Sequence record: NC_105512.1
Reading direction: 5' to 3' (one strand)
Length of the DNA stretch: 64,000 bases
Origin: Escherichia phage JLBYU43
In this document: positions 1 through 64,000 of the stretch, piece after piece
Position numbering within the stretch: the stretch's first letter is position 1
Layout of the letters: every line of letters begins with the position of its first letter
The notes under the pieces: model-generated
What the model was told of the DNA's origin: nothing
What the model saw: the letters and a program-made list of their open reading frames with translations, nothing else
Databases searched by the model: none
Translations under genes and position numbers: made by a program

Positions 1-388
1 CCAATTTTTCTACTAATAATTTAAAAGCATCTAGTACAGGTACTTCAAACCATTCTCCAGATACTATATAATCTTTAAGAAGATTATGTAATTCTTTCTC
101 TGTACGTCTTTTATCCGACGAAAATCTGAAATGGTATAGCTTGTAGTCTCTATTAGGTGAATAAGTTTGATAACTTGCTAACCTCTCATTCACATCTATA
201 GTCATACCTATTTTATACATGCCTGGCCATGCTGGATTACCAATTACATATACAAAACCTTCCGTTATAGGTATTTTATGCTCCCTTTTATACTTTAAGA
301 GATTTAAGGCTGCCATTCGATAACAGAATCTAAACTCTGAAGTTTTTAACTTACCTTCTTTACCTGAAATTTCGTTATATTTGCTCAT
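1..388 (-). pseudogene. T5orf172-domain (GIY-YIG-like) protein with two frame disruptions; 3' end lies beyond window start
   Basis: Minus-strand ATG at 386-388 gives ...EGFVYVIGNPAWPGMYKIGMTIDVNER, then stops at 152-154 and 149-151. LASYQTYSPNRDYKLYHFRF is encoded only in a second frame (180 to 121). SSDKRRTEKELHNLLKDYIVSGEWFEVPVLDAFKLLVEKL resumes in the first frame (119 to 1). Motifs YKIG.T, E..LH and GEWF fit the T5orf172 family. Confidence 0.5.
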
Positions 389-456
389 ATAAGCTCTTAT
401 GAGCTTATCATCTATAATGAAGTTATCAGGAAGGTTTAAGGCAGATAAAACTTTAT

Positions 457-610
457 TAATTAGCATAGACTTCCTTAATAGAATAAACTTTTAAGTAAGG
501 GTGATTAATACCAAATTCCGCCATCACTTCGTTTTCATCTTTACCGTAATGGGCTAGTGGATACTTCTTACGATCTTTGCTAGAACGCAGATCACTTACT
601 TTTAAACGAA
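457..610 (-). CDS. hypothetical small protein (50 aa)
   Basis: Short minus-strand ORF (MKLFRLKVSDLRSSKDRKKYPLAHYGKDENEVMAEFG...) below the ORF-track size cutoff; no homology recognised. Confidence 0.25.
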
Positions 611-644
611 ATAATTTCATTTCGAAATCCTTCTATTAAATTGG

Positions 645-719
645 AAGCGGGTGTAGGAATCGAACCTACCTCTTTCTAGCTTATGAGACTAGCGATCTCT
701 ACCAGAGATCTAACCCGCA
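645..719 (-). tRNA. tRNA with CAT anticodon (Met or Ile2)
   Basis: Minus-strand cloverleaf: T-arm GTAGG-TTCGATT-CCTAC, anticodon loop CTCATAA, D-stem GATC/GATC, CCA encoded at 642-644. Position 1-72 is a T-T mismatch. Confidence 0.6.
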
Positions 720-728
720 ATTGTTTGG

Positions 729-803
729 TCTCCGTGGGAGGATTTGAACCCCCGACCCTACCGCCCCAAACGGAACGCTCTGGCCAAACTGAGCTACACG
801 GAG
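729..803 (-). tRNA. tRNA-Pro (TGG)
   Basis: Acceptor CTCCGTG/CACGGAG, anticodon loop TTTGGGG, T-loop TTCAAAT, CCA encoded at 726-728. Confidence 0.7.
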
Positions 804-835
804 AATATTCTTTGTTAACTCACTTTATAAGATAT

Positions 836-864
836 ATTATACAGAGAATTAAGTGAAATAGCAA
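836..864 (-). promoter_or_regulatory. sigma70-type promoter (TTGCTA-17-TATAAT)
   Basis: Reverse complement reads TTGCTA, 17-nt spacer, TATAAT; directs minus-strand transcription into tRNA-Pro and the CAT tRNA. Confidence 0.55.
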
Positions 865-1121
865 ATGAATTTTTAATAAATTTACTTATTGCGTAGGCCA
901 CCTGGAGGGTTCAAGCCCCACGGCTGACAAAGAAGTTTGCGAGACTTCTCTTAAATGCCAGAATAGACCCGCCGATCTATCGGAACCTACATAATAAGTA
1001 AACTTTCGTTTACCTACACCTACCTGGTCGGGAGGATTTTCAGCGACTAGAACCGGCCGGAAACTCATCGCCTTGTTTACCCTGTAGTCCCACTATAAGT
1101 GACGCGACCTACAAAGATTTG

Positions 1122-1193
1122 GTGCGGTCGGAGGGAATCGAACCCTCAACTTCTGGTTGGCAACCAAAAATTATACCTTTTAACTACGAACGC
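1122..1193 (-). tRNA. tRNA-Gly (GCC)
   Basis: Acceptor GCGTTCG/CGACCGC with one mismatch, anticodon loop TTGCCAA, T-arm GAGGG-TTCGATT-CCCTC, CCA encoded at 1119-1121. Confidence 0.65.
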
Positions 1194-1409
1194 ATAATGA
1201 GTCAATCTAGGTAGGACTTGAACCTACTATCACTTGTGCGGATTTACGAGAACCATTCTTTCACTCGAATCGAACGAGCTTCTACCCTCGGCAAGCTGGT
1301 GTCCCCTCTCCACCACGCTAGAATGATAATTAATGCCTGCTCCTTTGAATCAAGAAGTCCACCCCGGACTTTGGGTCTTTGCAGTACATCACGCTGCTCT
1401 GATGTTTGG

Positions 1410-1483
1410 TACACCCACTAGGACTTGAACCTAGAACCCTCCGCTTAAGAGGCGGTAGCTCTAACCAATTGAGCTATGGATGT
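1410..1483 (-). tRNA. tRNA-Lys (CTT)
   Basis: Acceptor ACATCCA/TGGGTGT, D-arm GCTC-AATTGGTTA-GAGC, anticodon loop CTCTTAA, T-arm CTAGG-TTCAAGT-CCTAG, CCA encoded at 1407-1409. Confidence 0.6.
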
Positions 1484-1492
1484 ATAATTTGG

Positions 1493-1569
1493 CGGTACTA
1501 AGGGTAATCGAAACCCTACCTCTCCCGTGACAGGGGAGTACCATTACCAAGCCAGCCCCGATCGCATAA
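1493..1569 (-). tRNA. tRNA-Asp (GTC)-like element with degenerate D-arm
   Basis: Clean anticodon hairpin CTCCC-CTGTCAC-GGGAG and T-arm AGGGT-TTCGATT-ACCCT, 3' acceptor TAGTACC, discriminator G, encoded CCA. No canonical D-stem; only a weak 5' acceptor (GGGGCTG or GGTACTC) can be paired. Confidence 0.35.
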
Positions 1570-1574
1570 TTTAT

Positions 1575-1760
1575 TTACTCAGCTTTGAGTTTTTCGATAG
1601 CTTCCTCAACCTCTTTTAGAGCTTCACGACGCTCTACTTGACCTTGAAGTTCTTCAAGAAGTTCAGCTTTCAGAGCCTTAATAATATTACCACGAACCTT
1701 AATATTATTAATCATATTATCACGATCAGCTTCTAGTCGAGCAATTGCACGAGTTGTCAT
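1575..1760 (-). CDS. hypothetical small coiled-coil protein (61 aa)
   Basis: ORF-track ORF embedded between tRNAs; charged heptad-like sequence (ALKAELLEELQGQVERREALKEVEEAIEKLKAE). Confidence 0.4.
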   Translation of the reverse strand: MTTRAIARLEADRDNMINNIKVRGNIIKALKAELLEELQGQVERREALKEVEEAIEKLKAE

Positions 1761-1790
1761 ATCTATTTCCTCAGTTGTTAGTGAAATTGG

Positions 1791-1873
1791 CGGGCCGTGT
1801 AGGAGTTGAACCTACTTTATCCTTGCGGATACGGATTAACAGTCCGGCGCTTAAACCGTTCAGCCAACGACCC
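1791..1873 (-). tRNA. tRNA-Asn (GTT) with enlarged variable region
   Basis: Anticodon arm CGGACTGTTAATCCG matches the E. coli tRNA-Asn arm as recalled; acceptor GGGTCGT/ACGGCCC; T-arm GTAGG-TTCAACT-CCTAC; CCA at 1788-1790. About 15 nt (ATCCGCAAGGATAAA, itself a small hairpin) lie between anticodon stem and T-stem. Confidence 0.55.
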
Positions 1874-2029
1874 TAAATTTATATTGCTGACTAGGATTTT
1901 CACCTAGACGGAGTTAGCACCGTAGCGTGTAGCGGCATACCTCTCCAAACCGTGCCTCATCTTTCAATTACTGAGGCAGTGTTCCTACGCGTGCCTGAAC
2001 TGTTTTAACAATTCTTTCAGCAAATTGGA

Positions 2030-2102
2030 CGACCGCATGAGATTCGAACTCACATAAAAAGGATTTGCAATCCTTCGCCTAAGCCATTCAGCCAACAGTC
2101 GA
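2030..2102 (-). tRNA. tRNA-Cys (GCA)
   Basis: Acceptor CGACTGT/GCGGTCG with G-T wobbles, anticodon arm AAGGA-TTGCAAA-TCCTT, T-arm GTGAG-TTCGAAT-CTCAT, CCA at 2027-2029. Confidence 0.6.
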
Positions 2103-2285
2103 TTTATCTTGTTTTTCGAGATCTTCAAATTCTAGATTTATAGAATGTCCTATGGACCTAGCATAATAGCTATCTCCAGCATCAGTATCTCTTTCAATTT
2201 GGTACAACCTGTACGCAACGATCGTACCTCTTCTCCTTTTCAGGGAGATACTAATCCTTCTCAGTTAAAGTTGCATATTATCTGG

Positions 2286-2353
2286 CAGGGGTAAAGGTAT
2301 TCGAAACCTTTTCATGGGTTTTGGAGGCCCACTAGCAACCTATGCGTACCCCA
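2286..2353 (-). tRNA. tRNA-Trp (CCA), short D region
   Basis: Anticodon arm TGGGC-CTCCAAA-ACCCA and 3' end TACCCCTGCCA resemble the E. coli tRNA-Trp as recalled; T-arm AAGGT-TTCGAAT-ACCTT; only about 67 nt with a reduced D-arm. Confidence 0.5.
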
Positions 2354-2365
2354 ATTATTAATTGG

Positions 2366-2437
2366 CACACCCACGGAGAATTGAACTCCGATTCTCAGAT
2401 TGAAATCCTGATGTCCTAACCATTAGACGATAGGTGC
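2366..2437 (-). tRNA. tRNA-Glu (TTC)
   Basis: Acceptor GCACCTA/TGGGTGT, D-arm GTCT-AATGGTTA-GGAC, anticodon arm TCAGG-ATTTCAA-TCTGA, T-arm CGGAG-TTCAATT-CTCCG, CCA at 2363-2365. Confidence 0.65.
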
Positions 2438-2448
2438 ATTAATTTTGG

Positions 2449-2526
2449 TGGGGGATGGAGGACTCGAACCTCCGCGTGGTATACCCGGTCTACAGCCAGG
2501 CGCCGTCGCCACTGAGCCAATCCCCC
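2449..2526 (-). tRNA. tRNA-Tyr (GTA)
   Basis: Perfect acceptor GGGGGAT/ATCCCCC, anticodon arm CCTGG-CTGTAGA-CCGGG, 10-nt variable region, T-arm GGAGG-TTCGAGT-CCTCC, CCA at 2446-2448. Confidence 0.65.
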
Positions 2527-2650
2527 ATATTTGAATGAAAAGTAAGTCGGTTAAACTCAAAGTGGAATATTTCAGGAAATCCTGACTTTACCCCTAAAAG
2601 CAACTCGCTTAATTACTTCTCATTCAGATATGTTTCCAAAGTAGATAACT

Positions 2651-2679
2651 ATTATATCAAGTTTTATGGCACTGAGCAA
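2651..2679 (-). promoter_or_regulatory. sigma70-type promoter (TTGCTC-17-TATAAT)
   Basis: Reverse complement gives TTGCTC, 17 nt, TATAAT; the -35 element lies inside the left arm of the 13-bp inverted repeat. Confidence 0.45.
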
Positions 2680-2707
2680 GTCAGATTTTAAAGAACTTGC
2701 TCAGTGC
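2669..2707. repeat. perfect 13-bp inverted repeat (hairpin with 13-nt loop)
   Basis: GCACTGAGCAAGT at 2669-2681 and ACTTGCTCAGTGC at 2695-2707 are exact reverse complements; sits just downstream of the minus-strand CDS ending at 2716. Confidence 0.6.
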
Positions 2708-2715
2708 TATATCAG

Positions 2716-2991
2716 TTAATCAAATGAAGGAGTGACTTTCAAAGTGAATGGAAGTTCGAATACCTCTTCACCTTCATCAGTAACAGTGACTACTCGACCC
2801 TCTAGATTATTCATGCTGATTTCAACATCAGCCGTAGCATCAGGAGCCATACCAGCCTCAATACATTGAGCTTTGATCTCTGGAAGAAGTTCTACATTGT
2901 AGAAATAAAGCCACTCGATCTCACCTTCCCAACCACCCCAGGATTTACATACTGAGCTTTCAATACCAGTTGCTGTAACACGTTTTGACAT
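2716..2991 (-). CDS. hypothetical protein (91 aa)
   Basis: ORF-track ORF; start moved to the ATG at 2989-2991, preceded by GAGAGG RBS and the promoter at 3021-3050. Confidence 0.5.
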   Translation of the reverse strand: MSKRVTATGIESSVCKSWGGWEGEIEWLYFYNVELLPEIKAQCIEAGMAPDATADVEISMNNLEGRVVTVTDEGEEVFELPFTLKVTPSFD

Positions 2992-3020
2992 TCTGATTCC
3001 TCTCATCAATTTATATAACT

Positions 3021-3050
3021 ATTATATCAGAAATTTAAGGCAAAAGGCAA
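3021..3050 (-). promoter_or_regulatory. sigma70-type promoter (TTGCCT-18-TATAAT)
   Basis: Reverse complement: TTGCCT, TAAATTTCTGA..., TATAAT, then the conserved leader ATAAATTGATGAGAGG. Confidence 0.55.
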
Positions 3051-3080
3051 GTACATTTTTAAAAATTCTGTTTGGAGGAG

Positions 3081-3287
3081 TTAAAGACCGGATTCATCAG
3101 CCAGATCTAGACCAATAAGGGTGATTGCCATGATTGCAGCAGCCTGTTCTTTTTCACTCACATCTTTAGCAGACGCGATAATCTTTTCAAATTGTGATTT
3201 AAAATCTGCTACTTCAGCTTCTAAACCAGCTTCAGCAATAATGCCTTTCACCATAATACGCTGCGTCATAATTTCAGGATTTGCCAT
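3081..3287 (-). CDS. hypothetical protein (68 aa)
   Basis: ORF-track ORF; a 55-aa ORF (3284-3448) overlaps its start with ATG/TGA overlap. Confidence 0.45.
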   Translation of the reverse strand: MANPEIMTQRIMVKGIIAEAGLEAEVADFKSQFEKIIASAKDVSEKEQAAAIMAITLIGLDLADESGL

Positions 3288-3465
3288 TTGTTTTCTCCAG
3301 TTTCATTTTTAGTATTTTGCAAACAAAGTCAATATCTTCATCCGTGCCTAGATCTCTATCTTCAAGGGTTGCCTTGAAATTTTTTGTTAGTTCCATAAGA
3401 ATAACTTCCCTGGAACGACGTGTTGGCGGAGGTGGATGTCTATACATCTTAATTCCTTAATTTGG

Positions 3466-3537
3466 TGGGTCGGAGGAGAATCTAACTCCTACTCGTTAGC
3501 TTATGAGGCCACCGCTTTAACTTTAAGCTACCGACCC
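3466..3537 (-). tRNA. tRNA with CAT anticodon (Met, fMet or Ile2)
   Basis: Perfect acceptor GGGTCGG/CCGACCC, anticodon loop CTCATAA on an imperfect stem, T-arm AGGAG-TTAGATT-CTCCT, CCA at 3463-3465. Confidence 0.55.
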
Positions 3538-3546
3538 TATGTTTGG

Positions 3547-3632
3547 AGGAAGAAGTGGGAATCGAACCCACAAGGCTATATTTCAAACTGACAGATTAGC
3601 AATCTGCTGCAATACCGTTATGCTATTCTTCC
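3547..3632 (-). tRNA. tRNA-Ser (GCT), type II
   Basis: Perfect acceptor GGAAGAA/TTCTTCC, anticodon arm GCAGA-TTGCTAA-TCTGT, long variable arm, T-arm GTGGG-TTCGATT-CCCAC, CCA at 3544-3546. Confidence 0.6.
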
Positions 3633-3647
3633 GAATTTATAAGATAT

Positions 3648-3676
3648 ATTATATTAGAAATTTAGCTTCATAGCAA
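3648..3676 (-). promoter_or_regulatory. sigma70-type promoter (TTGCTA-17-TATAAT)
   Basis: Reverse complement: TTGCTA, 17 nt, TATAAT; overlaps the 3' end of CDS 3654-4172 and precedes the Ser and CAT tRNAs. Confidence 0.55.
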
Positions 3677-4172
3677 GAAAATTTTTCAAGTTTTCGGTAG
3701 ACATCTCATCCACATCTACAGGAGAAACAAATCCATTTAATTGTTTAGCAAATTTTTCACCTGCAGGATCATTATCCCCAACAGCTACCAATTTAAAAGG
3801 TAGTAATTTCAATTGCTTTAACAACGCTTTTCCAGGGGAAGAACCCAACATTGCTAGGGCTGGATAACCAGCATTATGTAATGCAACTGCCTTAAATACA
3901 GATTCAGCAATCAATACTACTTTTTCATCTCCATTGAGAGTTTCTAGTCCCCATACACACTGGGTAGTAGAATAAGTAAAATATTTAGCTTCAAAGGGAC
4001 ACTTACCATGACCTTTTGGAGCAGAAGGATTATAAGTTTGATAGCCCCTCAACATCCCAGAGAAATCATATAACGGGACTGTTAGCCATCCTTCCGGACT
4101 TAACCAGCAATGATATTTTTCTGTATCAAATCCCCTAGATAGAAGGTGCTGTGTTAGCTCATCAACACTCAT
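3654..4172 (-). CDS. hypothetical protein, possible Toprim-like fold (172 aa)
   Basis: ORF-track ORF with AGGAG RBS upstream; LVAVGDNDPAGEKFAKQL resembles a Toprim acidic motif. Weak assignment. Confidence 0.5.
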   Translation of the reverse strand: MSVDELTQHLLSRGFDTEKYHCWLSPEGWLTVPLYDFSGMLRGYQTYNPSAPKGHGKCPFEAKYFTYSTTQCVWGLETLNGDEKVVLIAESVFKAVALHNAGYPALAMLGSSPGKALLKQLKLLPFKLVAVGDNDPAGEKFAKQLNGFVSPVDVDEMSTENLKNFLAMKLNF

Positions 4173-4213
4173 ATTTGATCTCCTAGTTAGTTTTATAAAT
4201 ACATTATATAGAA

Positions 4214-4244
4214 AAGCCCGCGCTCTCGGAGGAAACGCGGGCTT
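4214..4244 (-). terminator. intrinsic terminator hairpin
   Basis: AAGCCCGCG/CGCGGGCTT 9-bp GC-rich stem with 13-nt loop, followed on the minus strand by TTCTAT; immediately 3' of CDS 4268-5284. Confidence 0.55.
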
Positions 4245-4267
4245 GTTTCGAAGATTACGTGTAACTA

Positions 4268-5284
4268 TTACTTATTACGCATATCCATAATCATCTGGCC
4301 ATCATAACCAGTACCTACAACAGTCTGAGGAACGCCACCCTGATATTTTTCAGCGCGTTTCATATCAACTTCCAGCTGCTTCCAACGAATCATTTCAGGA
4401 GTAATGGTACGTTGCAGAGCGGCGTTAGCTTCAGCTTCTTTCTTAGCTGCGTACAGTTTAGCATCTGCGTCACGTTCGTTAGCTACTGCCATATTTTCAC
4501 GAGCAGAACGATCAGCTTCAGCTTGCTTAACTTTCTGCTGTGCTTCTTGTTCAACACGAGCTAGTTCAGCTTTTGCAGCGTTAACTTGTTCTTCACGAAC
4601 TTTTGTGTTTTGTACCTGTTCCATGATTACCGGTGGCAGAGTAATATCCTGAAGGAATACTTGCTTAACGGTGTAACCATAAGGACGCGCGTACTCTTCT
4701 ACTTCTTGCTGAATAGCGGTTTGCAGTTGAGCCTGAATCTTAGCGTCGAACAGATCTTGTGCTTTTGGTACAGACTTACCAAACTCACGAATCGTAGACA
4801 GCATCTTCTCTTCAACGTACTTGTTCAGAGCTTGATCCTGAGTACCTGCGTTAATACGGTTAATCGGTGCCTTAGAACCATCAAACTGCAACATAACAGT
4901 CAAGTCAACAGTGGATTTAAACTTATCCTGGCTAGGAACCTGAAGTTTATCTAATTTTACAGCAATATCTTTTGTACTAAAAGTATCGAAAGATGCAAAC
5001 GGGTTTACAAGATGGAAACCAGGCAATACTGGATTAGGATCTACTTTACCCAGAAATGTTTGGGTTTTAACCGTACCATCAGAAACAATAGTATATGAAT
5101 TAAAAGCTAGAATCAAGCCTGCTAAACCAACTACAGCACCAATACCCCAACGTTTAATAGTATATGAATTAAAAGCTAGAATCAAGCCTGCTAAACCAAC
5201 TACAGCACCAATACCCCAACGTTTAATAGTACGAATTACTTTCTGCTCAGAAGTCAGTTCTTTCATATTTTTAGTATTAAACAT
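4268..5284 (-). CDS. SPFH/band-7 (HflC/prohibitin-like) membrane protein with duplicated N-terminal TM segment
   Basis: N-terminal hydrophobic helix, SPFH-like core and a long coiled-coil C-terminus rich in E/A/Q/K; AAGGAAA RBS before the ATG at 5282-5284. Confidence 0.65.
   Translation of the reverse strand: MFNTKNMKELTSEQKVIRTIKRWGIGAVVGLAGLILAFNSYTIKRWGIGAVVGLAGLILAFNSYTIVSDGTVKTQTFLGKVDPNPVLPGFHLVNPFASFDTFSTKDIAVKLDKLQVPSQDKFKSTVDLTVMLQFDGSKAPINRINAGTQDQALNKYVEEKMLSTIREFGKSVPKAQDLFDAKIQAQLQTAIQQEVEEYARPYGYTVKQVFLQDITLPPVIMEQVQNTKVREEQVNAAKAELARVEQEAQQKVKQAEADRSARENMAVANERDADAKLYAAKKEAEANAALQRTITPEMIRWKQLEVDMKRAEKYQGGVPQTVVGTGYDGQMIMDMRNK
5092..5229. repeat. perfect direct tandem duplication, 2 x 69 bp, in-frame within CDS 4268-5284
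   Basis: 5092-5160 and 5161-5229 are identical (TATATGAATTAAAAGCTAGAATCAAGCCTGCTAAACCAACTACAGCACCAATACCCCAACGTTTAATAG); encodes KRWGIGAVVGLAGLILAFNSYTI twice. Confidence 0.9.
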
Positions 5285-5321
5285 ATGTTTCCTTTGTTTT
5301 AGTTACAGTTAATAAAATTGG

Positions 5322-5393
5322 CCGAGGTGACAGGATTCGAACCTGCATAAAGGAATTTAGAAGACTCCTGCCTATCCCTTAGACTACACCCCG
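5322..5393 (-). tRNA. tRNA-Arg (TCT)
   Basis: Acceptor CGGGGTG/CACCTCG, anticodon arm GGAGT-CTTCTAA-ATTCC, T-arm GCAGG-TTCGAAT-CCTGT, CCA at 5319-5321. Confidence 0.65.
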
Positions 5394-5884
5394 TTTAGGT
5401 ATTTTTAAGAACTCTCGTAAAAGTCCTTAAAGATACCCAACGGTAGGTAGGGTCAGCCCCCTCAGATTAAGCTCTGCAGCCCTTCCGTCAGACAATATCT
5501 TCCAGTTTAAGTCAAGGTGACTTTGTGGTTATGTTCTCCGTATGTGAAGAACTCGGTTAGGCTTAGGTCATGACTCCCAGCCTACTGCTGCCGCTCAACA
5601 GGAATTATCGCGAATTACCTGTACTATTGGGCACCATTAGTGACATCTCTCATGTCAGCATTTCCCACTTTGTGGATAGCTTGAAAAACTACTCCGATAT
5701 GGAGAAAGAACTTCACTATCCTAGAAATACCTTCTAAAGTTCTTCTTTAGCCTGGACATAGTTAAATCGTAATAAAACTATTCAGCAGACTAGTTGGTTA
5801 GCCTGGAACCAACTACCGCGTGGTTTAGGCAGTGCGTAACTAACCTAGGAAGCTTTTACGTTAAAAGCATCAGTTATCCAGTTC

Positions 5885-5958
5885 TTACCGACCGTAGGAT
5901 TCGAACCTACATCTTCCACCAGTTACGGCTTGATAATACCAATTATACTAGGACGGCA
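5885..5958 (-). tRNA. tRNA-like element, anticodon arm not resolvable
   Basis: Good T-arm (GTAGG-TTCGAAT-CCTAC) and D-loop-like AATTGGTA; acceptor GCCGTCC/GGTCGGT pairs with one mismatch. No 5-bp anticodon stem could be folded. Confidence 0.3.
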
Positions 5959-5995
5959 GTGTTACTACATAAGTGATTTCCACACACCACTATTA

Positions 5996-6478
5996 CTAAC
6001 CAAAGTTAGTAAATTCTTTATGTAAGGATTCTCTTAATATCTTAGAGGCCTCGAAAGCCTCTTCCGCAGTTTTAAACCCTCTTTTACTGTAATTTTTTCC
6101 TTCATGTCTTACTTGGTATCTCCAGGAAGAGCCTTCCCAACTTACTCCTTTGTACCCAGAAGTATTATTGCATTGTTGGTTTCTATTCGCATTGTTTTGC
6201 GATCTAGAGGCGTCCCTTAGATTATTTTTCCTATTATTTCTAGGATTAGTATCCTTATGATCTACTTCTTCAGGCCTATATCCATAGTACATAATAAACA
6301 ATAAGACATGCAGTTGATAGGTGTCGCCCTGAAATCCCACATCTGGGTGTGATTTCTTATTATTGGCACAACACTCTTTCAAACCTTTCTTTGTTTTCCT
6401 ATATAGTACCCCATTATCAGGATCAGCTACAAAATATTTTTCAAGTATTTCTTTAGTAGGGTATTCTTTCCTTTTCAT
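5996..6478 (-). CDS. HNH homing endonuclease with AP2-like DNA-binding domain
   Basis: HNH motifs (HHKD.N..NN..NLR) followed by SGYKGVSWEGSSWRYQVRHEGKNYSKRGFKTAEEA; paralog of CDS 46900-47409. Confidence 0.75.
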   Translation of the reverse strand: MKRKEYPTKEILEKYFVADPDNGVLYRKTKKGLKECCANNKKSHPDVGFQGDTYQLHVLLFIMYYGYRPEEVDHKDTNPRNNRKNNLRDASRSQNNANRNQQCNNTSGYKGVSWEGSSWRYQVRHEGKNYSKRGFKTAEEAFEASKILRESLHKEFTNFG

Positions 6479-6521
6479 GAAACTATTATATCAACTTTTT
6501 CGATGTTAAGCAAATCAATTT

Positions 6522-6965
6522 TTAATTAAATTCGCCAGCAACCTGAGCAGCAATGCCACCGTCGTAACGACCAGGAAACTCTTCCTTAATCGCTTTCATC
6601 AGCATACCTTTTGTAATCCCAGGATTCAACTTAACTAATTCTGCAAAGTATTTGCGAATCTCAGAATCAGATAACTGAGGCGGCAGATACTGCTGTAACC
6701 ATTTGTTCAGTATATATTCATACTGAGCAGACTGCAAGCTATAATTATCAAGGTCTTGACCGTGAAGTTTAGCTTTCGTCTGATTAATGCTTTTCAGTTG
6801 AGCTTTTAGATAAGATACAAACTGTTCAGAAGTAATGAAGTCTTTATCAACACGCTGAAGATCTCCGATTATGGTCTGGTAGCTTTTAGCTACTTCTTTA
6901 TCAGAACCATTAAACTTGGATTCCTGCAAAGCCCTACGCAAAACATCTAGAATATTCTCTTCCAT
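6522..6965 (-). CDS. hypothetical protein (147 aa)
   Basis: ORF-track ORF, protein-like composition; no confident family assignment. Confidence 0.55.
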   Translation of the reverse strand: MEENILDVLRRALQESKFNGSDKEVAKSYQTIIGDLQRVDKDFITSEQFVSYLKAQLKSINQTKAKLHGQDLDNYSLQSAQYEYILNKWLQQYLPPQLSDSEIRKYFAELVKLNPGITKGMLMKAIKEEFPGRYDGGIAAQVAGEFN

Positions 6966-7135
6966 TATTTAATTCCCAGTGCTTGGTTAAAAGATTGTTC
7001 TGTCATAACTGCTGAGACTTTGGCGAAATCAAACTTCTTAGGATTTGTAGTAATTTCAGCAACGTTAGTAGTTTTAACTGTTTTCGTAGTACGAATACCG
7101 TGAGTGTTAACACCAATAATTACTAAGGTTTTCAT
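6965..7135 (-). CDS. hypothetical small protein (56 aa)
   Basis: Start moved to the internal ATG (MKTLVIIG...) preceded by GAGAGGAAAG RBS and the promoter at 7169-7197. Confidence 0.45.
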   Translation of the reverse strand: MKTLVIIGVNTHGIRTTKTVKTTNVAEITTNPKKFDFAKVSAVMTEQSFNQALGIK

Positions 7136-7168
7136 TGTTCGCTTTCCTCTCATCAATTTATACAGTTA

Positions 7169-7197
7169 TTATACAGAATTTTAAGGCTTAAAGCAAT
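7169..7197 (-). promoter_or_regulatory. sigma70-type promoter (TTGCTT-17-TATAAT)
   Basis: Reverse complement: TTGCTT, TAAGCCTTAAAATTCTG, TATAAT, then conserved leader ATAAATTGATGAGAGG. Confidence 0.6.
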
Positions 7198-7204
7198 TGA
7201 ATTT

Positions 7205-7651
7205 TTAAATTTTCTTAGTCACAGGCTTATAGAACGTGTGGCCTTGAATTTTAGTTGTTTTCTTGAACGTTTTCGTCCAGTACGGCTTTTCTTTACCACT
7301 ATGGAAGTATAACGCTCCATATGTTGGATCATGTGGTAAATCAACGTAGTATATCACTCTAGCTACATTCTTAGCAGTTTGCCAAGCCGCATCGGTTTTA
7401 TCAACTTTTGGTCTCTTAGATACCCAAGAGAACTGGTTAGACTGATATACTACTTTACAGTAAGAATCCGGGAATGTGCCAGAGTTAACACGGTTTTTAG
7501 TGACCTGTGCAACTGCAACCATTCCCTTCGTGCCCTCACCTCGGCTCTCAAAATAGACATTTTTTGCAATGCAATCAATCTGTTTAGCGTCGTAGGTAGC
7601 ATGACTCTGAAAGCTAAAGGTTAGGGCAGCCATTAGTAAGACTGCCTTCAT
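7205..7651 (-). CDS. secreted cell-wall hydrolase, SleB/CwlJ-like
   Basis: N-terminal signal peptide (MKAVLLMAALTFSFQSHA) then motifs typical of Hydrolase_2 family (NVYFESRGEG, AVAQVTKNRV). Confidence 0.55.
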   Translation of the reverse strand: MKAVLLMAALTFSFQSHATYDAKQIDCIAKNVYFESRGEGTKGMVAVAQVTKNRVNSGTFPDSYCKVVYQSNQFSWVSKRPKVDKTDAAWQTAKNVARVIYYVDLPHDPTYGALYFHSGKEKPYWTKTFKKTTKIQGHTFYKPVTKKI

Positions 7652-7663
7652 TCTTTTTACTCC

Positions 7664-8485
7664 TTAAAATAGATCATATTCTAATCTATTGGGATTTTCT
7701 CGGTATCCATAAGACGTAAGGGTTCCTCTCATGTACTCTGCGTCAACAGGATTAGATGTTACTAGAACCACTTTTAGTGGTCTTTGACCTAAAAATAGTA
7801 TATGATCTAATAAATCTTTTCCTTGTACCTCTGGATCCCCTAAATCTGAGTCCATAAATAAATAGGATCCTGTGAAACTAAACATATCTGATAGTTCCAG
7901 CGCACCTATAACTGTACGACAAATAATGGACATTTCAGGTAGATCTCTAACATCGTCTATTAGAATATTGGTCTGCTTCCCAATTTCTGCATTACATAAA
8001 CCATTTACTAGTTTTTCTCTTTCCCCTTTAGCTTGTTCGAAAGTGGTGAAGCCAGGAGATACGAAAAACTTTCCACCTAATGTAATGCTATACGCAAAAC
8101 CCTCGGAGAGGAGTTCTACACCTACGGTTTTATCAGTATTAATCCTATTTAACTTAAAATTTGTCTCTCTTAGATTAAGAATTCTGTTATCCCACGGTAT
8201 GGTATTTATATGGTCGATCATATCAGGTGGCTCTTCACCATAATGGAGCAACCACGCTATTCGGTGCCCATAAATAATTGTGGGTTTATTACCTAAGAGC
8301 AAGCTAACTCTGATGTACCCATTAGAGTTCTTACTACATATTTCTCTCCCAGCATATAGGGTGTGCCAAGTTTTATTCTTGTATTTATTAGGCTTATAAA
8401 ATAATTTACCTGTATAAGGATTATATTCTATAATTTCTCGAATATAATCTATATATGATAGTATTTGTTTTTGTAATTTACCCAT
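7664..8485 (-). CDS. HNH endonuclease with C-terminal domain of unknown function
   Basis: N-terminal HNH_3-like region (NGYIRVSL..HRIAWLLHYG..DHIN..DNR..NLR); the C-terminal 150 aa are unassigned. Confidence 0.65.
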   Translation of the reverse strand: MGKLQKQILSYIDYIREIIEYNPYTGKLFYKPNKYKNKTWHTLYAGREICSKNSNGYIRVSLLLGNKPTIIYGHRIAWLLHYGEEPPDMIDHINTIPWDNRILNLRETNFKLNRINTDKTVGVELLSEGFAYSITLGGKFFVSPGFTTFEQAKGEREKLVNGLCNAEIGKQTNILIDDVRDLPEMSIICRTVIGALELSDMFSFTGSYLFMDSDLGDPEVQGKDLLDHILFLGQRPLKVVLVTSNPVDAEYMRGTLTSYGYRENPNRLEYDLF

Positions 8486-8515
8486 AATAGCCTCGTCTCA
8501 TCAATTTAAAAATAT

Positions 8516-8544
8516 ATTATATAGAAAACTAAACTAATTAGCAA
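8516..8544 (-). promoter_or_regulatory. sigma70-type promoter (TTGCTA-17-TATAAT)
   Basis: Reverse complement: TTGCTA, 17 nt, TATAAT, leader AAATTGATGAGACGAGG, then ATG of CDS 7664-8485. Confidence 0.6.
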
Positions 8545-8936
8545 ATACATTTTTAAATTGAGAGACTAGTAAACCGATAAACAGCCTAGAGGCGCCACAG
8601 GCCATATCTTATGAGCCATGTACCTTTGATCTAGGGTTTGAATCATCAACGAATACTTTGCATCTTTTAGCTTTAGAAGGTTAGAAGTTTGAGTGCTTTT
8701 AACTTTTCAGCTTTCATACTTGAGCGTTGATCTTTGAAGTTGTGTTGGTACTACCAACGACGTCTTGTTTTATTTTGACAGATGCAACATCTGCCGAAAA
8801 ATAAATTAAGATAATCTCCAATAGATTATACTGTATCTAGTATGGTCAGCGGTCTTATTTAACCTCGTATTTCAACCGCTGCTGCGAGGTAAGATGCTTG
8901 GGCTTTCGTCTACCGATTTACTAGTCTTTTAAATTA

Positions 8937-9575
8937 TTACTCTACTTCGATAAAAGTAGAGGCGTTGGACTCAGACAGAACAAAGTCAACGTTGGTTGCA
9001 AAGTCCTGGTATTCTTCGTCGTGTTGCTTGATCAGCTTTTCCAGCTCCAGCGGATCGATCAGGAACGGAGTGTTCTTGAGTTCCAGCAGGTTAAGCTGCA
9101 TCTTAACTTCATCCTCGGAAGTCTTCTTGTCGCGGGTAGCCATGGTATCCTGCAAACGCTCATACTTAGCATCAAACTGAGCTTTCTGAGTGTTAAACTT
9201 AACAGTAGCAGCATGGAACTGCTTACGCATGTTAGCCAGCAACTGAGCTTTGAGTTCCATAGAACGCTTAGCTTCGATTGCTTCCGCAACAGTCATAGAG
9301 CGCGAACCGATCTCTACAACAGTTTCAGCATTGCTCTTGATCAGCGCAGCTTTCAGACGATCACGCTGGGACATCATATCCAGCAGAGACTGGAAATCAG
9401 TCTTAATACGGGTAGACAGATCGTCTACTTCGATTGCAGCGCCAACTACAACCTGGTTCTTGTCCTTACCTTCACCAACAGCGATCAAAAGCTGTTGTTC
9501 AGTAGCTTTACGGATTTTAGCTTCCAGAGACTTGATAGTTGCCAGAGCACGAGTTTTAGAGATACGAGTAGTCAT
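8937..9575 (-). CDS. hypothetical protein, host-like codon usage (212 aa)
   Basis: ORF-track ORF; codon choice (CTG, CGT, GGT) resembles highly expressed E. coli genes. Confidence 0.6.
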   Translation of the reverse strand: MTTRISKTRALATIKSLEAKIRKATEQQLLIAVGEGKDKNQVVVGAAIEVDDLSTRIKTDFQSLLDMMSQRDRLKAALIKSNAETVVEIGSRSMTVAEAIEAKRSMELKAQLLANMRKQFHAATVKFNTQKAQFDAKYERLQDTMATRDKKTSEDEVKMQLNLLELKNTPFLIDPLELEKLIKQHDEEYQDFATNVDFVLSESNASTFIEVE

Positions 9576-9628
9576 TATTTGCTTCCTTATATGAAGTTTG
9601 AGATTTGAATTTGTTTAAATTTGGTCTA

Positions 9629-9811
9629 TTACAGACCAATTGCCAGCAGAGTGCGCAGAACAGTATCGTTACTGTTATCAATTTTAGGATTAGCACGATT
9701 TAGCAGATCAAAGATTTTCTGGATACCTGATTGACGTTCAGCCATACGACGGATACCCAGATTACGAGTAGCTTTCTTACCATTTTTACGAACATTTTTA
9801 GATACTGGCAT
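9629..9811 (-). CDS. hypothetical small basic protein (60 aa)
   Basis: ORF-track ORF directly downstream of the promoter at 9852-9880 with AGGAAAACAAAT leader. Confidence 0.45.
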   Translation of the reverse strand: MPVSKNVRKNGKKATRNLGIRRMAERQSGIQKIFDLLNRANPKIDNSNDTVLRTLLAIGL

Positions 9812-9851
9812 ATTTGTTTTCCTTTTATTGTTTTCTCAAATTTATGAATAT

Positions 9852-9880
9852 ATTATACAGAATTTTGGAGCCGGAAGCAA
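9852..9880 (-). promoter_or_regulatory. sigma70-type promoter (TTGCTT-17-TATAAT)
   Basis: Reverse complement: TTGCTT, CCGGCTCCAAAATTCTG, TATAAT. Confidence 0.6.
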
Positions 9881-9881
9881 A

Positions 9882-10583
9882 TCAAATTTTCATTTTTTCG
9901 ATCATAGCTGCAACACAATAGCTCTCAACTAGGGCATCGAATGCTGGGTCGTGCTTAACCGGATAGATCCCATAACGAATGGTGTCCATCTTCTCCATTT
10001 TAGCTATTGCCCAGCTAATACCTTCGGTTTCTAGAGCTTTATAACTATAGCCAGTTTGCATCCAGAGATTACGAAGAGATCTAACATTACCCAAGTTCCA
10101 GAATTTCCACGGAACTATTTCTTCATTGGTTCCAGCATGGAAAGTGTTTGCAGAGTAGATAGTCATATCAAACTCTGGGCCATTGCCATAATACAAAGCA
10201 TTTTCGCCTAGAGCCAACTCCATAATATTTTGAGCCATAGAGAAGGCAGCATGGTTAGAGCCAAGTTTATTAGTGCAATGATGTTTACCATTTTGGAAGG
10301 CAACCAGTTTTGGATTAGGCTCATTCATAGCTTCCATAATGTGGATAGCAGACGGGCTATGTTTAGCCTGATCCATCCAGAATGCTAGAGTAGATGCTGT
10401 AACTTTGGCACCAGAATTAAGTTGATCTTGTACATCTAAAGTAACAAATACTAGATCAGGGTCTTTATCAATTCCATGCATAGCCACAAAAGCGAATGAA
10501 GGCATTGCGATATGGGTAGTACCACAATCTCCTGGAGTTCCTAGAGATTCAATATCTAGCATACCAAATGGTTTTACTTTCAT
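9882..10583 (-). CDS. DEDD-family 3'-5' exonuclease (DnaQ/RNase T-like)
   Basis: Exo I-like motif MLDIESLG near the N-terminus and Exo III-like H..AFDA near the C-terminus. Confidence 0.55.
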   Translation of the reverse strand: MKVKPFGMLDIESLGTPGDCGTTHIAMPSFAFVAMHGIDKDPDLVFVTLDVQDQLNSGAKVTASTLAFWMDQAKHSPSAIHIMEAMNEPNPKLVAFQNGKHHCTNKLGSNHAAFSMAQNIMELALGENALYYGNGPEFDMTIYSANTFHAGTNEEIVPWKFWNLGNVRSLRNLWMQTGYSYKALETEGISWAIAKMEKMDTIRYGIYPVKHDPAFDALVESYCVAAMIEKMKI

Positions 10584-10611
10584 AACTTATCCTTTATTGT
10601 GTAGAAAACTA

Positions 10612-10833
10612 TTAAAGAGCTGTCTCTTTAATAGACTCCCACTTCTTGGGGTCTTTAAAACCAGGAAGCATATCCTCACTGACATCCCAGTTCTCTTCCA
10701 TATAGAGATCATCTAAGTCTAGCTCATCCACTGCTAAATCCATTATCTCATGACTAGAAAGTCGTGTATAATCTCTAGCGGACTTATGAGTGCTAGCACG
10801 GTTAAAATCATTCTTTGCTACAAAATTACGCAT
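10612..10833 (-). CDS. hypothetical protein (73 aa)
   Basis: ORF-track ORF; acidic C-terminal half. Confidence 0.4.
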   Translation of the reverse strand: MRNFVAKNDFNRASTHKSARDYTRLSSHEIMDLAVDELDLDDLYMEENWDVSEDMLPGFKDPKKWESIKETAL

Positions 10834-10874
10834 AGTTTCTCCGATTAAGAGGGGCTTTCGCCCCTATTTATCTA

Positions 10875-11390
10875 TTACTTCGCTTTACGCTTGCGAGCTG
10901 GTTTAGCAGATTTACGAGCAGAATCACCCGTGAACTTAATGCCTACACCGTAACACAGAGCACGAACGTTATCTTTACTATACTCTACGCCAAAGATATT
11001 TGGCTTAACAGAACCAAACTGCCCGCGAGTATCACGCAATACATCTGCCGTTGGTTTACGCTTCTGGTTAACTGCCTTCTCATAGTCTTTCATAGACATA
11101 CCATTACGAGAGAACAATTCAGCCCCAGCGTTGAAGCTCAGGGAAACTGGGACAGATTTGTGGCCGTAATTTTCTACATACATAACCATTTTGTAGGATT
11201 TACGGGTGGCATTTTTAGCTTTAGGCTTCTGACGAATCGGAGCCGGATTATTCAGTGCTTGCGCAGCCTGAGCATCGGTGGGATGCTTACGCAGGTGGCG
11301 TTCCAGACGAGCCTTGCGATTAGCCTCAGTCTTCGGGAAAGTTTTAACTGCCGGAGCTGCTTGAGTTTTTGCGTTTTTCTGCTTAGCCAT
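10875..11390 (-). CDS. hypothetical lysine/arginine-rich protein (171 aa)
   Basis: ORF-track ORF with strongly basic termini; nucleic-acid binding is a guess. Confidence 0.55.
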   Translation of the reverse strand: MAKQKNAKTQAAPAVKTFPKTEANRKARLERHLRKHPTDAQAAQALNNPAPIRQKPKAKNATRKSYKMVMYVENYGHKSVPVSLSFNAGAELFSRNGMSMKDYEKAVNQKRKPTADVLRDTRGQFGSVKPNIFGVEYSKDNVRALCYGVGIKFTGDSARKSAKPARKRKAK

Positions 11391-11428
11391 TATTTGTTTT
11401 CCTTTTTGTTTATCAATTTATGAAGTAT

Positions 11429-11457
11429 ATTATACGAGAATTTGAAGCGTTTAGCAA
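11429..11457 (-). promoter_or_regulatory. sigma70-type promoter (TTGCTA-17-TATAAT)
   Basis: Reverse complement: TTGCTA, AACGCTTCAAATTCTCG, TATAAT. Confidence 0.6.
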
Positions 11458-11473
11458 ATGAATTTTTTAAAAA

Positions 11474-11752
11474 TTATCTACCAACCATCTTAGCTTGTTC
11501 GGCATCTGAGACATATTGATACGCCCCTTTATTATACGCCGGAGCAGTACACATTTTCTTACGCTCAATCTCTTCCTGAGCTTTTCTTTCACGTTCAGCT
11601 AATTCTTCATCCAGATAAACTAAACGTTGCTCTGGAGGAGGTGGAAGACGTGTTTCTGGCTCACCAATATTAGCCTTTCTTATTTGACGAGGTGATTGTG
11701 CACGTTTTCTCAATGGTTTAAATCCTAATGAATTTGAGTTATAAATTCGCAT
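11474..11752 (-). CDS. hypothetical protein (92 aa)
   Basis: ORF-track ORF with GAGGAGGG RBS before the ATG, downstream of the promoter at 11780-11808. Confidence 0.45.
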   Translation of the reverse strand: MRIYNSNSLGFKPLRKRAQSPRQIRKANIGEPETRLPPPPEQRLVYLDEELAERERKAQEEIERKKMCTAPAYNKGAYQYVSDAEQAKMVGR

Positions 11753-11779
11753 AAAGCCCTCCTCACTTTCAATACGAAT

Positions 11780-11808
11780 ATTATACTAAATTAGAGGGCT
11801 TTAAGCAA
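11780..11808 (-). promoter_or_regulatory. sigma70-type promoter (TTGCTT-17-TATAAT)
   Basis: Reverse complement: TTGCTT, AAAGCCCTCTAATTTAG, TATAAT. Confidence 0.6.
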
Positions 11809-11828
11809 GAAAATTTTTAATTTATTTA

Positions 11829-12305
11829 TCACATCTCAGCCATTTCAGCTTCAGTAATAACTGTGTTGCACAATGCATCTACAGCTTCATTACCACTAAT
11901 ACCAGAATGCCCTTTAACCTTAATAAAGGTAGGATTAGTATTATGAAAGTTGATATACTGCTGTGTTAATTTAAATGCTTCCTGCCAAAGTTCTAGATTA
12001 AGAGGAACTTCACCATCTGCTTTCTTCCAGCCTTTCCTTTGCCAAGAAAACATCCAACTTTCCATACCATTTTTGCAATAAGCAGAATCAGTATAGATAG
12101 CAATTGGTCTATTATCTTTTTTAACAGACCAACGTAGAGCTTCTACAATAGCTGTGAGTTCCATCTCATTATTTGTAGTTTTAGGATTATAACCAGATTT
12201 AGAACCTAAACGATCGTCGTTATCATCATAGACAATAAAACCCCAAGCACCTGGACCTGGGTTAGACTTACAAGCACCATCTGTGTAAATGTGGAAAACG
12301 CTCAC
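11829..12305 (-). CDS. rnhA: ribonuclease H (RNase HI)
   Basis: Protein begins ...IYTDGAC..NPGPGAWG and continues with ...AIYTDS.Y and ...KVKGHSG...NE.VD, the conserved RNase HI catalytic motifs. Confidence 0.8.
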   Translation of the reverse strand: MSVFHIYTDGACKSNPGPGAWGFIVYDDNDDRLGSKSGYNPKTTNNEMELTAIVEALRWSVKKDNRPIAIYTDSAYCKNGMESWMFSWQRKGWKKADGEVPLNLELWQEAFKLTQQYINFHNTNPTFIKVKGHSGISGNEAVDALCNTVITEAEMAEM

Positions 12306-12850
12306 TTATTAAGTTCCTCTATTGGTGGGTAATAGTTGGTATAGAAATCTTCTATAACTGCTTCGCTACCATGAAGTGTTTTTCTTAGTTCATTAGCCTT
12401 TATGACCGCACTTTCTAGGTCTAAGTAGTCAAAAACACACCCGTAAATATTTTTACCATTATTATCAATCACCTGTACTTGCCATTTCTGTAGTTGTTTG
12501 TTCCAGTGTACGCCTAGATATCCAGATTTACTCGATGCGGTACAATTTCTGTTATTAGACTGGCTTGTAGCTTCTCTTAGATTTATCCACCTATTATCTG
12601 ACCTAATTCTATTTTTGTGGTCTATTAAATCAGGTATTGATCCTGTCATGTATAGAAAGGCTAACCTATGAGCTAAATAATCTATTTTATCTATCTTAAT
12701 AGTTATATAGCCATCTTTTCTTAGGTATCCAGCGGGCGAACCTGCTTTTCCTCCCCTACCACGACTTATCTTATTAGTAAATATACCGGTATCTGGGTCA
12801 TAGATTAGTATTTCTTTTAATCTTTCTTGGCTAGGTAACTTTTTACTCAT
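12302..12850 (-). CDS. HNH homing endonuclease
   Basis: HNH motifs (HRLAFLYM..IDHKNRIRSDNRWINLR); C-terminal half closely resembles CDS 36521-37054; start and stop overlap both neighbours. Confidence 0.7.
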   Translation of the reverse strand: MSKKLPSQERLKEILIYDPDTGIFTNKISRGRGGKAGSPAGYLRKDGYITIKIDKIDYLAHRLAFLYMTGSIPDLIDHKNRIRSDNRWINLREATSQSNNRNCTASSKSGYLGVHWNKQLQKWQVQVIDNNGKNIYGCVFDYLDLESAVIKANELRKTLHGSEAVIEDFYTNYYPPIEELNK

Positions 12851-13226
12851 CTAACCATCCTATGTCTATACTAAGTAATGCTTTTATTCCTGTAATACCT
12901 GTACCATAAGTATTATATCGAATAGCACTTCTGCTCTTTACTTCAAGTATATTTTCATACTCTGTATTTTCTAGAATTTCTGTAGATATACCTAAATATC
13001 CTAATTGATCTTCCTCGTCCCAACCCATATCTTCTAGAAGATTTAGACGTAACTCTACCTTCTCATCTCCATTGCCTACAGAGTGGTAGTCTTCTAAAGT
13101 CCTGAATTTAGAAGTGATAGAGTCTAGTATTAATAATACCTGTTCCTTAGTAATAGTTTCTTTATCACTCTGCAAGTAATTGGAGTAATTCAGAAGGGCT
13201 TGTTCTAATTCAATTTCTTTACTCAT
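12843..13226 (-). CDS. hypothetical acidic protein (127 aa)
   Basis: ORF-track ORF downstream of the promoter at 13256-13285. Confidence 0.5.
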   Translation of the reverse strand: MSKEIELEQALLNYSNYLQSDKETITKEQVLLILDSITSKFRTLEDYHSVGNGDEKVELRLNLLEDMGWDEEDQLGYLGISTEILENTEYENILEVKSRSAIRYNTYGTGITGIKALLSIDIGWLDE

Positions 13227-13255
13227 TTTATTATCCTTTTGTACTTATTGAGTAT

Positions 13256-13285
13256 ATTATATTTGAAATTGTACTTAATAAGCAA
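13256..13285 (-). promoter_or_regulatory. sigma70-type promoter (TTGCTT-17-TATAAT)
   Basis: Reverse complement: TTGCTT, ATTAAGTACAATTTCAA, TATAAT. Confidence 0.55.
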
Positions 13286-13303
13286 ATACAATTTCAAATA
13301 TAA

Positions 13304-13319
13304 TAGTCCCGAAGGACTA
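13304..13319 (-). terminator. intrinsic terminator (tetraloop hairpin)
   Basis: TAGTCC/GGACTA stem with TTCG loop on the minus strand, followed by TTATATTTG; just 3' of thyA. Confidence 0.6.
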
Positions 13320-13325
13320 TTTAAG

Positions 13326-14165
13326 TTAAGAAGACATTTTAGCTTTAAGAGCTGGATGCGGATCATATCCTTCCAGCTTGAAAGACCAAGCCGCAGTATT
13401 ATTCTCTAATAAATCATAGAGATCTACAAATTCTGGCATTACTAGAGTTGGCAAGGGACGTGGTTTACGTTTCAATTGCTCCTCTACTTGCTCTATATGA
13501 TCACTGTAAATATGTGTATCTCCACCACTAAAGATGAGATAACGGGGTTTTAATCCAGTCAGTTTTGCCAGGATATGTGTTAATAAAGCATAACTAGCAA
13601 TATTGAAAGGTAGGCCTAGAAAACAGTCTACAGAACGTTGTGTCCATTTAAGATCTAAGTATCCATCATTACTTACGTAACATTGGAAACCATAGTGACA
13701 TGGTGGTAATGCCATCTTATCCAGTTCAGCTACATTCCATGCAGATACTAGGTGTCTACGACCATGTGGATTATTCTTGAGACCCTCAATGAGTTCTAGA
13801 ATCTGATCTCGTCCACCAAAGTTACGCCATTGTTTGCCATATACTGGCCCTAGATTACCCTTGTCATATCCCATACTTATGGCTTGGTCTTCATAATTTG
13901 GAGTCCAGATGGTCCACTGTCCTTCGTCACGCCCAAATGTGAATACTCGTAGATCATGGAGATTTGTAGATCCAGATAAAAACCATAAGAGTTCTCCAAC
14001 TACCGATTTCCAAGCTAGACGTTTAGTAGTTACAGCTGGGAATCCCTCACGTAAATCGAACTTAGCATAGGAATCAAAAATTGAAACTGTGCCTGTTCCT
14101 GTACGATCGTTACGTGGTTCACCTAGTAGAATTACATCTGTTAGAATTTTTAAATATTGTTGCAT
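13326..14165 (-). CDS. thyA: thymidylate synthase
   Basis: Full-length ThyA with conserved motifs (LAWKSVVGELLWFLSG, RSVDCFLGLPFNIASYALL). Confidence 0.9.
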   Translation of the reverse strand: MQQYLKILTDVILLGEPRNDRTGTGTVSIFDSYAKFDLREGFPAVTTKRLAWKSVVGELLWFLSGSTNLHDLRVFTFGRDEGQWTIWTPNYEDQAISMGYDKGNLGPVYGKQWRNFGGRDQILELIEGLKNNPHGRRHLVSAWNVAELDKMALPPCHYGFQCYVSNDGYLDLKWTQRSVDCFLGLPFNIASYALLTHILAKLTGLKPRYLIFSGGDTHIYSDHIEQVEEQLKRKPRPLPTLVMPEFVDLYDLLENNTAAWSFKLEGYDPHPALKAKMSS

Positions 14166-14698
14166 TAATAAGTAACCAATTCCTGTACAAATCGCAGGCT
14201 GTTATCACTGTTTGCGCCAGTTGCGTAAACTAAACGAGTAGATTCATAGTTGTAATCTAGAATCATATTATCCAGATGTACATCTGCATCTAGTTTTTGA
14301 TTACTAAAGATTGTTGATACAAAAGCACTTTCAATATGTCCATGAATATACATTTCGTATAGTAATGTTGCGCCACCTAAAACCACTGTCTGTTGATCTT
14401 TTAAGAATGTAGGTAATGTATCCCCAATCTTAGAAATTGGAGTGTAAATACCATGTTTAATATCATCAGGCAGAGGACGATCCGCACGAATAAAGAGGTC
14501 AGATTCTCCAATCATACGTTGCCGAACAACTTCTGGAAGTGCTAAATAAGTACCCACACCAATGATGATGTTATCTGGGTTCAACACGTCCAGTTGAGAG
14601 TAGAAAGCATCTAGTTCTTCTTTGAAGGAACCCCAGGGGAGTTTACCTCGGAGGCCGAACTCCCCATTCGGCCCAACTGCATATAATGCCGTTATCAT
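14165..14698 (-). CDS. folA: dihydrofolate reductase
   Basis: MITALYAVGPNGEFGLRGKLPW and GGATLL motifs; start set at the ATG overlapping the nrdB stop (ATGA). The ORF-track N-terminal extension is judged spurious. Confidence 0.85.
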   Translation of the reverse strand: MITALYAVGPNGEFGLRGKLPWGSFKEELDAFYSQLDVLNPDNIIIGVGTYLALPEVVRQRMIGESDLFIRADRPLPDDIKHGIYTPISKIGDTLPTFLKDQQTVVLGGATLLYEMYIHGHIESAFVSTIFSNQKLDADVHLDNMILDYNYESTRLVYATGANSDNSLRFVQELVTY

Positions 14699-15840
14699 AA
14701 GAAATCTCCAAATTCGTTGCCAAGATCTTTCAGAGTATCCATAGATGTTTCTGTGACTTGACCTACACGATATGCTGCGCCAATCTGAATCTCTTGCGGA
14801 GCAGGTTGTAAAGATGTAGTATCCAACCAGTTCATGATCCACGGAATAGGGTTTTTGGTGATTACTGGTAAATGACTAGGCCATTCTACACCAATGTGCA
14901 TAAACGCATTACGCCCCACAAAATATAGGTACTCTTCTAGAAGTTCTGCATTCAAGCCAATCAGACTACGACCTTTGAAAATGAAATGACCCCATTCAAT
15001 TTCAGTTTTCAGAGTTTTCAGGAGCTGTGCTGGTGCTTTAGCCACTGCTTCATCCACCAGATCTTTGTCAAACTGCTGGAACATAATCTGGATGATTGCT
15101 TTGGACATCTGAGTATGCAGAGCTTCATCTTTAGCGATTAATTGCAGATTTTTAGCAATACCCTGCAGAATATCATTCTCTGCTAATGCAAAGGTACATG
15201 CAAAGGATGCGTAAAACTGCATTGCTTCCAGACCGTAGATCGCAAAGTAAGCGTCTAATAGCTTAGCCTGAGTTTCACGTTTAACTTCAGGGAACTCAGT
15301 TTCTGGATATGTATTGTCGCCACGATGATCGCGTACTGCGATGAAATACTGACCTAACTGGTACAGTTCATCGAATAGTTCAACAGAATCAGCGATGCGT
15401 GCGAATGCTTCTTGGTTTTTGGTTACAGAATCAATAAATTCTGCTGGATCAGTTAGCACATTACGAATAATATTGCTATAAGCACGACTATGCAGATCTT
15501 CGAAGTAGCTCCACTGTTTGAGCATACCTTCTAGTTCTGGACGACTTACAAGCGGCATAATAGCTGCTTCAGGAGCACGACTGATAAAAGAATCTGTTTG
15601 AGTCTGCCATGCTAAGTTCAGGAGTGTAATTTCCTGAATTTCACGTGGGAGATTAGGCCATTGTTTCTTATCTGCTTCCAGACTGATTTCAGTTTCAGTC
15701 CAAAATTGAGAGCGTTGCAAAAGTGCCAGACGTTCTAGTTCTGGGTGTGCTACACGTACATAATCTGCGATACCGAGAGAATCGCCCAGGAAAAGGTCAG
15801 CGTTAGTATGGTCCCAATTCAGGTTTAGTAAAGTAGTCAT
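14695..15840 (-). CDS. nrdB: ribonucleotide reductase class Ia beta subunit
   Basis: 381-aa NrdB-like protein with the ferritin-like diiron ligand pattern (E...H and ...EALH) and a C-terminal tail. Confidence 0.9.
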   Translation of the reverse strand: MTTLLNLNWDHTNADLFLGDSLGIADYVRVAHPELERLALLQRSQFWTETEISLEADKKQWPNLPREIQEITLLNLAWQTQTDSFISRAPEAAIMPLVSRPELEGMLKQWSYFEDLHSRAYSNIIRNVLTDPAEFIDSVTKNQEAFARIADSVELFDELYQLGQYFIAVRDHRGDNTYPETEFPEVKRETQAKLLDAYFAIYGLEAMQFYASFACTFALAENDILQGIAKNLQLIAKDEALHTQMSKAIIQIMFQQFDKDLVDEAVAKAPAQLLKTLKTEIEWGHFIFKGRSLIGLNAELLEEYLYFVGRNAFMHIGVEWPSHLPVITKNPIPWIMNWLDTTSLQPAPQEIQIGAAYRVGQVTETSMDTLKDLGNEFGDFL

Positions 15841-15871
15841 TGATTTTCCTCTTTCTCACTATTTCAGGAAT

Positions 15872-15900
15872 ATTATAGCAAATCTGGTAGCGATTAGCAA
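15872..15900 (-). promoter_or_regulatory. sigma70-type promoter (TTGCTA-17-TATAAT)
   Basis: Reverse complement: TTGCTA, ATCGCTACCAGATTTGC, TATAAT; precedes nrdB. Confidence 0.6.
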
Positions 15901-15946
15901 GTAAAATTTCAAAGAAAAAGGAGACCCGAAGATCTCCTTGTTTTTA

Positions 15947-18277
15947 TTAAATAGTACAACCACCGGATGCACAACCGGCTGCTTCTTCTCCAGCACCTCC
16001 ACCATTTGCGGTATTGAAGTTTGCATAGTAGAAAGTTTTCCACCCATACTTAACAGCAGTCATGAAATCACGAACTACTACTGGGCCAGGAATGATTTCA
16101 TTCTCAAACTTGGTGTAGTCATAGTACATATTCGTACTGATAGACTGACTGAAGAATTTCTGCATAGTTGCTACCCATTTGATCCACTCGATACGATCTA
16201 CATCATAAGCCAGTTTATAGCTCATTAACGTTTCCCAATCAGTTGCACCTGGAGCAATTGCAATTACTTTATTAACTGCACTACCCTTGATAGATACAAT
16301 CTTACGAGGTGGTTCGATAGAGTTAGTAACACCTAACAGAACAGAAGAACTTTCTCCCGGCATCTGAGCAGTCAGAACAGAGTTACGCATACCATATTTC
16401 AGAATATCTGCACGCAGAGACTCCCAATCCATTTCTAGACCTACAGATACCAGTTCATCAACAGTTTTCTTGTACGTGTCGATTACCAGAATTCCTTTAG
16501 ACGGTTTAGTACGATCAAACCACTCACATGCACCCTGTTCTTTAGCTAGGCGTACAGAGGCTTTATGCAGGAAGTAAGACAGTTTTTCAGCCTCACGGTG
16601 GATCCAGTTACGGGCTTCAATACCTTCATAAGCCAGACCTTCTGCTGCCATTGCACCTGCTGCGTTCATTAGGCCAATACCAACATTACGACGTTTCTTA
16701 GCCGTATATTCCATAGTTGGGAACGGATAATCCTGAATTTCAATAATTGTATCAACGAATTTCAGGAGGATGTAGCAAGTTTTTTCCCACTCAGCCAGAG
16801 ATTCCATGCGTCCAAGTACAACACCACCTAAGTTACACAGAGATACTTCACCAATATCCTCCGGCTTCATTTGATCAAGCTGCTCTTTTGTCTTATACAG
16901 TTCTGTGATATGATGGAACGGGCGTGTAGGCTGAGTAATTTCAACACAAAGGTTTGTCATACGGATCGGATCAAGGAAGTTACCATGACGATTAGATTCC
17001 CCGATGTGATGAGCATACATACGTCCTGTTTCCATTCGGATACGTAGCCAAGTATCTAGGATTTCTTTTGCGGAAACTTTAGGAGCTGCTGGAACTGTTT
17101 TTCCTTCATGATCGATCTTTGTAAGAGATGCCACACGTTTCTCCGCTGCCACGTAGATTTCTTCAAATTTAGCCTCGTCATCACTATAAAACGCTTCATG
17201 AACTTCTGGAGCATAGAAGTATGACATTAGCGTAATATCTTCGTTTTTAAGATAACGTTTTAACAAAAGATTGTTAAAGCTCAGAGAATAATCCATCTTA
17301 TCGATTTTATTCTCATCTGTAGCACGTTGTTGCTTAACCTGCATCAATTGAATGATTTCAGGGTCGAAGTATGGATAAGACACTGTGGCAGAACCACCAC
17401 GAGTTTGCTGAGTATTGGCCTTTACTGAGCGGTCAATGTGTCGATAATATGGCAGTTTTCCGGAATGCGGGAATGCCCCATTTCGCACCGGATCAGCAAT
17501 TGATCGGCTTTCAAGATGATACCCGATTCCCGCTCTGGCTGCGACCATTTTGAAGACGATGTGCTCGGCGGTGTCGATTGAATCCAACGTGTCAGTGGAA
17601 TCCACGAGGCAGCAACTAGCAAATCCACGGTCACTAGAGCGCAGACCAACCAGTGGCGGCGTAGGAACGTTGATTTTGTGGAGTGACATTGCGTTGTAGA
17701 GGTCGATTGCATCTAGAATTGTCCAGTTAGGTTGAGATAGCATCGCCATTGCCATACCCATGTAGGCAAACTGCGGAGTTTCGTAAATTTCACCAGTGGC
17801 TATGTTGCGACGGGAATACTTATCAAAGAACTGCTTCAGTCCACCACTAGTAAAAAGACGATCACGATCATGGTCGATAACCTGATTCAGAGCTTCAAAT
17901 TGCTCATCGGTAATCCATGCACTCATGTCTTCCCATGCACCTACGCTAACCATATGGTCATGGAAGAAGCGTAGAGAAGGTGGTTCGAAAGAGTCATAGA
18001 GGCGCTTACGCATTTGCGCAAGACGTAATTCCTTTGCTGGCACATCGTATGCTGGGTTATCTTTAATAAGACTTTCAGCAGCTTTAATTAATGCATCCAT
18101 CAGAGTGTCGGAATCTACAACCCCTTTAGGCAGAGTTTTTTGAGCAGCCATAGTAATGGCTGACCAACTTACATCAACTGTTTTGCAACCATACTCTGCC
18201 CAACCATTGATTTTTTCAGGAGCAAAGTCTTCTACAGTACCGTCACGTTTAATTACTTTTTCAATGCGATGGCTCAT
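15947..18277 (-). CDS. nrdA: ribonucleotide reductase class Ia alpha subunit
   Basis: NrdA-like throughout, with active-site region NLCVEI and C-terminal CxxC tail. Start set at MSHRIEKVIKRDGT with AAAGGAAAG RBS; the 35-codon ORF-track extension is judged spurious. Confidence 0.9.
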   Translation of the reverse strand: MSHRIEKVIKRDGTVEDFAPEKINGWAEYGCKTVDVSWSAITMAAQKTLPKGVVDSDTLMDALIKAAESLIKDNPAYDVPAKELRLAQMRKRLYDSFEPPSLRFFHDHMVSVGAWEDMSAWITDEQFEALNQVIDHDRDRLFTSGGLKQFFDKYSRRNIATGEIYETPQFAYMGMAMAMLSQPNWTILDAIDLYNAMSLHKINVPTPPLVGLRSSDRGFASCCLVDSTDTLDSIDTAEHIVFKMVAARAGIGYHLESRSIADPVRNGAFPHSGKLPYYRHIDRSVKANTQQTRGGSATVSYPYFDPEIIQLMQVKQQRATDENKIDKMDYSLSFNNLLLKRYLKNEDITLMSYFYAPEVHEAFYSDDEAKFEEIYVAAEKRVASLTKIDHEGKTVPAAPKVSAKEILDTWLRIRMETGRMYAHHIGESNRHGNFLDPIRMTNLCVEITQPTRPFHHITELYKTKEQLDQMKPEDIGEVSLCNLGGVVLGRMESLAEWEKTCYILLKFVDTIIEIQDYPFPTMEYTAKKRRNVGIGLMNAAGAMAAEGLAYEGIEARNWIHREAEKLSYFLHKASVRLAKEQGACEWFDRTKPSKGILVIDTYKKTVDELVSVGLEMDWESLRADILKYGMRNSVLTAQMPGESSSVLLGVTNSIEPPRKIVSIKGSAVNKVIAIAPGATDWETLMSYKLAYDVDRIEWIKWVATMQKFFSQSISTNMYYDYTKFENEIIPGPVVVRDFMTAVKYGWKTFYYANFNTANGGGAGEEAAGCASGGCTI

Positions 18278-18315
18278 TTGGCTTTCCTTTTTATAGTTAT
18301 CAGGATTTAAGGAAT

Positions 18316-18344
18316 ATTCTACTTTATTATCGGTCATTAGGCAA
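18316..18344 (-). promoter_or_regulatory. possible sigma70-type promoter (TTGCCT-17-TAGAAT)
   Basis: Reverse complement: TTGCCT, 17 nt, TAGAAT, upstream of the nrdA RBS. Confidence 0.4.
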
Positions 18345-18419
18345 ATAAAATTTTCTGATAGAAAAGGCCCGAGTATTTTCATACCCAGGCCCTGTGTATT
18401 ACCAGTCTAGCTTTTTAGC

Positions 18420-18641
18420 TTATTCAATTACTTTAGCTCTAGCTACTTCTTTTAATAGAATATCTATGGAGGTGCTCAGCTCGTTATAATTGAATGGTTT
18501 ATTTGGATTTGAGGTTACAATTTTCCACGCTAGGGTTGTCTTAGGACTTTCTTCCCCTTCCTTACGTGTAATAATATTAGCAGCACTCAGTGAAGTACGA
18601 TGTATTTTAGTTTTACGGCTCAGATGAACGACGTTTCCCAT
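18420..18641 (-). CDS. hypothetical small protein (73 aa)
   Basis: Start moved to the ATG (MGNVVHLSRK...) one nt after the phoH stop. Confidence 0.4.
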   Translation of the reverse strand: MGNVVHLSRKTKIHRTSLSAANIITRKEGEESPKTTLAWKIVTSNPNKPFNYNELSTSIDILLKEVARAKVIE

Positions 18642-18642
18642 A

Positions 18643-19404
18643 TTACACCTTCCCCATGTCTTTAAAAATACCATAGAATGCTTTAGACTCAACAGAACGA
18701 ACGTTATCAATCAATTCGATCATTGAGAATGGGGCATTTTCATATTTCTCATAGACTTCCATAAGGAGTGCTAGACCTGAGTCACCTTTAATGTCTTTCT
18801 GAGCTATATCTCCGCAGATAATTAAACGGCAGTCTTGTCCTACACGAGTTAGGAGACAAATCATTGCCTCAACGGAAATATTCTGAGCTTCATCGACAAT
18901 TACATAGGAGTTGTTGAAAGTTCTGCCACGAGCATGTTCGATAGCCAAAAATTTAATTTTCTGACGTTCGACATATCCCTTATATGCATGATCTCCGATG
19001 GCCCATTTCATACCATCAGCTATTGGCTCCAACCAAGGCTCTAGCTTTTCCGCTAGATCACCAGGAAGCATACCAAGAGACTTACCTAGAGGTTCATTAG
19101 GACGTACGAGGATCACTTGCTCAATATCTGAGTGAATGTCTACGAGTTCCTGAGCTGCAAGAACGGACGGAATAAAGGTTTTACCAGTACCTGGCTCACC
19201 GATACCCACAGTCACTGTGTTGTTCTTGATCATATTGATATATGATTTTTGCTCGCGGTTTTTACCTACTAGGGATTTAGCAACTGGGTTAGCGTAATCA
19301 TTAGAAAAATCAGCCTGAATTACGTTATTCTCATATTTGTTGCCACGCTTTCTTGAACCATTGCGGTTCTCTCTTTTTTGACGTGCTTTTCCCATAAATA
19401 ACAC
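18643..19404 (-). CDS. phoH: PhoH-like ATPase
   Basis: Walker A GEPGTGKT and Walker B VIVDEAQN in a PhoH-like arrangement. Confidence 0.85.
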   Translation of the reverse strand: MLFMGKARQKRENRNGSRKRGNKYENNVIQADFSNDYANPVAKSLVGKNREQKSYINMIKNNTVTVGIGEPGTGKTFIPSVLAAQELVDIHSDIEQVILVRPNEPLGKSLGMLPGDLAEKLEPWLEPIADGMKWAIGDHAYKGYVERQKIKFLAIEHARGRTFNNSYVIVDEAQNISVEAMICLLTRVGQDCRLIICGDIAQKDIKGDSGLALLMEVYEKYENAPFSMIELIDNVRSVESKAFYGIFKDMGKV

Positions 19405-19471
19405 TCCTATAGTGTACTTCGCTTCTAACAGAGGATCAACAAAAAGATCTTGTTTATCAACTTACAAATAT

Positions 19472-19500
19472 ATTATACCAATATATGTGGGAGAAAGCAA
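19472..19500 (-). promoter_or_regulatory. sigma70-type promoter (TTGCTT-17-TATAAT)
   Basis: Reverse complement: TTGCTT, TCTCCCACATATATTGG, TATAAT; precedes phoH. Confidence 0.6.
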
Positions 19501-19637
19501 CTACAATTTTAAATAAGCATATGATATTGCATTTAAATAAAAAATTTGCTTGCTTATAGAGGCAGAAATATGATACTAGATAATCATTTATTTATACGCA
19601 AAATATTACAGTATTAGATGACGAAAGAAAATTTTAA

Positions 19638-19666
19638 TTGACATAGTGGATAATGTTTAGTATAAT
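19638..19666 (+). promoter_or_regulatory. consensus sigma70 promoter (TTGACA-17-TATAAT)
   Basis: TTGACA at 19638-19643, 17-nt spacer, TATAAT at 19661-19666; first plus-strand promoter, divergent from the phoH promoter. Confidence 0.65.
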
Positions 19667-19693
19667 AGGTGTAAAAATTCTGTGGAGAAGGGG

Positions 19694-20558
19694 AATGCCG
19701 AAAAAATTAACTCAAGAAGAAGTAGATAAATGCCTAGCCGAACGTGGTTTTACTATGGTGGATAAGCCTTACCAAAATTCTAGGTATAGGCATACGTATC
19801 AGTGTGAATATGGTCATCAATGGACATCTAAATTTGATGCTATTAGGAATGGAAAGACCAATTGTCCTACTTGTTCTATTAATAGCCGTAAACTAGATAT
19901 CGATAAAATTAATACTGTATTACAGGGTAGGGGTATTACATTGTTGGAGGGCTATAAAAATAGTGCCGATATAAATACTAAATTTAGGTGTGTTTGTGGT
20001 CATGAGTGGGCTACTACACTTAATAGTATAATTAATAGAGGTAGTGGCTGCCCCTCTTGTGCTATTAATAAACAAAAACTTAGTATTAATACTATAAACG
20101 ATCGTCTTACTGCTAGGAATATTAGAATAGTAGGTGAATATAGTAATGCGAATATTAAGACCACCTTTCTCTGTGGTGCAGGGCATCAGTGGGAAGCTAC
20201 TCCAGGATCCGTGTTAGGAGGAAATGGTTGTCCTTACTGTAAGTATAGGGATTTAGAAAATACTAAGGTATATATTATGCATAGCCCTTCACATGGTGTT
20301 AAAATAGGAAGGTCTAACAATCCAGAGCGCAGACTTTTACATATTAAATCTAGTAGTCACCTTACTGATCTGGAAGTAATTAAAGTATTTGAAATTGGAG
20401 AATATAGTGATGCTGTTCAAATCGAAAAATTAGCTCATAATTACTTTAAAGAACAGAATTGCCAATACAAAGATTTTGATGGTGCTACGGAATTCTTCAA
20501 TATTGAGCCAGAAGTAGCTATAAAATTTATCGAGGAAATAATCAATGACAGAAAATGA
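19694..20558 (+). CDS. T5orf172-domain (GIY-YIG-like) protein with three N-terminal zinc-ribbon repeats
   Basis: Three tandem repeats each ending C..GH.W...(G)CP.C(S/A/K), then KIGRSNNPERRL...GATEFF. Start set at the ATG at 19694 after GGAGAAGGGG RBS. Confidence 0.7.
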
Positions 20559-22371
20559 ACTAATTGAAAATTGCAAAGGTTTACTTACTCTAACTGCTGA
20601 CAAAGACTTGCAGCATAATAATGCTAATAAACCTAGCGAGATGTTTCATACACAGAGGGACTTACTAGCTGGAGAAATCAACAAGTATTTAGTAGCACAA
20701 GAATTACCTAAACATTTATTAGACGCCCATAATCTAGGTAAAATACACATCCATGATATGGATTATAGAGCACAGGGGTACACTAACTGTTGTTTAGTAG
20801 ACCTAGGTGGTATGTTGAAAAATGGTACTAAAATTGGTAATGCGAATATTGAAACTCCTAAATCTATAACTACTGCATGTGCGATTACTGCTCAGATTAT
20901 TGCTCAGGTATCAGGCGCTCAGTATGGGGGTACTTCTATTGATCGTATTGATGAAGTTCTAGCTCCGTATGTTAGGAAGTCCTACAATAAACATCTGGGG
21001 CGTGGCCTACGTTGGCTTAAGGATGAGAGAAAAGCTGCTGTATATGCTACTGAACTTACTGAAAAAGAATGTTATGATGCATTCCAAGCTCTAGAGTATG
21101 AAACTAATTCATTATTTAACTCTAATGGGCAGACTCCTTTTATTACGCTGGGCTTTGGATTAGGGCAGGAGTGGGAGGAAAGGATGATTCAGAAAGCCAT
21201 CCTCCAAAATCGTATTAAAGGTTTAGGTGCTGCTGAGTCAACTCCTATCTTCCCTAAACTAGTATTCTCAGTTAAAGAAGGGTTAAATAAAAATCCAGGT
21301 GATCCTAACTATGATATAAAACAACTAGCACTTGAGTGTTCTGCTACTCGTATGTACCCAGACTATTTAAGTTACGAGAAAGTTGTAGCTGTTACTGGTG
21401 ATTTTAAAGCCCCTATGGGTTGTCGTAGTTTTTTATCTGCCATCCCCTCTGGAGAAATTGCAGGACGTAATAATTTAGGTGTTGTGTCTATCAATCTACC
21501 TATGGTTGCTGCTGAGGCAGATGGAGTTTTTGAAGATTTCTGGGATATTCTAGACAAATATGTGGATGAGGCTTTTGAAGCACATGACTTCTTCTTAAAC
21601 AGACTGAAGAAAGTTAAGGCTAAACAAGCCCCTATTCTTTATATGCACGGTGGTTTTGGTGTACGTTTAGAAGGAGAAGAATATGTATGGCCTATTTTTG
21701 AGGGTAGATCTTCTGTATCTCTTGGGTATATTGGGGTCTATGAGATGTGCCAAATAATGTTTAGTTTACCACAGACTCATAGGGACTGTATTGAATTTAC
21801 AGAGGAAGTTCTCACTCACCTAAAAAATCGTTGCGAAGTTAAAGCTACTGAAACTAATCTTGGGTTTAGCTTGTATGCTACTCCTAGTGAGTCTCTGTGT
21901 AATCGCTTTAATAAACTACTGGAGCGTAGATTCCCAGAGTATTCTTGGTTAGCAGATAAAGGTTATCTTACTAATAGCCATCATTTGGACGTGAGGGAGA
22001 AGGTAGCTCCAGATACTAAATTTGAGTATGAGGCTCATTTTACTAAAATAGCTAATGGTGGTAATATATCATTTGTGGAACTACCTCAAATGAAAAAGTT
22101 CCACAAAGCTCTTGAGTATGTGGTGGATAAGGGGCTAGAATGTAGTCATTATATTGGTGTTAATATACCAATTGATGAGTGCTTCAATTGTGGGTATATG
22201 GGTGAATCTATTGCTTCTGAGCGTGGGTTTGTATGTCCAAGTTGTGGGTCTGAAGAAATAGAGGTTACACGTAGGGTTTGCGGGTACCTGGGATCCCCTG
22301 GCAGTAGGCCTTTCAATTCTGGGAAACAAAAAGAAGTTCTTGGTAGAGTAAAACACTTAAATTTCAAGTAA
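20545..22371 (+). CDS. nrdD: anaerobic ribonucleoside-triphosphate reductase (class III)
   Basis: C-terminal zinc ribbon CFNCGYMG...CPSCGS followed by glycyl-radical motif RRVCGYLG. Confidence 0.85.
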   Translation: MTENELIENCKGLLTLTADKDLQHNNANKPSEMFHTQRDLLAGEINKYLVAQELPKHLLDAHNLGKIHIHDMDYRAQGYTNCCLVDLGGMLKNGTKIGNANIETPKSITTACAITAQIIAQVSGAQYGGTSIDRIDEVLAPYVRKSYNKHLGRGLRWLKDERKAAVYATELTEKECYDAFQALEYETNSLFNSNGQTPFITLGFGLGQEWEERMIQKAILQNRIKGLGAAESTPIFPKLVFSVKEGLNKNPGDPNYDIKQLALECSATRMYPDYLSYEKVVAVTGDFKAPMGCRSFLSAIPSGEIAGRNNLGVVSINLPMVAAEADGVFEDFWDILDKYVDEAFEAHDFFLNRLKKVKAKQAPILYMHGGFGVRLEGEEYVWPIFEGRSSVSLGYIGVYEMCQIMFSLPQTHRDCIEFTEEVLTHLKNRCEVKATETNLGFSLYATPSESLCNRFNKLLERRFPEYSWLADKGYLTNSHHLDVREKVAPDTKFEYEAHFTKIANGGNISFVELPQMKKFHKALEYVVDKGLECSHYIGVNIPIDECFNCGYMGESIASERGFVCPSCGSEEIEVTRRVCGYLGSPGSRPFNSGKQKEVLGRVKHLNFK

Positions 22372-22378
22372 GCTAATC

Positions 22379-22410
22379 AGCCAGGTTGCTAGTCGACCTG
22401 GCTTTTATTT
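22379..22410 (+). terminator. intrinsic terminator
   Basis: AGCCAGGT/ACCTGGCT 8-bp stem with 9-nt loop followed by TTTTATTTT, directly 3' of nrdD. Confidence 0.7.
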
Positions 22411-22413
22411 TAT

Positions 22414-22442
22414 TTGCTTTCAGCTAAAAATTTATGTATAAT
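22414..22442 (+). promoter_or_regulatory. sigma70-type promoter (TTGCTT-17-TATAAT)
   Basis: TTGCTT, TCAGCTAAAAATTTATG, TATAAT, then leader AGATTTATAAATTTAAGAGGAGGG. Confidence 0.65.
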
Positions 22443-22469
22443 AGATTTATAAATTTAAGAGGAGGGTAT

Positions 22470-22829
22470 ATGAAATTAAAACCATTTATTGTTGTATCTA
22501 AACTAGGGCATTATCACGTAGGAGTAGATACAATTCAGGAAGCTATTTTTGCTGCTACAGGTGATTACTCATTACTAGAAGGTATTGGGTATCCTACACT
22601 ACTAGGCGACTTCGTAGAGCAAGAACTAGATATTACTGTCTATAATCCTATATATGAAGAACCTGAATACTTAAAAGAGACTCTAGAATTTGTATATTGG
22701 AACCACTTACAAGTATTTAATGTTACCTCTAATGGCACAGAGGATTTCTCTTCTGTTATTAAATGCCATATTAAACAAGTTTACTACGATTATTTCTACG
22801 AGGATATTGGAGCGGAGCTAAAAGTATGA
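22470..22829 (+). CDS. hypothetical protein (119 aa)
   Basis: Start set at the ATG after GAGGAGGG RBS (MKLKPFIVV...); the ORF-track start lies inside the promoter. Confidence 0.55.
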   Translation: MKLKPFIVVSKLGHYHVGVDTIQEAIFAATGDYSLLEGIGYPTLLGDFVEQELDITVYNPIYEEPEYLKETLEFVYWNHLQVFNVTSNGTEDFSSVIKCHIKQVYYDYFYEDIGAELKV

Positions 22830-23029
22830 AAAACGTAAAACATCTTAAATATCGCTTAATTTACAACGGACGTATGGAAACAGAAGATCTAGCACAGCTA
22901 GCGATCAATTCAGATGAAGTTACAGTTCGTGCTTTGTCCATTGAGAAGCTGCGTGCTTCTTACGAAAATCGTATTATGGAATTAGAGGAGAAACTTTATG
23001 GCATTCTCGAGTCAGAAGCTACCAAGTGA
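22826..23029 (+). CDS. hypothetical protein (67 aa)
   Basis: ORF-track ORF, ATGA overlap with the upstream gene. Confidence 0.45.
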   Translation: MKNVKHLKYRLIYNGRMETEDLAQLAINSDEVTVRALSIEKLRASYENRIMELEEKLYGILESEATK

Positions 23030-23243
23030 AAATGTTAGTCTTATTGACCTGAGTAAACTCAATGTAGAGTTTCAGGGGGTTTTAATGAAGCACTGGGAAA
23101 CTGGCTATAAGGATGGTGTTGAATCCTGTGCTACTATGCTAGAATTTATTGCTAATACCTTAGTGGAGAAAGGCAATAAAGAATTAGCTGAGCTGTTAGA
23201 CAGTATTGGGCAAAACTTCAGAGAGCAGGTGAAAAATGCGTAG
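22998..23243 (+). CDS. hypothetical protein (81 aa)
   Basis: ORF-track ORF with GGAG RBS; overlaps both neighbours. Confidence 0.45.
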   Translation: MAFSSQKLPSENVSLIDLSKLNVEFQGVLMKHWETGYKDGVESCATMLEFIANTLVEKGNKELAELLDSIGQNFREQVKNA

Positions 23244-24012
23244 ACTAATCATTGTTAGTGGTGCTGGTTTAAGTGTTGATAGTGGTATCCGTGCATTCCG
23301 TACAGATACTGCTAGTGGTAAAGCAATGTGGGACGAGTACGATCTAGAAGAGGTGTGTGATATTCATGCTTTTCGTGGCCAGTTCTACTGGAAAACCCAC
23401 GAGTTCTACAACAAGCGTCGTCAGGAGTTGCGGACTGTTGAACCTAACATTGCGCACCTTCGTATTGGGGAATGGTTCCAGCGGTATCCAGAAGCGGTAC
23501 TAAACATTACTACTAACGTAGATGACTTGCTGGAAAGAGCTGGTGTGCCGAAAAGTGAGGTTCTCCACGTTCATGGCTATTTACCGGAAGTTCGTATTAA
23601 GGAATTGCCAGACCGAAAAGAGTACATCCTAGATGTGGGCTATACTGCTATTGATCCTGATGAATTTTATTGGGCAAAGCCTAACGTTGTATTCTTTGGT
23701 GAAGCAGCCCCCGAATATGCTCTGATGCATGCCACTTTTGATAGTCTTACAGCTAACGATATGGTTATCGTGGTTGGGTGTAGTAACCAAGTTATCAACT
23801 TCAACTGGGAACTTTTTCCTGCACTAGCTCGTGGTACTAAGATGATGGTTGTTAACCCAACTATTAACTACTTGGAACAATCCCTGTACGAAGAGCGTGG
23901 TGTTACTGTATGGCGTGCTGGGGCTGCCGAAGTTTTCGGTAACAAACACTTTATTGGCCAGGTAGAAGCTTTTATGGAAGGAACTATTTATGCCCCAGAA
24001 AAGCATGTGTGA
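23236..24012 (+). CDS. Sir2-family (sirtuin-like) NAD-binding protein
   Basis: N-terminal GAGLSVDSGIRAFR matches the sirtuin NAD-binding signature GAG(I/L)S..SGIP.FR; 258 aa is compatible with a single Sir2 domain. Confidence 0.6.
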   Translation: MRRLIIVSGAGLSVDSGIRAFRTDTASGKAMWDEYDLEEVCDIHAFRGQFYWKTHEFYNKRRQELRTVEPNIAHLRIGEWFQRYPEAVLNITTNVDDLLERAGVPKSEVLHVHGYLPEVRIKELPDRKEYILDVGYTAIDPDEFYWAKPNVVFFGEAAPEYALMHATFDSLTANDMVIVVGCSNQVINFNWELFPALARGTKMMVVNPTINYLEQSLYEERGVTVWRAGAAEVFGNKHFIGQVEAFMEGTIYAPEKHV

Positions 24013-24152
24013 TCTTTTAGTATGGCCGGACGGTAGTTGGTGCTACCGTTTCGAATTTGCTACCGATGACTTCTCATGGAAAAGTGATGATTTCTGCGTT
24101 ATCTAAGAGGATACAGCAGAATGGAAAGAGTTCCTTATTAAGGAGGGAGAGT

Positions 24153-24338
24153 ATGGTGAAGAAGATTTTTAAGGGTATCTGGAAGGGTCTATTATGGTTT
24201 GTCAACCTAATCGGTATGATTACCATTTATTCTCTGTTCCTATCTGTTATGTGGGGTAAAGGTGAACTGAAGGTTCCAGTTCCTTTTACTGATGAAGTTA
24301 AAGTCTGGACGTGGGATGCTACTGGTGGAAATAAGTAA
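24153..24338 (+). CDS. small membrane protein (61 aa)
   Basis: Start set at the ATG after AAGGAGGGAGAG RBS; hydrophobic segment GLLWFVNLIGMITIYSLFLSVMW. Confidence 0.45.
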   Translation: MVKKIFKGIWKGLLWFVNLIGMITIYSLFLSVMWGKGELKVPVPFTDEVKVWTWDATGGNK

Positions 24339-24528
24339 TACTCCTGTGATTTTCCTGGATATTGATGGGGTGCTCAATTCGAGCATCTCTCACCATCATG
24401 CTCGAGATAATGAAAAGCTGTTCTTTGGCAGTGATTGGGTTTATAAGCCATTACTCCAGGCTTTTCAGAACTTCCTCAAACCTTCTCCAATAATGATTGT
24501 TGGGGTATCTTCATGGTTTTCTGTATGA
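24316..24528 (+). CDS. HAD-like phosphatase, N-terminal part (ends at in-frame TGA)
   Basis: Contains FLDIDGVLN, resembling HAD motif I (DxDG); ORF ends at TGA 24526-24528, in the same frame as the next ORF. Confidence 0.4.
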   Translation: MLLVEISNTPVIFLDIDGVLNSSISHHHARDNEKLFFGSDWVYKPLLQAFQNFLKPSPIMIVGVSSWFSV

Positions 24529-24534
24529 AATGAA

Positions 24535-24831
24535 ATGGAGAACGTTCAGATTATGACCGGACTCGGTTTGATCGATCGTTTTCTTGGTACAACAGATTTT
24601 ACTGGAGGTGGTTTATCTAGGGGTAATTCTGTTTTACGTTTTGTCGAAAAATATAAGCTCAAACATTGGTGTGTGCTGGATGATGCCGGTGCTATGATGT
24701 ATCAGTATCCAACGGTTATAGTCAATGGTAGAACTGGGATAAATCTTCAAGATTTAAGAGCTGTTAGCTATATGTTAGAATTTAGTCCAGATCTTGAAAT
24801 GTGTAAAGCCCTACAGCAATTTAAGGTGTAA
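24535..24831 (+). CDS. HAD-like phosphatase, C-terminal part
   Basis: Begins 6 nt after the TGA in the same frame; KYKLKHWCVLDDAG resembles HAD motifs III/IV. Confidence 0.4.
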   Translation: MENVQIMTGLGLIDRFLGTTDFTGGGLSRGNSVLRFVEKYKLKHWCVLDDAGAMMYQYPTVIVNGRTGINLQDLRAVSYMLEFSPDLEMCKALQQFKV

Positions 24832-24833
24832 AT

Positions 24834-25262
24834 ATGTTTAATAATGTATTCTCTAAAGAAGCTAACCCAATTTTGGTTAACTTTTGGCGTACTCTCCCAG
24901 CTAGCCTGTATAATGAGGCTATTAACTCTTTGAAAATATGGTGTGAGAATAACGAAATCTCCTTTGCTTTTAAAGATGATATTGATGAGGCCCCTTGTAT
25001 TGGTTTAATTGTTCAGGTAGAGGAGGGTCTTGAAGAGATTGTCGGCTGGAAAGAGTTAGATGAAATGGGCTTAGTTTTTGCATTAAATTATAAGCTGTTT
25101 ATGCCTGCTAAGCATCGCCTCGTTGTTAACTATAAAACTAGTGAGTCTCCTGGTTTTCAGGTTAATGAACGTGAGGGCTGGTCATATTCGCCCGAGGAAG
25201 TAAATGAAGGGATTCAGAAACTTCGTCGTTTCGGGTATATGATCCCAGGTTTAACTGCTTAA
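24834..25262 (+). CDS. hypothetical protein, paralog A (142 aa)
   Basis: ORF-track ORF; C-terminal 80 aa align with CDS 25272-25667 (W.EL..MGL..A.N...F.P......ESP..QV......Y.......G...R.G...PGL). Confidence 0.55.
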   Translation: MFNNVFSKEANPILVNFWRTLPASLYNEAINSLKIWCENNEISFAFKDDIDEAPCIGLIVQVEEGLEEIVGWKELDEMGLVFALNYKLFMPAKHRLVVNYKTSESPGFQVNEREGWSYSPEEVNEGIQKLRRFGYMIPGLTA

Positions 25263-25271
25263 GGAGGCAGA

Positions 25272-25667
25272 ATGGAACAAGTATTTTGGCGTCAGATAGA
25301 TCCTAGTTTGGTAGAGCGTGCTGAGGGGCTCCTTGCACATTGGTTGGGGGTTGACAAGGTTAGTGTAACATTTCCGTTTACTTCTGTAACAGACCCTAGT
25401 GTAGGTGTATTTGTGGACGAAGATGAAGATGATGGTTGGGAAGCTGACTGGAATGAATTGTCCAGCATGGGCTTGATTGTTGCCATCAACTTCTCTATAT
25501 TCCATCCACGTGGCTTAGCCATTACACGTGACCCCGAAACTGGTGAATCCCCTTATCTTTTGCAAGTAGAAGATGATATTTGGGAGTACACCGAAGATAT
25601 TCTCGAAGAAGCTAAAGGTCAATTAAATCGCATTGGGATCTATGTTCCAGGCCTAAATGATGATTGA
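25272..25667 (+). CDS. hypothetical protein, paralog B (131 aa)
   Basis: ORF-track ORF with AAGGAGG RBS; paralogous to CDS 24834-25262. Confidence 0.55.
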   Translation: MEQVFWRQIDPSLVERAEGLLAHWLGVDKVSVTFPFTSVTDPSVGVFVDEDEDDGWEADWNELSSMGLIVAINFSIFHPRGLAITRDPETGESPYLLQVEDDIWEYTEDILEEAKGQLNRIGIYVPGLNDD

Positions 25668-25758
25668 TTTTCATTAGCCCAATCCTGATTACCGAGTCAT
25701 TTTGGCTCGGTTTTCTCTGTGCTCAAAGACACTGATAGCACCTTCGTAAAAAATTTTG

Positions 25759-25787
25759 TTGCACGATGCTCAAAATCTTGGTATAAT
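25759..25787 (+). promoter_or_regulatory. sigma70-type promoter (TTGCAC-17-TATAAT)
   Basis: TTGCAC at 25759-25764, 17-nt spacer, TATAAT at 25782-25787; followed by about 590 nt without a credible ORF. Confidence 0.55.
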
Positions 25788-26380
25788 ATTTATATTGAAT
25801 TGAGAGACATTAGTAAAAATTGATTTTGCTAATTTTTCTTAGTGAAGCTGACAATGGATTTACGGCGAGAGTGGTCGATGACCCGTAAATAGCTGCATAA
25901 GGTACGTTGCTAGAGCTTTATGAAAAAGTTTTTCTTGTTTACAATCCGCGATACGGAACAGTTAGGCTGCCCCATTAAGGGTTGTTTTAACTATTACTAG
26001 TGTTTATATTGCATTAGTTAATCTTCAATTAAGTGATCTGTGTACCCTGAATTCGGAAAGGTAAATCCAAACCGTGCATATTTAGCTCGTTATATAGGCA
26101 GAGCTTTATATGGGGGTGCGAACGAAAAGAGCAGCGAATGGCGGCACGTACAGTAGTCACCTACCAATAGGATAGCGAGGACAAATAGAATCGGCTTAGC
26201 GGCCAATGACCTAGGTTCTATTCTGTATATGAGCGAAGAGAGCACAGCACTGAGATATGATAACTTATTCATATTGTTTGATGATAATTGATGTTTACGT
26301 AAATAGTAGTAATAGTTGTTCTATTCTTTCTGAATAGTCCTAAAGAAAAGATTTCGATTAATCAACACAGGAGTATTGTT

Positions 26381-29170
26381 GTGTTTTCTATCCTCCAAGG
26401 TCACGCCGGGTTTTCTCGTGATTTAGCAACAGGTATTTGGCGAGAAATCAAAGCGGAAGATTATACCTTTGCCAAACGATTCTCGAAAGAGCATCCAGAA
26501 GGTAAACCAGCTTCTATGCCCTTCAAATTTGATGTAATAGAAGAGCACGACCCACAAAGCCTTGCTGAAATGTTACCACTTATGAGACGTTTAACGTCTG
26601 ACCCTCATATCGTTGTGGTACGAGGTCGATGTCTTGCACCTAAAAATAATGTGCGACGTAAGAAAGGTAACTTTAATGTATCCAACCCTAGCAATATTAT
26701 TGCTATGGACGTGGATGGTATCCTGGATACCGGTGGGTACGACAAGTTTAATCTTGTAGGTATGGCCCGTCACATTATTAAGATGTTGAATAGTATTAGT
26801 GAGGACATGTTTCCTCTTGATGCAGGGTTTATTGCTCATGCATCGTCTTCGGCTGGCCTAAAACCAGGTATCCGAATGCACTTAATGCTAGAATCTAACG
26901 TCAAGGTAACTCAAGGTCAGTTAAAGTTCTTATTTACGTCTATCAATGATAGTAGTAAGCAAAAATTCGGTTTTGATATTGCCGACTTAGCTTATTATTC
27001 ATCTGTCCAGCTTCACTATTTTGCCGACCCTTTATTTAGCGATGGTATTGTTGATCCGTTTAAAGCGGAGAGTAAGCCACGTCTGGTGTATGTTAAAGGT
27101 TCGAAAGTAAATTTGCCTAATAATCTGGTTGACTATGAAACAACTAGAGGGGAGTTTAAGGAAGAGTTTTATTCTTTACTTGATCAAATTAAAGGCAAAA
27201 AGATTGCTTCTGATAAAGTAGAAGAAACCATCAGCGAATTGGAAGAAGCTGAGGATGGGGTGTACTTGCGTATTATCCCCAAACTATACCATAGAGCATT
27301 AGAGGATGGTGTTGATTTCGCATGGCTAGAACGTGAGATTAAACCCGCTTTATCTGAATATATTGCAACTAAAGATAACAGTCGTAATATTCAAGATTAC
27401 TTTAATAACGGTCGTAAGCAGGCTCTCAAAGCGTTTGTTAATAATTCTAAACGCGAGATTCCATTAAATCTGAAAGGTGTTCCTCTTAAGAAATTAGAAG
27501 TGGATTCTCCACCAGAAGTTCCATACCTGAAGATTAACATTGTGCCCCCAAAAGGGCATATAACATTTGTTAAGGCAAGTCTTGGTACTGGCAAAACTAC
27601 GGCAGTAACTAAATGGCTGGACGCAGGTGTTCTTCCTGGCAACTTTTTAGCAGTTACAAATACTAGAGCGCTGGTATCTTCAAACGCTAAGAAATTTAGC
27701 GCAGGACAATATGATAAGTCTGTAGATATGCTCAACTTTAAACGTGGAGCTATTGATCGTATGTCCACAACTATTCACTCTTTGCATAAGTTCAAGAGTT
27801 TTATTGGTCAAATTGATGCAATCTTTATCGATGAATGTGATGCTGTAATGAATGACCTATTATTCGCCCCGGTTGTTAAACAGCGTCGTGAATGTATTCA
27901 AGTTCTACGTGACATCCTCATGACAGCTAAAACTGTAATTCTATCAGATGGTGATATTAGTGCCGAAACTATTGAAGCATATGGTTCTCTAATTGATTTT
28001 GATAAACCAGTAGCATTTTATAATCATCACCGTAAAATGCTGTCAAAAGCTCATGCTTATGAGTTCCCTGACGAATCCAGTATTTGGGTTGCACTTCAAA
28101 CATCTCTAGAGATGGGTGAGAAGTCAATCCTAGTATCTGACTGTGGACCTGATGAATTAAATGAAAAGGGAATGGCATTACGTCGTAATACCGGTGCGTT
28201 AGTTAAAGAAATTCACTCAAACTCTACGTCTGATGTAGATATCCGACGTATTCTGGATTATACAACTAATGAGCTAATTGATCAACAGATTGATTGTTTG
28301 TTATGTAGTCCATCTGTAACGAGTGGTGTTGACTTTAACTATTTTGATAACGTATTCGTAATCACTAGAACCTCAAACCAAGCGCCAAACATGCGTTTCC
28401 AAGCAATCAGGCGCGACCGTGGTGCTCAGAACATTTATTATTTTATTGATAAATCTACGAGTGGATTTTCTGCAGGTTCCGAGCAATATAATATTGACGA
28501 GGGTTGGATTGAGTTAGCCCAACAACTGTACGCACGTCGTCGTGAGCTGGAATCTAGAAACTATACCAGTACTTTGCGTTATTATCTTCTCGATCAAGGT
28601 GCAACTATTGATATCTTCAGTGAAAGCTGGGGGACTATCGAAGGTGCAGGCAAAGAGTATACAGAAGAGCGAATCAAAGCCATTTTGTATTCAACTCCTG
28701 ATTATTGTGCTCCACGCCATGCAGATGCGTATGAAGCTAAACTACTTCTTGTTCGCTATTATCATCTTGAGTCTATTAAAGATGTAACAGTTGAGCATGT
28801 TGAGCAATATATCAAGGATAAACCTAATGATCGAGCTGCATTCTTCCATAAAATGCACGAGATGTTCTGGGAAGATATTAAGAAGTGTTCAAATGTCACT
28901 ATCAAACCATTCATAGAAGCTCTGAAAGGTAAGAAGAAAGATTTCTTCCTTAAAACAGGTCAGAGTGCTAACCCAAAATACGCCAGAATGTATCTTGGTA
29001 TGATGGGTATTGGTAAGGATATGAACACGGAGAATATTGTAGACTGGTACAGAACCTATTGTAAAATCGAATGTATGCCAATCCCGTATAAGTTTATGAC
29101 TGATGAGGAGAAACATATGCATGATGAAGCAATGGCAGAGCTAGGCGCTAGAAATGACAGTGAAGAATAA
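26381..29170 (+). CDS. P-loop NTPase, putative replication initiation or helicase-like protein (929 aa, GTG start)
   Basis: Walker A SLGTGKTTAV and DExD-like Walker B IFIDECDAV in the central region; ACAGGAG RBS before the GTG start. Confidence 0.7.
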   Translation: MFSILQGHAGFSRDLATGIWREIKAEDYTFAKRFSKEHPEGKPASMPFKFDVIEEHDPQSLAEMLPLMRRLTSDPHIVVVRGRCLAPKNNVRRKKGNFNVSNPSNIIAMDVDGILDTGGYDKFNLVGMARHIIKMLNSISEDMFPLDAGFIAHASSSAGLKPGIRMHLMLESNVKVTQGQLKFLFTSINDSSKQKFGFDIADLAYYSSVQLHYFADPLFSDGIVDPFKAESKPRLVYVKGSKVNLPNNLVDYETTRGEFKEEFYSLLDQIKGKKIASDKVEETISELEEAEDGVYLRIIPKLYHRALEDGVDFAWLEREIKPALSEYIATKDNSRNIQDYFNNGRKQALKAFVNNSKREIPLNLKGVPLKKLEVDSPPEVPYLKINIVPPKGHITFVKASLGTGKTTAVTKWLDAGVLPGNFLAVTNTRALVSSNAKKFSAGQYDKSVDMLNFKRGAIDRMSTTIHSLHKFKSFIGQIDAIFIDECDAVMNDLLFAPVVKQRRECIQVLRDILMTAKTVILSDGDISAETIEAYGSLIDFDKPVAFYNHHRKMLSKAHAYEFPDESSIWVALQTSLEMGEKSILVSDCGPDELNEKGMALRRNTGALVKEIHSNSTSDVDIRRILDYTTNELIDQQIDCLLCSPSVTSGVDFNYFDNVFVITRTSNQAPNMRFQAIRRDRGAQNIYYFIDKSTSGFSAGSEQYNIDEGWIELAQQLYARRRELESRNYTSTLRYYLLDQGATIDIFSESWGTIEGAGKEYTEERIKAILYSTPDYCAPRHADAYEAKLLLVRYYHLESIKDVTVEHVEQYIKDKPNDRAAFFHKMHEMFWEDIKKCSNVTIKPFIEALKGKKKDFFLKTGQSANPKYARMYLGMMGIGKDMNTENIVDWYRTYCKIECMPIPYKFMTDEEKHMHDEAMAELGARNDSEE

Positions 29171-29387
29171 AAAATGGGAAACAAGGAAGTTTCCAGTAAA
29201 AGAGCGTAAAGTTCCTGTTTACGACACTTCGGAAAAGCTATGTAGGGTGGTACCACACAGATTAGCTGGCATCCCTAACATATCCGAGTGGTTACTTAAA
29301 CAACGGAAAACTAACGTGTCTCTTCGCATCGGCTTTGAGTTAGATAAAGTCTATGCTGAACTTGCTTCTTTGCTCAAGGAACAATAA
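29154..29387 (+). CDS. hypothetical protein (77 aa)
   Basis: ORF-track ORF overlapping the end of the 929-aa gene; stop overlaps the next start. Confidence 0.4.
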   Translation: MTVKNKKWETRKFPVKERKVPVYDTSEKLCRVVPHRLAGIPNISEWLLKQRKTNVSLRIGFELDKVYAELASLLKEQ

Positions 29388-29959
29388 TGTTTATAAGAAT
29401 TCCCGAATTTCCTGACTATGCAGTGAATGAAAATGGAGATGTATACTCTTTTCTCTCCAACAAATTTCTTGCTCCAGGTCAAAATACTGCGGGGTACTTA
29501 CAAGTTAACTTAATGAAAGATGGCTCCCCTATAAATGTGAGAGTGCATAGGCTAGTGGCTTATTGTTTTGGTCTACTTCCTGAGTTAGAATCAGAGTTGG
29601 TAGTAGACCATATAAATGATAATAAGTTAGATCCTAGATTAGTTAACCTACAGGTATTAACCCACAAAGCTAATGCAATAAAATTCCATAATAAAAACTG
29701 GAGAGAACATCCAGATTTCTTAGCAGAGATTAAGAAATTAGAAAGTATGGGTATAACTAAAGCAGCTGCATCTTATAGGTGTAGGGCTATGTTTAAATAT
29801 AATGTGGTTATTCCTTCCGGTGATACTCTAACCTTAGAGTTAATAGAATCTACATATCAGAAAACCAATTCTTGGAGAAAAACCGCGAGAGTACTTGGAT
29901 TTAAAAGCGCTCCTGCCATTCTTTATAGATATAACAAGCTGAAAGCAGCTTCTTTATAA
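29387..29959 (+). CDS. HNH homing endonuclease
   Basis: HNH_3-like motifs (GYLQVNL..HRLVAYCF...VDHINDNKLDPRLVNLQVLTHKAN). Confidence 0.7.
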   Translation: MFIRIPEFPDYAVNENGDVYSFLSNKFLAPGQNTAGYLQVNLMKDGSPINVRVHRLVAYCFGLLPELESELVVDHINDNKLDPRLVNLQVLTHKANAIKFHNKNWREHPDFLAEIKKLESMGITKAAASYRCRAMFKYNVVIPSGDTLTLELIESTYQKTNSWRKTARVLGFKSAPAILYRYNKLKAASL

Positions 29960-29965
29960 ATTTAT

Positions 29966-29994
29966 TTGCTTTCAGGAAAAAATTTCTGTATAAT
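29966..29994 (+). promoter_or_regulatory. sigma70-type promoter, T5 PN25-like
   Basis: TTGCTTTCAGGAAAAAATTTCTGTATAATAGATTCATAAATTTGAGAGAGGAG, near-identical to the T5 PN25 promoter as recalled. Confidence 0.75.
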
Positions 29995-30025
29995 AGATTC
30001 ATAAATTTGAGAGAGGAGTTTAAAT

Positions 30026-30730
30026 ATGGCTGGTTCTCGTAGAAAGAAACACATTCATGAAATCCCGGATGAAGTCTTTAAAAAGGTTATAGAGCATCTG
30101 GAGAACGGCGGTACTAAGAAAGCAGCATGTGAAATGCTCGGCGTATCATCCAATCCAACTATGGAAAGGATGATTGAGGAATGGCAAGACCGCCAAATTC
30201 AAGTTGCCGAGATGAAGAAAAAGAAACGTGGCACACTCATTGAAGGCATTGAGTTAGCTAACGTTATTGAGCAGTATTTATCTGGTGATTCTTTTGAAGA
30301 AATTGCCGATCGTAATTATCGTTCTGTAGCAATGGTTAAATCTGTTTTGGAACGCTATGGTGCTCTGCTTCGTTTGAACGATATTGTAGATCCATTGAAT
30401 CCTCCAATTATTCCTGATGATGCTGTAGCAGAAGAATTTGAGGTTGGAGAACTAGTTTGGGTTCCTGGATACCAGTGTATTGGTGAAATCAAAAAAGCAA
30501 TGGATAATCCTGTTGGTTGTTACCGTGTATGGCTTCTATCAGAAGGCAAACAACAGAACGTCCATTATATGAATTACGAGCTGGCTTCTGTTAAACATCT
30601 GGAAAAGCTAGGGGTTGATGTAAAATCTCTAGGGTATAAATGGACTCGTGAAGAAATTATTACGTTGATTAATGAAGCTGTTAAGGCTGCCCTGAAACTT
30701 GATAAAGAAAAAGGAAAACGCCGTGAGTAA
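30026..30730 (+). CDS. putative HTH DNA-binding protein (234 aa)
   Basis: N-terminal helix-turn-helix-like segment (GGTKKAACEMLGVSSN); first gene after the PN25-like promoter. Confidence 0.55.
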   Translation: MAGSRRKKHIHEIPDEVFKKVIEHLENGGTKKAACEMLGVSSNPTMERMIEEWQDRQIQVAEMKKKKRGTLIEGIELANVIEQYLSGDSFEEIADRNYRSVAMVKSVLERYGALLRLNDIVDPLNPPIIPDDAVAEEFEVGELVWVPGYQCIGEIKKAMDNPVGCYRVWLLSEGKQQNVHYMNYELASVKHLEKLGVDVKSLGYKWTREEIITLINEAVKAALKLDKEKGKRRE

Positions 30731-30959
30731 GCTAACTGATTTGCTTAAAGATGGGGATGTAAAATATCTTCAACGGGATAGCTGGGAGAATAATAAAGAG
30801 TATACTGTACTGTTAAAATTTGACGTAGACAGCAATACTGTACGTCAATACGTGTGGATGCCTCCAGATACTACGCTGCTGCCTAGTGATGAAGAGGTTG
30901 AATTAACCCTAGACGAAGCTCTAGCGGATGATTGGGAGATTGTTGAGCTAGATGTGTAG
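30723..30959 (+). CDS. hypothetical acidic protein (78 aa, GTG start proposed)
   Basis: ORF-track ORF 30699-30959; in-frame GTG at 30723 preceded by AAAAGGAAAA is a likelier start. Confidence 0.4.
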   Translation: MSKLTDLLKDGDVKYLQRDSWENNKEYTVLLKFDVDSNTVRQYVWMPPDTTLLPSDEEVELTLDEALADDWEIVELDV

Positions 30960-30979
30960 CAATTACCGAAAAATTTCAG

Positions 30980-31008
30980 TTGCTTAATCCTATAATTCTT
31001 GATATAAT
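30980..31008 (+). promoter_or_regulatory. sigma70-type promoter, T5 PD/E20-like
   Basis: TTGCTTAATCCTATAATTCTTGATATAATATTCTCATAGTTTGAA, near-identical to the T5 D/E20 promoter as recalled. Confidence 0.7.
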
Positions 31009-31065
31009 ATTCTCATAGTTTGAAAGAACTATTCTGTTTAATTCTTAATTAAGGAAATATAAAAT

Positions 31066-31476
31066 ATGACTACTCCAACTCAGTGGACTGATGAACTGTT
31101 CGAAAAAATGTCTTCCGAATACGTTGCTCGTATGGAGCAATTCCCAGAGGATGAACGTCCGGGTGTTAGCATGGAAATTGTTAGCGAAATTGCCCAGGAA
31201 AATGGTGTAACTCCGAACGGTTTTCGTATGAAGCTGACTAAAGCAGGTTTGTATATCAAGAAAGCTGCTGGCTCTGCTTCTAAATCTAGTGCATCTACTG
31301 GAGAAAAAGCTTCTGGTGGTTCTCGCACTTCTAAAGCTCAAGCCCATGCCGACCTTCGTTCAGCATTCTCTGATGCTGGCCTAGCACCAGATTTTCTGGA
31401 TGATGCAATTATTGACAAACTGACCGGTAAAGCGGCTGCTCATCTGGCAGAAGCAATCCGAGCTATCACTAAGTAA
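31066..31476 (+). CDS. hypothetical protein, host-like codon usage (136 aa)
   Basis: ORF-track ORF with E. coli-optimal codons and an Ala/Ser/Lys-rich central region. Confidence 0.6.
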   Translation: MTTPTQWTDELFEKMSSEYVARMEQFPEDERPGVSMEIVSEIAQENGVTPNGFRMKLTKAGLYIKKAAGSASKSSASTGEKASGGSRTSKAQAHADLRSAFSDAGLAPDFLDDAIIDKLTGKAAAHLAEAIRAITK

Positions 31477-31512
31477 TTTTTAGATAAATCCACCAACAAA
31501 AGGAACACAGTT

Positions 31513-31809
31513 ATGACCAAAGCTGAAATTATCGCACAATGTGAAAAATTTGGTGAGTTTTATCTTCATTACGAGAAACTTCGTCAGAAAGGAACCACGT
31601 ACCTTCAGGGTACGATGGAATTTGATCCAGCCCAAGATAAATATCTGGCTGAGCGTATTAAACGTGAACGTATTCGTAAAGCGAAAGATGATGAGATCCT
31701 TGTCTTCTCTCGTACTAATGATAGCTTCCGTTTTATTCCTGTCGAGAAAGTCCGTCGTGTGACTAGCCTCCAATCAGAGTTAGATCGTGCTTCTCCAGTA
31801 GGCCGATAA
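31513..31809 (+). CDS. hypothetical protein (98 aa)
   Basis: ORF-track ORF with AAAGGAACA leader. Confidence 0.5.
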   Translation: MTKAEIIAQCEKFGEFYLHYEKLRQKGTTYLQGTMEFDPAQDKYLAERIKRERIRKAKDDEILVFSRTNDSFRFIPVEKVRRVTSLQSELDRASPVGR

Positions 31810-31859
31810 GAAACCAATTAGCCCCTATATGGGGCTTTTTGTGTATTTGGGATATGTAA

Positions 31860-32168
31860 ATGAGCGAACAGGTAAATCAAAACTATGAAGGACACGTTGA
31901 TGACCAGTCCATCATACTTTGGGAGAAGGAGGGAGAACAAGTAAGATTAACAGTATCTGAATTTCGTGGGAATCTATACATGGGTATTCGTTACTGGCTT
32001 CTTGATATTAATGATGAATGGTTTCCAACGAAATCTGGCTTCTCTTTTCCTTACACCCTAGAAACAACATCACAGCTTTTCTATGCGTTTACACAGATTC
32101 TTAGTGAATCTGAGGTTTTACATGAAGTACAGAAACGAGCTGAAGAACTCAAAGCCAAGAATGCCTAG
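31860..32168 (+). CDS. hypothetical protein (102 aa)
   Basis: ORF-track ORF. Confidence 0.5.
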   Translation: MSEQVNQNYEGHVDDQSIILWEKEGEQVRLTVSEFRGNLYMGIRYWLLDINDEWFPTKSGFSFPYTLETTSQLFYAFTQILSESEVLHEVQKRAEELKAKNA

Positions 32169-32195
32169 TTCTTGGCTTTTTCTTTATAAATGTAT

Positions 32196-32224
32196 TTGCT
32201 TTCAACTCAGTTTTATTATATAAT
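32196..32224 (+). promoter_or_regulatory. sigma70-type promoter (TTGCTT-17-TATAAT)
   Basis: TTGCTT, TCAACTCAGTTTTATTA, TATAAT, leader ATAAATTGATGAGAG. Confidence 0.65.
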
Positions 32225-32255
32225 ATTTATATAAATTGATGAGAGATATAAATAA

Positions 32256-33227
32256 ATGACTAATGTAAAAGACTTTATTAAACGTTGCCAAGAAGCGTAT
32301 TACCAGGGAATGTCTTTAATCTCTGACGAAGAATATGATCGTCTGATTAAAAGATTTCCGTTAGAAGAAGAGATCGGGCCTAAGGGCGATATTCCACATC
32401 TGTATCGTATGTATTCTTTACAGAAAGTTTACTTTGATCGTGGTGATAAAGCTCCGTTTACTACCCTTGATGATGTAGAAACTGATAAGTTAGATGGTTG
32501 TGCAATTTCTCTACTGTATATCGACGGAACGTTTGTTCAAGCATTAACTCGTGGTAATGGTATTCTAGGAAATGATGTCACAAGCAACGTTAGATTGCTG
32601 AACATCCCGAAAAAGATTTCCCAAAAAGTACCAACTCAAATCACTGGTGAAGTTCTTATCACTAAAGAAGTAGAAAACAAACGTAACTACGCTTCCGGTG
32701 CTATTAACTTAAAAGAAGAAGATGACTTCATCGAACGTATTGCAGAAGGTGGCTTGATTTTTGTAGCGTACGGTATTCAGTGTTCAGAGGATTCTGTAGG
32801 TATTACAGGTTCTTACTTAGATGATATGTCTTGGTTGGCTAACGAAGATTTTATCACTGTAATGAACATTAAAAACTACTTTAATTGGTATCCAACGGAT
32901 GGTAAAGTAGTTCGTATTAATGACAACAACAAATTCTTCCGTGAAGGTTGGACAAATAAACATCCTCGTGGTGCTTATGCAATCAAACAAGATGAAGAAG
33001 GCGAAATTACAACTCTTCTCAAAGTTGAATGGCAGGTAGGGGCTTCTGGTAAAGTAACTCCAGTTGGTTATTTCGAACCGGTAATTATTGATGATGCTAC
33101 AATTGTTAAGGCGACTCTTAATAACGTTGATTATATTAACTCTCTTGATCTAGAGATCGGTTGCCAGATTCGAGTAATTCGTGCTGGTGGTGTAATCCCG
33201 TGTATAGTAGAGCGAGTATACGATTAA
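32256..33227 (+). CDS. ligA: NAD-dependent DNA ligase, N-terminal half (adenylation and OB domains)
   Basis: SDEEYDRL (domain Ia), KLDGCAISLLY (KxDG adenylation lysine), TRGNGILGNDVTSNVR and IRAGGVIP match LigA motifs. Confidence 0.8.
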   Translation: MTNVKDFIKRCQEAYYQGMSLISDEEYDRLIKRFPLEEEIGPKGDIPHLYRMYSLQKVYFDRGDKAPFTTLDDVETDKLDGCAISLLYIDGTFVQALTRGNGILGNDVTSNVRLLNIPKKISQKVPTQITGEVLITKEVENKRNYASGAINLKEEDDFIERIAEGGLIFVAYGIQCSEDSVGITGSYLDDMSWLANEDFITVMNIKNYFNWYPTDGKVVRINDNNKFFREGWTNKHPRGAYAIKQDEEGEITTLLKVEWQVGASGKVTPVGYFEPVIIDDATIVKATLNNVDYINSLDLEIGCQIRVIRAGGVIPCIVERVYD

Positions 33228-33277
33228 TACATAACCCTTTGCTACCCATCTACCATATCGGAATTATAAAGTGGTTA

Positions 33278-33306
33278 TTGACATTTTCGCCGCTTAGGTA
33301 TATACT
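33278..33306 (+). promoter_or_regulatory. sigma70-type promoter (TTGACA-17-TATACT)
   Basis: TTGACA, 17 nt, TATACT inside the 200-bp gap between the two ligase ORFs. Confidence 0.5.
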
Positions 33307-33370
33307 ATTATCATTCAGTTGAGGGATAGAAAGTTATGGCGAGGGTAAGCAAAGTTAGTTAAAATTGTAG

Positions 33371-33399
33371 TTGCTAAATGCTTAAATACTTGCTATAAT
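33371..33399 (+). promoter_or_regulatory. sigma70-type promoter (TTGCTA-17-TATAAT)
   Basis: TTGCTA, AATGCTTAAATACTTGC, TATAAT, leader ATAAATTGATAAGGAAG. Confidence 0.65.
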
Positions 33400-33429
33400 A
33401 TTTATATAAATTGATAAGGAAGAAATTTG

Positions 33430-34209
33430 ATGAAAATCGAAATTCCAACACAATGTCCCTCTTGTGGTTCTAAGCTAGATCTTGTCAACGGACAATTATT
33501 CTGTCGGAATAAGTCCAACTGTCCAGCGCAATCAAGTAAGTTAATTGAGAACTTCTGTACAAAAATGAAGTTAAAGGGCTTTGGTCCAAAAACTATTGAG
33601 AAGCTGGAGCTGACGAAGATTTCAGAACTATTTTACCTAACCGAAGAAGATTTGGTTAGAGCCGTGGGTAGCAAGGTTGCCGCTAAGTTAATTAGCGAAT
33701 TAAATACTAAAGTTCGCGGAGACATTGACTTTGGTTCAGTTCTCGGTTCTTTAGGAATCCCTCTAATCGGAGAGGTTGCAGCAAAGAAATTATCCCAAAA
33801 TTGCACTAGCTTCCACGATGTGAAGGCTGACGGCAAGGCTGGAGAAAATTATAAAGCCTGGCTAAATTCCCCACAAGGCAAGGATGTTATCGAATTACCG
33901 TGGAAATTTTCAACTGGTATTAGGGGCACTAAAGCTAATATCATCATTACAGATGAATTAGTTGCCCAGCCAAATGGAATCGCGGTATGTATTACCGGAT
34001 CTTTGCAAGATTTTGCAAATCGAACGGATGCAACAAACTATTTAGAAAGTCTAGGGTATACGGTTAAGAAATCAGTTACTAAAGACGTCAAATACCTAAT
34101 CTGTGAGGATGAATCAAAACGTTCTTCCTCATCTTATAAGAAAGCCGAAACGAATGGGATAGAAATCCTGTCGATTAAAGAACTATTGGAGAAAAATAAT
34201 AATGTCTAA
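33430..34209 (+). CDS. ligA: NAD-dependent DNA ligase, C-terminal half (Zn finger, HhH, BRCT)
   Basis: Zinc-finger CPSCGS...C..C, helix-hairpin-helix region and BRCT-like IAVCITGSL; ATG at 33430 preferred over the TTG at 33427. Confidence 0.75.
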   Translation: MKIEIPTQCPSCGSKLDLVNGQLFCRNKSNCPAQSSKLIENFCTKMKLKGFGPKTIEKLELTKISELFYLTEEDLVRAVGSKVAAKLISELNTKVRGDIDFGSVLGSLGIPLIGEVAAKKLSQNCTSFHDVKADGKAGENYKAWLNSPQGKDVIELPWKFSTGIRGTKANIIITDELVAQPNGIAVCITGSLQDFANRTDATNYLESLGYTVKKSVTKDVKYLICEDESKRSSSSYKKAETNGIEILSIKELLEKNNNV

Positions 34210-34969
34210 ACTGAACTGGAACGTAGAAGGTGTAACCGAGTCTCTGAAAGCAAAAGCCACTGCTCTGGGTGTTGCTGTAATCTCTCAAGAACAAGTAGCT
34301 GCTATCGCTGCTGAACTGGCCGCTGAAACTGGCAAAGATGTTACCGCTCGCTCTGTTGGCTCTAAACTGCGTAAAGAAGGTTTTGAAGTACAGAAAGCTA
34401 ATGAAGTACAGAAATCTCCGTGGACTCCTGAGCAGGAAGCTGAACTGGTTGATTTCCTGAACGCTCATGCTGGTCAGTATACCTATGCTGAAATCGCTGC
34501 TGCTGTAGCTGGTGGTCAGTTCGGTGCTAAGCAGGTACAGGGTAAGATTCTGAGCCTGGAAATGACCGCTTCTGTTAAGCCAACCGAAAAAGCTGCCGCT
34601 GTTCGTTCCTTCACTCCGGATGAAGAAACTGATTTTGTTAATCAGGTTGTTGCTGGTGCTACTATTGAAGCTATCGCTGCTCACTTCGGTCGTAATATCA
34701 AGCAGATCCGTGGTAAAGCTCTGAGCCTGCTTCGTGAAGGTCGTATCGCTGCTATGCCGGTACAGGAAACCTCAAGTGCTAAAACTCGTGAAGATCTGTT
34801 AGAAGGTCTGGATTTGGTTAACATGACTGTTGCTGAGATCGCCGAGAAAACTGGTAAGTCTGAGCGCGGTGTTAAATCTATGCTGTCTCGTCGTGGTCTG
34901 GTTGCTAAGGACTATGATGGTGCCGCTAAGCGTGCTAAACTGGATGCAAAAGCTGCGGCTGCTGAATAA
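34202..34969 (+). CDS. repeat-containing protein with four HTH-like repeats, host-like codon usage (possible T5 D5-like DNA-binding protein)
   Basis: Four tandem units sharing the pattern [hydrophobic]AEIAxxxG....R.VKS.LSRRGL; Ala-rich; E. coli-optimal codons. D5 identity is a guess from size and position. Confidence 0.6.
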   Translation: MSKLNWNVEGVTESLKAKATALGVAVISQEQVAAIAAELAAETGKDVTARSVGSKLRKEGFEVQKANEVQKSPWTPEQEAELVDFLNAHAGQYTYAEIAAAVAGGQFGAKQVQGKILSLEMTASVKPTEKAAAVRSFTPDEETDFVNQVVAGATIEAIAAHFGRNIKQIRGKALSLLREGRIAAMPVQETSSAKTREDLLEGLDLVNMTVAEIAEKTGKSERGVKSMLSRRGLVAKDYDGAAKRAKLDAKAAAAE

Positions 34970-34986
34970 TCTGGTAAATTAAACCT

Positions 34987-35018
34987 AAGGGGAGGGGGCT
35001 ATGCTCCTTCCCCTTTTT
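34987..35018 (+). terminator. intrinsic terminator
   Basis: AAGGGGAGG/CCTTCCCCTT stem followed by TTTTT, directly 3' of CDS 34202-34969. Confidence 0.65.
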
Positions 35019-35051
35019 GCATTTAGAAGGCACGAAAGCGTGCAAAGGAGA

Positions 35052-36524
35052 ATGACCTTGTTTAACGTGCAAGCTGTAGTGTTGAAGATGCTTCTAGCTT
35101 CTGAACAGAAGCAAATAGCATTGGAAACATTCTCAAAACTGCATAAAGATCATTTTAATGACGCTTTCTCCTCAATTTACCAAGCCGTCCAGAATTATTA
35201 TAAAAAATATAACACAATGCCGTCCATTGACGCACTGATGCTTGAGGCTAATAGGAACGCCCGTCTTTCTCAAGCTCTAGTCGTCTTAGCTAACACTCAA
35301 ATTCCAGAAGTGAGCATGGAACAGGCACTTGAAGTCCTAGAAGCAGAATATACACAGGATTTATTCCTGAAGCTTCTAGAAACAGACGTGCTTCAAGATT
35401 TAACAATGCTGGATCAGGGAGAAATTCTCAACCGAGTTGCCTCCCTTCACTTAAAATTAGAAGAGAAAGTAACGAATACTGGAAAAGTATTCAACGCAGA
35501 TAACATGCGTATTTTCCAGAGAGAAGAAGATACCAAACTGAACTTAATCGCTCTTGGTATTTGTAATGAGTTCGACGCTCAAATTGGTTTAGCTCGCACA
35601 GAAACGTTACTGCTTGGTGGTTGGCGTGGTACTGGTAAATCCATTATCTGTTCAAACATACAGGTTCAGCAATATTTGAATGGAGATATTGCTCCATACT
35701 TCTCAATTGAGATGAAAGAACATGAAGTATTTAGACGTAATCTAGCCATGTTAGCTGGTGTATCAGCATTAGCAATGCGTAATAACACTCTTGAAGGTGC
35801 TGCTCTGTTGAGATTAGCCAGAACTAGGGCTAGGATGTTTAATGGTGGTGAAGAGCTTTTCGATAACTTCGTTAAGCAATACACTATGGCTAAAATGAGT
35901 GACTTCTATGATATGGAAAGTAAACTCCTTGAAGGCTATGAGCTTCACACTCCTATGATCATCGTTTACGATCCTGAACTGTCTATTACGACTGTTGACG
36001 TAGAATTAAATAAACTAGTTGCTAAATATGGTGATAAGGTTACTGTAGCTCTTCTAGACTATATTAACCAAACAAGACTTCCAGATTCAAAGACCATTGA
36101 CATGTATGACTGGAAAGAACAGATGGTCGTTAGTTCATCTTTCAAATCTATCTGCCAGAAACATAACGTGGCTGGTGTAGCTCCTTACCAGATCGATCAA
36201 GATGGTAGAACACGTATGTCAAAGGGGATTCTTGATTCCGCAGACATGGCTGCTAATCTTAATGCTGCAAAAGCTGATAATGGTCAAGGTGCTATTATGT
36301 TTGACTTCGTTAAGACTCGTTCTTCTGATAGCGTGAAGTTTATGCCTAAAATGAACTGGGAAACTCTGCGAATGGATAACACTACCAACCTAGCAATGGA
36401 AGATATATCTCAAATGGAAGCTGAGTTCGTTATCCCTATTGAGAAGGATAAGCCGGCTCAACCTAAACGTGCTAAGAAAGACAAAACTGAAAATTCAACA
36501 GGTGAACAGGCCAGCGATATATGA
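35052..36524 (+). CDS. DnaB-like replicative helicase
   Basis: RecA-like core with Walker A GGWRGTGKS; start set at the ATG after AAAGGAGA RBS (MTLFNVQ...). The ORF-track start lies inside the terminator. Confidence 0.7.
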   Translation: MTLFNVQAVVLKMLLASEQKQIALETFSKLHKDHFNDAFSSIYQAVQNYYKKYNTMPSIDALMLEANRNARLSQALVVLANTQIPEVSMEQALEVLEAEYTQDLFLKLLETDVLQDLTMLDQGEILNRVASLHLKLEEKVTNTGKVFNADNMRIFQREEDTKLNLIALGICNEFDAQIGLARTETLLLGGWRGTGKSIICSNIQVQQYLNGDIAPYFSIEMKEHEVFRRNLAMLAGVSALAMRNNTLEGAALLRLARTRARMFNGGEELFDNFVKQYTMAKMSDFYDMESKLLEGYELHTPMIIVYDPELSITTVDVELNKLVAKYGDKVTVALLDYINQTRLPDSKTIDMYDWKEQMVVSSSFKSICQKHNVAGVAPYQIDQDGRTRMSKGILDSADMAANLNAAKADNGQGAIMFDFVKTRSSDSVKFMPKMNWETLRMDNTTNLAMEDISQMEAEFVIPIEKDKPAQPKRAKKDKTENSTGEQASDI

Positions 36525-37054
36525 TAACACAGGAAAGGCTAAAAGAGTTATTTGATTACTCCCCAGAAACTGGGGAGTTTACTAGAAAAGTATCTAGAGG
36601 CAATCAGAAAGCTGGGAGTATAGTAAATAGAAAAGACTCTAATGGCTATATAATTATTGGCATAGATGGCAAGGATTACAAAGCTCATCGTATGGCTTTT
36701 CTATTTATGGAGAATACACTGCCTGAAAAAGTAGACCATGTAAACAGAATACCATTCGATAACAGATGGTGTAATCTAAGAGATGCCACAGCCCAGGAAA
36801 ATAGTAGAAATAAAACAGCATGTAGTAAATCTGGATACTTAGGAGTTGCTTGGGATAAGAAAAATCAAAAATGGGAAGTTAGAGTCAGGGATTATTTAGG
36901 AAATAAAAAATATTTCGGAAGATTTAACTATCTGGATTTACAATCAGCTGTTGAGATAGCTAATAAGGCCAGACTACAGTTACACGGAGAACGTGCTGTT
37001 ATAGAGATTTTTGATATATATAATTATCCTGCACTAGAGGAGCTAAACTCATGA
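36521..37054 (+). CDS. HNH homing endonuclease
   Basis: HNH motifs (HRMAFLFM..VDHVNRIPFDNRWCNLR); paralog of CDS 12302-12850; wedged between helicase and primase with overlapping start and stop. Confidence 0.75.
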   Translation: MITQERLKELFDYSPETGEFTRKVSRGNQKAGSIVNRKDSNGYIIIGIDGKDYKAHRMAFLFMENTLPEKVDHVNRIPFDNRWCNLRDATAQENSRNKTACSKSGYLGVAWDKKNQKWEVRVRDYLGNKKYFGRFNYLDLQSAVEIANKARLQLHGERAVIEIFDIYNYPALEELNS

Positions 37055-37941
37055 GTAGAATAACAGAACTACTTGATCTGAAAGGCATCGAATATAAAGA
37101 TACAGGTGGTGATATTCTTATATGCTGTCTCAATCCAGATCACGATGATAAACACCCAAGTTTGCGTATTGATCCTGAAACAGGCATTATGCACTGCTTG
37201 AGTTGTGGCTTCGGTAAAGGTATACCGAGCATTTACCATTATTTTAATGAGACTCAGTACCGACAGTCTCCAAGACTATCGCAGGTACGTAAAAAGATTT
37301 CAGAGATTAGGAATGGATCTACGAATCTTGCAATTCCTGAATCTGCTTACCTTTTCGAAGGTGATTTCCGAGGTATAAGTTCTAAGACCTTGAAGAAATA
37401 TTTTGCTTTCCAACACCAAGCAGACTGGGAAGGCAGAATTGTATTTCCAATCACAGATGCTGTTGGACGTAATATCCTATTTTTGGGTCGTTCTATAAAC
37501 AGTTCTGCCCCTCCTAAATACTTAGTAAAACCAAAACAAGTTTCACCACCGATTTTCCCTGTACGATATAATACTCCAGTTCTTATCTTAGTTGAGGGTA
37601 TCTTTGATATGCTGAACCTAGAGGATAATGGTATAGACTATGCTTCTTGCTGCTTTGGTACACATCAGTTCACTTCAGATAACATTGCAGATAAGTTCAG
37701 TCCTTATATTATTGCTGGTGTAAAAGTTGTTGTTATCTTACTAGATAATGATGCTTCTGGTAATAAAGCTGCACAAGCGTTGGCCAAGTTAATTCGTACA
37801 AAAACGCGTTTAACACCTGTAATTGCTAACTTTCTCCTACCTGAAGGCAAAGATCCAGGTGATTTAAACAAAGATGAAATTGATATGTTAGCAAAACGTA
37901 TTGAAATTTTAGTTGCTGAATCGCTTAAAGATTTGGTATAA
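37051..37941 (+). CDS. DNA primase (zinc-binding plus Toprim)
   Basis: Zinc-binding CCLNPDHDDKHPSLRID...HCLSCG and Toprim-like LVEGIFDMLNL ... LLDNDASGNKA. Confidence 0.75.
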   Translation: MSRITELLDLKGIEYKDTGGDILICCLNPDHDDKHPSLRIDPETGIMHCLSCGFGKGIPSIYHYFNETQYRQSPRLSQVRKKISEIRNGSTNLAIPESAYLFEGDFRGISSKTLKKYFAFQHQADWEGRIVFPITDAVGRNILFLGRSINSSAPPKYLVKPKQVSPPIFPVRYNTPVLILVEGIFDMLNLEDNGIDYASCCFGTHQFTSDNIADKFSPYIIAGVKVVVILLDNDASGNKAAQALAKLIRTKTRLTPVIANFLLPEGKDPGDLNKDEIDMLAKRIEILVAESLKDLV

Positions 37942-37967
37942 TAGTCCTAAATAACTGAGGAGCTACT

Positions 37968-38297
37968 ATGGAATATGTATATATTTATGAGGATGTTCCA
38001 GTGTATGATAGTATAACACGCAAAGAGGTTAAACTAGAGCGGTTTACAACACTGGAGTCCCTTAACAAACGAAAGAATTTCCATTTATTTGGTGATCCTA
38101 AATTACCTGCATCTTATATTTACTTTAAAGTAAAAGATACAGGTCAAGAGGTATACCTAACATATGATTGGGCTGTTGTAGAAAATACTGAGCAATCTAT
38201 GAAAGCGCTAGATGCTTTTCTGCGTATAGATGAAGAATTTCGGGTACTAGAAAAGCATCGCAATGAAATGCGTAAATTACTTCACACCTATAAATAG
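37968..38297 (+). CDS. hypothetical protein (109 aa)
   Basis: ORF-track ORF with GAGGAG RBS. Confidence 0.5.
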   Translation: MEYVYIYEDVPVYDSITRKEVKLERFTTLESLNKRKNFHLFGDPKLPASYIYFKVKDTGQEVYLTYDWAVVENTEQSMKALDAFLRIDEEFRVLEKHRNEMRKLLHTYK

Positions 38298-38300
38298 TAT

Positions 38301-38329
38301 TTGCTATTATCCCAATATTTTGATATAAT
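38301..38329 (+). promoter_or_regulatory. sigma70-type promoter (TTGCTA-17-TATAAT)
   Basis: TTGCTA, TTATCCCAATATTTTGA, TATAAT upstream of the polymerase gene. Confidence 0.65.
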
Positions 38330-38390
38330 ATATTGGTAAGTTAGAGAAGAAACACTGAAGTTATACTTACTTACCAAGAGGAGATTAAAT

Positions 38391-40958
38391 TTGAAAATCG
38401 CAGTAGTTGATAAAGCTCTAAATAACACTCGTTATGATAAACATTTCCAGCTATACGGCGAGGAAGTTGATGTATTCCATATGTGTAACGAGAAGTTATC
38501 TGGTCGTTTGCTTAAAAAGCACATTACTATTGGAACACCAGAAAACCCATTTGATCCGAATGATTATGATTTTGTTATACTAGTAGGTGCTGAACCTTTC
38601 CTGTATTTCGCAGGTAAGAAAGGCATTGGTGACTATACTGGTAAACGTGTAGAGTATAATGGATATGCTAACTGGATTGCGAGTATCAGCCCAGCCCAGT
38701 TACACTTTAAGCCCGAAATGAAACCAGTTTTTGATGCAACAGTAGATAATATCCACGATATTATCAATGGTCGTGAGAAGATTGCAAAAGCTGGTGATTA
38801 CCGCCCTATTACTGACCCTGATGAGGCAGAAGAATATATCAAGATGGTGTATAATATGGTTATCGGACCTGTAGCATTCGACTCCGAAACCTCAGCACTA
38901 TACTGTCGAGATGGTTATCTGCTTGGTGTTTCTATGTCTCACCAAGAGTATCAGGGTGTGTATATCGATTCTGATTGTCTCACAGAGGTTGCAGTATATT
39001 ATCTCCAGAAAATTCTGGATAGTGAAAACCACACTATTGTTTTTCACAACCTGAAGTTTGATATGCACTTTTATAAGTACCATCTGGGACTTACTTTTGA
39101 TAAAGCACATAAAGAACGCAGGCTTCATGATACTATGTTGCAGCATTATGTTCTAGATGAGCGTCGTGGTACTCATGGCTTGAAATCTCTAGCAATGAAG
39201 TATACCGATATGGGTGACTATGACTTTGAACTAGATAAGTTCAAGGAGGATTACTACAAAGCACATAAAATCAAGAAAGAAGATTTCACTTATGATTTAA
39301 TTCCGTTTGATATTATGTGGCCTTACGCTGCAAAAGATACCGATGCCACCATACGTTTGCACAACTTCTTCTTACCAAAAATTGAGAAGAATGAAAAACT
39401 TTGCAGTCTGTATTATGATGTTCTAATGCCTGGTTGTGTATTCCTCCAGCGTGTTGAGGATCGTGGTGTACCAATTTCTATTGATCGCCTGAAAGAAGCA
39501 CAGTACCAGTTAACTCATAATCTGAATAAAGCTCGTGAAAAGCTGTATACTTACCCAGAAGTCGTTCAGCTAGAGAAAGATCAGAACGAAGCGTTTAACC
39601 CAAACTCTGTTAAACAACTCCGTGTTCTTCTGTTTGATTATGTTGGGTTAACTCCAACAGGTAAATTGACAGATACTGGAGCGGACTCTACAGATGCAGA
39701 AGCTCTGAACGAACTGTCTACGCAGCATCCAATTGCTAAAACTCTGCTAGAGATTCGTAAGCTGACTAAGCTGATCTCTACTTACGTTGAGAAGATTCTT
39801 CTGAGCATTGATGCTGATGGTTGCATTCGTACTGGCTTCCACGAACACATGACTACTTCTGGTCGTCTGAGTTCTTCTGGTAAACTGAACCTGCAACAGT
39901 TACCTCGTGATGAATCTATTATCAAGGGTTGTGTAGTAGCTCCTCCCGGGTATCGTGTAATCGCATGGGACTTAACAACTGCGGAAGTTTATTATGCTGC
40001 TGTTCTATCTGGTGATAGAAATATGCAACAAGTATTTATCAACATGAGAAATGAACCAGATAAATACCCTGACTTCCACTCTAACATCGCACACATGGTA
40101 TTTAAGCTCCAATGCGAACCTCGTGATGTTAAAAAGTTATTCCCAGCCCTGCGTCAAGCAGCTAAAGCAATCACTTTTGGTATTTTGTATGGTTCTGGCC
40201 CGGCTAAAGTAGCTCATTCTGTTAATGAGGCTCTTTTGGAACAAGCTGCTAAGACAGGCGAACCGTTTGTAGAGTGTACTGTTGCAGATGCTAAAGAGTA
40301 CATTGAAACTTACTTCGGCCAGTTCCCGCAGCTTAAGCGTTGGATTGATAAGTGCCACGATCAGATCAAGAATCATGGATTTATCTATAGTCACTTTGGT
40401 CGTAAACGTCGTCTGCATAATATCCACTCTGAAGACCGTGGTGTTCAGGGTGAAGAAATCCGTTCTGGATTTAACGCAATCATTCAGTCTGCTTCTTCTG
40501 ATAGTCTCCTTTTAGGTGCTGTAGATGCAGATAATGAGATCATTTCTCTTGGCCTAGAACAAGAGATGAAGATTGTTATGCTGGTTCACGACTCAGTAGT
40601 TGCTATTGTTCGTGAGGATTTGATCGACCAATACAATGAAATCCTGATTCGTAATATCCAAAAAGACCGTGGTATCAGTATTCCTGGCTGTCCGATTGGT
40701 ATTGATTCTGATTCTGAAGCTGGAGGTTCTCGTGACTACTCTTGTGGTAAGATGAAGAAGCAGCACCCATCAATCGCTTGTATTGATGATGATGAATATA
40801 CTCGTTATGTCAAGGGTGTATTACTTGATGCAGAATTCGAGTATAAGAAATTAGCTGCAATGGATAAAGAGCATCCAGATCATAGCAAATACAAGGATGA
40901 TAAGTTTATTGCTGTATGTAAAGATTTGGATAATGTGAGAAGGATTCTCGGTGCTTGA
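38391..40958 (+). CDS. family A DNA polymerase with 3'-5' exonuclease (T5-type, TTG start)
   Basis: 855 aa; exonuclease motif VAFDSETSAL; Pol A motifs (RQAAKAITFGILYG, HDS). N-terminus MKIAVVDKALNN matches the T5 polymerase as recalled; AGAGGAGA RBS before the TTG. Confidence 0.9.
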   Translation: MKIAVVDKALNNTRYDKHFQLYGEEVDVFHMCNEKLSGRLLKKHITIGTPENPFDPNDYDFVILVGAEPFLYFAGKKGIGDYTGKRVEYNGYANWIASISPAQLHFKPEMKPVFDATVDNIHDIINGREKIAKAGDYRPITDPDEAEEYIKMVYNMVIGPVAFDSETSALYCRDGYLLGVSMSHQEYQGVYIDSDCLTEVAVYYLQKILDSENHTIVFHNLKFDMHFYKYHLGLTFDKAHKERRLHDTMLQHYVLDERRGTHGLKSLAMKYTDMGDYDFELDKFKEDYYKAHKIKKEDFTYDLIPFDIMWPYAAKDTDATIRLHNFFLPKIEKNEKLCSLYYDVLMPGCVFLQRVEDRGVPISIDRLKEAQYQLTHNLNKAREKLYTYPEVVQLEKDQNEAFNPNSVKQLRVLLFDYVGLTPTGKLTDTGADSTDAEALNELSTQHPIAKTLLEIRKLTKLISTYVEKILLSIDADGCIRTGFHEHMTTSGRLSSSGKLNLQQLPRDESIIKGCVVAPPGYRVIAWDLTTAEVYYAAVLSGDRNMQQVFINMRNEPDKYPDFHSNIAHMVFKLQCEPRDVKKLFPALRQAAKAITFGILYGSGPAKVAHSVNEALLEQAAKTGEPFVECTVADAKEYIETYFGQFPQLKRWIDKCHDQIKNHGFIYSHFGRKRRLHNIHSEDRGVQGEEIRSGFNAIIQSASSDSLLLGAVDADNEIISLGLEQEMKIVMLVHDSVVAIVREDLIDQYNEILIRNIQKDRGISIPGCPIGIDSDSEAGGSRDYSCGKMKKQHPSIACIDDDEYTRYVKGVLLDAEFEYKKLAAMDKEHPDHSKYKDDKFIAVCKDLDNVRRILGA

Positions 40959-41448
40959 TTTCAAATTGCCCGTATATGCTTTACGGGCATTTGTATCAAT
41001 TGAGCAAGAAGGTGATTATTCCGTAATTACAACAAGATATAATAAATATGTGCTAGATAACAGGAAGTTGCCTGGTACGTTTTCTCAACGTAGGCTTATT
41101 CTATTTGAGAAACGGAAAGAATTACCATACAAGCTCTATCCTATTAGAGGTAGAATATCAATGTTGTCTCAATTAGTTGGGTCAAAGCGTAGCCAATTTA
41201 TAGATTCTGATGGAAATCTTATTAACTGGAAGAAAACTACGTTCTATGATGTTGTCACCTCTAAAGTTTTACATTCAGCTAGAATTTATAACGGAAAATA
41301 CCAATGCTATGTAGCTAAAGTTCCATACCCATTTGTATTATCCTATGTTCCAGCTTATATAAGCTATATTCTGGTAAATAATAGCCCTGTTATTTATCAA
41401 GCCCATCAAGAGGAGCCTGAAATTCCTAGACTTAGAATAAAATTATGA
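40951..41448 (+). CDS. hypothetical protein (165 aa)
   Basis: ORF-track ORF overlapping its neighbours by a few nt. Confidence 0.5.
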   Translation: MLDFKLPVYALRAFVSIEQEGDYSVITTRYNKYVLDNRKLPGTFSQRRLILFEKRKELPYKLYPIRGRISMLSQLVGSKRSQFIDSDGNLINWKKTTFYDVVTSKVLHSARIYNGKYQCYVAKVPYPFVLSYVPAYISYILVNNSPVIYQAHQEEPEIPRLRIKL

Positions 41449-42797
41449 AGGTTGTTATATCTAATAAAGCCTATTTCAAGCCCGATGATGAACTTTGGGA
41501 TTATTGTAGTAAGCAAACCACTTATCACATTGAGACAATGACTAGTAAATACCCTATTATGTATAAGAATAGTGGTGTTGTTGCCAAAGAGATTAAGTGG
41601 ATTCCTATCACGCGTCTGGATTTATTAGATGCTAAAGGAGTAAAATACGAATTAGTTGATAAACGCACACTAGCTCCGGTAGATATACCAAAACCTAAGT
41701 TCAAACTGCGTGAAGAAGACCAGCTCCCAATATATGAAGAGTGTGATGATACCTGTATTATTAATGGTAAGCCTGGATTCGGTAAAACTATCCTAGCCCT
41801 TGCACTTGCATATAAATTTGGCCAGAAAACTTTGGTAATTTGTACTAACACATCTATTCGTGAAATGTGGGCGGCAGAAGTTCGTAAATGGTTTGGGTTT
41901 GAACCGGGTATCATAGGTTCTGGGAAATACAATATTGATCCACCAATTGTGGTCAGTAATATTCAAACAGTGAATAAACATGCGAATAATCTTTCTAAAG
42001 TATTCGGTACTGTTATAGTTGATGAAGTTCACCATTGTGTGGCTACAACTTTCACTAACTTCCTAGAAATATCATGTGCTCGCTATAAGATTGGACTATC
42101 TGGAACATTAAAACGTAAAGATGGTCTACAAGTTATGTTCAAAGATTTCTTTGGATATAAGATCTTTAGCCCACCGGTTAATAATACTGTTGCACCTACA
42201 ATCCATAGGTACTCCGTGCCTGTTGAGTTATCGGGAAACCAAAACGTACCATGGGCATTACGTGCTAATGATGTGTACAACCATCCTGAATATCGAGAGA
42301 CTATTATAAATCTAGCACATTTATATGTGAATATGGGGCATAAGGTACTCATTGTAAGTGACAGAACAGAGTTAATCCAAACAGTACTAGAAGCTCTTGC
42401 ACAGCGTGGTGTTACAACATACGAAATTATAGGGGCAACCCACTTGGATGACCGATTAAAAATTCAGGAAGATATAGCAAAAGGTGGACCTTGTGTACTT
42501 GCAGCAGCTCAAAGTATCTTCTCTGAAGGTATTTCTCTTAATGAGTTGTCTTGTTTAATAATGGGAAGTCTCATTAATAATGAATCTCTCATTGAACAGC
42601 TTGCAGGTCGTGTTCAACGTATTGTTGAGGGTAAACTCGACCCGATTGTTGTAGATCTAATTATGAAAGGTGGCACTGGACTAAGGCAGGCTTCTGGACG
42701 TATGGCAGTATATCGTAACAACGGGTGGAAAACTATTACCATGACTCCGGAGAAAGCAGTTCAATTAGCTAAAATTGCATTTGGCAACAGCTCATAA
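41445..42797 (+). CDS. SF2 DNA helicase (DEAH-type)
   Basis: Walker A NGKPGFGKT and motif II VIVDEVHH. Confidence 0.75.
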   Translation: MKVVISNKAYFKPDDELWDYCSKQTTYHIETMTSKYPIMYKNSGVVAKEIKWIPITRLDLLDAKGVKYELVDKRTLAPVDIPKPKFKLREEDQLPIYEECDDTCIINGKPGFGKTILALALAYKFGQKTLVICTNTSIREMWAAEVRKWFGFEPGIIGSGKYNIDPPIVVSNIQTVNKHANNLSKVFGTVIVDEVHHCVATTFTNFLEISCARYKIGLSGTLKRKDGLQVMFKDFFGYKIFSPPVNNTVAPTIHRYSVPVELSGNQNVPWALRANDVYNHPEYRETIINLAHLYVNMGHKVLIVSDRTELIQTVLEALAQRGVTTYEIIGATHLDDRLKIQEDIAKGGPCVLAAAQSIFSEGISLNELSCLIMGSLINNESLIEQLAGRVQRIVEGKLDPIVVDLIMKGGTGLRQASGRMAVYRNNGWKTITMTPEKAVQLAKIAFGNSS

Positions 42798-42809
42798 ATG
42801 ATGTATAAT
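42781..42809 (+). promoter_or_regulatory. sigma70-type promoter (TTGGCA-17-TATAAT)
   Basis: TTGGCA, 17 nt, TATAAT overlapping the helicase 3' end. Confidence 0.5.
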
Positions 42810-42882
42810 ATATACATAAATTTGAGAGAGAGAAAGTTTCGGATTGATAAGAAAGTCCGAAGCAGAAAAATAAAAATTTTAG

Positions 42883-42912
42883 TTGCTAAATTCTCTCGAA
42901 ATCTAGTATAAT
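42883..42912 (+). promoter_or_regulatory. sigma70-type promoter (TTGCTA-18-TATAAT)
   Basis: TTGCTA, AATTCTCTCGAAATCTAG, TATAAT, leader ATACATAAATTCGAGGAG. Confidence 0.6.
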
Positions 42913-43019
42913 ATATACATAAATTCGAGGAGAAAACAAAAATTAAATTCTTCGATTATGAAAAGCTATACTTACTAGCTAGAGGAAATTCCGACCTAAT
43001 TATTAAGCTATTCAAAAGA

Positions 43020-43304
43020 ATGCTTACAGAGCCTGATGCTCACCAATTATTGGTCGGTCCCTCATTCATTTTGAATGAATCAACAATAGTTGATAATCCA
43101 AATAAATTGTCTAATAGACAACTGGCAGAATATCTAGGAATTTTAAGTCTACGAAATTATGCCGAATACAAGTTTACAAACGATCCTAGTCTGGACATGC
43201 AATATGTTCCAGTATGGATACCACGTTTAGTAATCGACACTAACCCACTAATCGCAATTAACAAATCGAAATTAATCTTTAAAGAGGAAATAAAATATGG
43301 CTAA
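43020..43304 (+). CDS. hypothetical protein (94 aa)
   Basis: ORF-track ORF; first sizeable ORF after the tandem promoters. Confidence 0.5.
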   Translation: MLTEPDAHQLLVGPSFILNESTIVDNPNKLSNRQLAEYLGILSLRNYAEYKFTNDPSLDMQYVPVWIPRLVIDTNPLIAINKSKLIFKEEIKYG

Positions 43305-44070
43305 GTCTTGGGGCGAAACTACTGGTGGTTCTAACGATAAAATCGAATTCCTGAAGTTCAACAACGGTATCACTCGTGTTCGTATCGTTTCTGGTGTTCT
43401 TCCACGTTATGTTTATTGGCTGACTAATAAAGATGGTAACGCAGCTCCTTTCGAATGTCTCCGTTTTAACCGTGACAAAGAGAGTTTTGTTCGTGGTAAA
43501 GCTGATCCGGTTCATGAGATGGGCTTCTTCGAGAAAGAGCTGGATAAAGATGGTAATCGTGTTCCGCTGAAACCGAAGAAAAACTATATCGCTTTTGTTA
43601 TTGACCGTTCTGATAACAAACTGAAAGTAATGGAAGTTAAGGCTACTATTCTGAAAGGCATTCAGTCTATCATGAAGCAGTTGAGTCTGGCAACTCCGTT
43701 TGATATTGATATTTCTATCGAGAAAAAAGGTAAAGGTTTCGATACTGAGTATGATGTACAGCAGATTGCTGCTATGCAGTTCCAGATTAAGCTGCAAGAT
43801 CCTAACAGTGCGGAATCTAAGCAATATGCTGCGGATGTCGATCTGATCGGTGAAGCTATGTGTGATGAAGATGGCGACATCATTAAGTTCGAAAAAGTTC
43901 CTTCTCTGGAACAAACCTATCCGGTTCCTACCTATGAAGAGCAGAAAGAAGCAATTCTAGCCTTCATGGAGGGTCGTGAGAATAAAGATGATGATGCCAA
44001 ATCTGGTAATAGCAATGCAGGTTCCCAGAAAGGTATTGACTCAGAAGCTGCAAGCGATCTGGACGACTAA
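43297..44070 (+). CDS. putative single-stranded DNA-binding protein (acidic C-terminal tail), host-like codon usage
   Basis: E. coli-optimal codons; acidic C-terminus ending DSEAASDLDD as in phage SSBs; AAAGAGGAAA RBS. Function inferred from composition and position. Confidence 0.55.
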   Translation: MAKSWGETTGGSNDKIEFLKFNNGITRVRIVSGVLPRYVYWLTNKDGNAAPFECLRFNRDKESFVRGKADPVHEMGFFEKELDKDGNRVPLKPKKNYIAFVIDRSDNKLKVMEVKATILKGIQSIMKQLSLATPFDIDISIEKKGKGFDTEYDVQQIAAMQFQIKLQDPNSAESKQYAADVDLIGEAMCDEDGDIIKFEKVPSLEQTYPVPTYEEQKEAILAFMEGRENKDDDAKSGNSNAGSQKGIDSEAASDLDD

Positions 44071-44106
44071 TAAATAGAGGGGCTTCGGCCCCTTTCTTTT
44101 TAACCA

Positions 44107-45084
44107 ATGAGAATATTATTTAGTGCTGATCATCATATCAAACTAGGACAAGATAAAGTTCCAAAGGAATGGCAGAAGCGTCGCTTTCTGATGCTAGGAG
44201 AACGGTTAAATGATATATTCCATAATCATAACTGTGATCTTCATATTGCTGGTGGTGATATACTTGATGTTGCCGACCCGTCGTCAGAAGAAATAGAACT
44301 GCTTGAACAGTTCATGTCAAGACTTGACCATCCAGGCAAAATCTTTACTGGAAATCATGAAATGTTAACTAAAACCATTTCATGTCTATATCATTATGCA
44401 GGAGTTATTAATAAAGTAACAAGTGGTAAGTGGGAAGTAATTACCAAACCATATCGTTCCCCTGAATTTGATATTGTTCCGTACGATGAAATCCATAAAT
44501 CTAAGTGGAAACCATCTGAATCAAAACTATGTTTCACGCATGTTCGTGGTGAAATCCCTCCACATGTAAAACCAGAAATTGATCTAACTAAGTACAACTG
44601 TTATGATACTGTAATTGCTGGAGATTTACATTCTTATACTAATAGCCAGACTATCGGGTCTACTAGACTCCTCTACCCAGGGTCTCCATTAACTACATCG
44701 TTCCATAGAGAACGCACAAAAGGTACAAATGGTTGCTTTATCGTTGATACCGACACATTAAAAGTAGAATGGATTGAACTCGGTGATTTACCACAACTGA
44801 TTCGTAAAACAATTGGAGCTGGTGAAGAGATGGAACCTAGTGATTATGATCGTGTAGTCTATGAAGTTACTGGTGACGTTGTTCAATTAAAGTCTATTAA
44901 AGACTCTGATTTATTAGATAAGAAGATTAACCATCGAGTTACTAAAGATGCTAAGTTAAATCTTGTTGATCTTGATATGTTAGGTGAACTTGAACTTTAC
45001 TTCCGTGAAGTCGAGAAGCTATCTCAAGGCGACATTGATAGAATCTTGGCTAGAGCTGCGAAATATGTCAAAGATTACAATTAA
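44107..45084 (+). CDS. Mre11/SbcD-like nuclease
   Basis: Calcineurin-like phosphoesterase motifs (ILFSADHH, GGD, GNHE, GDLH). Confidence 0.75.
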   Translation: MRILFSADHHIKLGQDKVPKEWQKRRFLMLGERLNDIFHNHNCDLHIAGGDILDVADPSSEEIELLEQFMSRLDHPGKIFTGNHEMLTKTISCLYHYAGVINKVTSGKWEVITKPYRSPEFDIVPYDEIHKSKWKPSESKLCFTHVRGEIPPHVKPEIDLTKYNCYDTVIAGDLHSYTNSQTIGSTRLLYPGSPLTTSFHRERTKGTNGCFIVDTDTLKVEWIELGDLPQLIRKTIGAGEEMEPSDYDRVVYEVTGDVVQLKSIKDSDLLDKKINHRVTKDAKLNLVDLDMLGELELYFREVEKLSQGDIDRILARAAKYVKDYN

Positions 45085-46903
45085 GACACTAAAATTTAGT
45101 AACGTTATGTCTTACGGTAAGGACATCGTAATTCATTTCGATAAGAATCCAGTTACTCAACTAATTGGCGGCAATGGACTAGGGAAATCTACAATTGCCA
45201 CTGTTATTGAAGAACTCTTTTATAATAAGAACTCACGCGGTATTAAGAAGGATGCTCTGTTCTCCTGGTCTTCTCCGAAAAAAGAATACGATATGCACGC
45301 TTACTTCTCGAAAGATGAAGATGAATACGAACTGCATAAAGTAGTTAAGTCAACTGCCAAAGTAACTCTTATTAAGAACGGAGAAGATATTAGTGGACAC
45401 ACGGCAACTCAAACGTACAAGATGGTTGAAGAGATTATGGGAGGTGACTTCCAAACATTCACCAAACTAATTTATCAATCAGTGGGTTCCAATCTAGACT
45501 TTCTAAAAGCAACAGATGCAACACGTAAGGCTTTTCTTGTTAACTTGTTCAATCAAGAACAGTACAAAGAAATGTCAGAAACTATTAAGGCTGACCGTAA
45601 AGAAATAGCAAATACCTTAAATAATTTGCAGGGCCAAATGGCTGTAATTACGAAAATCCTTAATGGGAAGAATAATCTGGGAACTTTGCAGGAACCGGTA
45701 GAAGTACCAGAGTTTGATGAAGAGCCATTAGCACAAGAACTTACTGAATCGAAAATTAAGGCGGCATTAGCCAAGTCTCAAGAGGCTAATATTACTAAAT
45801 TGCGTAATTTGGACAAAGCTGTACAAGTTGCCGAACAATCTTTCGAGCCTTTCAAAAATTTGCCTGCGCCCATTGACCAAAATGAAGAGATCTCAAGTGT
45901 TACGCGTGACCTAACGATTGTGACCTCACGTGCGGGCGAAGTCAAGAAACGTTATCAGAAGTTCAAGCAAGAAGCTTCAAATACTGAATGTCCTACTTGT
46001 GGTACTCATCTGGATACAACTGCTGCTCAAAAAGCAATGGATATGGCTAGAACAGAATATGATCCTCTGTTCAAAGAGAAGCAATCTCTTGAAACCAAGC
46101 TAGAACAACTGAAGAAAGAACAACTTGAGTACGTTGCATATACTAGAGCAAAGGATGCTTTGGATAAAGCAGTGGTAGCTAGAGACGAGTTCAAAAATTC
46201 AATGAGTGATGCTTCTTTTGAAGAACTCAATGTGCAAATCCTACAGGTGCAAATCCGACAATTAGAACAGGAAATCGCTGATGGCCGTTCTAAGGTTGCA
46301 ATTGCCAAAGAGCATAATGCAAATGTTGAATTAGCCAATGCAAAATATAAAGCGAAACTAGAACAGATTGAGAAAGCTGAGGCAGAAATGTCTGAGATTA
46401 CTTCCAAACTGGATGGAGTATCAGAAGCTGTTGCTGATCTCGATATTCTGATCGCCGCATTGAAAAATCTGGTAGGGTATAAACTAGAACATAGTGTGAA
46501 AGTATTTGAAGAGCTTATTAATAAATACCTTTCTATTATGACTGGTGGTAAATTCGCACTTGGATTTGAACTTGATGAAACAAAATTACAAGTAGTAATC
46601 TTCAATGATGGAAACCGCACCAGTATGGAGAACTGCTCTACAGGTCAGCAGAGTAGAATTAACCTAGCAACTCTGTTAGCTATTCGAATGCTGTTAACAT
46701 CTATTAGTAAAGTTAATATTAATCTTCTGTTCCTTGACGAAGTTATTAGCTTTATTGATACGAAAGGACTTGATACTCTCGTTGAATTATTAAATGAAGA
46801 AGATAGTCTGAATTCTATCATTGTTTCTCATGGGCACTCTCACCCGCTGGCCCATAAGATTACAGTTAAAAAAGATGCAGAAGGATTCTCCTATTTAGAA
46901 TGA
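45065..46903 (+). CDS. Rad50/SbcC-like ATPase
   Basis: Walker A GGNGLGKST, long central coiled coil with CxxC zinc hook (CPTCGT), C-terminal signature and Walker B (LLFLDEV). Start set at MSKITIKTLKF inside the 3' end of the nuclease gene. Confidence 0.75.
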   Translation: MSKITIKTLKFSNVMSYGKDIVIHFDKNPVTQLIGGNGLGKSTIATVIEELFYNKNSRGIKKDALFSWSSPKKEYDMHAYFSKDEDEYELHKVVKSTAKVTLIKNGEDISGHTATQTYKMVEEIMGGDFQTFTKLIYQSVGSNLDFLKATDATRKAFLVNLFNQEQYKEMSETIKADRKEIANTLNNLQGQMAVITKILNGKNNLGTLQEPVEVPEFDEEPLAQELTESKIKAALAKSQEANITKLRNLDKAVQVAEQSFEPFKNLPAPIDQNEEISSVTRDLTIVTSRAGEVKKRYQKFKQEASNTECPTCGTHLDTTAAQKAMDMARTEYDPLFKEKQSLETKLEQLKKEQLEYVAYTRAKDALDKAVVARDEFKNSMSDASFEELNVQILQVQIRQLEQEIADGRSKVAIAKEHNANVELANAKYKAKLEQIEKAEAEMSEITSKLDGVSEAVADLDILIAALKNLVGYKLEHSVKVFEELINKYLSIMTGGKFALGFELDETKLQVVIFNDGNRTSMENCSTGQQSRINLATLLAIRMLLTSISKVNINLLFLDEVISFIDTKGLDTLVELLNEEDSLNSIIVSHGHSHPLAHKITVKKDAEGFSYLE

Positions 46904-47409
46904 AAAAGCAAGATATAACTGTAGAGTTCCTACAGGATAGGTATGAAATTAGAGACGGTACTCTATTTCATAGAAAATCAGTAGGATCAGCTAAGAAAGG
47001 ATCTAGAGTCGGATCCCTGTCTAAAGATGGGTATTATAGAACAAGTATTAAAGGGACAGAATACAGAGTATACGATTTAATTTACTTTATGGCCAACGGT
47101 ACCTGGGCAGACTCAGTGGATCATAAAGATAGAAATAGGCAAAATGATATTCCAGATAACTTACGTAATGCTTCTAAGTCTCAGCAAGCTCAAAATAGAT
47201 CTTCTAGGTCTAAGGCTACTAAGTATAAAGGTTTAGATTTCCCTAACGGTAGAGATGGTAAACCCAGGGCTAGAATTAAGAACCCTAATACTGGTATTAG
47301 AGAAAACTTAGGATCTTTTAATACTCTAGAGGAGGCCGCCAGAGCCTATGATATTAAAGCAAAAGAATACTTCGGAGATTTCGCAGTATTAAATTTCCCA
47401 GAGGAATAA
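46900..47409 (+). CDS. HNH homing endonuclease with AP2-like domain
   Basis: HNH (VDHKDRNRQNDIPDNLR) then YKGLDFPNGRDGKPRARIKNP...EEAARAY; paralog of CDS 5996-6478. Confidence 0.75.
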   Translation: MKKQDITVEFLQDRYEIRDGTLFHRKSVGSAKKGSRVGSLSKDGYYRTSIKGTEYRVYDLIYFMANGTWADSVDHKDRNRQNDIPDNLRNASKSQQAQNRSSRSKATKYKGLDFPNGRDGKPRARIKNPNTGIRENLGSFNTLEEAARAYDIKAKEYFGDFAVLNFPEE

Positions 47410-47891
47410 TGGCAATTGATAGTAGAGAAAAAGGAAAGAGAGCAGAGTATCAAGTTAGGGATATTTTAAGAGAGCGTACAGGTCTTGAGTGGGAGCGTGT
47501 ACCTGGCTCAGGTGCTTTCGGTCAAAGTCATGGGTTGAAAGGTGACATCTATCTCCCGCCCCAAACAGGTAAAATCAGCAAGTATTGTTTTGAAGTAAAA
47601 CATTACAAAGATGACGCATTATCAAGTAATTTATTTAATGTTGGTGAATCCACTTTAGAGAAGTGGTGGCAGCAGTGCTCACGTGAAGGTGAGCAGATGA
47701 ACTCCAAACCTGCATTAATATTCAAAAAAGACAGAGGACAGTGGTTAATAGCTTTGGATAGCTCAGACCCGATGGTTGACAACTTAATGAGTCGTACCCA
47801 TATGGTGTTAAATAAGAAAGACATGGAAATCGTAATTGGTTTATTTGAGCCGTGGCTACATCATGCATCTGTTGAGGACTTAATTAAATAA
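47409..47891 (+). CDS. hypothetical protein, possible PD-(D/E)xK nuclease
   Basis: GDIY...FEVKH arrangement resembles a PD-(D/E)xK catalytic core. Weak. Confidence 0.45.
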   Translation: MAIDSREKGKRAEYQVRDILRERTGLEWERVPGSGAFGQSHGLKGDIYLPPQTGKISKYCFEVKHYKDDALSSNLFNVGESTLEKWWQQCSREGEQMNSKPALIFKKDRGQWLIALDSSDPMVDNLMSRTHMVLNKKDMEIVIGLFEPWLHHASVEDLIK

Positions 47892-48766
47892 TGAGTAAAT
47901 CCTGGGGAAAATTTATTGAAGAAGAGGAAGCTGAAATGGCTTCCCGTCGTAACCTAATGATTGTCGATGGAACTAACTTAGGCTTTCGCTTCAAACATAA
48001 CAATAGTAAAAAACCATTTGCCTCAAGTTATGTTTCCACTATTCAGTCTCTTGCAAAATCTTATTCTGCTAGAACTACAATAGTTTTAGGAGATAAAGGG
48101 AAGTCTGCATTCCGCCTAGAGCATCTCCCCGAGTATAAAGGGAACCGAGATGAGAAGTACTCGCAGCGTACGGAGGAGGAGAAAGCGTTAGATGAGCAGT
48201 TCTTCGAGTATTTGAAAGATGCTTTCGAATTATGTGAAACTACATTCCCAACTTTCACTATTCGGGGCGTAGAAGCAGACGACATGGCAGCTTATATTGT
48301 TAAGCTCATCGGGCATCTATATGATCACGTTTGGTTGATTTCTACTGACGGTGACTGGGATACTTTATTAACTGATAAAGTTTCTCGCTTCTCTTTCACA
48401 ACACGTCGTGAATATCATCTTCGTGATATGTATGAGCATCATAATGTTGACGATGTAGAGCAGTTTATCTCCCTGAAAGCAATTATGGGTGATTTAGGGG
48501 ATAATATCCGAGGTGTTGAAGGTATTGGGGCAAAGCGTGGGTATAATATTATTCGTGAATTTGGTAACGTTCTGGATATTATTGATCAGCTCCCACTACC
48601 TGGAAAACAGAAATATATACAGAATTTAAATGCTTCAGAAGAATTGCTTTATCGAAACCTAATTCTGGTTGATTTACCTACCTACTGTGTGGATGCTATT
48701 GCTGCTGTAGGTCAAGATGTATTAGATAAGTTTACAAAAGATATTTTGGAGATTGCAGAACAATGA
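47891..48766 (+). CDS. flap endonuclease / 5'-3' exonuclease
   Basis: N-terminus MSKSWGKFIEEEEAEMASRRNLMIVDGTNLGFRF and downstream acidic clusters match the T5 D15 5'-exonuclease as recalled. Confidence 0.85.
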   Translation: MSKSWGKFIEEEEAEMASRRNLMIVDGTNLGFRFKHNNSKKPFASSYVSTIQSLAKSYSARTTIVLGDKGKSAFRLEHLPEYKGNRDEKYSQRTEEEKALDEQFFEYLKDAFELCETTFPTFTIRGVEADDMAAYIVKLIGHLYDHVWLISTDGDWDTLLTDKVSRFSFTTRREYHLRDMYEHHNVDDVEQFISLKAIMGDLGDNIRGVEGIGAKRGYNIIREFGNVLDIIDQLPLPGKQKYIQNLNASEELLYRNLILVDLPTYCVDAIAAVGQDVLDKFTKDILEIAEQ

Positions 48767-49209
48767 TTAAAATTAAATTAACTCATCCAGATTGTATGCC
48801 TAAGATTGGTTCCGAAGATGCCGCAGGTATGGATTTGCGAGCGTTCTTTGGTACTAATCCTGCCGCAGATTTACGTGCTATTGCACCAGGCAAATCCTTA
48901 ATGATTGACACCGGTGTCGCGGTAGAAATTCCGCGAGGTTGGTTCGGTTTGGTAGTTCCTCGCAGCTCTTTAGGTAAGCGTAAACTAATGATCGCAAATA
49001 CCGCAGGAGTGATCGACTCAGACTACCGTGGTACTATTAAGATGAACCTGTTTAACTACGGTTCTGAAATGCAAACTCTGGAGAATTTCGAGAGACTTTG
49101 TCAGCTAGTGGTACTACCACACTACTCAACCCATCATTTTGAAATCGTTGACGAACTAGAGGAGACTGATCGTGGAGAAGGTGGCTTTGGAAGTTCAGGA
49201 AGCAAATAA
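48763..49209 (+). CDS. dut: dUTP diphosphatase
   Basis: dUTPase motifs (AAGMDLRA, PRSS, ANTAGVIDSDYRG). Confidence 0.85.
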   Translation: MIKIKLTHPDCMPKIGSEDAAGMDLRAFFGTNPAADLRAIAPGKSLMIDTGVAVEIPRGWFGLVVPRSSLGKRKLMIANTAGVIDSDYRGTIKMNLFNYGSEMQTLENFERLCQLVVLPHYSTHHFEIVDELEETDRGEGGFGSSGSK

Positions 49210-49435
49210 TTTTACTGATCCTAATACGGTAGGTGTTGATACTAATACATTAACTTACCAGAGTAAAACTACTGAACCAGAAACGTTTGTGCTAAAAACA
49301 GATAAAGAGGGTAATGTTACCTTCTGGGATCCTGAAGGTTTTGTAGAGCTTTGTACTAATACAGATAATGAGCAGTTAAAATTACTACTAACTATTTATA
49401 ATCTTGGTATTATAGAAGGTTGTAGAAGCGAATAA
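49172..49435 (+). CDS. hypothetical protein (87 aa)
   Basis: ORF-track ORF overlapping the dut 3' end; last plus-strand ORF before the bidirectional terminator. Confidence 0.4.
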   Translation: MEKVALEVQEANNFTDPNTVGVDTNTLTYQSKTTEPETFVLKTDKEGNVTFWDPEGFVELCTNTDNEQLKLLLTIYNLGIIEGCRSE

Positions 49436-49443
49436 TAGAAAAA

Positions 49444-49468
49444 CCCCAGTGGATTTTGTCCACTGGGG
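49444..49468. terminator. bidirectional intrinsic terminator between convergent genes
   Basis: CCCCAGTGGA/TCCACTGGGG 10-bp stem with 5-nt loop; T-runs on both strands (TTTCTCTTTT on plus, TTTTTCT on minus). Confidence 0.75.
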
Positions 49469-49476
49469 TTTCTCTT

Positions 49477-52400
49477 TTATTGTGCCTTATTTGCTAGTAG
49501 AGAATTAACTACTAACGTTAGGTCTGCAATTTGCTTTTTAAGATCAGATACTTCTGATTCTAGGGCTGTGATTCTGCTATCAGATTCTCTGCCTGCTTGT
49601 ACTAACAGACCTGTTATAGCCGCATAGTCAACAGAATAGAAACGTTCCTCGCCAACTAGTTGCTCACCAGTAAGTGTAGGCCCTTCAAGATCTGTATATT
49701 TTGTAAATCCACTTACAGCCTCCGGTAGCGCTTCCATCACTTCCTGAGCTATAACACCAGCGTAAGGCATCCCATTTTTCTTAAGGGTATAAGTATAGCC
49801 TTTCATTTTGCGCAATGATTCAGTGGCGTTTTGGATTTCCTCAATATTATCCTTCAGATCTCTATCGGATGACTGAGTAATGTTTGTTACTTCAACGCTT
49901 CCATTAACATTAAAAACACGGGATCCATCAGTGCTTTGCTGAGCATAGAACAAATAACCATCTGGTAGCTTGCATTCAACAACAGATGGCCTAGTAGTAC
50001 TACCCCATAGCAGGATAGAAGCATTTTTTGCTGCCGTCATGGTATTCTCATATTTGAATTCACGACCATTACTTCTTCTAACGGAAATACCACTACCATC
50101 AGCAAATATTCCACCGTTATAGCTAGGAGTTCTTAATGTGATATCATCACTTACAGTTAGAGTACTGCCGTTCATATCGTTATGTAGGATAACATCCTTA
50201 GCAGCCCCACCTTTTCCCACGTACCACAGTCTAGCAGAATCTGTTCTACATGCTAAATAACCAACTTGAGACGTATCGGTTCCGGTAAGTCTTATTGATA
50301 AGGCCTCACCAGCTTTAGCTATCGAAACAGGCACACCAAAATCAGCAAATTTATCTGTAATTAATCTGTTCCATGTTCCAATAGTACCGCCCTCAATACT
50401 TCTAGCCCAAAACTTGGAGTTACGGCCAGCAAATTGGGTAGCATAATTACCACTAAACCCTACATGAACTCCACCATATACAACATTATTTTCCGGAGTA
50501 TTAACTTGACCCGCAATACCATAAAACTTATTGACAGTGTTATGTTGTGTATTCCAATCTACACCAGTGGAGGATAAAATACCGGAAGGAGCTGAAAAGG
50601 TCCCCTCTTTATTGAAATTAAAGAATTGGTGGTTAGTACCGGTGGGGTCTCTAACAACAACTTGACCCGCATTTTCACTAGCTCTAAACTCCGCACCATA
50701 TACCGTATTTCCTACTCTATACCTAGAATAGAAGGTGGCATTAGATACAGATATACCGTCAGCAATAACACCATTACCCGCCCCTATAGTACCGCTAAAA
50801 CTAATCTTAGGAGCATATAAAGACAGTTCATCTCCCACGTTCATACCATTAGAAAGAACTATACGCTCACCATTTCCTATATAGTAGTTTCCTTCCGTTG
50901 TTGCTTGATAGAAACCTATACGGTTTAAAGAAAAATCAAACATAGTAAGAACATCAGTTGAATCTGTTGCAGGATTAGCGGTCCCCCATGCGTAAGTTGT
51001 ATTTTTATACGTAAAGTTTGACGTTGGTACAGTTACCTCACAGAATGCAGGAACACGTAACTGGACAGGAAAACCACGGGCCTCAATATAAATTGCAACA
51101 TATCTTTCAGCATCTTTGGAGGAAGAAAGAATACATTTCATTGCAATCTCATTTCTCGCATAGTTATTGAAGTATCCGTACCCACCATCTTTACTATCAC
51201 TCCAACCCCCACATCTAATAAAACCATTGAAACTACAACAGTTCATAGGGTCACTGCCTATAGAGGATCGTGTTTTTACATCAATAAAAGCTCCAGATGC
51301 ATATAGTGAGCTATAAGCAAGGTCAATAATAACAGGGTAGTATTTACCCTCCTCAACACCCGCAGGTGCATTAAGTGTTAACCATTCACCACCGCCTATA
51401 GATGGTATCTGAAGATTTGTTTTGGCTTCAGATATAGATAAGCCTCCAGTACCCCCCTGAGTTATAGGTAGGGCTATAAGTCTTTTTAATTCTTTATCAT
51501 AAGCCCCCCAATTTTTATTATCTGTAATAAAAATTTGAGCTGTACCGGCATGGTTTACTACATGTGTTTCACCTGTAGCCTGTACGAACCTATTTACCTG
51601 TAGGTTTACTTTAGAAGTGGCTACATCTGACAAGCTTATAGCATTACCAATAAAATTACCGTTTATCTGGAAATTACCGTCAATACTTAAGCCAGCATAT
51701 TTATTGGTATTAGCATCAGATTGTAGGTGTAGTGTCAACCAAGCTTTGTTATCCCCACGTATTTCTGAGTAAATCCTACTACGAGCTCTCTGTACTCCAG
51801 AAGTATCCCGTAAGAACTGACTAAGTATTCCAGAAGAAGCTTGTGCAGAGTCATTTTCAACAAGAAGCTGTAAATGCGCAAACGTTGGAGAACTGCTACG
51901 TCCTAATCCTAGATTTGTACGAGCGTCATCGGTGGTAACTCCTCCCGTACCACCCTGAGCTACGGCGAGGGGTTGCCATCTACTAGCTTTAGGGTTAAAC
52001 GCACCCCACTGACCATCAGCATCAACCTGTAAGTAACAGCCGTCCTTCTGAACGTCAGTGGACAAAATGATAGTTCTTGTATCACTAGAACGCTGAAAAC
52101 GGTTTATCTGTAGGTTATTTCTTGCTTCCGCAGCTGATCTACCTCCAGTACCTCCTTGTCCTACTGCAAGAGGTATATATGCTCTATTCTCTATATCATA
52201 AGCTCCCCAAAGTTTACCACTAGTAATAACGATTTTAGCATTATTGCCCGGGTTTAACAACTGGGTCTCAGAGCTAAGCTGTACAAGCCTGTTTACATCA
52301 TCTATTCTAGCATTTTTAGTCCATAAGGGTCCACTCTCCGGTCTCCAGCGATATGAGTATATTGCTCTAGTAGATGAACCTACAAAGAGACCAGCAAAGG

Positions 52401-53226
52401 AAGGTACACCATCAGTACCTGAAATAAATCCGGTAAGAACTGTTTCACCTACTGCTATACTAGGAAAACCTGTAGCCGTTTCGTATATTCTTAGAAACCC
52501 CAGAAAATTGGAAGGATTACCAGAAATATCCGGACAATCTCTTGGGGATTCCCCAAGACCTATAGAGGCTTTCATACCAGAAGCTACATTTTCAGCTTTA
52601 GTAGCAGATGCCGCCGCATTAGTTTCTGATGTTTTAGCATTGGTTTCTGATTCTTTAGCAGCACTAGCACTGTTAGCAGCAGCAGTTTTACTACTATTAG
52701 CGTTAGTTTCAGAGGTTTTGGCCGCAGAAGCAGATGCTGCAGCATTAGTTTCTGAAGTTTTAGCAGCTGATGCAGAAGCAGCCGCAGCAGTTTTGCTACT
52801 ATTAGCATTGGTCTCAGAAGTTTTAGCCGCTGTTTCACTAGCTTTTGCGTTAGTTTCTGAAGTTTTTGCAGCCGTCTCACTAGCTTTTGCATTGGTCTCA
52901 GAAGTCTTAGCAGCTTTAGCACTATTAGCAGAAGCAGTAGCAGAAGAAGCAGACTGAGTTGCAGATTGCTGGGAAGATGCCGCAGAAATTTCTGCTTCAT
53001 TTTCAGAATCTTTGGCATTTAGTTCCGACTGTTTAGCATTAATCTCTGATTGTTTGGCTGCTGCAGCAGATGCTTTAGAGGACTCTATAGCAGAGGTTAG
53101 CTCCGCAGCAGTAATAGAGCTAATTGTATTTCCCAGAACTATAGTATATTTAGGATACTTACTTGCAGTTACACTATTTTGGTCCATAGTGACCATTTGC
53201 TGTAGAATTATTTTAGTTATAGCCAT
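49477..53226 (-). CDS. ltf: L-shaped tail fibre protein with C-terminal intramolecular chaperone domain
   Basis: 1249 aa; N-terminal low-complexity repeat array (SETNAKASETAAKT...), long beta-rich body, C-terminal S74-type chaperone region (SDRDLKDNIEEIQNATESLRKMKGYTYTLK...AGVIAQEV). Confidence 0.8.
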   Translation of the reverse strand: MAITKIILQQMVTMDQNSVTASKYPKYTIVLGNTISSITAAELTSAIESSKASAAAAKQSEINAKQSELNAKDSENEAEISAASSQQSATQSASSATASANSAKAAKTSETNAKASETAAKTSETNAKASETAAKTSETNANSSKTAAAASASAAKTSETNAAASASAAKTSETNANSSKTAAANSASAAKESETNAKTSETNAAASATKAENVASGMKASIGLGESPRDCPDISGNPSNFLGFLRIYETATGFPSIAVGETVLTGFISGTDGVPSFAGLFVGSSTRAIYSYRWRPESGPLWTKNARIDDVNRLVQLSSETQLLNPGNNAKIVITSGKLWGAYDIENRAYIPLAVGQGGTGGRSAAEARNNLQINRFQRSSDTRTIILSTDVQKDGCYLQVDADGQWGAFNPKASRWQPLAVAQGGTGGVTTDDARTNLGLGRSSSPTFAHLQLLVENDSAQASSGILSQFLRDTSGVQRARSRIYSEIRGDNKAWLTLHLQSDANTNKYAGLSIDGNFQINGNFIGNAISLSDVATSKVNLQVNRFVQATGETHVVNHAGTAQIFITDNKNWGAYDKELKRLIALPITQGGTGGLSISEAKTNLQIPSIGGGEWLTLNAPAGVEEGKYYPVIIDLAYSSLYASGAFIDVKTRSSIGSDPMNCCSFNGFIRCGGWSDSKDGGYGYFNNYARNEIAMKCILSSSKDAERYVAIYIEARGFPVQLRVPAFCEVTVPTSNFTYKNTTYAWGTANPATDSTDVLTMFDFSLNRIGFYQATTEGNYYIGNGERIVLSNGMNVGDELSLYAPKISFSGTIGAGNGVIADGISVSNATFYSRYRVGNTVYGAEFRASENAGQVVVRDPTGTNHQFFNFNKEGTFSAPSGILSSTGVDWNTQHNTVNKFYGIAGQVNTPENNVVYGGVHVGFSGNYATQFAGRNSKFWARSIEGGTIGTWNRLITDKFADFGVPVSIAKAGEALSIRLTGTDTSQVGYLACRTDSARLWYVGKGGAAKDVILHNDMNGSTLTVSDDITLRTPSYNGGIFADGSGISVRRSNGREFKYENTMTAAKNASILLWGSTTRPSVVECKLPDGYLFYAQQSTDGSRVFNVNGSVEVTNITQSSDRDLKDNIEEIQNATESLRKMKGYTYTLKKNGMPYAGVIAQEVMEALPEAVSGFTKYTDLEGPTLTGEQLVGEERFYSVDYAAITGLLVQAGRESDSRITALESEVSDLKKQIADLTLVVNSLLANKAQ

Positions 53227-53648
53227 TATTGAGTTACCCCATCACTAATATAAACCTTGCCTTCCATAATACGGAAAGAACTAGCAGCACTACCAACAGC
53301 TGTTCTAGTAATAATTACATCATAGTACCCAGCTAATCTCTGTCGAGGGTTATATCTATCTCTTTCTTTAGATGCTTTGGAAGCAATAGTAGTTACGGCA
53401 TTAACAGGTAGACTTATAGATGCTACTCCTTGATTCGCATCAATAATAGATGTAGTAAAAGATGCTAAAGTTTCAGCTCCATCTTCTAAGCTACTTTTAA
53501 TACTTCCCCTAAGAGAGAAGCCAGTAAGATCTACTGGCTTAGATGTAGCAGGATAAACACTATCATCTACATCCATAAATTGCATAAGTAAACCATAAGG
53601 TACGTTCTCATCTACTACTAAATCAATAACTCTATTTTCTGTACTCAT
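53226..53648 (-). CDS. tail protein (T5 p132-like, by size and position)
   Basis: 140-aa ORF between the tail fibre and baseplate genes; assignment by synteny only. Confidence 0.45.
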
Positions 53649-53652
53649 TATT

Positions 53653-55725
53653 TTACCTTATATGGATATACCCGTTTTGCAGGTCTATCTTCATTTTGTA
53701 AGATCCCTCTGGATTAGAGGATAGTGCTGCTGCACGATCATATATAATATTTACACCAATTTGTGATAAGAAAGCGTTATTAGCAACAATCTTACTAGCA
53801 GTTACTGTACCATTAACTATCATATCACCATGTAAAATCATTGCAGGGCTAGCCCATGCTGAACCATTCCATTGTCTAGTAAATGCTGTTTGCGGAGCAT
53901 TACTATTAAACTCAGTTAATACATCGTATTTAACAGGTGGGGAACCAAAATTACTTTGGAAGAAGGAGTTAGCACGACTATCGTCCCATCCTCCTAACCC
54001 GGCCACTCCAAGAGAATACATGCCCGGACCTCTCTGGCCATCCGCACCAATAGTACCTTCAGTACCACTCCACTGAACCACATCAGACCAGCTAGTACCT
54101 TCAAGAAGTTTGTTAGTAACTGGGTCAAGTGTACCCGTAGTAGCATAGATATTTTGTGTCATATCTGTACGATTAGGTGGAGTTTTTGACCAACCAGGGG
54201 GTGGATAATCTTGTTCTAGCGGTTTAGCTGGTAGAGATGTTGCTAACTTATAAACAAATACTGTTTGTTTACCCTGTAATCCAGTACCAATATCTACGTC
54301 ACCATTTGGTGTTCCAATTACTACACCACTAGAAATACGTAGGGTGGTACCATCATAACGTATCCATTGTGTAGCATTACCAATATCTAATTTAGCTTTG
54401 GCAGAGGTATTATCCACGCCCATCCAAATACCAGAGTTATTATCTCCCCAAGTTTTACCTTGAGTATAGATTGCTGGGTTATCTTGGCCAGTTAGATTAG
54501 TCATTACAAAGTTAGCAGCATTGATAGTTTTGGTTATAACACTACCATCAACGTTAACTATCTTTTTAATAGGATCGAAAGATATTGGTGCTTTTCCTTT
54601 TGCATCCAGAAGACCTATATTAATAGCACCAGTAGCGGCATCAATTAAAAATGTTTGCTTCCACGTAGAGCCATCTTTAATCTTACCTTTAATATACGCA
54701 TAGTTTACTTCGATACCAGTTTCATTAACAAAACTATTATCAAGAGGAGTATCCTCATTTAGTATAAAAGTCTGTACTGCAGAATCTGTTACATCTTTAG
54801 CATCTGGCCCCCACGCTATAGAGGAGACTTTAAATTTATGCTCAATTTTCCACGGAAACGATATAATAGTTGCCGCTTGTGCAGCACCTACGTTAATTTT
54901 TTGGGCCTTAGTCCATCCAGTTCTTGCAAATTCTGCGGAGTCTATATAAGAAACGACAAATTCACGAACATTGGCTCCAGACCCCCTATTCCAATCCCAT
55001 TGCACACGTAAATCATAACGTTCTTTACCATCTGCAATTCTTGCAGCCTTGAAGGTAATATTGCTAGGAGCAGTGGGAGGTACAAAGTTATACTCTACAA
55101 CAAGAACTTTAGAAAACTCAAAGTATCCAGAGGAGTCTACAGTTACACCATCAGGCATAGTAACTTGCCCTGATATACGTACTTTATAATCCCCAATAGG
55201 AACACCACCAAATCTAATAGTTGGGGATAGTGGGCCTATATAATACTTTACCCACGGGCTATTTGAAGGTTGAGTACTTTTTAACTCAATAGTACAATAA
55301 CTAGCTTCTCCTGTAGTTTCTATAACTACTATAGGAGCACCTACGCCCACATCTACTGGATCAGCTTCTGATCTAGCGGCAGTAATAGTAGGTTTTCTCT
55401 TAGTACTAAAGGTAGTTTTATTGGATAAGTTTATACCAATTTTAGCCTCTAGTAATTCAGAATCTATAATAGAATCATAAAAAGCCCCTTGAACTTCATA
55501 AGAGGTTGAAGGGGTTAGATTATTAATCATTACGAAGAAAGTATCTATACCAGTATAATCACGTCTATCTATACTTTCTCCTATCTTTAACCAAAATGAT
55601 CTACCAATAACGTCATAGTCAGTATATATAGAGTGCTGGACATACGCCATTGTATATCCAGTCATTATACTATTTAAGACCATTTTGGCTGGTGCATTAT
55701 TCGAAATCATTAAATGGATGCCCAC
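53653..55725 (-). CDS. baseplate / tail tip protein (T5 pb4-like, by size and position)
   Basis: 690-aa beta-rich protein in the tail module; assignment by synteny and length. Confidence 0.5.
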
Positions 55726-58559
55726 TCCACAGACTGTTCTCCATCATCTCCTTCTGCTCTAATACGAAAATATAGTTTTCTATTGATCCCTAGAGCACCA
55801 CTGTTATGAAGAGCAAAATCTGCCTTATTATACATTAATAAATAGTCATAAGTATATTGATTTTCAATGCGTACACTTCTTAGCATTCTATTCTGAGAAT
55901 CATAGATCTCCAGAGTGTAGAATATACTTTCTATTATATCTTCTTCCGGTATCCTATCCCAAGCTAGTTTTACATCCGGGCCGACAAACTCAGTTACATC
56001 TCCAGAGGCCGTATTAGTTACTCTAAAATTAGATACTACGCTTAGGTTTTTAGCAGAGTTAAGTTCTATAGATAATGTTACTGGAGAACTTCTTCTACCG
56101 TTTATATCCACAGCTCTTATTTCAAATATTGCTAAACCTGCAGGCTCTCCAATTATCTCTTGGATCATGCGTTCATTGGGATTTGTTTCTAGTTGCTGCA
56201 CAATATAAGGCTCAGCATGACCGGAATGCACAATAGAGTAATAAACTACGTTATTAGTTAAACTTGGAAGCCAAGATAGCTCACCATTTTTTCCTATAGA
56301 GCCAACTAAACCACCGGGTGTAGGAGTATATTTAAAATCTCTAGGAGGAAGAACATTGTTACTAATATCTGGTATATCATTACCACTATTATCTACTTGA
56401 TCAGAGTTGATAAATACATCTTCTCCATACTCCTGTAGGGTGACGTTTATCTTTCCTTCTCTAGAGTTTTCTACTTCATCTACTAAAAAGTATTTCTTAT
56501 CCCATCCATAACGGTCATATGTAAATGCAATAGCATCATTAGGCTCAATACCAATGAATTGATATGGCAAAGAAAATGAGAGGGTTCTAGAATATCTAGA
56601 TTTTTTAAGCTCTCTGTCTGCAAAACTTCTAGCAGTATAGTAGTTAGTTATATTTGCAAAAGATAACTGTAATTTTTTGTCTAGATTTTTATCTTGCTCT
56701 TTATATTTAGAGTTGTAAAAGGTAATAGCATTAGTTTTCCAGCTAAGAGCAGGATCTACGATAGATGCTTGAACTGAGTTGAATTTATTTCTACCAGTAG
56801 TATCTGATAGCTCTAAATCACCATAAGTATCCAGAAAATTAATCTCTAATGGAGTATTAGAGTATTTTTCTACAGTAATCCTATACTGGCCAGATAAGTT
56901 GTTAATAGCCCCACCGTAGGACTCTAGCAAACCTTGCACGTTTTTAAATACTGATTCAGACGTATCTAGAATAGTATTCATCTGTACTATTTGTCTATTT
57001 TCTGCTAATGGATCAGTCCACCCAACATATCTCCAGTATGGCTGCCAGGATACTTGGTAAGATTCATCTATAATATCTAAGATAGCAGCTTCTTGTACCA
57101 ATTGTTGGAGAGGGAACTGATCAATAGCAATGTTTGCACCATACCTATCTGAAGTTAAGTAGTCAAGTGTTTGCCAAATACCGTTTAAACTAGTATTATT
57201 AGCAGTTACTCTACCATCAGAATGATAGATTTTTATCTTCTTACCCTGAATCTCAGCACTAACTTCTGGAATCTCAGTTCTATTTTCATTAATAGTAAAG
57301 CGTACTACCGCGTATGCAGTATCTAATAGTTTATATCTAGCATCCCAGTACTCAGGCCCATTACCGTTCATATTTTGGAGGTAGAACCCACGTTCCTTCG
57401 CTATATTTACTAATACTTCAGAAGCCGTTTGATCAGCTTTTCCATGATAAGTCCAAATCCTTATATCACCATTACCATCATTATACTTATATTCCTGACC
57501 ATGCACAGAATGACTACTAGAAGATATTCCTGACGCTATTCTTTGCATGGTGTCTCCGGCTACTTTTTTAACACCGAAGCAGGTTCTAGCAGAGCTATCA
57601 TTAGAATCCATACAAATCATGGGATTATCACCAAAGGAAAAGTCAAGAAAACCGTCTATCTCTCCTTCAGCAAAAGCATATACTACATAAACTATATTAG
57701 GATTGTGTAATTCCGTATCCGCAAAAATAGGTATTCCCGGTATTTTCTGTACACCATAAACTACTGGTATATACTTAGCAGCAAGGTTAAAATCTATATC
57801 TACTTCTTTAGTAACAGTCTCGTAATACTTTTTAAGACTATAACTTCTAGATAGTCCAAATAGCTTTTTCTTAGACTTTAGCTTGTATCTTTCTTCCTGT
57901 ACCTGATACTTTGCTAGAATAGAGATACTTTTATTGGCGTGAAAGAAACCGTAGTCTTCTTGGTACTCAAGTCTTTTAGCCCCATTAGATGGAACTAATT
58001 GCCCTGCTACAACCTCAAGCCCCCTATGAGAAGCATCATCAGTAAATCTACCGTTAACCCTATCAAAATCATAGAATTGGTTAGAACAATTCCAAGTAAT
58101 TGTAGAGGTTCCAACCCCAGAAGTACTAATATTGTCCTTAATACCTCCACCAGTAATTCTCCCTCTAAAGTATAATAAAGGGCCATTTGTGTCTGGGTCT
58201 ACAGGTAAAATAGAACCATCCTCTGTAATAATTGCTTGGTGGATTGATACTAGTCTATCTAAAAAGGATACACCATTCTGCACTAATTTCAGTACTTCAT
58301 CCTGTGCTGTACCTGTAATAGTAAAAGATAGGCTGCCAATAGATAAATCTCTATTTTGTTTATGTGTGCTAATAGACTTAACTTTACCGGCCTGGTACAA
58401 AATACCATTATATAGTACATCTCTAAAATAGTCAGTTAAGTAAATAAAAGCAGTACTAGTACCAGTAGAGCCGGGTAATTCTAGAGAAATTAGACTAGCA
58501 GTTTTTATTCTGCTATTATTTTTTAAGTAGTTTCTAGCACTATCTAATATTTTTTTCAT
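55710..58559 (-). CDS. baseplate hub protein (T5 pb3-like, by size and position)
   Basis: 949-aa protein immediately after the Dit-like gene; assignment by synteny and length. Confidence 0.55.
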   Translation of the reverse strand: MKKILDSARNYLKNNSRIKTASLISLELPGSTGTSTAFIYLTDYFRDVLYNGILYQAGKVKSISTHKQNRDLSIGSLSFTITGTAQDEVLKLVQNGVSFLDRLVSIHQAIITEDGSILPVDPDTNGPLLYFRGRITGGGIKDNISTSGVGTSTITWNCSNQFYDFDRVNGRFTDDASHRGLEVVAGQLVPSNGAKRLEYQEDYGFFHANKSISILAKYQVQEERYKLKSKKKLFGLSRSYSLKKYYETVTKEVDIDFNLAAKYIPVVYGVQKIPGIPIFADTELHNPNIVYVVYAFAEGEIDGFLDFSFGDNPMICMDSNDSSARTCFGVKKVAGDTMQRIASGISSSSHSVHGQEYKYNDGNGDIRIWTYHGKADQTASEVLVNIAKERGFYLQNMNGNGPEYWDARYKLLDTAYAVVRFTINENRTEIPEVSAEIQGKKIKIYHSDGRVTANNTSLNGIWQTLDYLTSDRYGANIAIDQFPLQQLVQEAAILDIIDESYQVSWQPYWRYVGWTDPLAENRQIVQMNTILDTSESVFKNVQGLLESYGGAINNLSGQYRITVEKYSNTPLEINFLDTYGDLELSDTTGRNKFNSVQASIVDPALSWKTNAITFYNSKYKEQDKNLDKKLQLSFANITNYYTARSFADRELKKSRYSRTLSFSLPYQFIGIEPNDAIAFTYDRYGWDKKYFLVDEVENSREGKINVTLQEYGEDVFINSDQVDNSGNDIPDISNNVLPPRDFKYTPTPGGLVGSIGKNGELSWLPSLTNNVVYYSIVHSGHAEPYIVQQLETNPNERMIQEIIGEPAGLAIFEIRAVDINGRRSSPVTLSIELNSAKNLSVVSNFRVTNTASGDVTEFVGPDVKLAWDRIPEEDIIESIFYTLEIYDSQNRMLRSVRIENQYTYDYLLMYNKADFALHNSGALGINRKLYFRIRAEGDDGEQSVEWASI

Positions 58560-59170
58560 AGACTTTCCCGTAAATTTAATGAGATGTTGGAGTATGTTCC
58601 GTTATTATTTAGTGTAGATCCAAAAGCATCACCATTCATGAGTTTTGTTCTAAATAGTATTCCATTAAATACTGGCTTCTCCGCTCCAGTAGTAGTTATA
58701 AATAAATCAGGATATAAGTTTATGTACCATGTATTACCTGATTTGCTGAATGATGTTATTTTATATACTTTTGGGTGGCTAGACAGTTTAAATAAATCCC
58801 CAGGTTTTGGAGTACCTGTGAGAAGTCCCTTTGTATCCATGGTTATATTAGAACCTTTCTGTCCAGCAGGTATATTTACTAGATTAGTATTACCTCTAAC
58901 TCTGAAAGCTTCGTATTGAGGTAGTATAACATCTATATAACCACCAGTCCTTTTGTACTCTAGAATAAAAGCATCTAGAACACTATATTCATCTGGAAAT
59001 AATTCTGGATAAGAAATATTTATACCCCAGTATTGAGCAGATACCTTAACTTCGTTAACTTTACCATTTGGTAACTCATCACGAATTACTGGGTCATTAT
59101 CAATCAGGTTAACACTTTCGAATCCTAATCCTGAAAGTTCTGGATTCGTGTATGGGTCTGGTAATCTCAT
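58556..59170 (-). CDS. distal tail protein Dit (T5 pb9-like)
   Basis: 204-aa ORF directly downstream of the tape measure gene, the conserved Dit position. Confidence 0.6.
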   Translation of the reverse strand: MRLPDPYTNPELSGLGFESVNLIDNDPVIRDELPNGKVNEVKVSAQYWGINISYPELFPDEYSVLDAFILEYKRTGGYIDVILPQYEAFRVRGNTNLVNIPAGQKGSNITMDTKGLLTGTPKPGDLFKLSSHPKVYKITSFSKSGNTWYINLYPDLFITTTGAEKPVFNGILFRTKLMNGDAFGSTLNNNGTYSNISLNLRESL

Positions 59171-59253
59171 AGTTAATTTCTCCTCTTTAATAACAATATT
59201 ATAATAGTATTAGAAAATTTTATCAAGAAATTTTTATTTTTCCATAAAGAAAA

Positions 59254-59272
59254 GGAGGACTCAAAGTCCTCC
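59254..59272 (-). terminator. intrinsic terminator 3' of the tape measure gene
   Basis: GGAGGACT/AGTCCTCC 8-bp stem with 3-nt loop followed on the minus strand by TTTTCTTTAT. Confidence 0.65.
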
Positions 59273-59279
59273 TCCAGTT

Positions 59280-62200
59280 TTAAGAATTCCCTAATGTTTT
59301 CAGACTAGCACCGTTCTCATTCAGAGCTAATTCTACTGCGTCTCTTAGAGCACCACTATTACTAGAAGCAAACTCTCTAAAACTTGCAGCATCCATAGCA
59401 CTAATATTCAAGATGATAGGTCTTCCTGAAGTTGAGTTAGATGAGGTTTTTAGCTCATCATTAGGTGTAGCTTTCATAGGAACCATAGGTGTAACTACTT
59501 CTGTACCATGCTCACCCATTTGATAGCTAACCCCAGGGTACATATTACCGCCCTCAGCACGAGGAACGAAAGAGTTAGCACCACCTATACCTTTATCGCC
59601 TCTGATATAAGATAATTCACCAGCATTAGCAGACATAGACACATCTATATTCTTCTGACGTTCTCCTAAGGTTAGGTAACTAGTTGTATCCGCTCCAGAA
59701 TCAGCAATACTTGACATACTAGAAGCAGAAGATGCTTGAGCAAGAGCTAAGGCACCCGCCAAACCTGCCGCAACCATTAGTGGAATAGAGAACGGATATG
59801 GAACAGCGGTGGCCGCCTGCATTACAGCTACTGCAGTTTGGATAATAATCTGCTTCTTAGCTGCGTCTTGTTGAATCTTCAACTTTTCAGCTTCTAGTTT
59901 CTTCAACTTAGCTTTAGATGCTTCTGATTTACCATCACGTTTCTGCTCTGCTGCAATAGCCTGATCAATTGCACTAACCTGTTGACTAGTACTATATTGA
60001 ATCATAGAGGCCACAGTCTGCATACCTGCTGCGATAGTGGAAGTAGTGTCTAAAGACCCCATAGAGAACTGAATCATAGCATTGGTTAAATTACCAATGC
60101 TTTGAGCTACAGCAGTTGCTTCGGAATTTAACTCAGATAGTTTAGAAATTGCCTGATCATAAGAAGCCATTCTATTTCCCATATCAGCAAAATCTTTATC
60201 TTCTCCAGATAGTCCAGTTGTAGGGGTGTACACAGCACCTAAAGAAGATCCAACAGAAGCTTGCATCTCCGCATTTCTCTGTGCCCTTAAACCTGCTAGT
60301 TGTGCCCTAGTTTCAGCTATCTTTTTATTATATTCCGCTTGTGCCGCAGCATTACCTAATGTTTTCTGCTTTAAGTCTTCATATAATTTTAGCTGTTCCT
60401 GTAAGCGCTCCGCATTTCCCATTAATGGTTTAGCAGTAAATTGTCTTTGCTGTTCTTCCTCTCTACCAGCAGCCATTGAAGCAATCTGATCTTGGCGGAA
60501 TTTCCAGATTTCACGTTCAATTTGGGCTTGAGCACGTCTAGACTGCTCCATCTTAGCTTGGCCATTTTCTTGTTTAGAATATAGCTCAGTTTTTTCCCTC
60601 TCTAACTGTAGCTCTAGGTTTAGCTGTGCTAAACGATACTGAGTATCAGTCATAGTACGGTTATTTAAAAGGGCTATTTCTCTATCAACGCCAAGAATTT
60701 TATCTGTCTGATCTTTAACTTTCTTAGCATTCTCGAATCCCTGGGCTTTAGTATTAAGAATTTCTGTCTCTATCTTAGCCACCTGTTTTAATGCCTCAGG
60801 ATCATTAGGGTTAATGGCTAGCAACGCTTTTGCTGCCGTAAGCTGTTCTTGTTGTTGACGTAATAATACTTCTCTAGCTGCTGCCTCAGCCTTAGCCTTA
60901 TCCTTAGTCTGGGCGTAAACCTCATCCTTACGTTTAGCTACCTCTAGTGCATTCTGCTCAGTTTTATCCATAGCAGCTGCATACTCTGCTAGACCTTTCT
61001 GAGTAGTCTTCATTTGGTCTAGATTTTGAAAACCTAGATTTAGATTCTTAACTAAAGTATCTGTACTTTGTCCAGTTACTTTAGCAGTATCTTCTACTGC
61101 TTTTATAGAACTAGCTAAGTCACCGGCAGCTTTTTTAGCGTTAGTAATATTACCTGCCGCCATTTTTATATTATTTGCAGTATCACTAGAGCTTTTCTTT
61201 AGTTGGTCATAGTTCTTCTGTATCTCTGCAACAGCTTTGAGATTCTTAGGATCAACTTCGAATACTCCTGTTTCTCCCGGAATAGCAGTGGCAGCATACT
61301 TCATATTAGCTCCTAACTGCTTAGCTAGATTGCCATTACGTAGCAACGCCTCTCCAGTATCCTGCACTGCTTGTTTTAGAATCTTCTCAGTTTGAGCGCG
61401 TTCTTCTATTTCTTGGTTTTGACGAGCCAATTCATTAGTAAGTTGTACTACTAACTTATTACTTTCATCACCACCAATACCAAAAGCAGTCAATGCGTTG
61501 GCGAAAGGAGCAGTAGCCGCTTGTTTTGCTTTAAGATCATCTAACTGCTGTTTAATCTCCTGAGCTTTCTTAATACGAGCGTCACTTTCCTTAAGGTATG
61601 TATCTAGATCTTCTTGAGCCCCTACAGCATTCTCTATGAGAGCCGTAACATTTTCAGTAGGAGTGGTTTTAGCAGATGCACTACGTGCCATCGCAGAAAC
61701 CCTCATCTGGGAAGATTTAGTTTGGTACAAGAAAGTATTGATAGTATCAATAACTGGAGTTAAGTATGTTGCAGCACTTTGCTGTAGGCTTCTTAGGGCA
61801 GAGTTGGCGTTAGTAGCAAATTGTTCCCAAGAAGTTGCTCTAAGAGCATCATCTAGGTATCCAAATCTACGAGTAGACTCTGCAATAACTTCATTTGCGT
61901 ACGCCTGTTGTCTCTGATATGTAGTTAAGCTATCCACAGTATATTTAATACCTGTACTAGTAGCATTTAACTGTTTAACGTAGTTTGCATACGCATCGTT
62001 AAGACGAATAGTAACACCAAGTTCATCCAGAAGTTCAATTTCTTGTTTTGATACACCCTTAATTACACGGTTAAGTGCATCAGTCATATCAACACCAAGA
62101 ACAGCGGCAGCACGACGAGCTACTAAACCAAACTGCTCTAATTGCTCACTGTCAAATCCGTAGGCTGAAGCAGTAGATGCTTGACGCATAGCTTCTTCAA

Positions 62201-62939
62201 AGGATACAGCACCATTAGTAGCATTTTGTAGTGCTAGAGCTAGTGTCTGTACTGGTGTACCTGTCATAGAGCCAACAATAGTACCAAACTGTTCCAATCT
62301 GTTTAGCTGATCACCTACTTTTAGATTATCAAGAGCAGACTGAAGAACGAATATATTAGAAGCAAAAGCTGCGTATAATATAGGTAAACCACCACCTACT
62401 TTAGCCATTGCTGCGAAGTCACGAGTAGCTCCGCGTGCTGAACCAGAAGTATTACCAATAGCTCTAGAAGCTCTACTTGCGGCACCTGCTGTGTTATTAA
62501 ATCCTTTAGCAGTACCACCTAAAACCCTGTTAGTATCGTATAATCTATCATAGACTTTTTCTGTTGCAGCTGCAACATCATTACCCATTGCTTTAACAGA
62601 CCTAGATACTCCATTAAATCCAACTTCTAGTTTGTCTGCTACTTCAATCATTGTAATAGCTAAGTCATCCAGCTTAGCACCTATATCATTAATAGATTTA
62701 GTAACGCTAAGCATACCTCTACTAGCTTGCATTTTAGTAAGACTTTTTGCTGCTCTATCCGCTGCCCTCTCAATGGAGTAAAGGGTTTTGGGCATTTTAC
62801 CTAACTGCTCATTTGTCAGTTCGGAAGCAGCAGCAGCATTTTCCAACGCATCAGATACGTTTTCAATAGACTTTGCAGTACGAGTTGCCCCCTTCTGTTT
62901 AACGTCTATTAGTAATTCTCGTATTAGCTTATCAGTCAT
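59280..62939 (-). CDS. tail tape measure protein (T5 pb2-like)
   Basis: 1219 aa, largely alpha-helical/coiled-coil and Ala/Gln/Lys-rich with a hydrophobic segment near the C-terminus; length equals T5 pb2 as recalled. Confidence 0.8.
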   Translation of the reverse strand: MTDKLIRELLIDVKQKGATRTAKSIENVSDALENAAAASELTNEQLGKMPKTLYSIERAADRAAKSLTKMQASRGMLSVTKSINDIGAKLDDLAITMIEVADKLEVGFNGVSRSVKAMGNDVAAATEKVYDRLYDTNRVLGGTAKGFNNTAGAASRASRAIGNTSGSARGATRDFAAMAKVGGGLPILYAAFASNIFVLQSALDNLKVGDQLNRLEQFGTIVGSMTGTPVQTLALALQNATNGAVSFEEAMRQASTASAYGFDSEQLEQFGLVARRAAAVLGVDMTDALNRVIKGVSKQEIELLDELGVTIRLNDAYANYVKQLNATSTGIKYTVDSLTTYQRQQAYANEVIAESTRRFGYLDDALRATSWEQFATNANSALRSLQQSAATYLTPVIDTINTFLYQTKSSQMRVSAMARSASAKTTPTENVTALIENAVGAQEDLDTYLKESDARIKKAQEIKQQLDDLKAKQAATAPFANALTAFGIGGDESNKLVVQLTNELARQNQEIEERAQTEKILKQAVQDTGEALLRNGNLAKQLGANMKYAATAIPGETGVFEVDPKNLKAVAEIQKNYDQLKKSSSDTANNIKMAAGNITNAKKAAGDLASSIKAVEDTAKVTGQSTDTLVKNLNLGFQNLDQMKTTQKGLAEYAAAMDKTEQNALEVAKRKDEVYAQTKDKAKAEAAAREVLLRQQQEQLTAAKALLAINPNDPEALKQVAKIETEILNTKAQGFENAKKVKDQTDKILGVDREIALLNNRTMTDTQYRLAQLNLELQLEREKTELYSKQENGQAKMEQSRRAQAQIEREIWKFRQDQIASMAAGREEEQQRQFTAKPLMGNAERLQEQLKLYEDLKQKTLGNAAAQAEYNKKIAETRAQLAGLRAQRNAEMQASVGSSLGAVYTPTTGLSGEDKDFADMGNRMASYDQAISKLSELNSEATAVAQSIGNLTNAMIQFSMGSLDTTSTIAAGMQTVASMIQYSTSQQVSAIDQAIAAEQKRDGKSEASKAKLKKLEAEKLKIQQDAAKKQIIIQTAVAVMQAATAVPYPFSIPLMVAAGLAGALALAQASSASSMSSIADSGADTTSYLTLGERQKNIDVSMSANAGELSYIRGDKGIGGANSFVPRAEGGNMYPGVSYQMGEHGTEVVTPMVPMKATPNDELKTSSNSTSGRPIILNISAMDAASFREFASSNSGALRDAVELALNENGASLKTLGNS

Positions 62940-63022
62940 GTTTTATTTTTCCCAATAAAAAAGGCTCTGGGCAAATCACCCAGAGCCAAGCCTCATCGTG
63001 GAACGCCCATTGGAGGAAACTT

Positions 63023-63391
63023 TTACCGTGCACGAGATCTAGCATGTGGCTTAACGTTAGGAATCCTTCCGTTTTGCGGTTTATGCTTCTCAGCACGTTT
63101 ACGTGCAGCATCTACAGCTTTAGCATCAAATATATTGATAATGTGTAGAACAAATTCTTTTTCTATAGGATCAGTAATCCCATAAATATCAAATAAAACA
63201 CCTAGAGCAGCTTTGTCTTTACCTATAAAGATAGGGAAGTCACCAGGTATGAAACAGTCAATTAGACTATTATAAATATTCATACTAGTAGCTACAATAG
63301 GTGGAAAGTCTTCAAGTTCAACAGGCATGGCCTTAGGATCAGGCTCTATACCCATTGATTCACAAAGTATTAAATATTGTTGTTTAGTCAT
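63023..63391 (-). CDS. putative tail assembly protein (122 aa)
   Basis: ORF-track ORF between the chaperone-like gene and the tape measure gene; its frame is open upstream to 63478, overlapping the preceding ORF. Confidence 0.45.
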   Translation of the reverse strand: MTKQQYLILCESMGIEPDPKAMPVELEDFPPIVATSMNIYNSLIDCFIPGDFPIFIGKDKAALGVLFDIYGITDPIEKEFVLHIINIFDAKAVDAARKRAEKHKPQNGRIPNVKPHARSRAR

Positions 63392-63452
63392 TTTAGATGC
63401 TGAGCTTTTAATACACTTATCTGCAAAATCAGCAACAGCATCTAGTAATTCT

Positions 63453-63857
63453 TTACGCTTTTGAGCTACGAAAAGTATCTAAGTGGAACACTGTCTGGTT
63501 GATCCAAGAATCAAACGCAGCAGAGTTCTGCATAAGCATTACAGCATTATCACGACTAAATGGAACTTCAGTAGCAGGATCGGCATCTGTTTCGATCAGC
63601 ATCAGTTTTTCAACGTCACCTACGGTCAAACCAGTCCAACCTTTAATCGCAGCATCAACGAAGGCTTCAATGAACTTATCATCATCCTGTACCTGAATCA
63701 AAGTACCATTAACCCACTCATCACGCTTAGCAGAAGTGATAACTCGTTTAGAAGTAGCACGAGACATATAATTAAGCTCTAGCTTAAAGTTCGGCATACC
63801 TGGGTATGAAAGAGTGACAGTACGAGTTTCAAGGGTAATATCTTTTAAATTGATCAT
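63453..63857 (-). CDS. putative tail assembly chaperone (134 aa)
   Basis: Small acidic ORF upstream of the tape measure gene; start overlaps the stop of the upstream tail gene (ATGA). Confidence 0.5.
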   Translation of the reverse strand: MINLKDITLETRTVTLSYPGMPNFKLELNYMSRATSKRVITSAKRDEWVNGTLIQVQDDDKFIEAFVDAAIKGWTGLTVGDVEKLMLIETDADPATEVPFSRDNAVMLMQNSAAFDSWINQTVFHLDTFRSSKA

Positions 63858-64000
63858 TTCTTTATTTCTCCAAAGAAGTCGATTCTTACCGGATCAGAGT
63901 CTGCAGTAGGGATTACATCCCATTCAACTCTGTATATATCCGAGAATTGTAGGCGTTTTGTTATACGTGCTGAAGGGAAGTCAATCGAAATATGTTCATT
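63854..64000 (-). CDS. tail structural protein, C-terminal fragment (possibly major tail tube); 5' end beyond window
   Basis: Frame open from the window end to TGA at 63854-63856 (...NEHISIDFPSARITKRLQFSDIYRVEWDVIPTADSDPVRIDFFGEIKK*). Confidence 0.45.
   Translation of the reverse strand, partial: NEHISIDFPSARITKRLQFSDIYRVEWDVIPTADSDPVRIDFFGEIKK

What the first reader, a model, noticed from the sequence alone, without database searches (positions are those of the whole stretch)
1194..1409. Orphan T-arm-like hairpins between tRNA-Gly and tRNA-Lys
Two minus-strand hairpins have T-loop consensus (GTAGG-TTCAAGT-CCTAC near 1211-1227 and GCTCG-TTCGATT-CGAGT near 1263-1279), but no complementary acceptor strands or anticodon arms could be found around them. 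They may be tRNA gene remnants, processing signals within the polycistronic tRNA transcript, or parts of a structured RNA. A similar orphan hairpin occurs at 1891-1907.
Basis: seen in the sequence. Interest (0 to 1): 0.4.

Follow-up and report, generated by a model that had tools for sequence, protein, structure and literature searches.

The report
Known T5 tRNA-like RNA2 gene
The two "orphan" hairpins are the two T-arms of one 125-base tRNA-shaped RNA gene ("RNA2", already annotated in phages T5 and BF23 but of unknown function), in which the anticodon loop is replaced by a conserved 53-base insert.

Summary
Both minus-strand hairpins sit at the stated coordinates and fit the T-arm consensus, and chance would give about 0.07 such hairpins per window. 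No canonical tRNA is called in 1194-1409. The claim that no acceptor strand exists is wrong. The 3' hairpin (1211-1227) is followed directly by CTAGATT(G), which pairs with (C)ATTCTAG about 100 nt upstream (1318-1325).

The 125-nt unit at 1201-1325 (minus strand) is the homolog of "rna2 / RNA2, tRNA-like RNA with unknown functions", annotated in GenBank for T5, BF23 and phage 5. It has an acceptor stem, a D-arm, an anticodon-like stem and a T-arm. Where the anticodon loop should be there is a 53-nt insert carrying the second T-arm (1263-1279) and a near-invariant 26-nt stretch. Across 27 distinct homologs, 24 of 27 base pairs show compensatory changes. Reduced versions occur in T4-like phages. 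Rfam has no family for it.

The rest of the interval (1326-1406) is a separate, optional 81-nt module. The third hairpin (1891-1907) is the T-like arm of another, unannotated tRNA-like RNA of about 140 nt.

The function is unknown. My best guess is a tRNA mimic processed by the tRNA-maturation machinery. The gene is already known, so interest is moderate to low.

The parts
1201..1325 (-). RNA2 gene: 125-nt tRNA-like RNA, homolog of T5/BF23/phage 5 'rna2'
   Evidence: T5 rna2 (AY692264 32962-33086) aligns to window 1325-1201 at 88% identity. BF23 and phage 5 annotate the homologous stretch as misc_RNA RNA2, 'tRNA-like RNA with unknown functions'. Covariance model R1 gives one strong hit in the window, 1201-1325(-), at 109 bits.
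1318..1324 (-). Acceptor-stem 5' strand ATTCTAG. C1325 can add an eighth pair with G1203.
   Evidence: Pairs with 1204-1210. All 7 pairs have compensatory changes and 97.6% of cells are paired.
1297..1315 (-). D-arm TGGTG-GAGAGGGGA-CACCA, with the loop carrying the conserved GG
   Evidence: All 5 pairs are compensated and 100% of cells are paired.
1292..1296 (-). Anticodon-like stem, 5' strand GCTTG
   Evidence: Pairs with 1232-1236 (CAAGT). All 5 pairs are compensated and 99.3% of cells are paired.
1237..1291 (-). Conserved 53-nt insert (55 nt counted between the stem strands) replacing the anticodon loop. It comprises J1 CCGAGGGTAGAA, T-arm 1, and the 26-nt core GAAAGAATGGTTCTCGTAAATCCGCA.
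   Evidence: This is the most conserved part of the family and is near-invariant from T5-like to T4-like phages. A possible inner helix GGGY/RUCC has one covarying pair (CG:16, UA:8, 3 exceptions).
1263..1279 (-). T-arm 1 (flagged hairpin GCTCG-TTCGATT-CGAGT), inside the insert
   Evidence: 4 of 5 pairs are compensated and 97.8% of cells are paired. The loop is a canonical TTCRANY loop.
1232..1236 (-). Anticodon-like stem, 3' strand CAAGT
1211..1227 (-). T-arm 2 (flagged hairpin GTAGG-TTCAAGT-CCTAC), in the true T-arm position next to the acceptor 3' strand
   Evidence: 3 of 5 pairs are compensated and 2 are invariant G-C.
1204..1210 (-). Acceptor-stem 3' strand CTAGATT, followed by G1203 and AC. 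No CCA is encoded.
   Evidence: Sequence read.
1326..1406 (-). Module A: an optional 81-nt conserved spacer RNA between the tRNA-Lys 3' CCA and RNA2. It is not tRNA-like.
   Evidence: Absent in T5, BF23 and some Epseptimavirus-like contigs (L015, L022), where RNA2 follows other sequence. Found in 132 phage records at 96-100% identity, including Klebsiella Sugarlandvirus in a different tRNA context. Two hairpins are compensated in phage Eos. The fold is no better than shuffles, z = -0.5.
1194..1200 (-). 7-nt spacer TCATTAT between RNA2 and tRNA-Gly(GCC)
1884..2023 (-). Second tRNA-like RNA of about 140 nt, holding the third flagged hairpin (1891-1907) as its T-like arm. The closing stem is 2023-2017 with 1890-1884.
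   Evidence: The MFE fold has z = -3.6. RNAalifold finds 41 pairs, 6 of them compensated, including one in the closing stem. There is no feature at the homologous place in AJ604531.

Best explanation
The two hairpins are the two T-arms of a single gene, the homolog of bacteriophage T5 'RNA2' (window 1201-1325, minus strand).

Shown:
- The RNA folds as a tRNA cloverleaf scaffold: a 7-bp acceptor stem with an optional eighth pair between the base just 5' of the stem and the base at the discriminator position, a D-arm with a GG loop, a 5-bp anticodon-like stem, a short variable loop, and a canonical T-arm directly abutting the acceptor 3' strand.
- The 7-nt anticodon loop is replaced by a conserved 53-nt insert. 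The insert contains a second canonical T-arm, a GGG-containing strand and a near-invariant 26-nt segment.
- It therefore cannot decode.
- It lies on the same strand as the tRNA genes, between tRNA-Lys and tRNA-Gly, with no promoter of its own.

Inferred:
- It is made as part of the polycistronic tRNA transcript.
- It is cut out by the tRNA-maturation machinery: RNase P at its 5' end, RNase P cleavage of the downstream tRNA-Gly plus 3' trimming at its 3' end, and possibly CCA addition, since only A-C is encoded after the stem.
- It accumulates as a stable tRNA-shaped RNA.

Most likely role (weak inference, about 0.3): a tRNA mimic that uses its tRNA body to enter tRNA pathways and its conserved insert, a possible second 'elbow', to engage a tRNA-binding host or phage factor. 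It is an accessory function, not needed for growth on laboratory E. coli.
For: Identity:
- GenBank annotation of the homologous stretch as RNA2 in BF23, phage 5 and T5.
- 88% identity over the full 125 nt to T5 rna2.
- Homology starts and stops at the RNA2 borders while the flanks differ between phages.

Structure:
- On 27 distinct homologs, 98.6% of cells are paired, 24 of 27 pairs have compensatory changes, 0 of 500 shuffles reach the observed values, and slid controls give 27-43% pairing.
- RNAalifold recovers the same five helices.
- Stems are completely rewritten yet complementary in Slocum, L009, L052 and KKP_3711.

tRNA-likeness of the scaffold:
- Model R1 aligns ordinary tRNAs end to end at 15-26 bits.
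- Replacing the insert by a 7-nt loop makes ARAGORN call a tRNA in 6 of 7 lineages.

Not a decoding tRNA: no tRNA call by ARAGORN or Rfam.

Co-transcription: no promoter-like site in 1194-1409, and the gene sits on the same strand inside tRNA clusters in T5-like phages, Slocum, Acj133, L043 and L054.

Selection on the insert: it is the most conserved part, shared with T4-like phages that lack the acceptor and D stems.

Dispensability: the viable T5Mos deletion 30661-38625 (PMC11464382) spans the rna2 coordinates 32962-33086.
Against: - There are no expression, end-mapping or binding data for this window. Mature ends and stability are taken from the T5/BF23 annotation, whose experimental basis I could not read.
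- The alignment used for pair counts was made by hand with the structure in mind, which inflates pairing percentages. Compensated stems in divergent sequences are nevertheless unambiguous.
- This phage's clade has a U-U mismatch in the acceptor stem.
- The T4-like versions lack an acceptor stem, so RNase P or CCA processing cannot be a universal feature of the family.
- The fold of the insert is unresolved. Two mutually exclusive helices each have thin support.
- The single-sequence fold is no more stable than shuffles, z = -0.1.
- The mimic or decoy role has no direct support. No partner protein is conserved nearby.
Confidence: 0.8

Rival explanations
1. Decaying remnants of former tRNA genes: pseudogene debris left by recombination or homing-endonuclease activity in the tRNA cluster, with no function.
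For: The cluster does contain such scars. The neighbouring tRNA-Asp at 1486-1562 is a chimera of two alleles with a broken acceptor stem. HNH endonuclease genes interrupt the cluster in relatives. In phage KKP_3711 an annotation pipeline called part of RNA2 a 70-nt tRNA-Arg.
Against: 24 of 27 pairs are kept by compensatory substitutions across Demerecviridae genera and unrelated large phages. The non-tRNA insert is the most conserved segment. Homology ends exactly at the RNA borders. Debris would not show this pattern.
Confidence: 0.04
2. A pure processing signal: a tRNA-shaped 'punctuation mark' whose only role is to direct RNase P and 3' trimming in the polycistronic transcript, with the excised RNA being a by-product.
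For: The acceptor/T-arm unit is the minimal RNase P substrate (established knowledge). In contig L009 the element sits between small ORFs with no tRNA within 5 kb, as a punctuation element would. No promoter lies in the interval.
Against: In this window it is flanked by real tRNAs on both sides, which already provide cleavage sites. Punctuation needs no near-invariant 53-nt insert with a second T-arm. The T4-like versions keep the insert but lose the acceptor stem, the part needed for RNase P.
Confidence: 0.12
3. An interrupted but functional tRNA gene: the 53-nt insert is an intron removed after transcription to give a decoding tRNA.
For: The insert sits exactly where tRNA introns sit. The scaffold is called a tRNA once the insert is replaced by a loop.
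Against: No anticodon-loop residues remain at the stem ends: there is no U33-NNN-R37 context next to GCTTG / CAAGT. 53 nt is far too short for a group I intron, and Rfam finds no intron family. ARAGORN's intron mode finds nothing. The stem/loop layout is not a bulge-helix-bulge motif, and bacteria lack that splicing enzyme (established knowledge). Intron sequences are usually less conserved than exons, whereas here it is the reverse.
Confidence: 0.03
4. Chance hairpins in AT-rich spacer DNA.
For: Single-sequence folding of 1194-1409 and of RNA2 is no better than shuffled sequence.
Against: The expected number of consensus T-arm hairpins per window is 0.07. There are hundreds of homologs with covariation.
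Confidence: 0.01

Closest known systems
Bacteriophage T5 / BF23 / phage 5 'RNA2' (misc_RNA rna2; GenBank AY692264 32962-33086, AJ604530 5701-5825, AJ604531 5936-6060)
   Same: Same gene. It shows 88-90% identity over the full length, the same 125-nt extent, the same strand and place in the tRNA cluster (next to tRNA-Gly in BF23), and the same tRNA-like description.
   Different: This phage's clade has a 1-nt longer D-loop, a U-U mismatch in the acceptor stem, and an extra 81-nt module (A) between the upstream tRNA-Lys and RNA2. T5 and BF23 have an ORF and unrelated spacer upstream instead.
Canonical tRNA (Rfam RF00005)
   Same: Acceptor stem, D-arm with GG, 5-bp anticodon-position stem, short variable loop, and a canonical T-arm with G53-C61 and a TTCRANY loop. 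It is located and oriented like the tRNA genes.
   Different: It has no anticodon loop, which is replaced by a 53-nt structured insert with a second T-arm. No CCA is encoded. It is not detected by ARAGORN or the Rfam tRNA model even at E<=10.
Phage T4 species 1 and species 2 RNAs (rnaC, rnaD)
   Same: Small stable RNAs of unknown function, encoded in a phage tRNA cluster and co-processed with tRNAs. rnaC also ends in a T-arm plus acceptor-like pairing.
   Different: There is no specific homology. The RNA2 model scores rnaC at 24.5 bits, like any tRNA, and does not hit rnaD. The conserved insert is absent from T4. True RNA2 relatives in T4-like phages (Acj133, L043, L054) are a different element.
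tmRNA, YrlA and mascRNA-type tRNA mimics
   Same: They share the principle of a tRNA-like body, giving access to tRNA-processing and tRNA-binding factors, joined to a non-tRNA functional module in place of the anticodon region.
   Different: No sequence or model match: only weak Rfam hits over neighbouring tRNAs, and no tmRNA by ARAGORN. There is no tag ORF and no Ro-binding stem. RNA2 keeps a full D-arm and anticodon-position stem.

Membership tests
T5-type RNA2 (tRNA-like RNA annotated in T5, BF23, phage 5) | Full-length sequence homology to annotated rna2 | tested here: met
   88% identity over 124-125 nt to T5 rna2. 89-90% identity to BF23 and phage 5 rna2. Model R1 scores the window at 109 bits against 111-114 bits for T5 and BF23.
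T5-type RNA2 (tRNA-like RNA annotated in T5, BF23, phage 5) | [quoted passage not shown] | tested here: met
   Between tRNA-Lys (1407-1483) and tRNA-Gly (1120-1193), all on the minus strand. BF23 has the same RNA2-tRNA-Gly adjacency.
T5-type RNA2 (tRNA-like RNA annotated in T5, BF23, phage 5) | tRNA-like secondary structure conserved by covariation | tested here: met
   Five helices, 24 of 27 pairs compensated. RNAalifold agrees.
T5-type RNA2 (tRNA-like RNA annotated in T5, BF23, phage 5) | Expressed as a discrete RNA in infected cells | not testable with these tools
   No expression data are available. The basis of the GenBank annotation could not be read in the held literature.
Canonical tRNA | Detected by tRNA covariance or heuristic models | tested here: not met
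   No call in 1194-1409 by ARAGORN, Rfam at gathering score or Rfam at E<=10.
Canonical tRNA | 7-nt anticodon loop on a 5-bp stem | tested here: not met
   The 5-bp stem GCTTG/CAAGT encloses 55 nt (1237-1291) instead of 7.
Canonical tRNA | Acceptor stem contiguous with a T-arm carrying the T-loop consensus, plus a D-arm with GG | tested here: met
   The scaffold is called a tRNA by ARAGORN once the insert is replaced by a loop, in 6 of 7 lineages.
Canonical tRNA | 3' CCA and aminoacylation | not testable with these tools
   CCA is not encoded: the stem is followed by G-A-C-T. Post-transcriptional CCA addition or charging cannot be assessed.
tRNA pseudogene / remnant | Loss of pairing and absence of selective constraint | tested here: not met
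   98.6% of cells are paired with compensatory changes, and the insert is near-invariant.
T4 species 1/2 RNAs (rnaC, rnaD) | Homology to T4 rnaC or rnaD | tested here: not met
   Model R1 scores rnaC at 24.5 bits, within the range of ordinary tRNAs, and gives no rnaD hit. blastn found no T4 match.
tmRNA | tRNA-like domain plus tag-peptide reading frame | tested here: not met
   ARAGORN finds no tmRNA. Rfam gives only a 14.7-bit permuted-tmRNA hit over tRNA-Gly.
Intron-containing tRNA (group I or bulge-helix-bulge) | Recognisable intron and intact anticodon loop after removal | tested here: not met
   No intron family is found by Rfam. ARAGORN's intron mode is negative. No anticodon-loop residues flank the insert.

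The most novel reading that the evidence does not exclude
RNA2 may define a phage RNA family that spans virus families: T5-like Demerecviridae, several T4-like Straboviridae-type genomes and uncultured large phages. In this reading a tRNA body carries a second T-loop/GG 'elbow' module in place of the anticodon, and acts as a tRNA mimic. It would bind or titrate a tRNA-recognising factor, for example a host anticodon nuclease or other tRNA-targeting defence, or a tRNA processing or modification enzyme. That would add an RNA decoy to the tRNA-based counter-defence repertoire already shown for T5 tRNA-Lys and tRNA-Tyr. The reduced T4-like form, which lacks the acceptor and D stems, would mark the insert plus T-arm 2 as the functional core.
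Probability: 0.2. Interest if true: 0.7.

Novelty: already known. Interest (0 to 1): 0.33.

Why it matters
As a scan finding it is explained: an already annotated gene that most modern T5-like genome records, and Rfam, omit.

It matters modestly for three reasons.
- Automated tRNA and ncRNA tools leave several real, conserved RNA genes in T5-like tRNA clusters uncalled, or miscall fragments as tRNAs, as with the 'tRNA-Arg' in KKP_3711.
- The covariation-backed model given here (tRNA scaffold, insert, second T-arm) and the relatives in T4-like phages would allow a proper RNA family to be built.
- Phage tRNA clusters are now known to counter tRNA-targeting defences. A conserved non-decoding tRNA look-alike in the same operon is therefore an obvious and cheap candidate to test.

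Tried and rejected
- **Canonical tRNA hidden in the gap.** ARAGORN, Rfam at gathering score and Rfam at E<=10 were all negative. ARAGORN's intron mode was also negative.
- **Any Rfam family.** None matches in 1194-1409.
- **Single-sequence folding as evidence.** It was uninformative, with z = +0.96 for the whole gap and -0.1 for RNA2.
- **Own promoter in module A.** None was found.
- **Homology to T4 rnaC or rnaD.** Rejected.
- **Fold of the insert.** I compared five candidate helices. J1 CGAGGG x UUCUCG, the AGAA-UGG-UUCU hairpin and J1b AGAA x UUCU are broken in divergent lineages. GGGY x RUCC has one covarying pair with 3 exceptions. AUGGU x ACCAU is supported only by contig L043. The fold remains unresolved.
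- **Antisense target.** The conserved insert has no match in 5,426 E. coli genomes at E<=10, and there is no second or antisense copy in the window.
- **Conserved protein neighbour.** None was found. Contexts differ between phages.
- **Pattern scans.** L036-L039, L041, L042 and L050 were chance matches with no flanking similarity.
- **Literature.** Five full-text searches found no paper describing RNA2. The original Russian-group papers are not in the held library.
- **MAFFT alignment.** It misregistered the divergent 5' parts. I replaced it with a hand alignment padded with N.

Full report
**What the window is.** The 600-2700 stretch matches about 530 T5-like phage genomes (Demerecviridae; Salmonella, Escherichia and Klebsiella phages) at 90-99% identity. 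The interval 1194-1409 is 100% identical to E. coli phage vB_EcoS_Ace. All tRNA genes lie on the minus strand. ARAGORN calls tRNA-Gly(GCC) at 1120-1193 and tRNA-Lys(CTT) at 1407-1483, with nothing between them. Rfam finds nothing there either, at gathering thresholds or at E<=10 with permissive filters.

**Checking the observation.** I counted hairpins with a 5-bp stem, a closing G-C pair and a TTCRANY loop across both strands of the 64-kb window. There are 13, all on the minus strand inside the tRNA region. Eleven are the T-arms of called tRNAs and two are the flagged hairpins. Block-shuffled sequence gives a mean of 0.07 and a maximum of 1. They are not chance. The third hairpin (1891-1907) has the loop TGAAAAT, which is not the consensus.

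**What it is.** A sensitive blastn of 1194-1409 against phage records found 502 matches. In two curated records of the 'tRNA gene region', from phage BF23 (AJ604530) and Salmonella phage 5 (AJ604531), the stretch homologous to window 1196-1325 is annotated as misc_RNA 'rna2 / RNA2: tRNA-like RNA with unknown functions'. The T5 st0 genome (AY692264) annotates rna2 at 32962-33086. That 125-nt sequence aligns to window 1325-1201 at 88% identity. Homology between phages starts and ends at the borders of this unit, and the flanks differ between phages:
- an ORF and unrelated spacer in T5 and BF23;
- a tRNA 3' end only 6-7 nt upstream in contigs L015 and L022;
- an extra 81-nt module in this window.

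**Structure.** Divergent homologs make the fold plain. They came from pattern scans of viral, metagenome and genome collections with the conserved core, and include:
- Serratia phage Slocum;
- Enterobacter phage KKP_3711;
- a 164-kb IMG/VR contig (L009);
- a soil metagenome contig (L052);
- three T4-like genomes: Acinetobacter phage 133, L043, and L054, a 167-kb contig binned as 'bacterium'.

The strand immediately 3' of hairpin 1211-1227 (CTAGATT, 1210-1204) pairs with ATTCTAG at 1324-1318. C1325 and G1203 can add an eighth pair. Then come a D-arm (TGGTG-GAGAGGGGA-CACCA, 1315-1297) and a 5-bp stem in the anticodon-stem position (GCTTG 1296-1292 with CAAGT 1236-1232). A 4-nt variable loop and T-arm 2 (1227-1211) complete the cloverleaf.

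In place of the anticodon loop lie 55 nt (1291-1237):
- a GGG-containing strand (CCGAGGGTAGAA);
- T-arm 1, the other flagged hairpin (1279-1263);
- the segment GAAAGAATGGTTCNCGTAAATCCGCA, which is nearly invariant from T5-like to T4-like phages.

In Slocum, L009, L052 and KKP_3711 every stem is rewritten yet stays complementary. MAFFT misregistered the divergent 5' parts. I therefore built a hand alignment of 27 distinct homologs, padded with N so that the tool kept it intact.

| Measure | Result |
|---|---|
| Cells forming standard pairs | 98.6% |
| Pairs with compensatory double changes | 24 of 27 |
| Shuffles reaching the observed values | 0 of 500 |
| Pairing when 3' partners are slid by 1-3 columns | 27-43% |

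The hand alignment was made with the structure in mind, which inflates percentages. The rewritten stems do not depend on alignment choices, though. RNAalifold recovers the same five helices on its own.

**The scaffold is tRNA-like; the RNA is not a tRNA.** A covariance model built from the alignment (R1) finds exactly one strong hit in the window, 1201-1325(-), at 109 bits. It aligns ordinary tRNAs end to end at 15-26 bits. I replaced the insert by a generic 7-nt anticodon loop in silico. ARAGORN then called the scaffold a tRNA in 6 of 7 lineages, including this window. With the insert in place, neither the normal nor the intron mode calls anything. No anticodon-loop residues flank the insert, and 53 nt is too short for a group I intron. 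Rfam sees no intron either, so the intron reading is rejected.

**The insert.** Its internal fold is unresolved. RNAalifold proposes a 4-bp helix GGGY/RUCC enclosing T-arm 1 and a mini-hairpin. Its fourth pair covaries between the two large T5-like clades (C-G in 16 sequences, U-A in 8) but fails in 3 lineages. A competing AUGGU/ACCAU hairpin is supported only by three concerted changes in L043. The RNA has two canonical T-loops and three conserved GG-containing strands: the D-loop, J1 and the core UGG. A second T-loop/GG 'elbow' is therefore plausible but not shown.

The T4-like versions keep the anticodon-position stem (6 bp), the insert and T-arm 2. They have only a GGUGGAAGG strand in place of the D-arm and no acceptor stem. 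In phage 133 the element is squeezed between a tRNA-Gly 3' end and a tRNA-Cys 5' end. The conserved core of the family is thus the insert plus T-arm 2, not the acceptor end.

**Mechanism.**
- Shown: gene identity, fold, tRNA-like scaffold, lack of an anticodon loop, same-strand position in tRNA clusters, and no promoter-like site in the interval. The nearest promoter-like site on the minus strand is downstream at 864-836, TTGCTA-17-TATAAT, matching the annotated promoter P13a.
- Inferred from established tRNA biology: the acceptor/T-arm unit should make RNA2 a substrate for RNase P and 3' trimming within the polycistronic transcript. CCA is not encoded, only A-C follows the stem, so CCA addition is possible.
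- Weakly inferred: a tRNA-mimic role through the conserved insert.
- Supporting an accessory role: the viable T5Mos deletion 30661-38625 reported in PMC11464382 spans the rna2 coordinates. The coordinate systems agree for the tRNA-Pro/fMet/Lys/Val fragment 31885-32870.

I found no extended complementarity of the insert to E. coli genomes or to the rest of the window. No protein neighbour is conserved.

**The rest of the interval.** Window 1326-1406 ('module A') is a separate unit.
- It is absent upstream of RNA2 in T5, BF23, L015 and L022.
- It is present at 96-100% identity in 132 records, including Klebsiella Sugarlandvirus phages. There it sits between a different CCA-ending tRNA-like element and tRNA-Phe.
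- In phage Eos, two of its hairpins keep pairing through double changes: GCAG/CUGC becomes CGAG/CUCG, and two pairs change in CUUCUU.../...AAGGAG.
- It has no acceptor-type closure, is not tRNA-like, and folds no better than shuffles.

Its nature is open.

**The third hairpin.** Hairpin 1891-1907 is followed directly by UCAGCAA (1890-1884), which pairs with UUGCUGA (2023-2017). The enclosed RNA of about 140 nt folds much better than shuffles, z = -3.6. It is 89-98% conserved in T5-like phages, KKP_3711 and a Klebsiella phage. It shows 6 compensated pairs, including G-C to A-U in the closing stem. The homologous place in AJ604531 carries no annotation. It is a second tRNA-like RNA, built on the same principle but unrelated in sequence to RNA2.

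**Comparison with known families and novelty.** The feature is a member of the already annotated T5 RNA2 family. All testable defining features are met. It is not a canonical tRNA, a pseudogene remnant, a tmRNA, an intron-bearing tRNA or a relative of T4 rnaC/rnaD. The gene is known, but it is absent from Rfam and from most T5-like genome annotations. At least once a fragment of it has been miscalled as tRNA-Arg, in KKP_3711. The parts likely to be new are the covariation-backed model, the relatives in T4-like phages and the reduced architecture. I could not read the original literature, so I do not claim them as discoveries.

**Verdict.** Interest is about 0.33.

Noticed in passing
window 1326-1406 (-): 'Module A' is an 81-nt element that starts right after the tRNA-Lys CCA and ends at the RNA2 5' end. 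It is optional among Epseptimavirus-like phages. It is 96-100% identical in 132 records, including Klebsiella Sugarlandvirus, where it sits in a different tRNA context. Two hairpins are compensated in phage Eos. It is not tRNA-like and its function is unknown.
   Followed up: partly
window 1884-2023 (-): A second, unannotated tRNA-like RNA of about 140 nt lies between tRNA-Cys and tRNA-Asn. It has a 7-bp closing stem directly next to the T-like hairpin 1891-1907 (loop UGAAAAU). Its fold has z = -3.6 and 6 pairs are compensated. It is 89-98% conserved across T5-like, Enterobacter and Klebsiella phages.
   Followed up: partly
window 1486-1562 (-): The tRNA-Asp(GTC) here is a chimera. Its 5' half is the BF23/KKP_3711 allele and its 3' half is the PMBT22/atrejo allele, which in those phages abuts an HNH endonuclease ORF. 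The crossover lies in the shared anticodon arm. The hybrid acceptor stem (GCGATCG vs TAGTACC) is broken. It scores 25.6 bits, below the Rfam threshold, and ARAGORN does not call it. Only 17 of 413 matching records cover it in full. It is probably a pseudogene left by gene conversion.
   Followed up: partly
window 2199-2272 (-) and 2283-2353 (-): Two more tRNA-like genes are missed by ARAGORN and by Rfam even at E<=10. One is 97.5% identical to the gene annotated tRNA-Phe in phage atrejo and has a non-canonical T-loop, ATCGTTG. The other is the homolog of the 71-nt BF23 'tRNAW', with an odd D region and the anticodon-loop sequence CCTCCAAAA.
   Followed up: partly
window 890-992 (-) and 836-864 (-): A homolog of T5 'RNAIV' (stable RNA of unknown function, 94% identical) lies between tRNA-Gly and a strong sigma-70-type promoter, TTGCTA-17-TATAAT, which matches the annotated T5/BF23 promoter P13a upstream of tRNA-Pro/tRNA-fMet. 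The 127 nt between RNAIV and tRNA-Gly (993-1119) were not examined.
   Followed up: no
L007 1284-1369 (-) (Klebsiella phage Shaphc-TDM-1124-4): An uncalled CCA-ending element, GGGACTT...AAGTTCCACCA, has acceptor-type end pairing but no canonical T-arm. It sits between tRNA-Lys and module A and may be another non-canonical tRNA-like RNA.
   Followed up: no
L054 7053-7127 and L043 6751-6823: The T4-like contigs that carry the reduced RNA2-like element also encode a tRNA with a CUA (amber-reading) anticodon. In L054 it lies immediately upstream of the RNA2-like element.
   Followed up: no
L006 1251-1320 (Enterobacter phage KKP_3711, PP579741): The GenBank record annotates a 70-nt 'tRNA-Arg(ccg)' that is in fact the 5' part of the RNA2 homolog: acceptor 5' strand, D-arm and T-arm 1. 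This is a likely pipeline miscall.
   Followed up: yes

What the first reader, a model, noticed from the sequence alone, without database searches (positions are those of the whole stretch)
1493..1569. tRNA-Asp-like gene with a degenerate D-arm
The element has a textbook anticodon hairpin with loop CTGTCAC (anticodon GTC), a canonical T-arm, discriminator and encoded CCA, like its tRNA neighbours. No D-stem can be formed and the 5' acceptor strand pairs only weakly. It resembles D-arm-lacking mitochondrial tRNAs, or may be a decaying tRNA gene.
Basis: seen in the sequence. Interest (0 to 1): 0.45.

Follow-up and report, generated by a model that had tools for sequence, protein, structure and literature searches.

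The report
Hybrid, broken tRNA-Asp gene in phage
This is a dead tRNA-Asp gene in a T5-like phage, made when two different versions of the gene recombined inside their identical anticodon arm, so the two ends of the molecule no longer pair; it is an ordinary by-product of phage mosaicism, not a new kind of tRNA.

Summary
It has a perfect anticodon arm (GTC), a T-arm, discriminator G and CCA. ARAGORN's default mode does not call it, and Rfam's tRNA model gives 25.6 bits (gathering 29). The cause is neither point-mutation decay nor a mitochondrial-style missing D-arm. T5-like phages carry two tRNA-Asp alleles at this site. Allele A (about 349 records, including T5) has a naturally G·U-rich D-stem. 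Allele B (about 66 records) sits directly behind an HNH homing-endonuclease gene. The window's element is, base for base, the 5' part of A, then a 21-nt block identical in both alleles (TACTCCCCTGTCACGGGAGAG), then the 3' part of B. Its acceptor strands therefore come from different alleles and mismatch at 3 of 7 positions (pairing probability 0, against 0.86-0.999 per pair in both parents). Only two other sequenced phages, smaug and phagemcphageface, carry the same hybrid; the reciprocal hybrid was never found. smaug has 24 called tRNAs and no tRNA-Asp among them. The best reading is a recombinant tRNA pseudogene, probably a side product of endonuclease-driven exchange. Interest is low to moderate.

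The parts
1490..1565 (-). Hybrid tRNA-Asp(GTC) pseudogene, 76 nt including the encoded CCA
   Evidence: ARAGORN default gives no call. RF00005 scores 25.6 bits against a 29-bit gathering score. Base-for-base it is A 5' part + shared block + B 3' part.
1541..1565 (-). Allele-A-derived 5' part: acceptor 5' strand GCGATCG (1565-1559), G8 G9, and a D-arm GCTG/GCTTGGTAA/TGG(T) whose last stem base falls in the shared block
   Evidence: Identical to GRNsp8/SuperGirl tRNA-Asp (L001, L002 636-...). The D-stem G.U, C-G, U.G, G.U is the same as in intact allele A.
1520..1540 (-). 21-nt block TACTCCCCTGTCACGGGAGAG, identical in alleles A and B. It holds the whole anticodon arm (anticodon GTC at 1531-1529) and is the inferred crossover zone.
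   Evidence: It is the longest identical A/B block, 21 nt. These columns are invariant in alignment A1.
1490..1519 (-). Allele-B-derived 3' part: variable region, T-arm AGGGT-TTCGATT-ACCCT (1517-1501, with U53-A61), acceptor 3' strand TAGTACC (1500-1494), discriminator G (1493), CCA (1492-1490)
   Evidence: Identical to PMBT22/1Sgal2PP tRNA-Asp. Query positions 33-86 are 100% identical to dozens of allele-B phages.
1566..1574 (-). 9-nt spacer between the stop codon of the upstream ORF and the hybrid. In allele-B phages the 582-bp HNH endonuclease gene starts here: its ATG overlaps the first two bases (GC) of the hybrid at 1565-1564.
   Evidence: Sequence of L003 600-1370 compared with the window.
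1575..1760 (-). Upstream neighbour: small conserved ORF (DUF7337, homologous to T5.068). Context only.
   Evidence: Pfam PF24026, E = 1.2e-28. ORF list. T5 layout.
1407..1483 (-). Downstream neighbour: intact tRNA-Lys(ctt), 6 nt after the hybrid's CCA. Context only.
   Evidence: ARAGORN; RF00005 63.9 bits.

Best explanation
The element is a recombinant (hybrid) tRNA-Asp pseudogene. T5-like phages carry one of two diverged tRNA-Asp alleles at this site. Allele A is the T5 type and has no adjacent endonuclease gene. Allele B is preceded, and overlapped by 10 nt, by a NUMOD4+HNH homing-endonuclease gene. The two alleles differ almost everywhere except for a 21-bp block covering the anticodon arm. 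A crossover or gene-conversion boundary inside that block joined the 5' part of A to the 3' part of B, leaving no endonuclease gene. The 5' and 3' acceptor strands now come from different alleles and mismatch at 3 of 7 positions, so the acceptor helix cannot form. That helix is needed for RNase P processing, for protection of the CCA end, and for charging by AspRS. The locus is therefore most probably a dead gene of recent origin, since neither half has acquired any further substitution.

Shown: the hybrid composition, the mismatched acceptor stem, the failure of the tRNA detectors, the rarity of the hybrid, the linkage of allele B to the HNH gene, and the absence of another called tRNA-Asp in the smaug sequence scanned. 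Inferred: loss of function, and that the exchange came from repair of an endonuclease-induced break during mixed infection. That inference rests on analogy with T4 SegB, which targets the T-arm motif of tRNA genes (PMC2330249).
For: The alignment of the window with GRNsp8/SuperGirl (A) and PMBT22 (B) shows the switch of parentage exactly at the shared anticodon arm. A script confirms the 5' part equals A and the 3' part equals B, with a 21-nt identical block between them.

Acceptor pairs are G-C, C*C, G*A, A-U, U.G, C*A, G.U. Acceptor base-pair probabilities are 0 in the hybrid, against 0.86-0.999 per pair in A and B. RF00005 scores B at 64.7 bits, A at 44.5-46.8 and the hybrid at 25.6, below the 29-bit gathering score. 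ARAGORN default calls A and B but not the hybrid.

Phage database counts are about 349 records for A, about 66-70 for B, 4 for the hybrid (smaug and phagemcphageface, each in GenBank and RefSeq), and no full-length reciprocal hybrid. In IMG/VR the counts are A 15, B 2, hybrid 0 and reciprocal 0; the metagenome scan found no hybrid.

The ORF upstream of allele B is a NUMOD4+HNH_3 protein. Its orthologue (>=80% identity) is in about 58 records, and it overlaps tRNA-Asp in every spread-sampled record at >=98% identity where a tRNA-Asp is annotated. The window's flanks are about 100% identical to the HNH+/allele-B phages 1Sgal2PP and PMBT22 on both sides, and only a patch of about 40-60 nt is A-type.

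smaug has 24 called tRNAs and none is Asp, so the hybrid is not backed up by a second copy there. T5's curated record already has a pseudo tRNA-Gln overlapped by the F-TflII gene, which is a precedent for damaged tRNA genes next to these endonuclease genes.
Against: No expression or processing data could be consulted, so loss of function is inferred from structure alone. Shifted registers give a marginal cloverleaf with a 6/7 acceptor stem: Infernal at 1493-1559, and ARAGORN at 1491-1560 with -ps80 or -mt.

The direction of the event cannot be resolved from the flanks. An A-type recipient may have been repaired from a B donor, or a B-type phage may have lost the HNH gene by exchange with an A phage. 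The cleavage site of this HNH paralogue is unknown: T5 F-TflII is only 42% identical, and the 2004 paper describing the T5 enzymes is not held. So the involvement of the endonuclease is circumstantial.
Confidence: 0.85

Rival explanations
1. It is a functional, structurally reduced tRNA-Asp. It would be read in a shifted register (5' end at G1559 or C1560), with positions 8-9 missing and a 3-bp D-stem with a 5-nt loop, functionally comparable to D-arm-reduced organellar tRNAs.
For: Infernal aligns 1493-1559 with acceptor GGGGCUG/UAGUACC: 6 of 7 pairs, of which 2 are G.U and one position is G*A. ARAGORN with -ps80 or in mitochondrial modes calls a 70-nt tRNA-Asp. The anticodon loop, G73 and the GG in the D-loop are retained. 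The same hybrid persists in two phage lineages.
Against: The two programs choose different registers, and ARAGORN's pairs the discriminator. The score is below the Rfam gathering score. The shifted cloverleaf is 5 kcal/mol worse than the MFE fold, and the fold is no better than shuffled sequence (z = 0.53). A 6/7 match in one of about 20 registers is expected by chance roughly a quarter of the time (own estimate). The sequence is fully explained as two unaltered halves, with no compensating change. The annotators of smaug and phagemcphageface called no tRNA there.
Confidence: 0.05
2. It is a tRNA gene decaying by accumulated point mutations and small deletions.
For: The detectors fail and the acceptor stem is mismatched.
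Against: Every base 5' of the junction equals allele A and every base 3' of it equals allele B, with zero private substitutions. Independent point mutations cannot convert 30 consecutive nucleotides into another extant allele.
Confidence: 0.02
3. It is an assembly artefact: a chimeric contig from a mixed lysate holding an A-type and a B-type phage, joined through the 21-nt repeat.
For: The junction is a 21-nt exact repeat between two co-circulating alleles. Short-k assemblers can switch paths at such repeats.
Against: The same junction occurs in three separately assembled genomes with two quite different flank backgrounds. Ordinary reads of 100 nt or more span a 21-nt repeat. The window lacks the whole 582-bp HNH gene, and its flanks are otherwise colinear.
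Confidence: 0.03
4. The hybrid is transcribed and kept as a stable, uncharged tRNA-like RNA with a function of its own. It might be a decoy for anticodon nucleases, or a 3' stabiliser of the upstream DUF7337 mRNA, like the stable tRNA-like RNAs annotated in T5.
For: T5's curated record lists stable tRNA-like RNAs of unknown function in the same region: RNA1, RNA2 and RNA3. The anticodon arm and T-arm are intact. Phage tRNAs are known counter-defence tools (PMC10264068, PMC11464382).
Against: There is no conservation signal beyond identity by descent. Only 3 genomes among more than 400 relatives carry it. No homology to the T5 stable RNAs was tested or seen. The fold is not unusually stable.
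Confidence: 0.05

Closest known systems
tRNA-Asp(GUC) of bacteriophage T5 and most T5-like phages ('allele A'; T5 AY543070 33578-33654)
   Same: Same locus, directly after the DUF7337/T5.068 ORF. The first 46 nt are identical: acceptor 5' strand, G8, the G.U-rich D-arm and the whole anticodon arm.
   Different: The last 30 nt (variable region, T-arm, acceptor 3' strand) belong to another allele, so the acceptor stem is lost. Allele A scores 44.5-46.8 bits and is called by ARAGORN; the hybrid scores 25.6 bits and is not.
HNH-linked tRNA-Asp of a subset of Epseptimavirus phages ('allele B'; e.g. PMBT22, 1Sgal2PP, S113, atrejo)
   Same: The last 51 nt (anticodon arm to CCA) are identical, and the flanking DNA is about 100% identical on both sides.
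   Different: The window lacks the 582-bp NUMOD4+HNH gene and the matching 5' strand GGTACTA with its canonical D-arm. Allele B scores 64.7 bits.
Homing-endonuclease-driven exchange in phage tRNA clusters (T4 SegB; T5 F-TflI/II/IV)
   Same: A free-standing endonuclease gene sits in a tRNA cluster, and the allele linked to it differs from the allele in endonuclease-free relatives. SegB recognises the T-arm motif GGTTCRANTCC (PMC2330249). Allele A has that motif, while allele B has an unusual U53-A61 T-stem end. T5 has a pseudo tRNA-Gln overlapped by the F-TflII gene.
   Different: Nothing is known about the target of this particular HNH, which is only 42% identical to F-TflII. The window shows a by-product without the endonuclease gene, not a homing event itself.
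D-arm-lacking mitochondrial tRNAs
   Same: Detected only by mitochondrial or relaxed search modes, with a weak D region.
   Different: Mitochondrial D-armless tRNAs keep a sound acceptor stem and replace the D-arm by a short loop. Here the D-arm is present at full length and the acceptor stem is the broken part. The context is a phage, not an organelle.

Membership tests
Canonical tRNA (Rfam RF00005 / bacterial cloverleaf) | 7-bp acceptor stem formed by the 5' and 3' ends | tested here: not met
   In the gene register the pairs are G-C, C*C, G*A, A-U, U.G, C*A, G.U. The pairing probability is 0.
Canonical tRNA (Rfam RF00005 / bacterial cloverleaf) | Score at or above the curated gathering threshold, and a call by a standard tRNA finder | tested here: not met
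   25.6 bits against 29. ARAGORN default and -ps give no call.
Canonical tRNA (Rfam RF00005 / bacterial cloverleaf) | D-arm (3-4 bp stem, loop with GG) | tested here: met
   The stem is G.U, C-G, U.G, G.U with a 9-nt loop containing GG. It is identical to the D-arm of intact allele A, weak but accepted.
Canonical tRNA (Rfam RF00005 / bacterial cloverleaf) | Anticodon arm: 5-bp stem and 7-nt loop with U33 | tested here: met
   CUCCC/CUGUCAC/GGGAG, anticodon GUC.
Canonical tRNA (Rfam RF00005 / bacterial cloverleaf) | T-arm with a TTCRA loop, discriminator and CCA | tested here: met
   AGGGU/UUCGAUU/ACCCU, then G73 and CCA. The 53-61 pair is U-A instead of the usual G-C, as in allele B.
D-arm-lacking (mitochondrial-type) tRNA | D-arm replaced by a short connector while the acceptor stem stays intact | tested here: not met
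   The D-arm is present at full length and the acceptor stem is broken. ARAGORN -mt calls it only in a shifted register with a G.A mismatch and the discriminator paired.
Recombinant hybrid gene at a homing-endonuclease-associated mosaic boundary | Each side of a junction is identical to a different extant allele, with an identical block at the junction | tested here: met
   5' 25 nt equal A, then a 21-nt shared block, then 3' 30 nt equal B.
Recombinant hybrid gene at a homing-endonuclease-associated mosaic boundary | One parental allele is physically linked to an endonuclease gene that is absent from the other | tested here: met
   NUMOD4+HNH_3 ORF overlaps the 5' end of allele B. The orthologue is in about 58 records against about 66 with allele B. 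Allele-A loci have no such ORF.
Recombinant hybrid gene at a homing-endonuclease-associated mosaic boundary | The endonuclease cleaves the endonuclease-free allele near the junction | not testable with these tools
   No biochemical data exist for this paralogue, and the 2004 paper on the T5 enzymes is not held.
T5 stable tRNA-like RNAs (RNA1, RNA2, RNA3) | Accumulation of a stable processed transcript | not testable with these tools
   Only the annotation in AY543070 was seen. No expression data were available for the window's phage.

The most novel reading that the evidence does not exclude
The hybrid is not junk but a selected outcome. Repair of an HNH-induced break in allele A, primed from the 21-bp anticodon-arm homology, would recurrently and directionally create A5'/B3' hybrids. 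Such hybrids are immune to the endonuclease because they carry the B-type T-arm, yet they stay free of the endonuclease gene. The resulting RNA would persist as a stable uncharged tRNA-like molecule, for example a decoy for anticodon nucleases. The occurrence in two different flank backgrounds and the absence of the reciprocal hybrid are compatible with this reading but do not prove it.
Probability: 0.07. Interest if true: 0.55.

Novelty: new member of a known kind. Interest (0 to 1): 0.22.

Why it matters
Mainly for annotation and for interpreting phage tRNA sets. The locus should be labelled as a tRNA-Asp pseudogene (a hybrid), not as a novel D-armless tRNA. As far as the window shows, and as shown for its relative smaug, this phage lacks its own tRNA-Asp. 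The locus is also a base-resolved example of how exchange between an endonuclease-linked allele and an endonuclease-free allele can end inside a gene on only 21 bp of identity and destroy it. That bears on the cost of homing-endonuclease traffic in phage tRNA clusters, which are now viewed as counter-defence loci. It does not open a new question.

Tried and rejected

(2) Thermodynamic folding of the 80-nt region gave an MFE of -23.7 kcal/mol with z = 0.53. There is no cloverleaf and the fold is no better than shuffles.

I did not accept this as evidence of function.

(4) Search for the reciprocal B5'/A3' hybrid: none found in the phage records or IMG/VR.

(5) Search for more hybrids in IMG/VR (52-mer and 38-mer) and in metagenome contigs: none. 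Positive controls found A 15 times and B 2 times.

(6) An attempt to infer the direction of the exchange from flanking variants was not resolvable. The upstream flank is slightly closer to B-type 1Sgal2PP (0 differences in about 250 nt) than to A-type SuperGirl (4 differences), but HNH+ and HNH- siblings can share flanks. A wider multi-genome alignment was too disrupted by indels to use.

(7) Literature: the primary paper on F-TflI/II/IV is not held. Full-text searches found no description of hybrid tRNA genes in T5-like phages.

(8) I first took the HNH for F-TflII because one record annotates it so. This is rejected as an identity, since T5 F-TflII is only 42% identical and lies next to tRNA-Gln.

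Full report
**What is at the coordinates.** Read on the minus strand, the region is ...GAGTAA ATAAATTAT GCGATCG GG GCTG GCTTGGTAA TGGT A CTCCC CTGTCAC GGGAG AGGT AGGGT TTCGATT ACCCT TAGTACC G CCA AATTAT, followed by tRNA-Lys. The element lies in a run of 11 ARAGORN and 12 Rfam tRNA genes on the same strand. Neither tool calls it at standard thresholds. With permissive settings RF00005 aligns 1493-1559 at 25.6 bits (gathering score 29), and only by deleting positions 8-9, shortening the D-arm and accepting a G·A pair in the acceptor stem. The minimum-free-energy fold is not a cloverleaf and is no more stable than shuffled sequence (z = 0.53).

**What it is.** The window belongs to a T5-like phage (Demerecviridae, Epseptimavirus-like). 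More than 400 phage records match this stretch, and most annotate a tRNA-Asp at the homologous place. Aligning the window with annotated relatives shows two quite different tRNA-Asp alleles at this locus.

- **Allele A** (GRNsp8, SuperGirl, and T5 itself at AY543070 33578-33654) is 77 nt long. Its acceptor stem is GCGATCG/CGGTCGC, it has G8, and its D-stem is made of G·U, C-G, U·G and G·U. ARAGORN calls it and it scores 44.5-46.8 bits.
- **Allele B** (PMBT22, 1Sgal2PP and others) is 75 nt long. Its acceptor stem is GGTACTA/TAGTACC, its D-arm is canonical, and it scores 64.7 bits. It lies immediately behind, and overlaps by 10 nt, a 193-codon ORF with NUMOD4 and HNH_3 domains.

The alleles share only one long identical block, the 21 nt TACTCCCCTGTCACGGGAGAG that make up the anticodon arm. 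The window's element is exactly the 25 A-specific 5' nucleotides, then this block, then the 30 B-specific 3' nucleotides, with no private substitution.

**Consequence for structure.** In the hybrid the acceptor strands GCGATCG and TAGTACC come from different genes. They give G-C, C·C, G·A, A-U, U·G, C·A and G·U, which is three mismatches and two wobbles. The computed pairing probability of these seven pairs is 0, against 0.86-0.999 per pair in both parents.

ARAGORN in bacterial mode (default and -ps) finds nothing. With -ps80 or in mitochondrial modes it reports a 70-nt 'tRNA-Asp' at 1491-1560. That register differs from Infernal's, pairs the discriminator, and contains a G·A mismatch and a 3-bp D-stem. 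A 6/7 complementary register among about 20 possible ones is not unlikely by chance (own estimate, about 0.25). I do not take these relaxed calls as evidence of function.

**Distribution.**

| Form | Phage records (of 50,697) | IMG/VR diagnostic 38/39-mer |
|---|---|---|
| Allele A, full length | about 349 | 15 |
| Allele B, full length | about 66; 70 hits include the 4 hybrid records | 2 |
| A5'/B3' hybrid | 4, i.e. smaug and phagemcphageface, each in GenBank and RefSeq; no tRNA annotated there | 0 (52-mer also 0) |
| Reciprocal B5'/A3' hybrid | 0 full length | 0 |

The metagenome scan for the hybrid also found nothing. smaug and phagemcphageface are identical to each other here, and no other phage in the collection shares their flanks at more than about 85% identity. 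They also differ strongly from the window in the upstream ORF and in the tRNA-Lys allele. The hybrid therefore exists in two flank backgrounds, either by independent formation or by transfer. Any crossover inside the 21-bp block gives the same product, so the two cannot be told apart. smaug has 24 called tRNAs and none for Asp: the tRNA-cluster half of the genome (70,000-112,590) and the first 50 kb were scanned, while 50,001-69,999 was not.

**Mechanism.** Shown: the window's flanks are about 100% identical to the HNH-carrying allele-B phages 1Sgal2PP and PMBT22 on both sides. A patch of only about 40-60 nt of A-type sequence stands where those phages have the HNH gene plus the B 5' half. The HNH orthologue (>=80% identity) occurs in about 58 records, and it overlaps tRNA-Asp in every spread-sampled record at >=98% identity where a tRNA-Asp is annotated. 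mar003J3 has the HNH gene intact but unannotated, and KKP_3822 keeps only its last codons.

Inferred: the hybrid arose in a mixed infection of an A-type and an HNH+/B-type phage. One route is repair of an endonuclease break in allele A, using the 21-bp homology on the left and the conserved tRNA-Lys flank on the right; this copies only the B 3' half and no HNH gene. The other route is loss of the HNH gene from a B-type genome through a short conversion patch from an A-type genome. The flanks do not decide between the two.

T4 SegB supplies the analogy. It is a homing endonuclease in a tRNA cluster that recognises the T-arm motif GGTTCRANTCC and drives preferential inheritance of its own tRNA region (PMC2330249). 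Allele A carries that motif (GGTTCGAACCC), whereas allele B ends its T-stem with an unusual U53-A61 pair. That would fit an endonuclease-immune allele, but this is speculation. The HNH here is a paralogue of T5 F-TflII, not its orthologue: it is 42% identical, and F-TflII lies next to tRNA-Gln. In T5's curated record the tRNA-Gln(CUG) overlapped by the F-TflII gene is itself flagged as a pseudogene, and several stable tRNA-like RNAs of unknown function are annotated in the cluster. Damaged or odd tRNA-like genes beside these endonuclease genes are therefore already on record.

**Rivals.** Four alternatives were considered.

- A functional reduced tRNA in a shifted register: about 0.05.
- Decay by point mutation: about 0.02, effectively refuted by the base-for-base parentage.
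- An assembly chimera through the 21-nt repeat: about 0.03. Three assemblies and two flank backgrounds argue against it.
- A stable tRNA-like RNA with a function of its own: about 0.05.

None of these is supported by a positive result here. The first and last can be settled only with RNA data.

**Comparison and novelty.** The element is not a member of the canonical tRNA family by the family's own criteria: the acceptor stem, the gathering score and the standard detectors are all not met. It is not a D-armless tRNA either. It is a hybrid pseudogene of two known tRNA-Asp alleles, a new instance of a known kind of event, namely gene disruption at a mosaic boundary associated with a homing endonuclease. 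I found no paper describing this particular hybrid. Interest is low to moderate. It is a clean, base-resolved example with some value for annotation and for thinking about the cost of endonuclease traffic in phage tRNA clusters, but it would not surprise a specialist.

Noticed in passing
window 5886-5957 (-), with ORF 5996-6478 (-): A tRNA is called only by Rfam (35.5 bits) and missed by ARAGORN. Its anticodon arm cannot be aligned to the model. The homologue in smaug is annotated 'tRNA-OTHER' (ARAGORN: SeC, anticodon tca), and the two differ mainly inside the anticodon arm. An HNH_3 endonuclease ORF lies directly upstream, the same endonuclease-then-tRNA layout as at the allele-B tRNA-Asp.
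   Followed up: partly
L029 (T5 AY543070) 2345-2420 and 2398-2979; also 3285-3645, 5839-6084, 6878-6950: In T5's curated record, tRNA-Gln(CUG) is flagged as a pseudogene and is overlapped by hegD (F-TflII). The cluster also holds stable RNAs and 'tRNA-like stable RNAs with unknown functions' (RNA1, RNA2, RNA3, RNAI, III, IV, 2H). I did not check whether the T5 pseudo-tRNA-Gln is also a hybrid.
   Followed up: no
window 1194-1406 (-): The spacer between tRNA-Lys and tRNA-Gly contains T-arm-like motifs (GTAGGTTCAAGTCCTAC and GCTCGTTCGATTCGAG) but gives no Rfam hit at E<=1. It may correspond to the T5 RNA2/RNAIV region or to tRNA relics. A 56-aa ORF (1244-1414) also overlaps it.
   Followed up: no
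window 1407-1483 (-): In tRNA-Lys(ctt), the first pair of the anticodon stem is mismatched in GRNsp8, which has the same sequence as the window here (...GCGGAGGG...). In PMBT22 (...GCGGTAGG...) it is paired. The tRNA still scores 63.9 bits in the window.
   Followed up: no
L011 (KKP_3822) 560-976: An allele-B-like tRNA-Asp variant (96% identity, with one extra base) is preceded not by the HNH gene but by an unrelated, G-rich stretch of about 340 nt. Only the last few HNH codons (AAAAAGTTAA) remain. So allele B can outlive its endonuclease gene.
   Followed up: partly
L002/L009 (SuperGirl) 712-789 of L002: SuperGirl has an extra insert of about 70 nt between tRNA-Asp (allele A) and tRNA-Lys that is absent from the window, GRNsp8 and the allele-B phages. 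It is another small indel polymorphism at this mosaic hot spot.
   Followed up: no
window 3654-4172 (-) and 4268-5284 (-): A Toprim-domain ORF (172 aa, homologous in position to T5.076) lies next to tRNA-Ser, and an SPFH/Band-7 ORF (338 aa) lies inside the tRNA region.
   Followed up: no

What the first reader, a model, noticed from the sequence alone, without database searches (positions are those of the whole stretch)
1791..1873. tRNA-Asn with a 15-nt insertion in the variable region
The anticodon arm CGGACTGTTAATCCG matches the E. coli tRNA-Asn arm as recalled, and the acceptor and T-arm are good. About 15 nt (ATCCGCAAGGATAAA, forming an ATCC/GGAT mini-hairpin) lie between the anticodon stem and T-stem where class I tRNAs have 4-5 nt. 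A long extra arm on an Asn tRNA is atypical.
Basis: partly seen in the sequence, partly recalled or inferred. Interest (0 to 1): 0.4.

Follow-up and report, generated by a model that had tools for sequence, protein, structure and literature searches.

The report
Phage asparagine tRNA with extra arm
A T5-like phage encodes an asparagine tRNA whose middle carries a small conserved extra hairpin arm, a shape normally reserved for leucine, serine and tyrosine tRNAs; the same oddity is widespread in phages, almost absent from cells, and apparently undescribed.

Summary
Window 1788-1873 (minus strand) is a tRNA-Asn(GUU) gene (Infernal 54.7 bits; ARAGORN). Its variable region is 15 nt, AUCC-GCAA-GGAU-AAA: a 4-bp stem, a GNRA tetraloop and a 3-nt spacer. 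It is not a local insertion. The same architecture occurs in 596 phage records (T5-like, T4-like, rV5-like) and in at least 120 IMG/VR contigs. All four stem pairs covary. The D arm is co-adapted to the class II type. Asn identity marks are kept (GUU, G73). The arm geometry matches bacterial tRNA-Tyr. About 8-16% of sampled viral tRNA-Asn genes have it. Among 185,579 cellular species I found 17, mostly inside dense tRNA arrays, and none in 5,426 E. coli genomes. T5 and T2 carry class I alleles with U39 substituted, which may explain why this went unnoticed. Function of the arm is inferred, not shown. The best guess is that it reshapes the anticodon-stem/core junction so that defence tRNases (for example PARIS AriB, which cuts host tRNA-Asn at 40|41) act poorly, while the anticodon arm stays host-like. 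Support is circumstantial (published Bas33 data) and broad association tests were negative. I classify it as a new variant of a known kind.

The parts
1788..1873 (-). complete tRNA-Asn(GUU) gene including the encoded 3' CCA (86 nt)
   Evidence: ARAGORN; Rfam tRNA 54.7 bits over 1791-1873; 100% identical to annotated tRNA-Asn of Salmonella phages bobsandoy, S113 and atrejo and of Escherichia phage HildyBeyeler
1867..1873 (-). acceptor stem, 5' strand GGGUCGU (G1-C72, unlike U1-A72 of E. coli tRNA-Asn)
   Evidence: 7/7 pairs covary in alignment A1
1849..1864 (-). D arm GCUG-AACGGUUU-AAGC: three Watson-Crick pairs plus G13.A22, the class II-type D arm
   Evidence: ARAGORN draws a 3-bp D stem. A 3-bp D stem occurs in 42/85 long-V versus 11/93 short-V viral Asn tRNAs
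1831..1847 (-). anticodon arm CCGGA-CUGUUAA-UCCGU; anticodon GUU at 1838-1840; C27.U43 mismatch; U36AAUC40C41 as in E. coli tRNA-Asn
1816..1830 (-). variable region, 15 nt: stem AUCC (1827-1830) / GGAU (1819-1822), GNRA tetraloop GCAA (1823-1826), 3-nt spacer AAA (1816-1818)
   Evidence: The stem covaries (4/4 pairs with changes on both sides, 97.8% of cells paired) and RNAalifold predicts it independently
1799..1815 (-). T arm GUAGG-UUCAACU-CCUAC
1791..1798 (-). acceptor stem 3' strand ACGGCCC (1792-1798) and discriminator G73 (1791), an Asn identity element
   Evidence: G73 in 97/107 unique long-V Asn tRNAs. Asn identity is anticodon plus G73 (PMC9976931)

Best explanation
It is a genuine, functional phage tRNA-Asn(GUU) built on a class II-like core: a 3-bp D stem with G13.A22 plus a short variable arm of tRNA-Tyr-like geometry. 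It keeps the Asn identity set (GUU anticodon, G73) and an anticodon arm identical to the host's. It is therefore most likely charged by host AsnRS and reads AAC/AAU for an AT-rich, Asn-codon-rich phage. SHOWN here: the fold; conservation and covariation of the arm; the co-adapted D arm; the Asn-type identity marks; the strong bias towards viruses and tRNA arrays; and the existence of alternative class I alleles at the same locus. SHOWN by others: host tRNA-Asn is a target of the PARIS nuclease AriB, and phage tRNA-Asn contributes to escape. INFERRED (about 35-40% on its own): the arm is kept because it changes the shape of the anticodon-stem/core junction next to positions 40-43. Defence tRNases that dock on a class I tRNA-Asn would then bind or cut it poorly, while the anticodon arm needed for AsnRS, Q34/t6A37 modification and decoding stays unchanged. 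On this view it is an alternative to the anticodon-stem substitutions used by the class I alleles of T5 and T2.
For: Real tRNA. Arm conserved in Demerecviridae, Straboviridae and Stephanstirmvirinae and in at least 120 IMG/VR contigs; the 107 unique sequences form 42 clusters at 80% identity. Covariation 4/4 V-stem pairs, and RNAalifold gives the same structure. G73 91% and U1 68%, like short-V Asn and unlike Tyr (A73 97%). Spacer and stem geometry match Tyr, not Ser or Leu. D arm and V arm switch together on the same acceptor/T frame. Viral bias: 16/101 Asn versus 20/555 other class I tRNAs (OR 5, p=1.7e-5); 17 cellular cases, 11 of them in dense tRNA arrays; none in E. coli genomes. Asn codons are 5.6% of codons in the window's long ORFs. 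For the anti-nuclease part: AriB cuts E. coli tRNA-Lys(UUU), Thr(UGU) and Asn(GUU) at 40|41, and T5 tRNA Lys+Thr+Asn neutralise PARIS (PMC12409363). T5 and T2 class I Asn alleles carry G39, whereas the long-V alleles examined from phage genome records keep U39C40. In Bas33/HildyBeyeler, whose tRNA-Asn is 100% identical to the window's, the only class I isotypes with long arms are Asn(GUU) and Thr(UGU). These are two of the three AriB targets, and both have unchanged UAAUC. Bas33 is rescued from PARIS by T5 tRNA-Lys alone, whereas T5Mos and Bas34 needed T5 tRNA-Asn. Bas34's own long-V Asn gene has a broken acceptor stem. There is precedent for variable-region changes defeating a tRNase: T5 tRNA-Tyr versus retron-Eco7/Septu PtuAB (PMC13096335).
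Against: No cleavage or charging data exist for any long-V tRNA-Asn. The Bas33 argument is indirect: T7 and T4 are rescued without any tRNA-Asn. Broad tests gave no association between a long arm and retention of the UAAUC motif. For viral tRNA-Thr(UGU) it was 6/10 versus 27/56, p=0.73. For an unbiased Asn sample, U39 occurred in 6/8 long versus about half of short. T4-like phages with a long-V Asn keep an unprotected class I tRNA-Lys(UUU) with UAAUC, so PARIS-type pressure cannot explain all cases. The trait occurs in marine, soil and jumbo-phage contigs whose hosts and defences are unknown. Covariation proves only that the hairpin forms, not that it is adaptive.
Confidence: 0.4

Rival explanations
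1. Functional tRNA-Asn, but the arm is a structural legacy with no anti-defence role. A phage tRNA lineage acquired a class II-type core, either by descent or recombination from a Tyr/Cys-like tRNA or by one old conversion. Once D arm and V arm are co-adapted the hairpin cannot be lost without misfolding, so it persists and spreads with mobile tRNA clusters.
For: With the V region removed and the anticodon masked, long-V Asn bodies are closest to the Cys (35/90) and Tyr (34/90) profiles. Short-V Asn bodies are closest to Lys and Gln (Tyr OR 4.1, p=1.4e-4; Cys OR 58, p=6e-12). The arm geometry is Tyr-like. GUA to GUU is a single change, and Asn identity needs only the anticodon plus G73. Other class I isotypes in phages occasionally carry arms too: Cys, Thr, Ile(UAU), Trp, Phe. 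The association tests with nuclease motifs were negative.
Against: Acceptor and T arms of several long-V tRNAs match short-V Asn tRNAs, not Tyr, and U1/G73 are Asn-like. It does not explain why Asn is five times more affected than other class I isotypes. It does not explain why cells almost never have it. It does not explain why Asn and Thr(UGU) are the only two in Bas33.
Confidence: 0.33
2. The arm is a recognition handle or anti-determinant. It may tune charging by AsnRS, or block near-cognate class IIb enzymes (AspRS, LysRS) or a modification enzyme such as TrmB (m7G46) when the phage tRNA is over-produced. Alternatively it may be bound by a phage factor.
For: The middle base of the 3-nt spacer is A in all 24 aligned homologues, and GNRA loops occur in 63%. 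From established structural work (own knowledge), class IIb synthetases approach tRNA from the variable-loop side. T5-like phages encode a YqeY/GatB-tail-like protein in the tRNA region (window 6522-6965; Pfam PF09424, E=2.4e-5, below the curated cut-off).
Against: The YqeY-like gene is confined to Demerecviridae and occurs with both class I and long-V alleles. No protein shared by T5-like, T4-like and rV5-like carriers was identified. Stem sequence varies freely. GNRA frequency is similar in phage Ser and Leu arms. Carriers include Actinobacteria, a group I believe (own knowledge, not checked for these genomes) often makes Asn-tRNA through a non-discriminating AspRS, so the arm cannot be a general AspRS anti-determinant.
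Confidence: 0.15
3. The anticodon misleads: the tRNA is charged with Tyr or Ser, the class II identities, and recodes Asn codons.
For: It has a long variable arm, G73, G1-C72, G2-C71 and C11-G24, which partly overlap the tRNA-Ser features as I recall them. Precedents are the nev-tRNAs (own knowledge) and allo-tRNAs (PMC5389517).
Against: G73 excludes Tyr identity (phage Tyr tRNAs have A73 in 97%). The arm is too short (3-4 bp) and has the 3-nt Tyr-type spacer, not the 1-nt Ser type with 4-7-bp stems. GUU plus G73 is the full transplantable Asn identity set. It is the only tRNA-Asn found in the tRNA region of Bas33, a phage like the window's, where 5.6% of codons in long ORFs are Asn.
Confidence: 0.04
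4. Degenerate gene or annotation artefact, that is, a pseudogene with junk inserted.
For: Damaged relatives exist: Bas34 has a broken acceptor stem, and Proteus phage Pm5461 has only the 5' half.
Against: The cloverleaf is perfect and the score is 54.7 bits. The sequence is 100% conserved across many phages, and the wider family shows compensatory changes in every helix.
Confidence: 0.02

Closest known systems
Host tRNA-Asn(GUU) of E. coli/Salmonella (asnT/U/V/W)
   Same: GUU anticodon, G73, encoded CCA, and an 18-nt identical run covering the anticodon arm (CGGACUGUUAAUCCGUAU), including U36AAUC40C41.
   Different: The host has a 5-nt variable loop (AUGUC), a 4-bp D stem and U1-A72. The window gene has a 15-nt hairpin arm, a 3-bp D stem with G13.A22 and G1-C72. 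No long-arm homologue was found in 5,426 E. coli genomes.
Phage T5 tRNA-Asn(GUU) (T5t17), experimentally part of the anti-PARIS tRNA set (PMC12409363)
   Same: Same genomic slot, shown by the same 3' flank as the related long-arm allele of phage Eps7; the window's own 3' flank differs. Same isotype, G73 and CCA. A phage-supplied replacement for a host tRNA that a defence nuclease cuts.
   Different: T5's is class I (78 nt, V loop GGGUU) with a substituted anticodon arm GCAUC-UUGUUAA-GUUGA (G39 U40 U41). It is overlapped by a T5orf172/homing-endonuclease-like ORF. The window allele keeps the host arm and adds a variable arm.
Bacterial class II tRNA-Tyr
   Same: Short variable arm (3-4 bp) with 0-1 nt 5' and about 3 nt 3' unpaired; 3-bp D stem with G13.A22; G34 U35 (phage Tyr tRNAs of the same loci).
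   Different: Tyr has anticodon GUA, A73 (97%) and G1 (90%). Long-arm Asn has GUU, G73 (91%) and mostly U1, and GNRA loops in 63% versus 6%.
V-arm-bearing tRNAs with non-Leu/Ser/Tyr anticodons: bacterial allo-tRNAs (PMC5389517) and nematode nev-tRNAs (own knowledge)
   Same: A long variable arm on a tRNA whose anticodon belongs to a class I family.
   Different: Those keep Ser or Leu identity and would recode; allo-tRNAs have 8/4 or 9/3 acceptor/T helices. Here the helices are 7/5 and the identity marks are those of Asn.
Phage T5 tRNA-Tyr with an altered variable loop that resists retron-Eco7/Septu PtuAB (PMC11555353, PMC13096335)
   Same: A change in the variable region of a phage tRNA as a counter-measure to a host tRNase (shown there, inferred here).
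   Different: There the nuclease cuts inside the variable arm and the phage alters or shrinks it. Here an arm is added to a tRNA that normally has none, and the known nuclease site (40|41) lies beside the arm, not in it.
tRNA arrays of Actinobacteria and other bacteria, proposed anti-defence units (PMC12803027)
   Same: 11 of the 17 cellular long-arm tRNA-Asn genes sit in arrays of 7-36 tRNAs per 8 kb (Micromonospora, Verrucosispora, Agromyces, Methyloprofundus and others). [quoted passage not shown]
   Different: The paper does not describe a class II-like tRNA-Asn.

Membership tests
tRNA (Rfam RF00005) | Covariance-model score at or above the curated gathering score (29 bits) over the full model | tested here: met
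   54.7 bits, model positions 1-71, window 1791-1873 minus strand
tRNA (Rfam RF00005) | Cloverleaf with 7-bp acceptor, 5-bp anticodon stem with 7-nt loop (U33, purine 37), 5-bp T stem with a UUCRA-type T loop (T54-Psi55-C56), G18G19, U8, A14 | tested here: met
   Read directly from the sequence. One C27.U43 mismatch at the top of the anticodon stem. Every helix covaries in 24 homologues.
tRNA-Asn isoacceptor | Anticodon GUU | tested here: met
   ARAGORN and Infernal place GUU at positions 34-36 (window 1838-1840)
tRNA-Asn isoacceptor | Discriminator G73, which with the anticodon forms the transplantable bacterial Asn identity set (PMC9976931) | tested here: met
   G at window 1791; G73 in 97/107 long-arm relatives; identity rule
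tRNA-Asn isoacceptor | Aminoacylation with asparagine by AsnRS | not testable with these tools
   No charging data. Only indirect support: Bas33, which carries the identical gene, needs no extra tRNA-Asn under PARIS.
Class I tRNA (the class to which all cellular tRNA-Asn belong) | Variable region of 4-5 nt without a helix | tested here: not met
   15 nt forming a 4-bp stem with a tetraloop
Class II tRNA | Variable region longer than 10 nt that forms a stem-loop | tested here: met
   AUCC-GCAA-GGAU-AAA; covariation 4/4 pairs
Class II tRNA | Co-adapted core: 3-bp D stem with a non-Watson-Crick 13-22 pair and an enlarged D loop | tested here: met
   G13.A22 in the window gene. 3-bp D stems in 42/85 long-V versus 11/93 short-V Asn, OR 5.7, p=6e-7. 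For long-V Thr(UGU) it is 10/10.
Class II tRNA | Isotype Leu, Ser, bacterial Tyr, or Sec | tested here: not met
   The anticodon GUU and G73 are Asn marks. It therefore works like a class II fold but is not a member of the canonical class II isotypes.
Bacterial tRNA-Tyr | Anticodon GUA and discriminator A73 | tested here: not met
   GUU and G73. Phage Tyr tRNAs of the same loci have A73 in 65/67.
allo-tRNA (PMC5389517) | 8/4 or 9/3 acceptor/T-stem configuration | tested here: not met
   7/5 configuration
Nuclease-evading phage tRNAs of the T5 type (anticodon-arm substitution; PMC12409363, PMC10264068) | Substitutions at or next to the nuclease site in the anticodon stem-loop relative to the host tRNA | tested here: not met
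   The window arm is identical to E. coli's (U36AAUC|C41). T5 and T2 alleles do have G39.
Nuclease-evading phage tRNAs (any mechanism) | Resistance to cleavage and rescue of infection | not testable with these tools
   Only circumstantial evidence from Bas33 versus Bas34/T5Mos

The most novel reading that the evidence does not exclude
Phages have evolved a virus-specific fourth class II-like tRNA family, tRNA-Asn, joined in some phages by tRNA-Thr(UGU). Its added variable arm would be an anti-defence device: a steric shield that lets the tRNA keep a fully host-like anticodon arm while escaping tRNases that dock on the anticodon stem and core, such as PARIS AriB. This would be a second route of tRNA-based immune evasion besides anticodon-arm point mutations.
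Probability: 0.3. Interest if true: 0.8.

Novelty: new variant of a known kind. Interest (0 to 1): 0.6.

Why it matters
Textbooks restrict long variable arms to Leu, Ser, bacterial Tyr and Sec tRNAs. Here a class II-like tRNA-Asn is a common, conserved viral form: roughly one in ten viral tRNA-Asn genes sampled, and 596 sequenced phages of enterobacteria. It is almost absent from cellular genomes outside mobile tRNA arrays. The model phages T5 and T2 carry ordinary class I alleles, which may be why it went unnoticed. If the arm protects against defence tRNases, it would be a new structural strategy of immune evasion. That idea can be tested with existing reagents: PARIS/AriB, Bas33/HildyBeyeler, T5Mos. 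Whatever its role, it is also a natural example of an AsnRS substrate that appears to tolerate a variable arm, which is useful for tRNA engineering. It is also a caveat for isotype-model-based tRNA annotation in phages.

Tried and rejected
(1) Alternative fold or anticodon. The single-sequence MFE fold rearranges the D/anticodon region but keeps the acceptor, V hairpin and T arm. Infernal, ARAGORN and RNAalifold all give the GUU cloverleaf, so I rejected this.

(2) Other Rfam families over 1740-1920. Only sub-threshold chance hits appeared: Plastid-ycf2 at 20 bits on the opposite strand and HIV SL3.

(3) Recent insertion specific to this phage. Rejected by the wide conservation.

(4) Homologue in the host. 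There is none in 5,426 E. coli genomes.

(5) Link to the YqeY/'tRNA amidotransferase'-like ORF (window 6522-6965). That gene is confined to Demerecviridae and is present with both allele types, so I rejected the link.

(6) General association 'long arm goes with retention of the AriB-site motif'. It was not significant for Thr(UGU) or for an unbiased Asn sample.

(7) Simple origin as tRNA-Tyr with a mutated anticodon. This is only partly supported. The body resembles the Tyr and Cys profiles, but the acceptor and T arms and the U1/G73 marks are Asn-like.

(8) Bas34 as a counter-example, being a phage with a long-arm Asn that still needs T5 tRNA-Asn. I set this aside because its gene has a 3-nt deletion and three broken acceptor pairs, and ARAGORN does not call it.

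(9) Literature. Nine full-text searches and targeted reading found no description of a long-arm phage tRNA-Asn (papers read). The library holds only open-access papers, so older Russian and subscription papers on T5-group tRNAs could not be checked.

(10) Promoter and terminator scan around the gene. Nothing above background; the one 'terminator' on the plus strand is the T arm itself.

Full report
WHAT IS THERE. The first 8 kb of the window are 91-94% identical to T5-like Salmonella and Escherichia phages (Demerecviridae). This stretch is part of their tRNA region: ARAGORN finds 11 tRNA genes, all on the minus strand. The flagged gene lies at 1788-1873 on the minus strand, or 1791-1873 without CCA. 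Infernal scores it 54.7 bits against the Rfam tRNA model, whose gathering score is 29, and ARAGORN calls tRNA-Asn(gtt). The RNA reads GGGUCGU-UG-GCUG-AACGGUUU-AAGC-G-CCGGA-CUGUUAA-UCCGU-[AUCC-GCAA-GGAU-AAA]-GUAGG-UUCAACU-CCUAC-ACGGCCC-G-CCA. Fifteen nucleotides lie between the anticodon stem and the T stem. The 15-mer CGGACTGTTAATCCG is indeed the E. coli tRNA-Asn arm, and the identity runs for 18 nt. I checked my recalled E. coli sequence: it matches 5,425 genomes at 100% and is annotated tRNA-Asn there.

NOT A LOCAL INSERTION. BLAST of the 86 nt against 50,697 phage records finds 596 records, 592 of them over at least 80% of the length.

- 31 records are 100% identical. They include Salmonella phages bobsandoy, S113 and atrejo, and Escherichia phages HildyBeyeler (Bas33) and SuperGirl.
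- The rest are 74-99% identical and include unrelated phage families.
- Demerecviridae: Epseptimavirus, Tequintavirus, Priunavirus, Novosibvirus.
- T4-like Straboviridae: Winklervirus, Jiaodavirus, Moonvirus, plus Enterobacter and Erwinia phages.
- Stephanstirmvirinae: Phapecoctavirus.

All keep the arm, with different sequences: GUC-GAAA-GAC-AAC (Eps7, CHI14), GUUC-GAAA-GGAC-AAC (PSTCR5), GUCA-GAAA-UGAC-UAG (KpV477), GUUC-GAAA-GAAC-AAU (ESCO5) and GUCG-GUAA-CGAC-AAG (CF1). On a 24-sequence alignment RNAalifold independently predicts the cloverleaf plus this stem. All four stem pairs show changes on both sides, and 97.8% of cells are paired. No shuffle of 500 reaches the observed pairing percentage or covariation score, and slid controls pair in only 34-48% of cells.

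A VIRAL TRAIT. The hits were essentially all real tRNAs on very different backbones. Together with the phage records and cellular hits they give 107 unique sequences, which form 83 clusters at 90% identity and 42 at 80%. The contigs include some of 300-430 kb.

Three samples give the frequency among viral tRNA-Asn genes:

- In a 120-locus sample blind to arm length, 16/101 unique tRNA-Asn had a long arm. Other class I isotypes had one in 20/555 (OR 5.0, p=1.7e-5).
- In a sample blind also to the anticodon-stem sequence, 8/98 had a long arm.

The same long-arm pattern scanned over one genome from each of 185,579 bacterial and archaeal species returned 80 loci. My estimate is that about 100 chance matches are expected for that pattern in 596 Gb. 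Most hits were indeed coding-sequence matches or odd tRNA-like repeats. Only 17 fold as long-arm tRNA-Asn. Eleven of the 17 sit in arrays of 7-36 tRNAs per 8 kb (Micromonospora, Verrucosispora, Agromyces, Methyloprofundus and others). A recent paper treats arrays of this kind as putative anti-defence elements (PMC12803027). None of the 17 is enterobacterial. No homologue exists in 5,426 complete E. coli genomes. One caveat applies: the output gave no truncation notice, but 80 could be a cap. The high share of chance hits argues that most of the collection was covered.

A CLASS II-LIKE tRNA THAT IS STILL Asn. The numbers below are for the 107 unique long-arm sequences unless stated.

- Identity marks. 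The discriminator is G in 91% and position 1 is U in 68%. Ordinary short-arm viral tRNA-Asn has G73 in 86% and U1 in 76%. Phage tRNA-Tyr has A73 in 97% and G1 in 90%. Anticodon plus G73 is the transplantable bacterial Asn identity set (PMC9976931).
- Arm geometry. The stem is 3-4 bp, with 0-1 unpaired nt 5' and 3-4 unpaired nt 3'. This matches phage and bacterial tRNA-Tyr (3 nt). It differs from Ser (1 nt, 4-7-bp stems) and Leu (2 nt).
- Loop. 63% of the loops are GNRA.
- Co-adapted D arm. Several long-arm and short-arm Asn tRNAs share acceptor, anticodon and T arms but differ together in D arm and V region, for example L012/L210 and L106/L198. A 3-bp D stem occurs in 42/85 long versus 11/93 short (p=6e-7). 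It occurs in 10/10 long-arm tRNA-Thr(UGU).
- Body similarity. With the arm removed and the anticodon masked, long-arm bodies resemble the Cys and Tyr profiles. Short-arm bodies resemble Lys and Gln.

So this is an integrated class II-type core on an Asn tRNA, not a hairpin dropped into a class I tRNA.

ALTERNATIVE ALLELES. T5 itself has a class I tRNA-Asn of 78 nt, with V loop GGGUU and anticodon arm GCAUC-UUGUUAA-GUUGA. It sits at the same locus as the Eps7 long-arm allele, as the shared 3' flank shows. It is overlapped by T5.069, which related records annotate as T5orf172 or putative homing endonuclease. T2 also has a class I allele with G39. About 134 phage records carry the T5-type allele at 95% identity or more. 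That both model phages lack the arm may explain why I could find no description of it. Nine literature searches and several recent phage-tRNA papers do not mention it.

HOW IT MOST LIKELY WORKS. I take it to be a working Asn-decoding tRNA, for three reasons.

- The cloverleaf is intact and evolves under constraint.
- It carries the Asn identity set and an encoded CCA.
- Asn codons make up 5.6% of codons in the window's long ORFs (AAU 3.6%, AAC 2.0%).

The function of the arm is inferred. Belukhina et al. [quoted passage not shown] It also cuts tRNA-Asn(GUU), more weakly. The cut lies between positions 40 and 41, after the motif U36AAUC. They showed that a U39 change abolishes cleavage. They also showed that T5 tRNA Lys, Thr and Asn together neutralise PARIS. 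All three T5 tRNAs have position 39 substituted.

Bas33 (HildyBeyeler) carries a tRNA-Asn identical to the window's. In it the only class I isotypes with long arms are Asn(GUU) and Thr(UGU). Both have an unchanged UAAUC, and tRNA-Lys(UUU) is absent. In the published assays Bas33 is rescued from PARIS by T5 tRNA-Lys alone, whereas T5Mos and Bas34 also needed T5 tRNA-Asn. Bas34's own tRNA-Asn is a long-arm gene with a 3-nt deletion and three broken acceptor pairs, and ARAGORN does not call it. It is therefore probably defective. That removes the apparent counter-example and explains a result the authors found surprising.

[quoted passage not shown] The arm emerges three nucleotides from the cut site. 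A steric or shape-based escape is therefore plausible, as an alternative to mutating the anticodon stem. There is precedent for variable-region changes defeating a tRNase: T5 tRNA-Tyr against PtuAB (PMC13096335).

WHAT SPEAKS AGAINST IT.

- There are no cleavage or charging data for any long-arm tRNA-Asn.
- T7 and T4 are rescued from PARIS without any tRNA-Asn.
- Broad tests found no association between a long arm and retention of the UAAUC/U39 motif.
- T4-like carriers keep an ordinary, cleavable-type tRNA-Lys(UUU).
- The trait is spread far beyond enterobacterial phages.

A structural-legacy explanation is nearly as likely. In it, a class II-type core, once co-adapted, cannot be lost. An identity-tuning or handle role cannot be excluded either. 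A Tyr or Ser recoding role and pseudogene status are very unlikely.

VERDICT. The arm is common to the phage family, yet it is an unusual and apparently undescribed class II-like form of tRNA-Asn that is essentially virus-specific. I classify it as a new variant of a known kind, with interest 0.6.

Noticed in passing
L317 12775-12861 (HildyBeyeler/Bas33); also L020 4406-4492 and L093 8998-9084: The tRNA-Thr(UGU) of many T5-like phages also carries a variable arm (A-GGA-GUAA-UCC-CGUU), a 3-bp D stem and an unchanged UAAUC motif. T5's own tRNA-Thr(UGU) is class I with G39. Thr(UGU) is a prime PARIS target.
   Followed up: partly
L316 17599-17684 (Escherichia phage SelmaRatti = Bas34): The annotated tRNA-Asn is a long-arm gene with a 3-nt deletion and three broken acceptor pairs. 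ARAGORN does not call it and Infernal gives 41.1 bits. It is probably defective, which would explain why Bas34 needed T5 tRNA-Asn in the published PARIS rescue experiments.
   Followed up: yes
window 2446-2526 (-): The phage's tRNA-Tyr has only a 9-10-nt variable region (AUACCACGC) with no hairpin. T5 and Bas33 tRNA-Tyr have 15 nt. The Bas33 tRNA-Leu genes have only 9 nt. Classical class II arms shrink in these phages while Asn and Thr gain one.
   Followed up: partly
L315 8953-9525 (T5) versus window 1874-2025: In T5-type phages the class I tRNA-Asn allele is overlapped by T5.069, annotated elsewhere as T5orf172 domain protein or putative homing endonuclease. The window has only 152 nt between tRNA-Cys and tRNA-Asn. 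The allele replacement may be driven by a homing endonuclease.
   Followed up: partly
window 6522-6965 (-): A 147-aa ORF matches Pfam YqeY (PF09424; E=2.4e-5, 24.9 bits, just under the cut-off of 27). It appears to correspond to T5.081, judging by its position and by the 'tRNA amidotransferase' label on related records. It is a GatB-tail-like putative tRNA-binding protein found only in Demerecviridae, with both tRNA-Asn allele types.
   Followed up: partly
window 5996-6478 (-): A 160-aa ORF with an HNH_3 endonuclease domain (E=1.2e-11) lies inside the tRNA region. This is typical of the homing endonucleases of T5-like tRNA clusters.
   Followed up: no
window 5886-5957 (-): An Rfam tRNA hit of 35.5 bits that ARAGORN does not call. 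In T5 and Bas33 ARAGORN calls a doubtful 'tRNA-Ser(act)' between tRNA-Arg and the YqeY-like gene, inside T5 'RNAX'; the window hit lies in the same interval, though I did not compare the sequences. It looks like a tRNA-like stable RNA.
   Followed up: no
L023, L026, L027, L029, L030, L054, L077, L118, L142, L153, L196 (IMG/VR contigs): Viral tRNA-Ile(UAU) genes have very long variable regions (21-27 nt). Most contain a recurring AGAUUAG, AGAUAAU or AGAUUGG motif. This is a separate, unexplained family of class II-like phage tRNAs.
   Followed up: no
L258 5499-5796; L238; L249; L266; L307; L311 (Saprospiraceae and Muribaculaceae/Sangeribacter MAGs): Some of these loci hold tandem copies of partial tRNA-Asn-like units. 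In Saprospiraceae (L258) the unit repeats every 128 nt. The Saprospiraceae units have a 7-bp palindromic hairpin (CCCGAUAGCUAUCGGG) in the variable position and no proper 3' acceptor strand. Their nature is unknown.
   Followed up: no
L007 61-103 (Proteus phage Pm5461): Only the 5' half of a long-arm-type tRNA-Asn is present, up to the anticodon stem, followed by unrelated sequence. It is a truncated remnant that partly overlaps the end of an annotated hypothetical protein.
   Followed up: no
L009 7816-7911; L025 4101-4185; L055 4387-4473; L013, L048, L050-L052: Other class I isotypes occasionally carry arms in phages: Phe(GAA) with 15-27 nt in T4-like contigs, Trp(CCA) with 15 nt, and Cys(GCA) with 11-18 nt, often with GNRA loops and the same 3-4-nt 3' spacer. 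Loci with a long-arm Asn have more of these (65/816 versus 11/399, p=2e-4).
   Followed up: partly
L318 1459-1533 (phage T2): T2 tRNA-Asn, the preferred SegB homing site according to PMC2330249, is class I with anticodon arm AUCGC-CUGUUAA-GCGAU. It carries the same U39-to-G change as T5's allele.
   Followed up: partly
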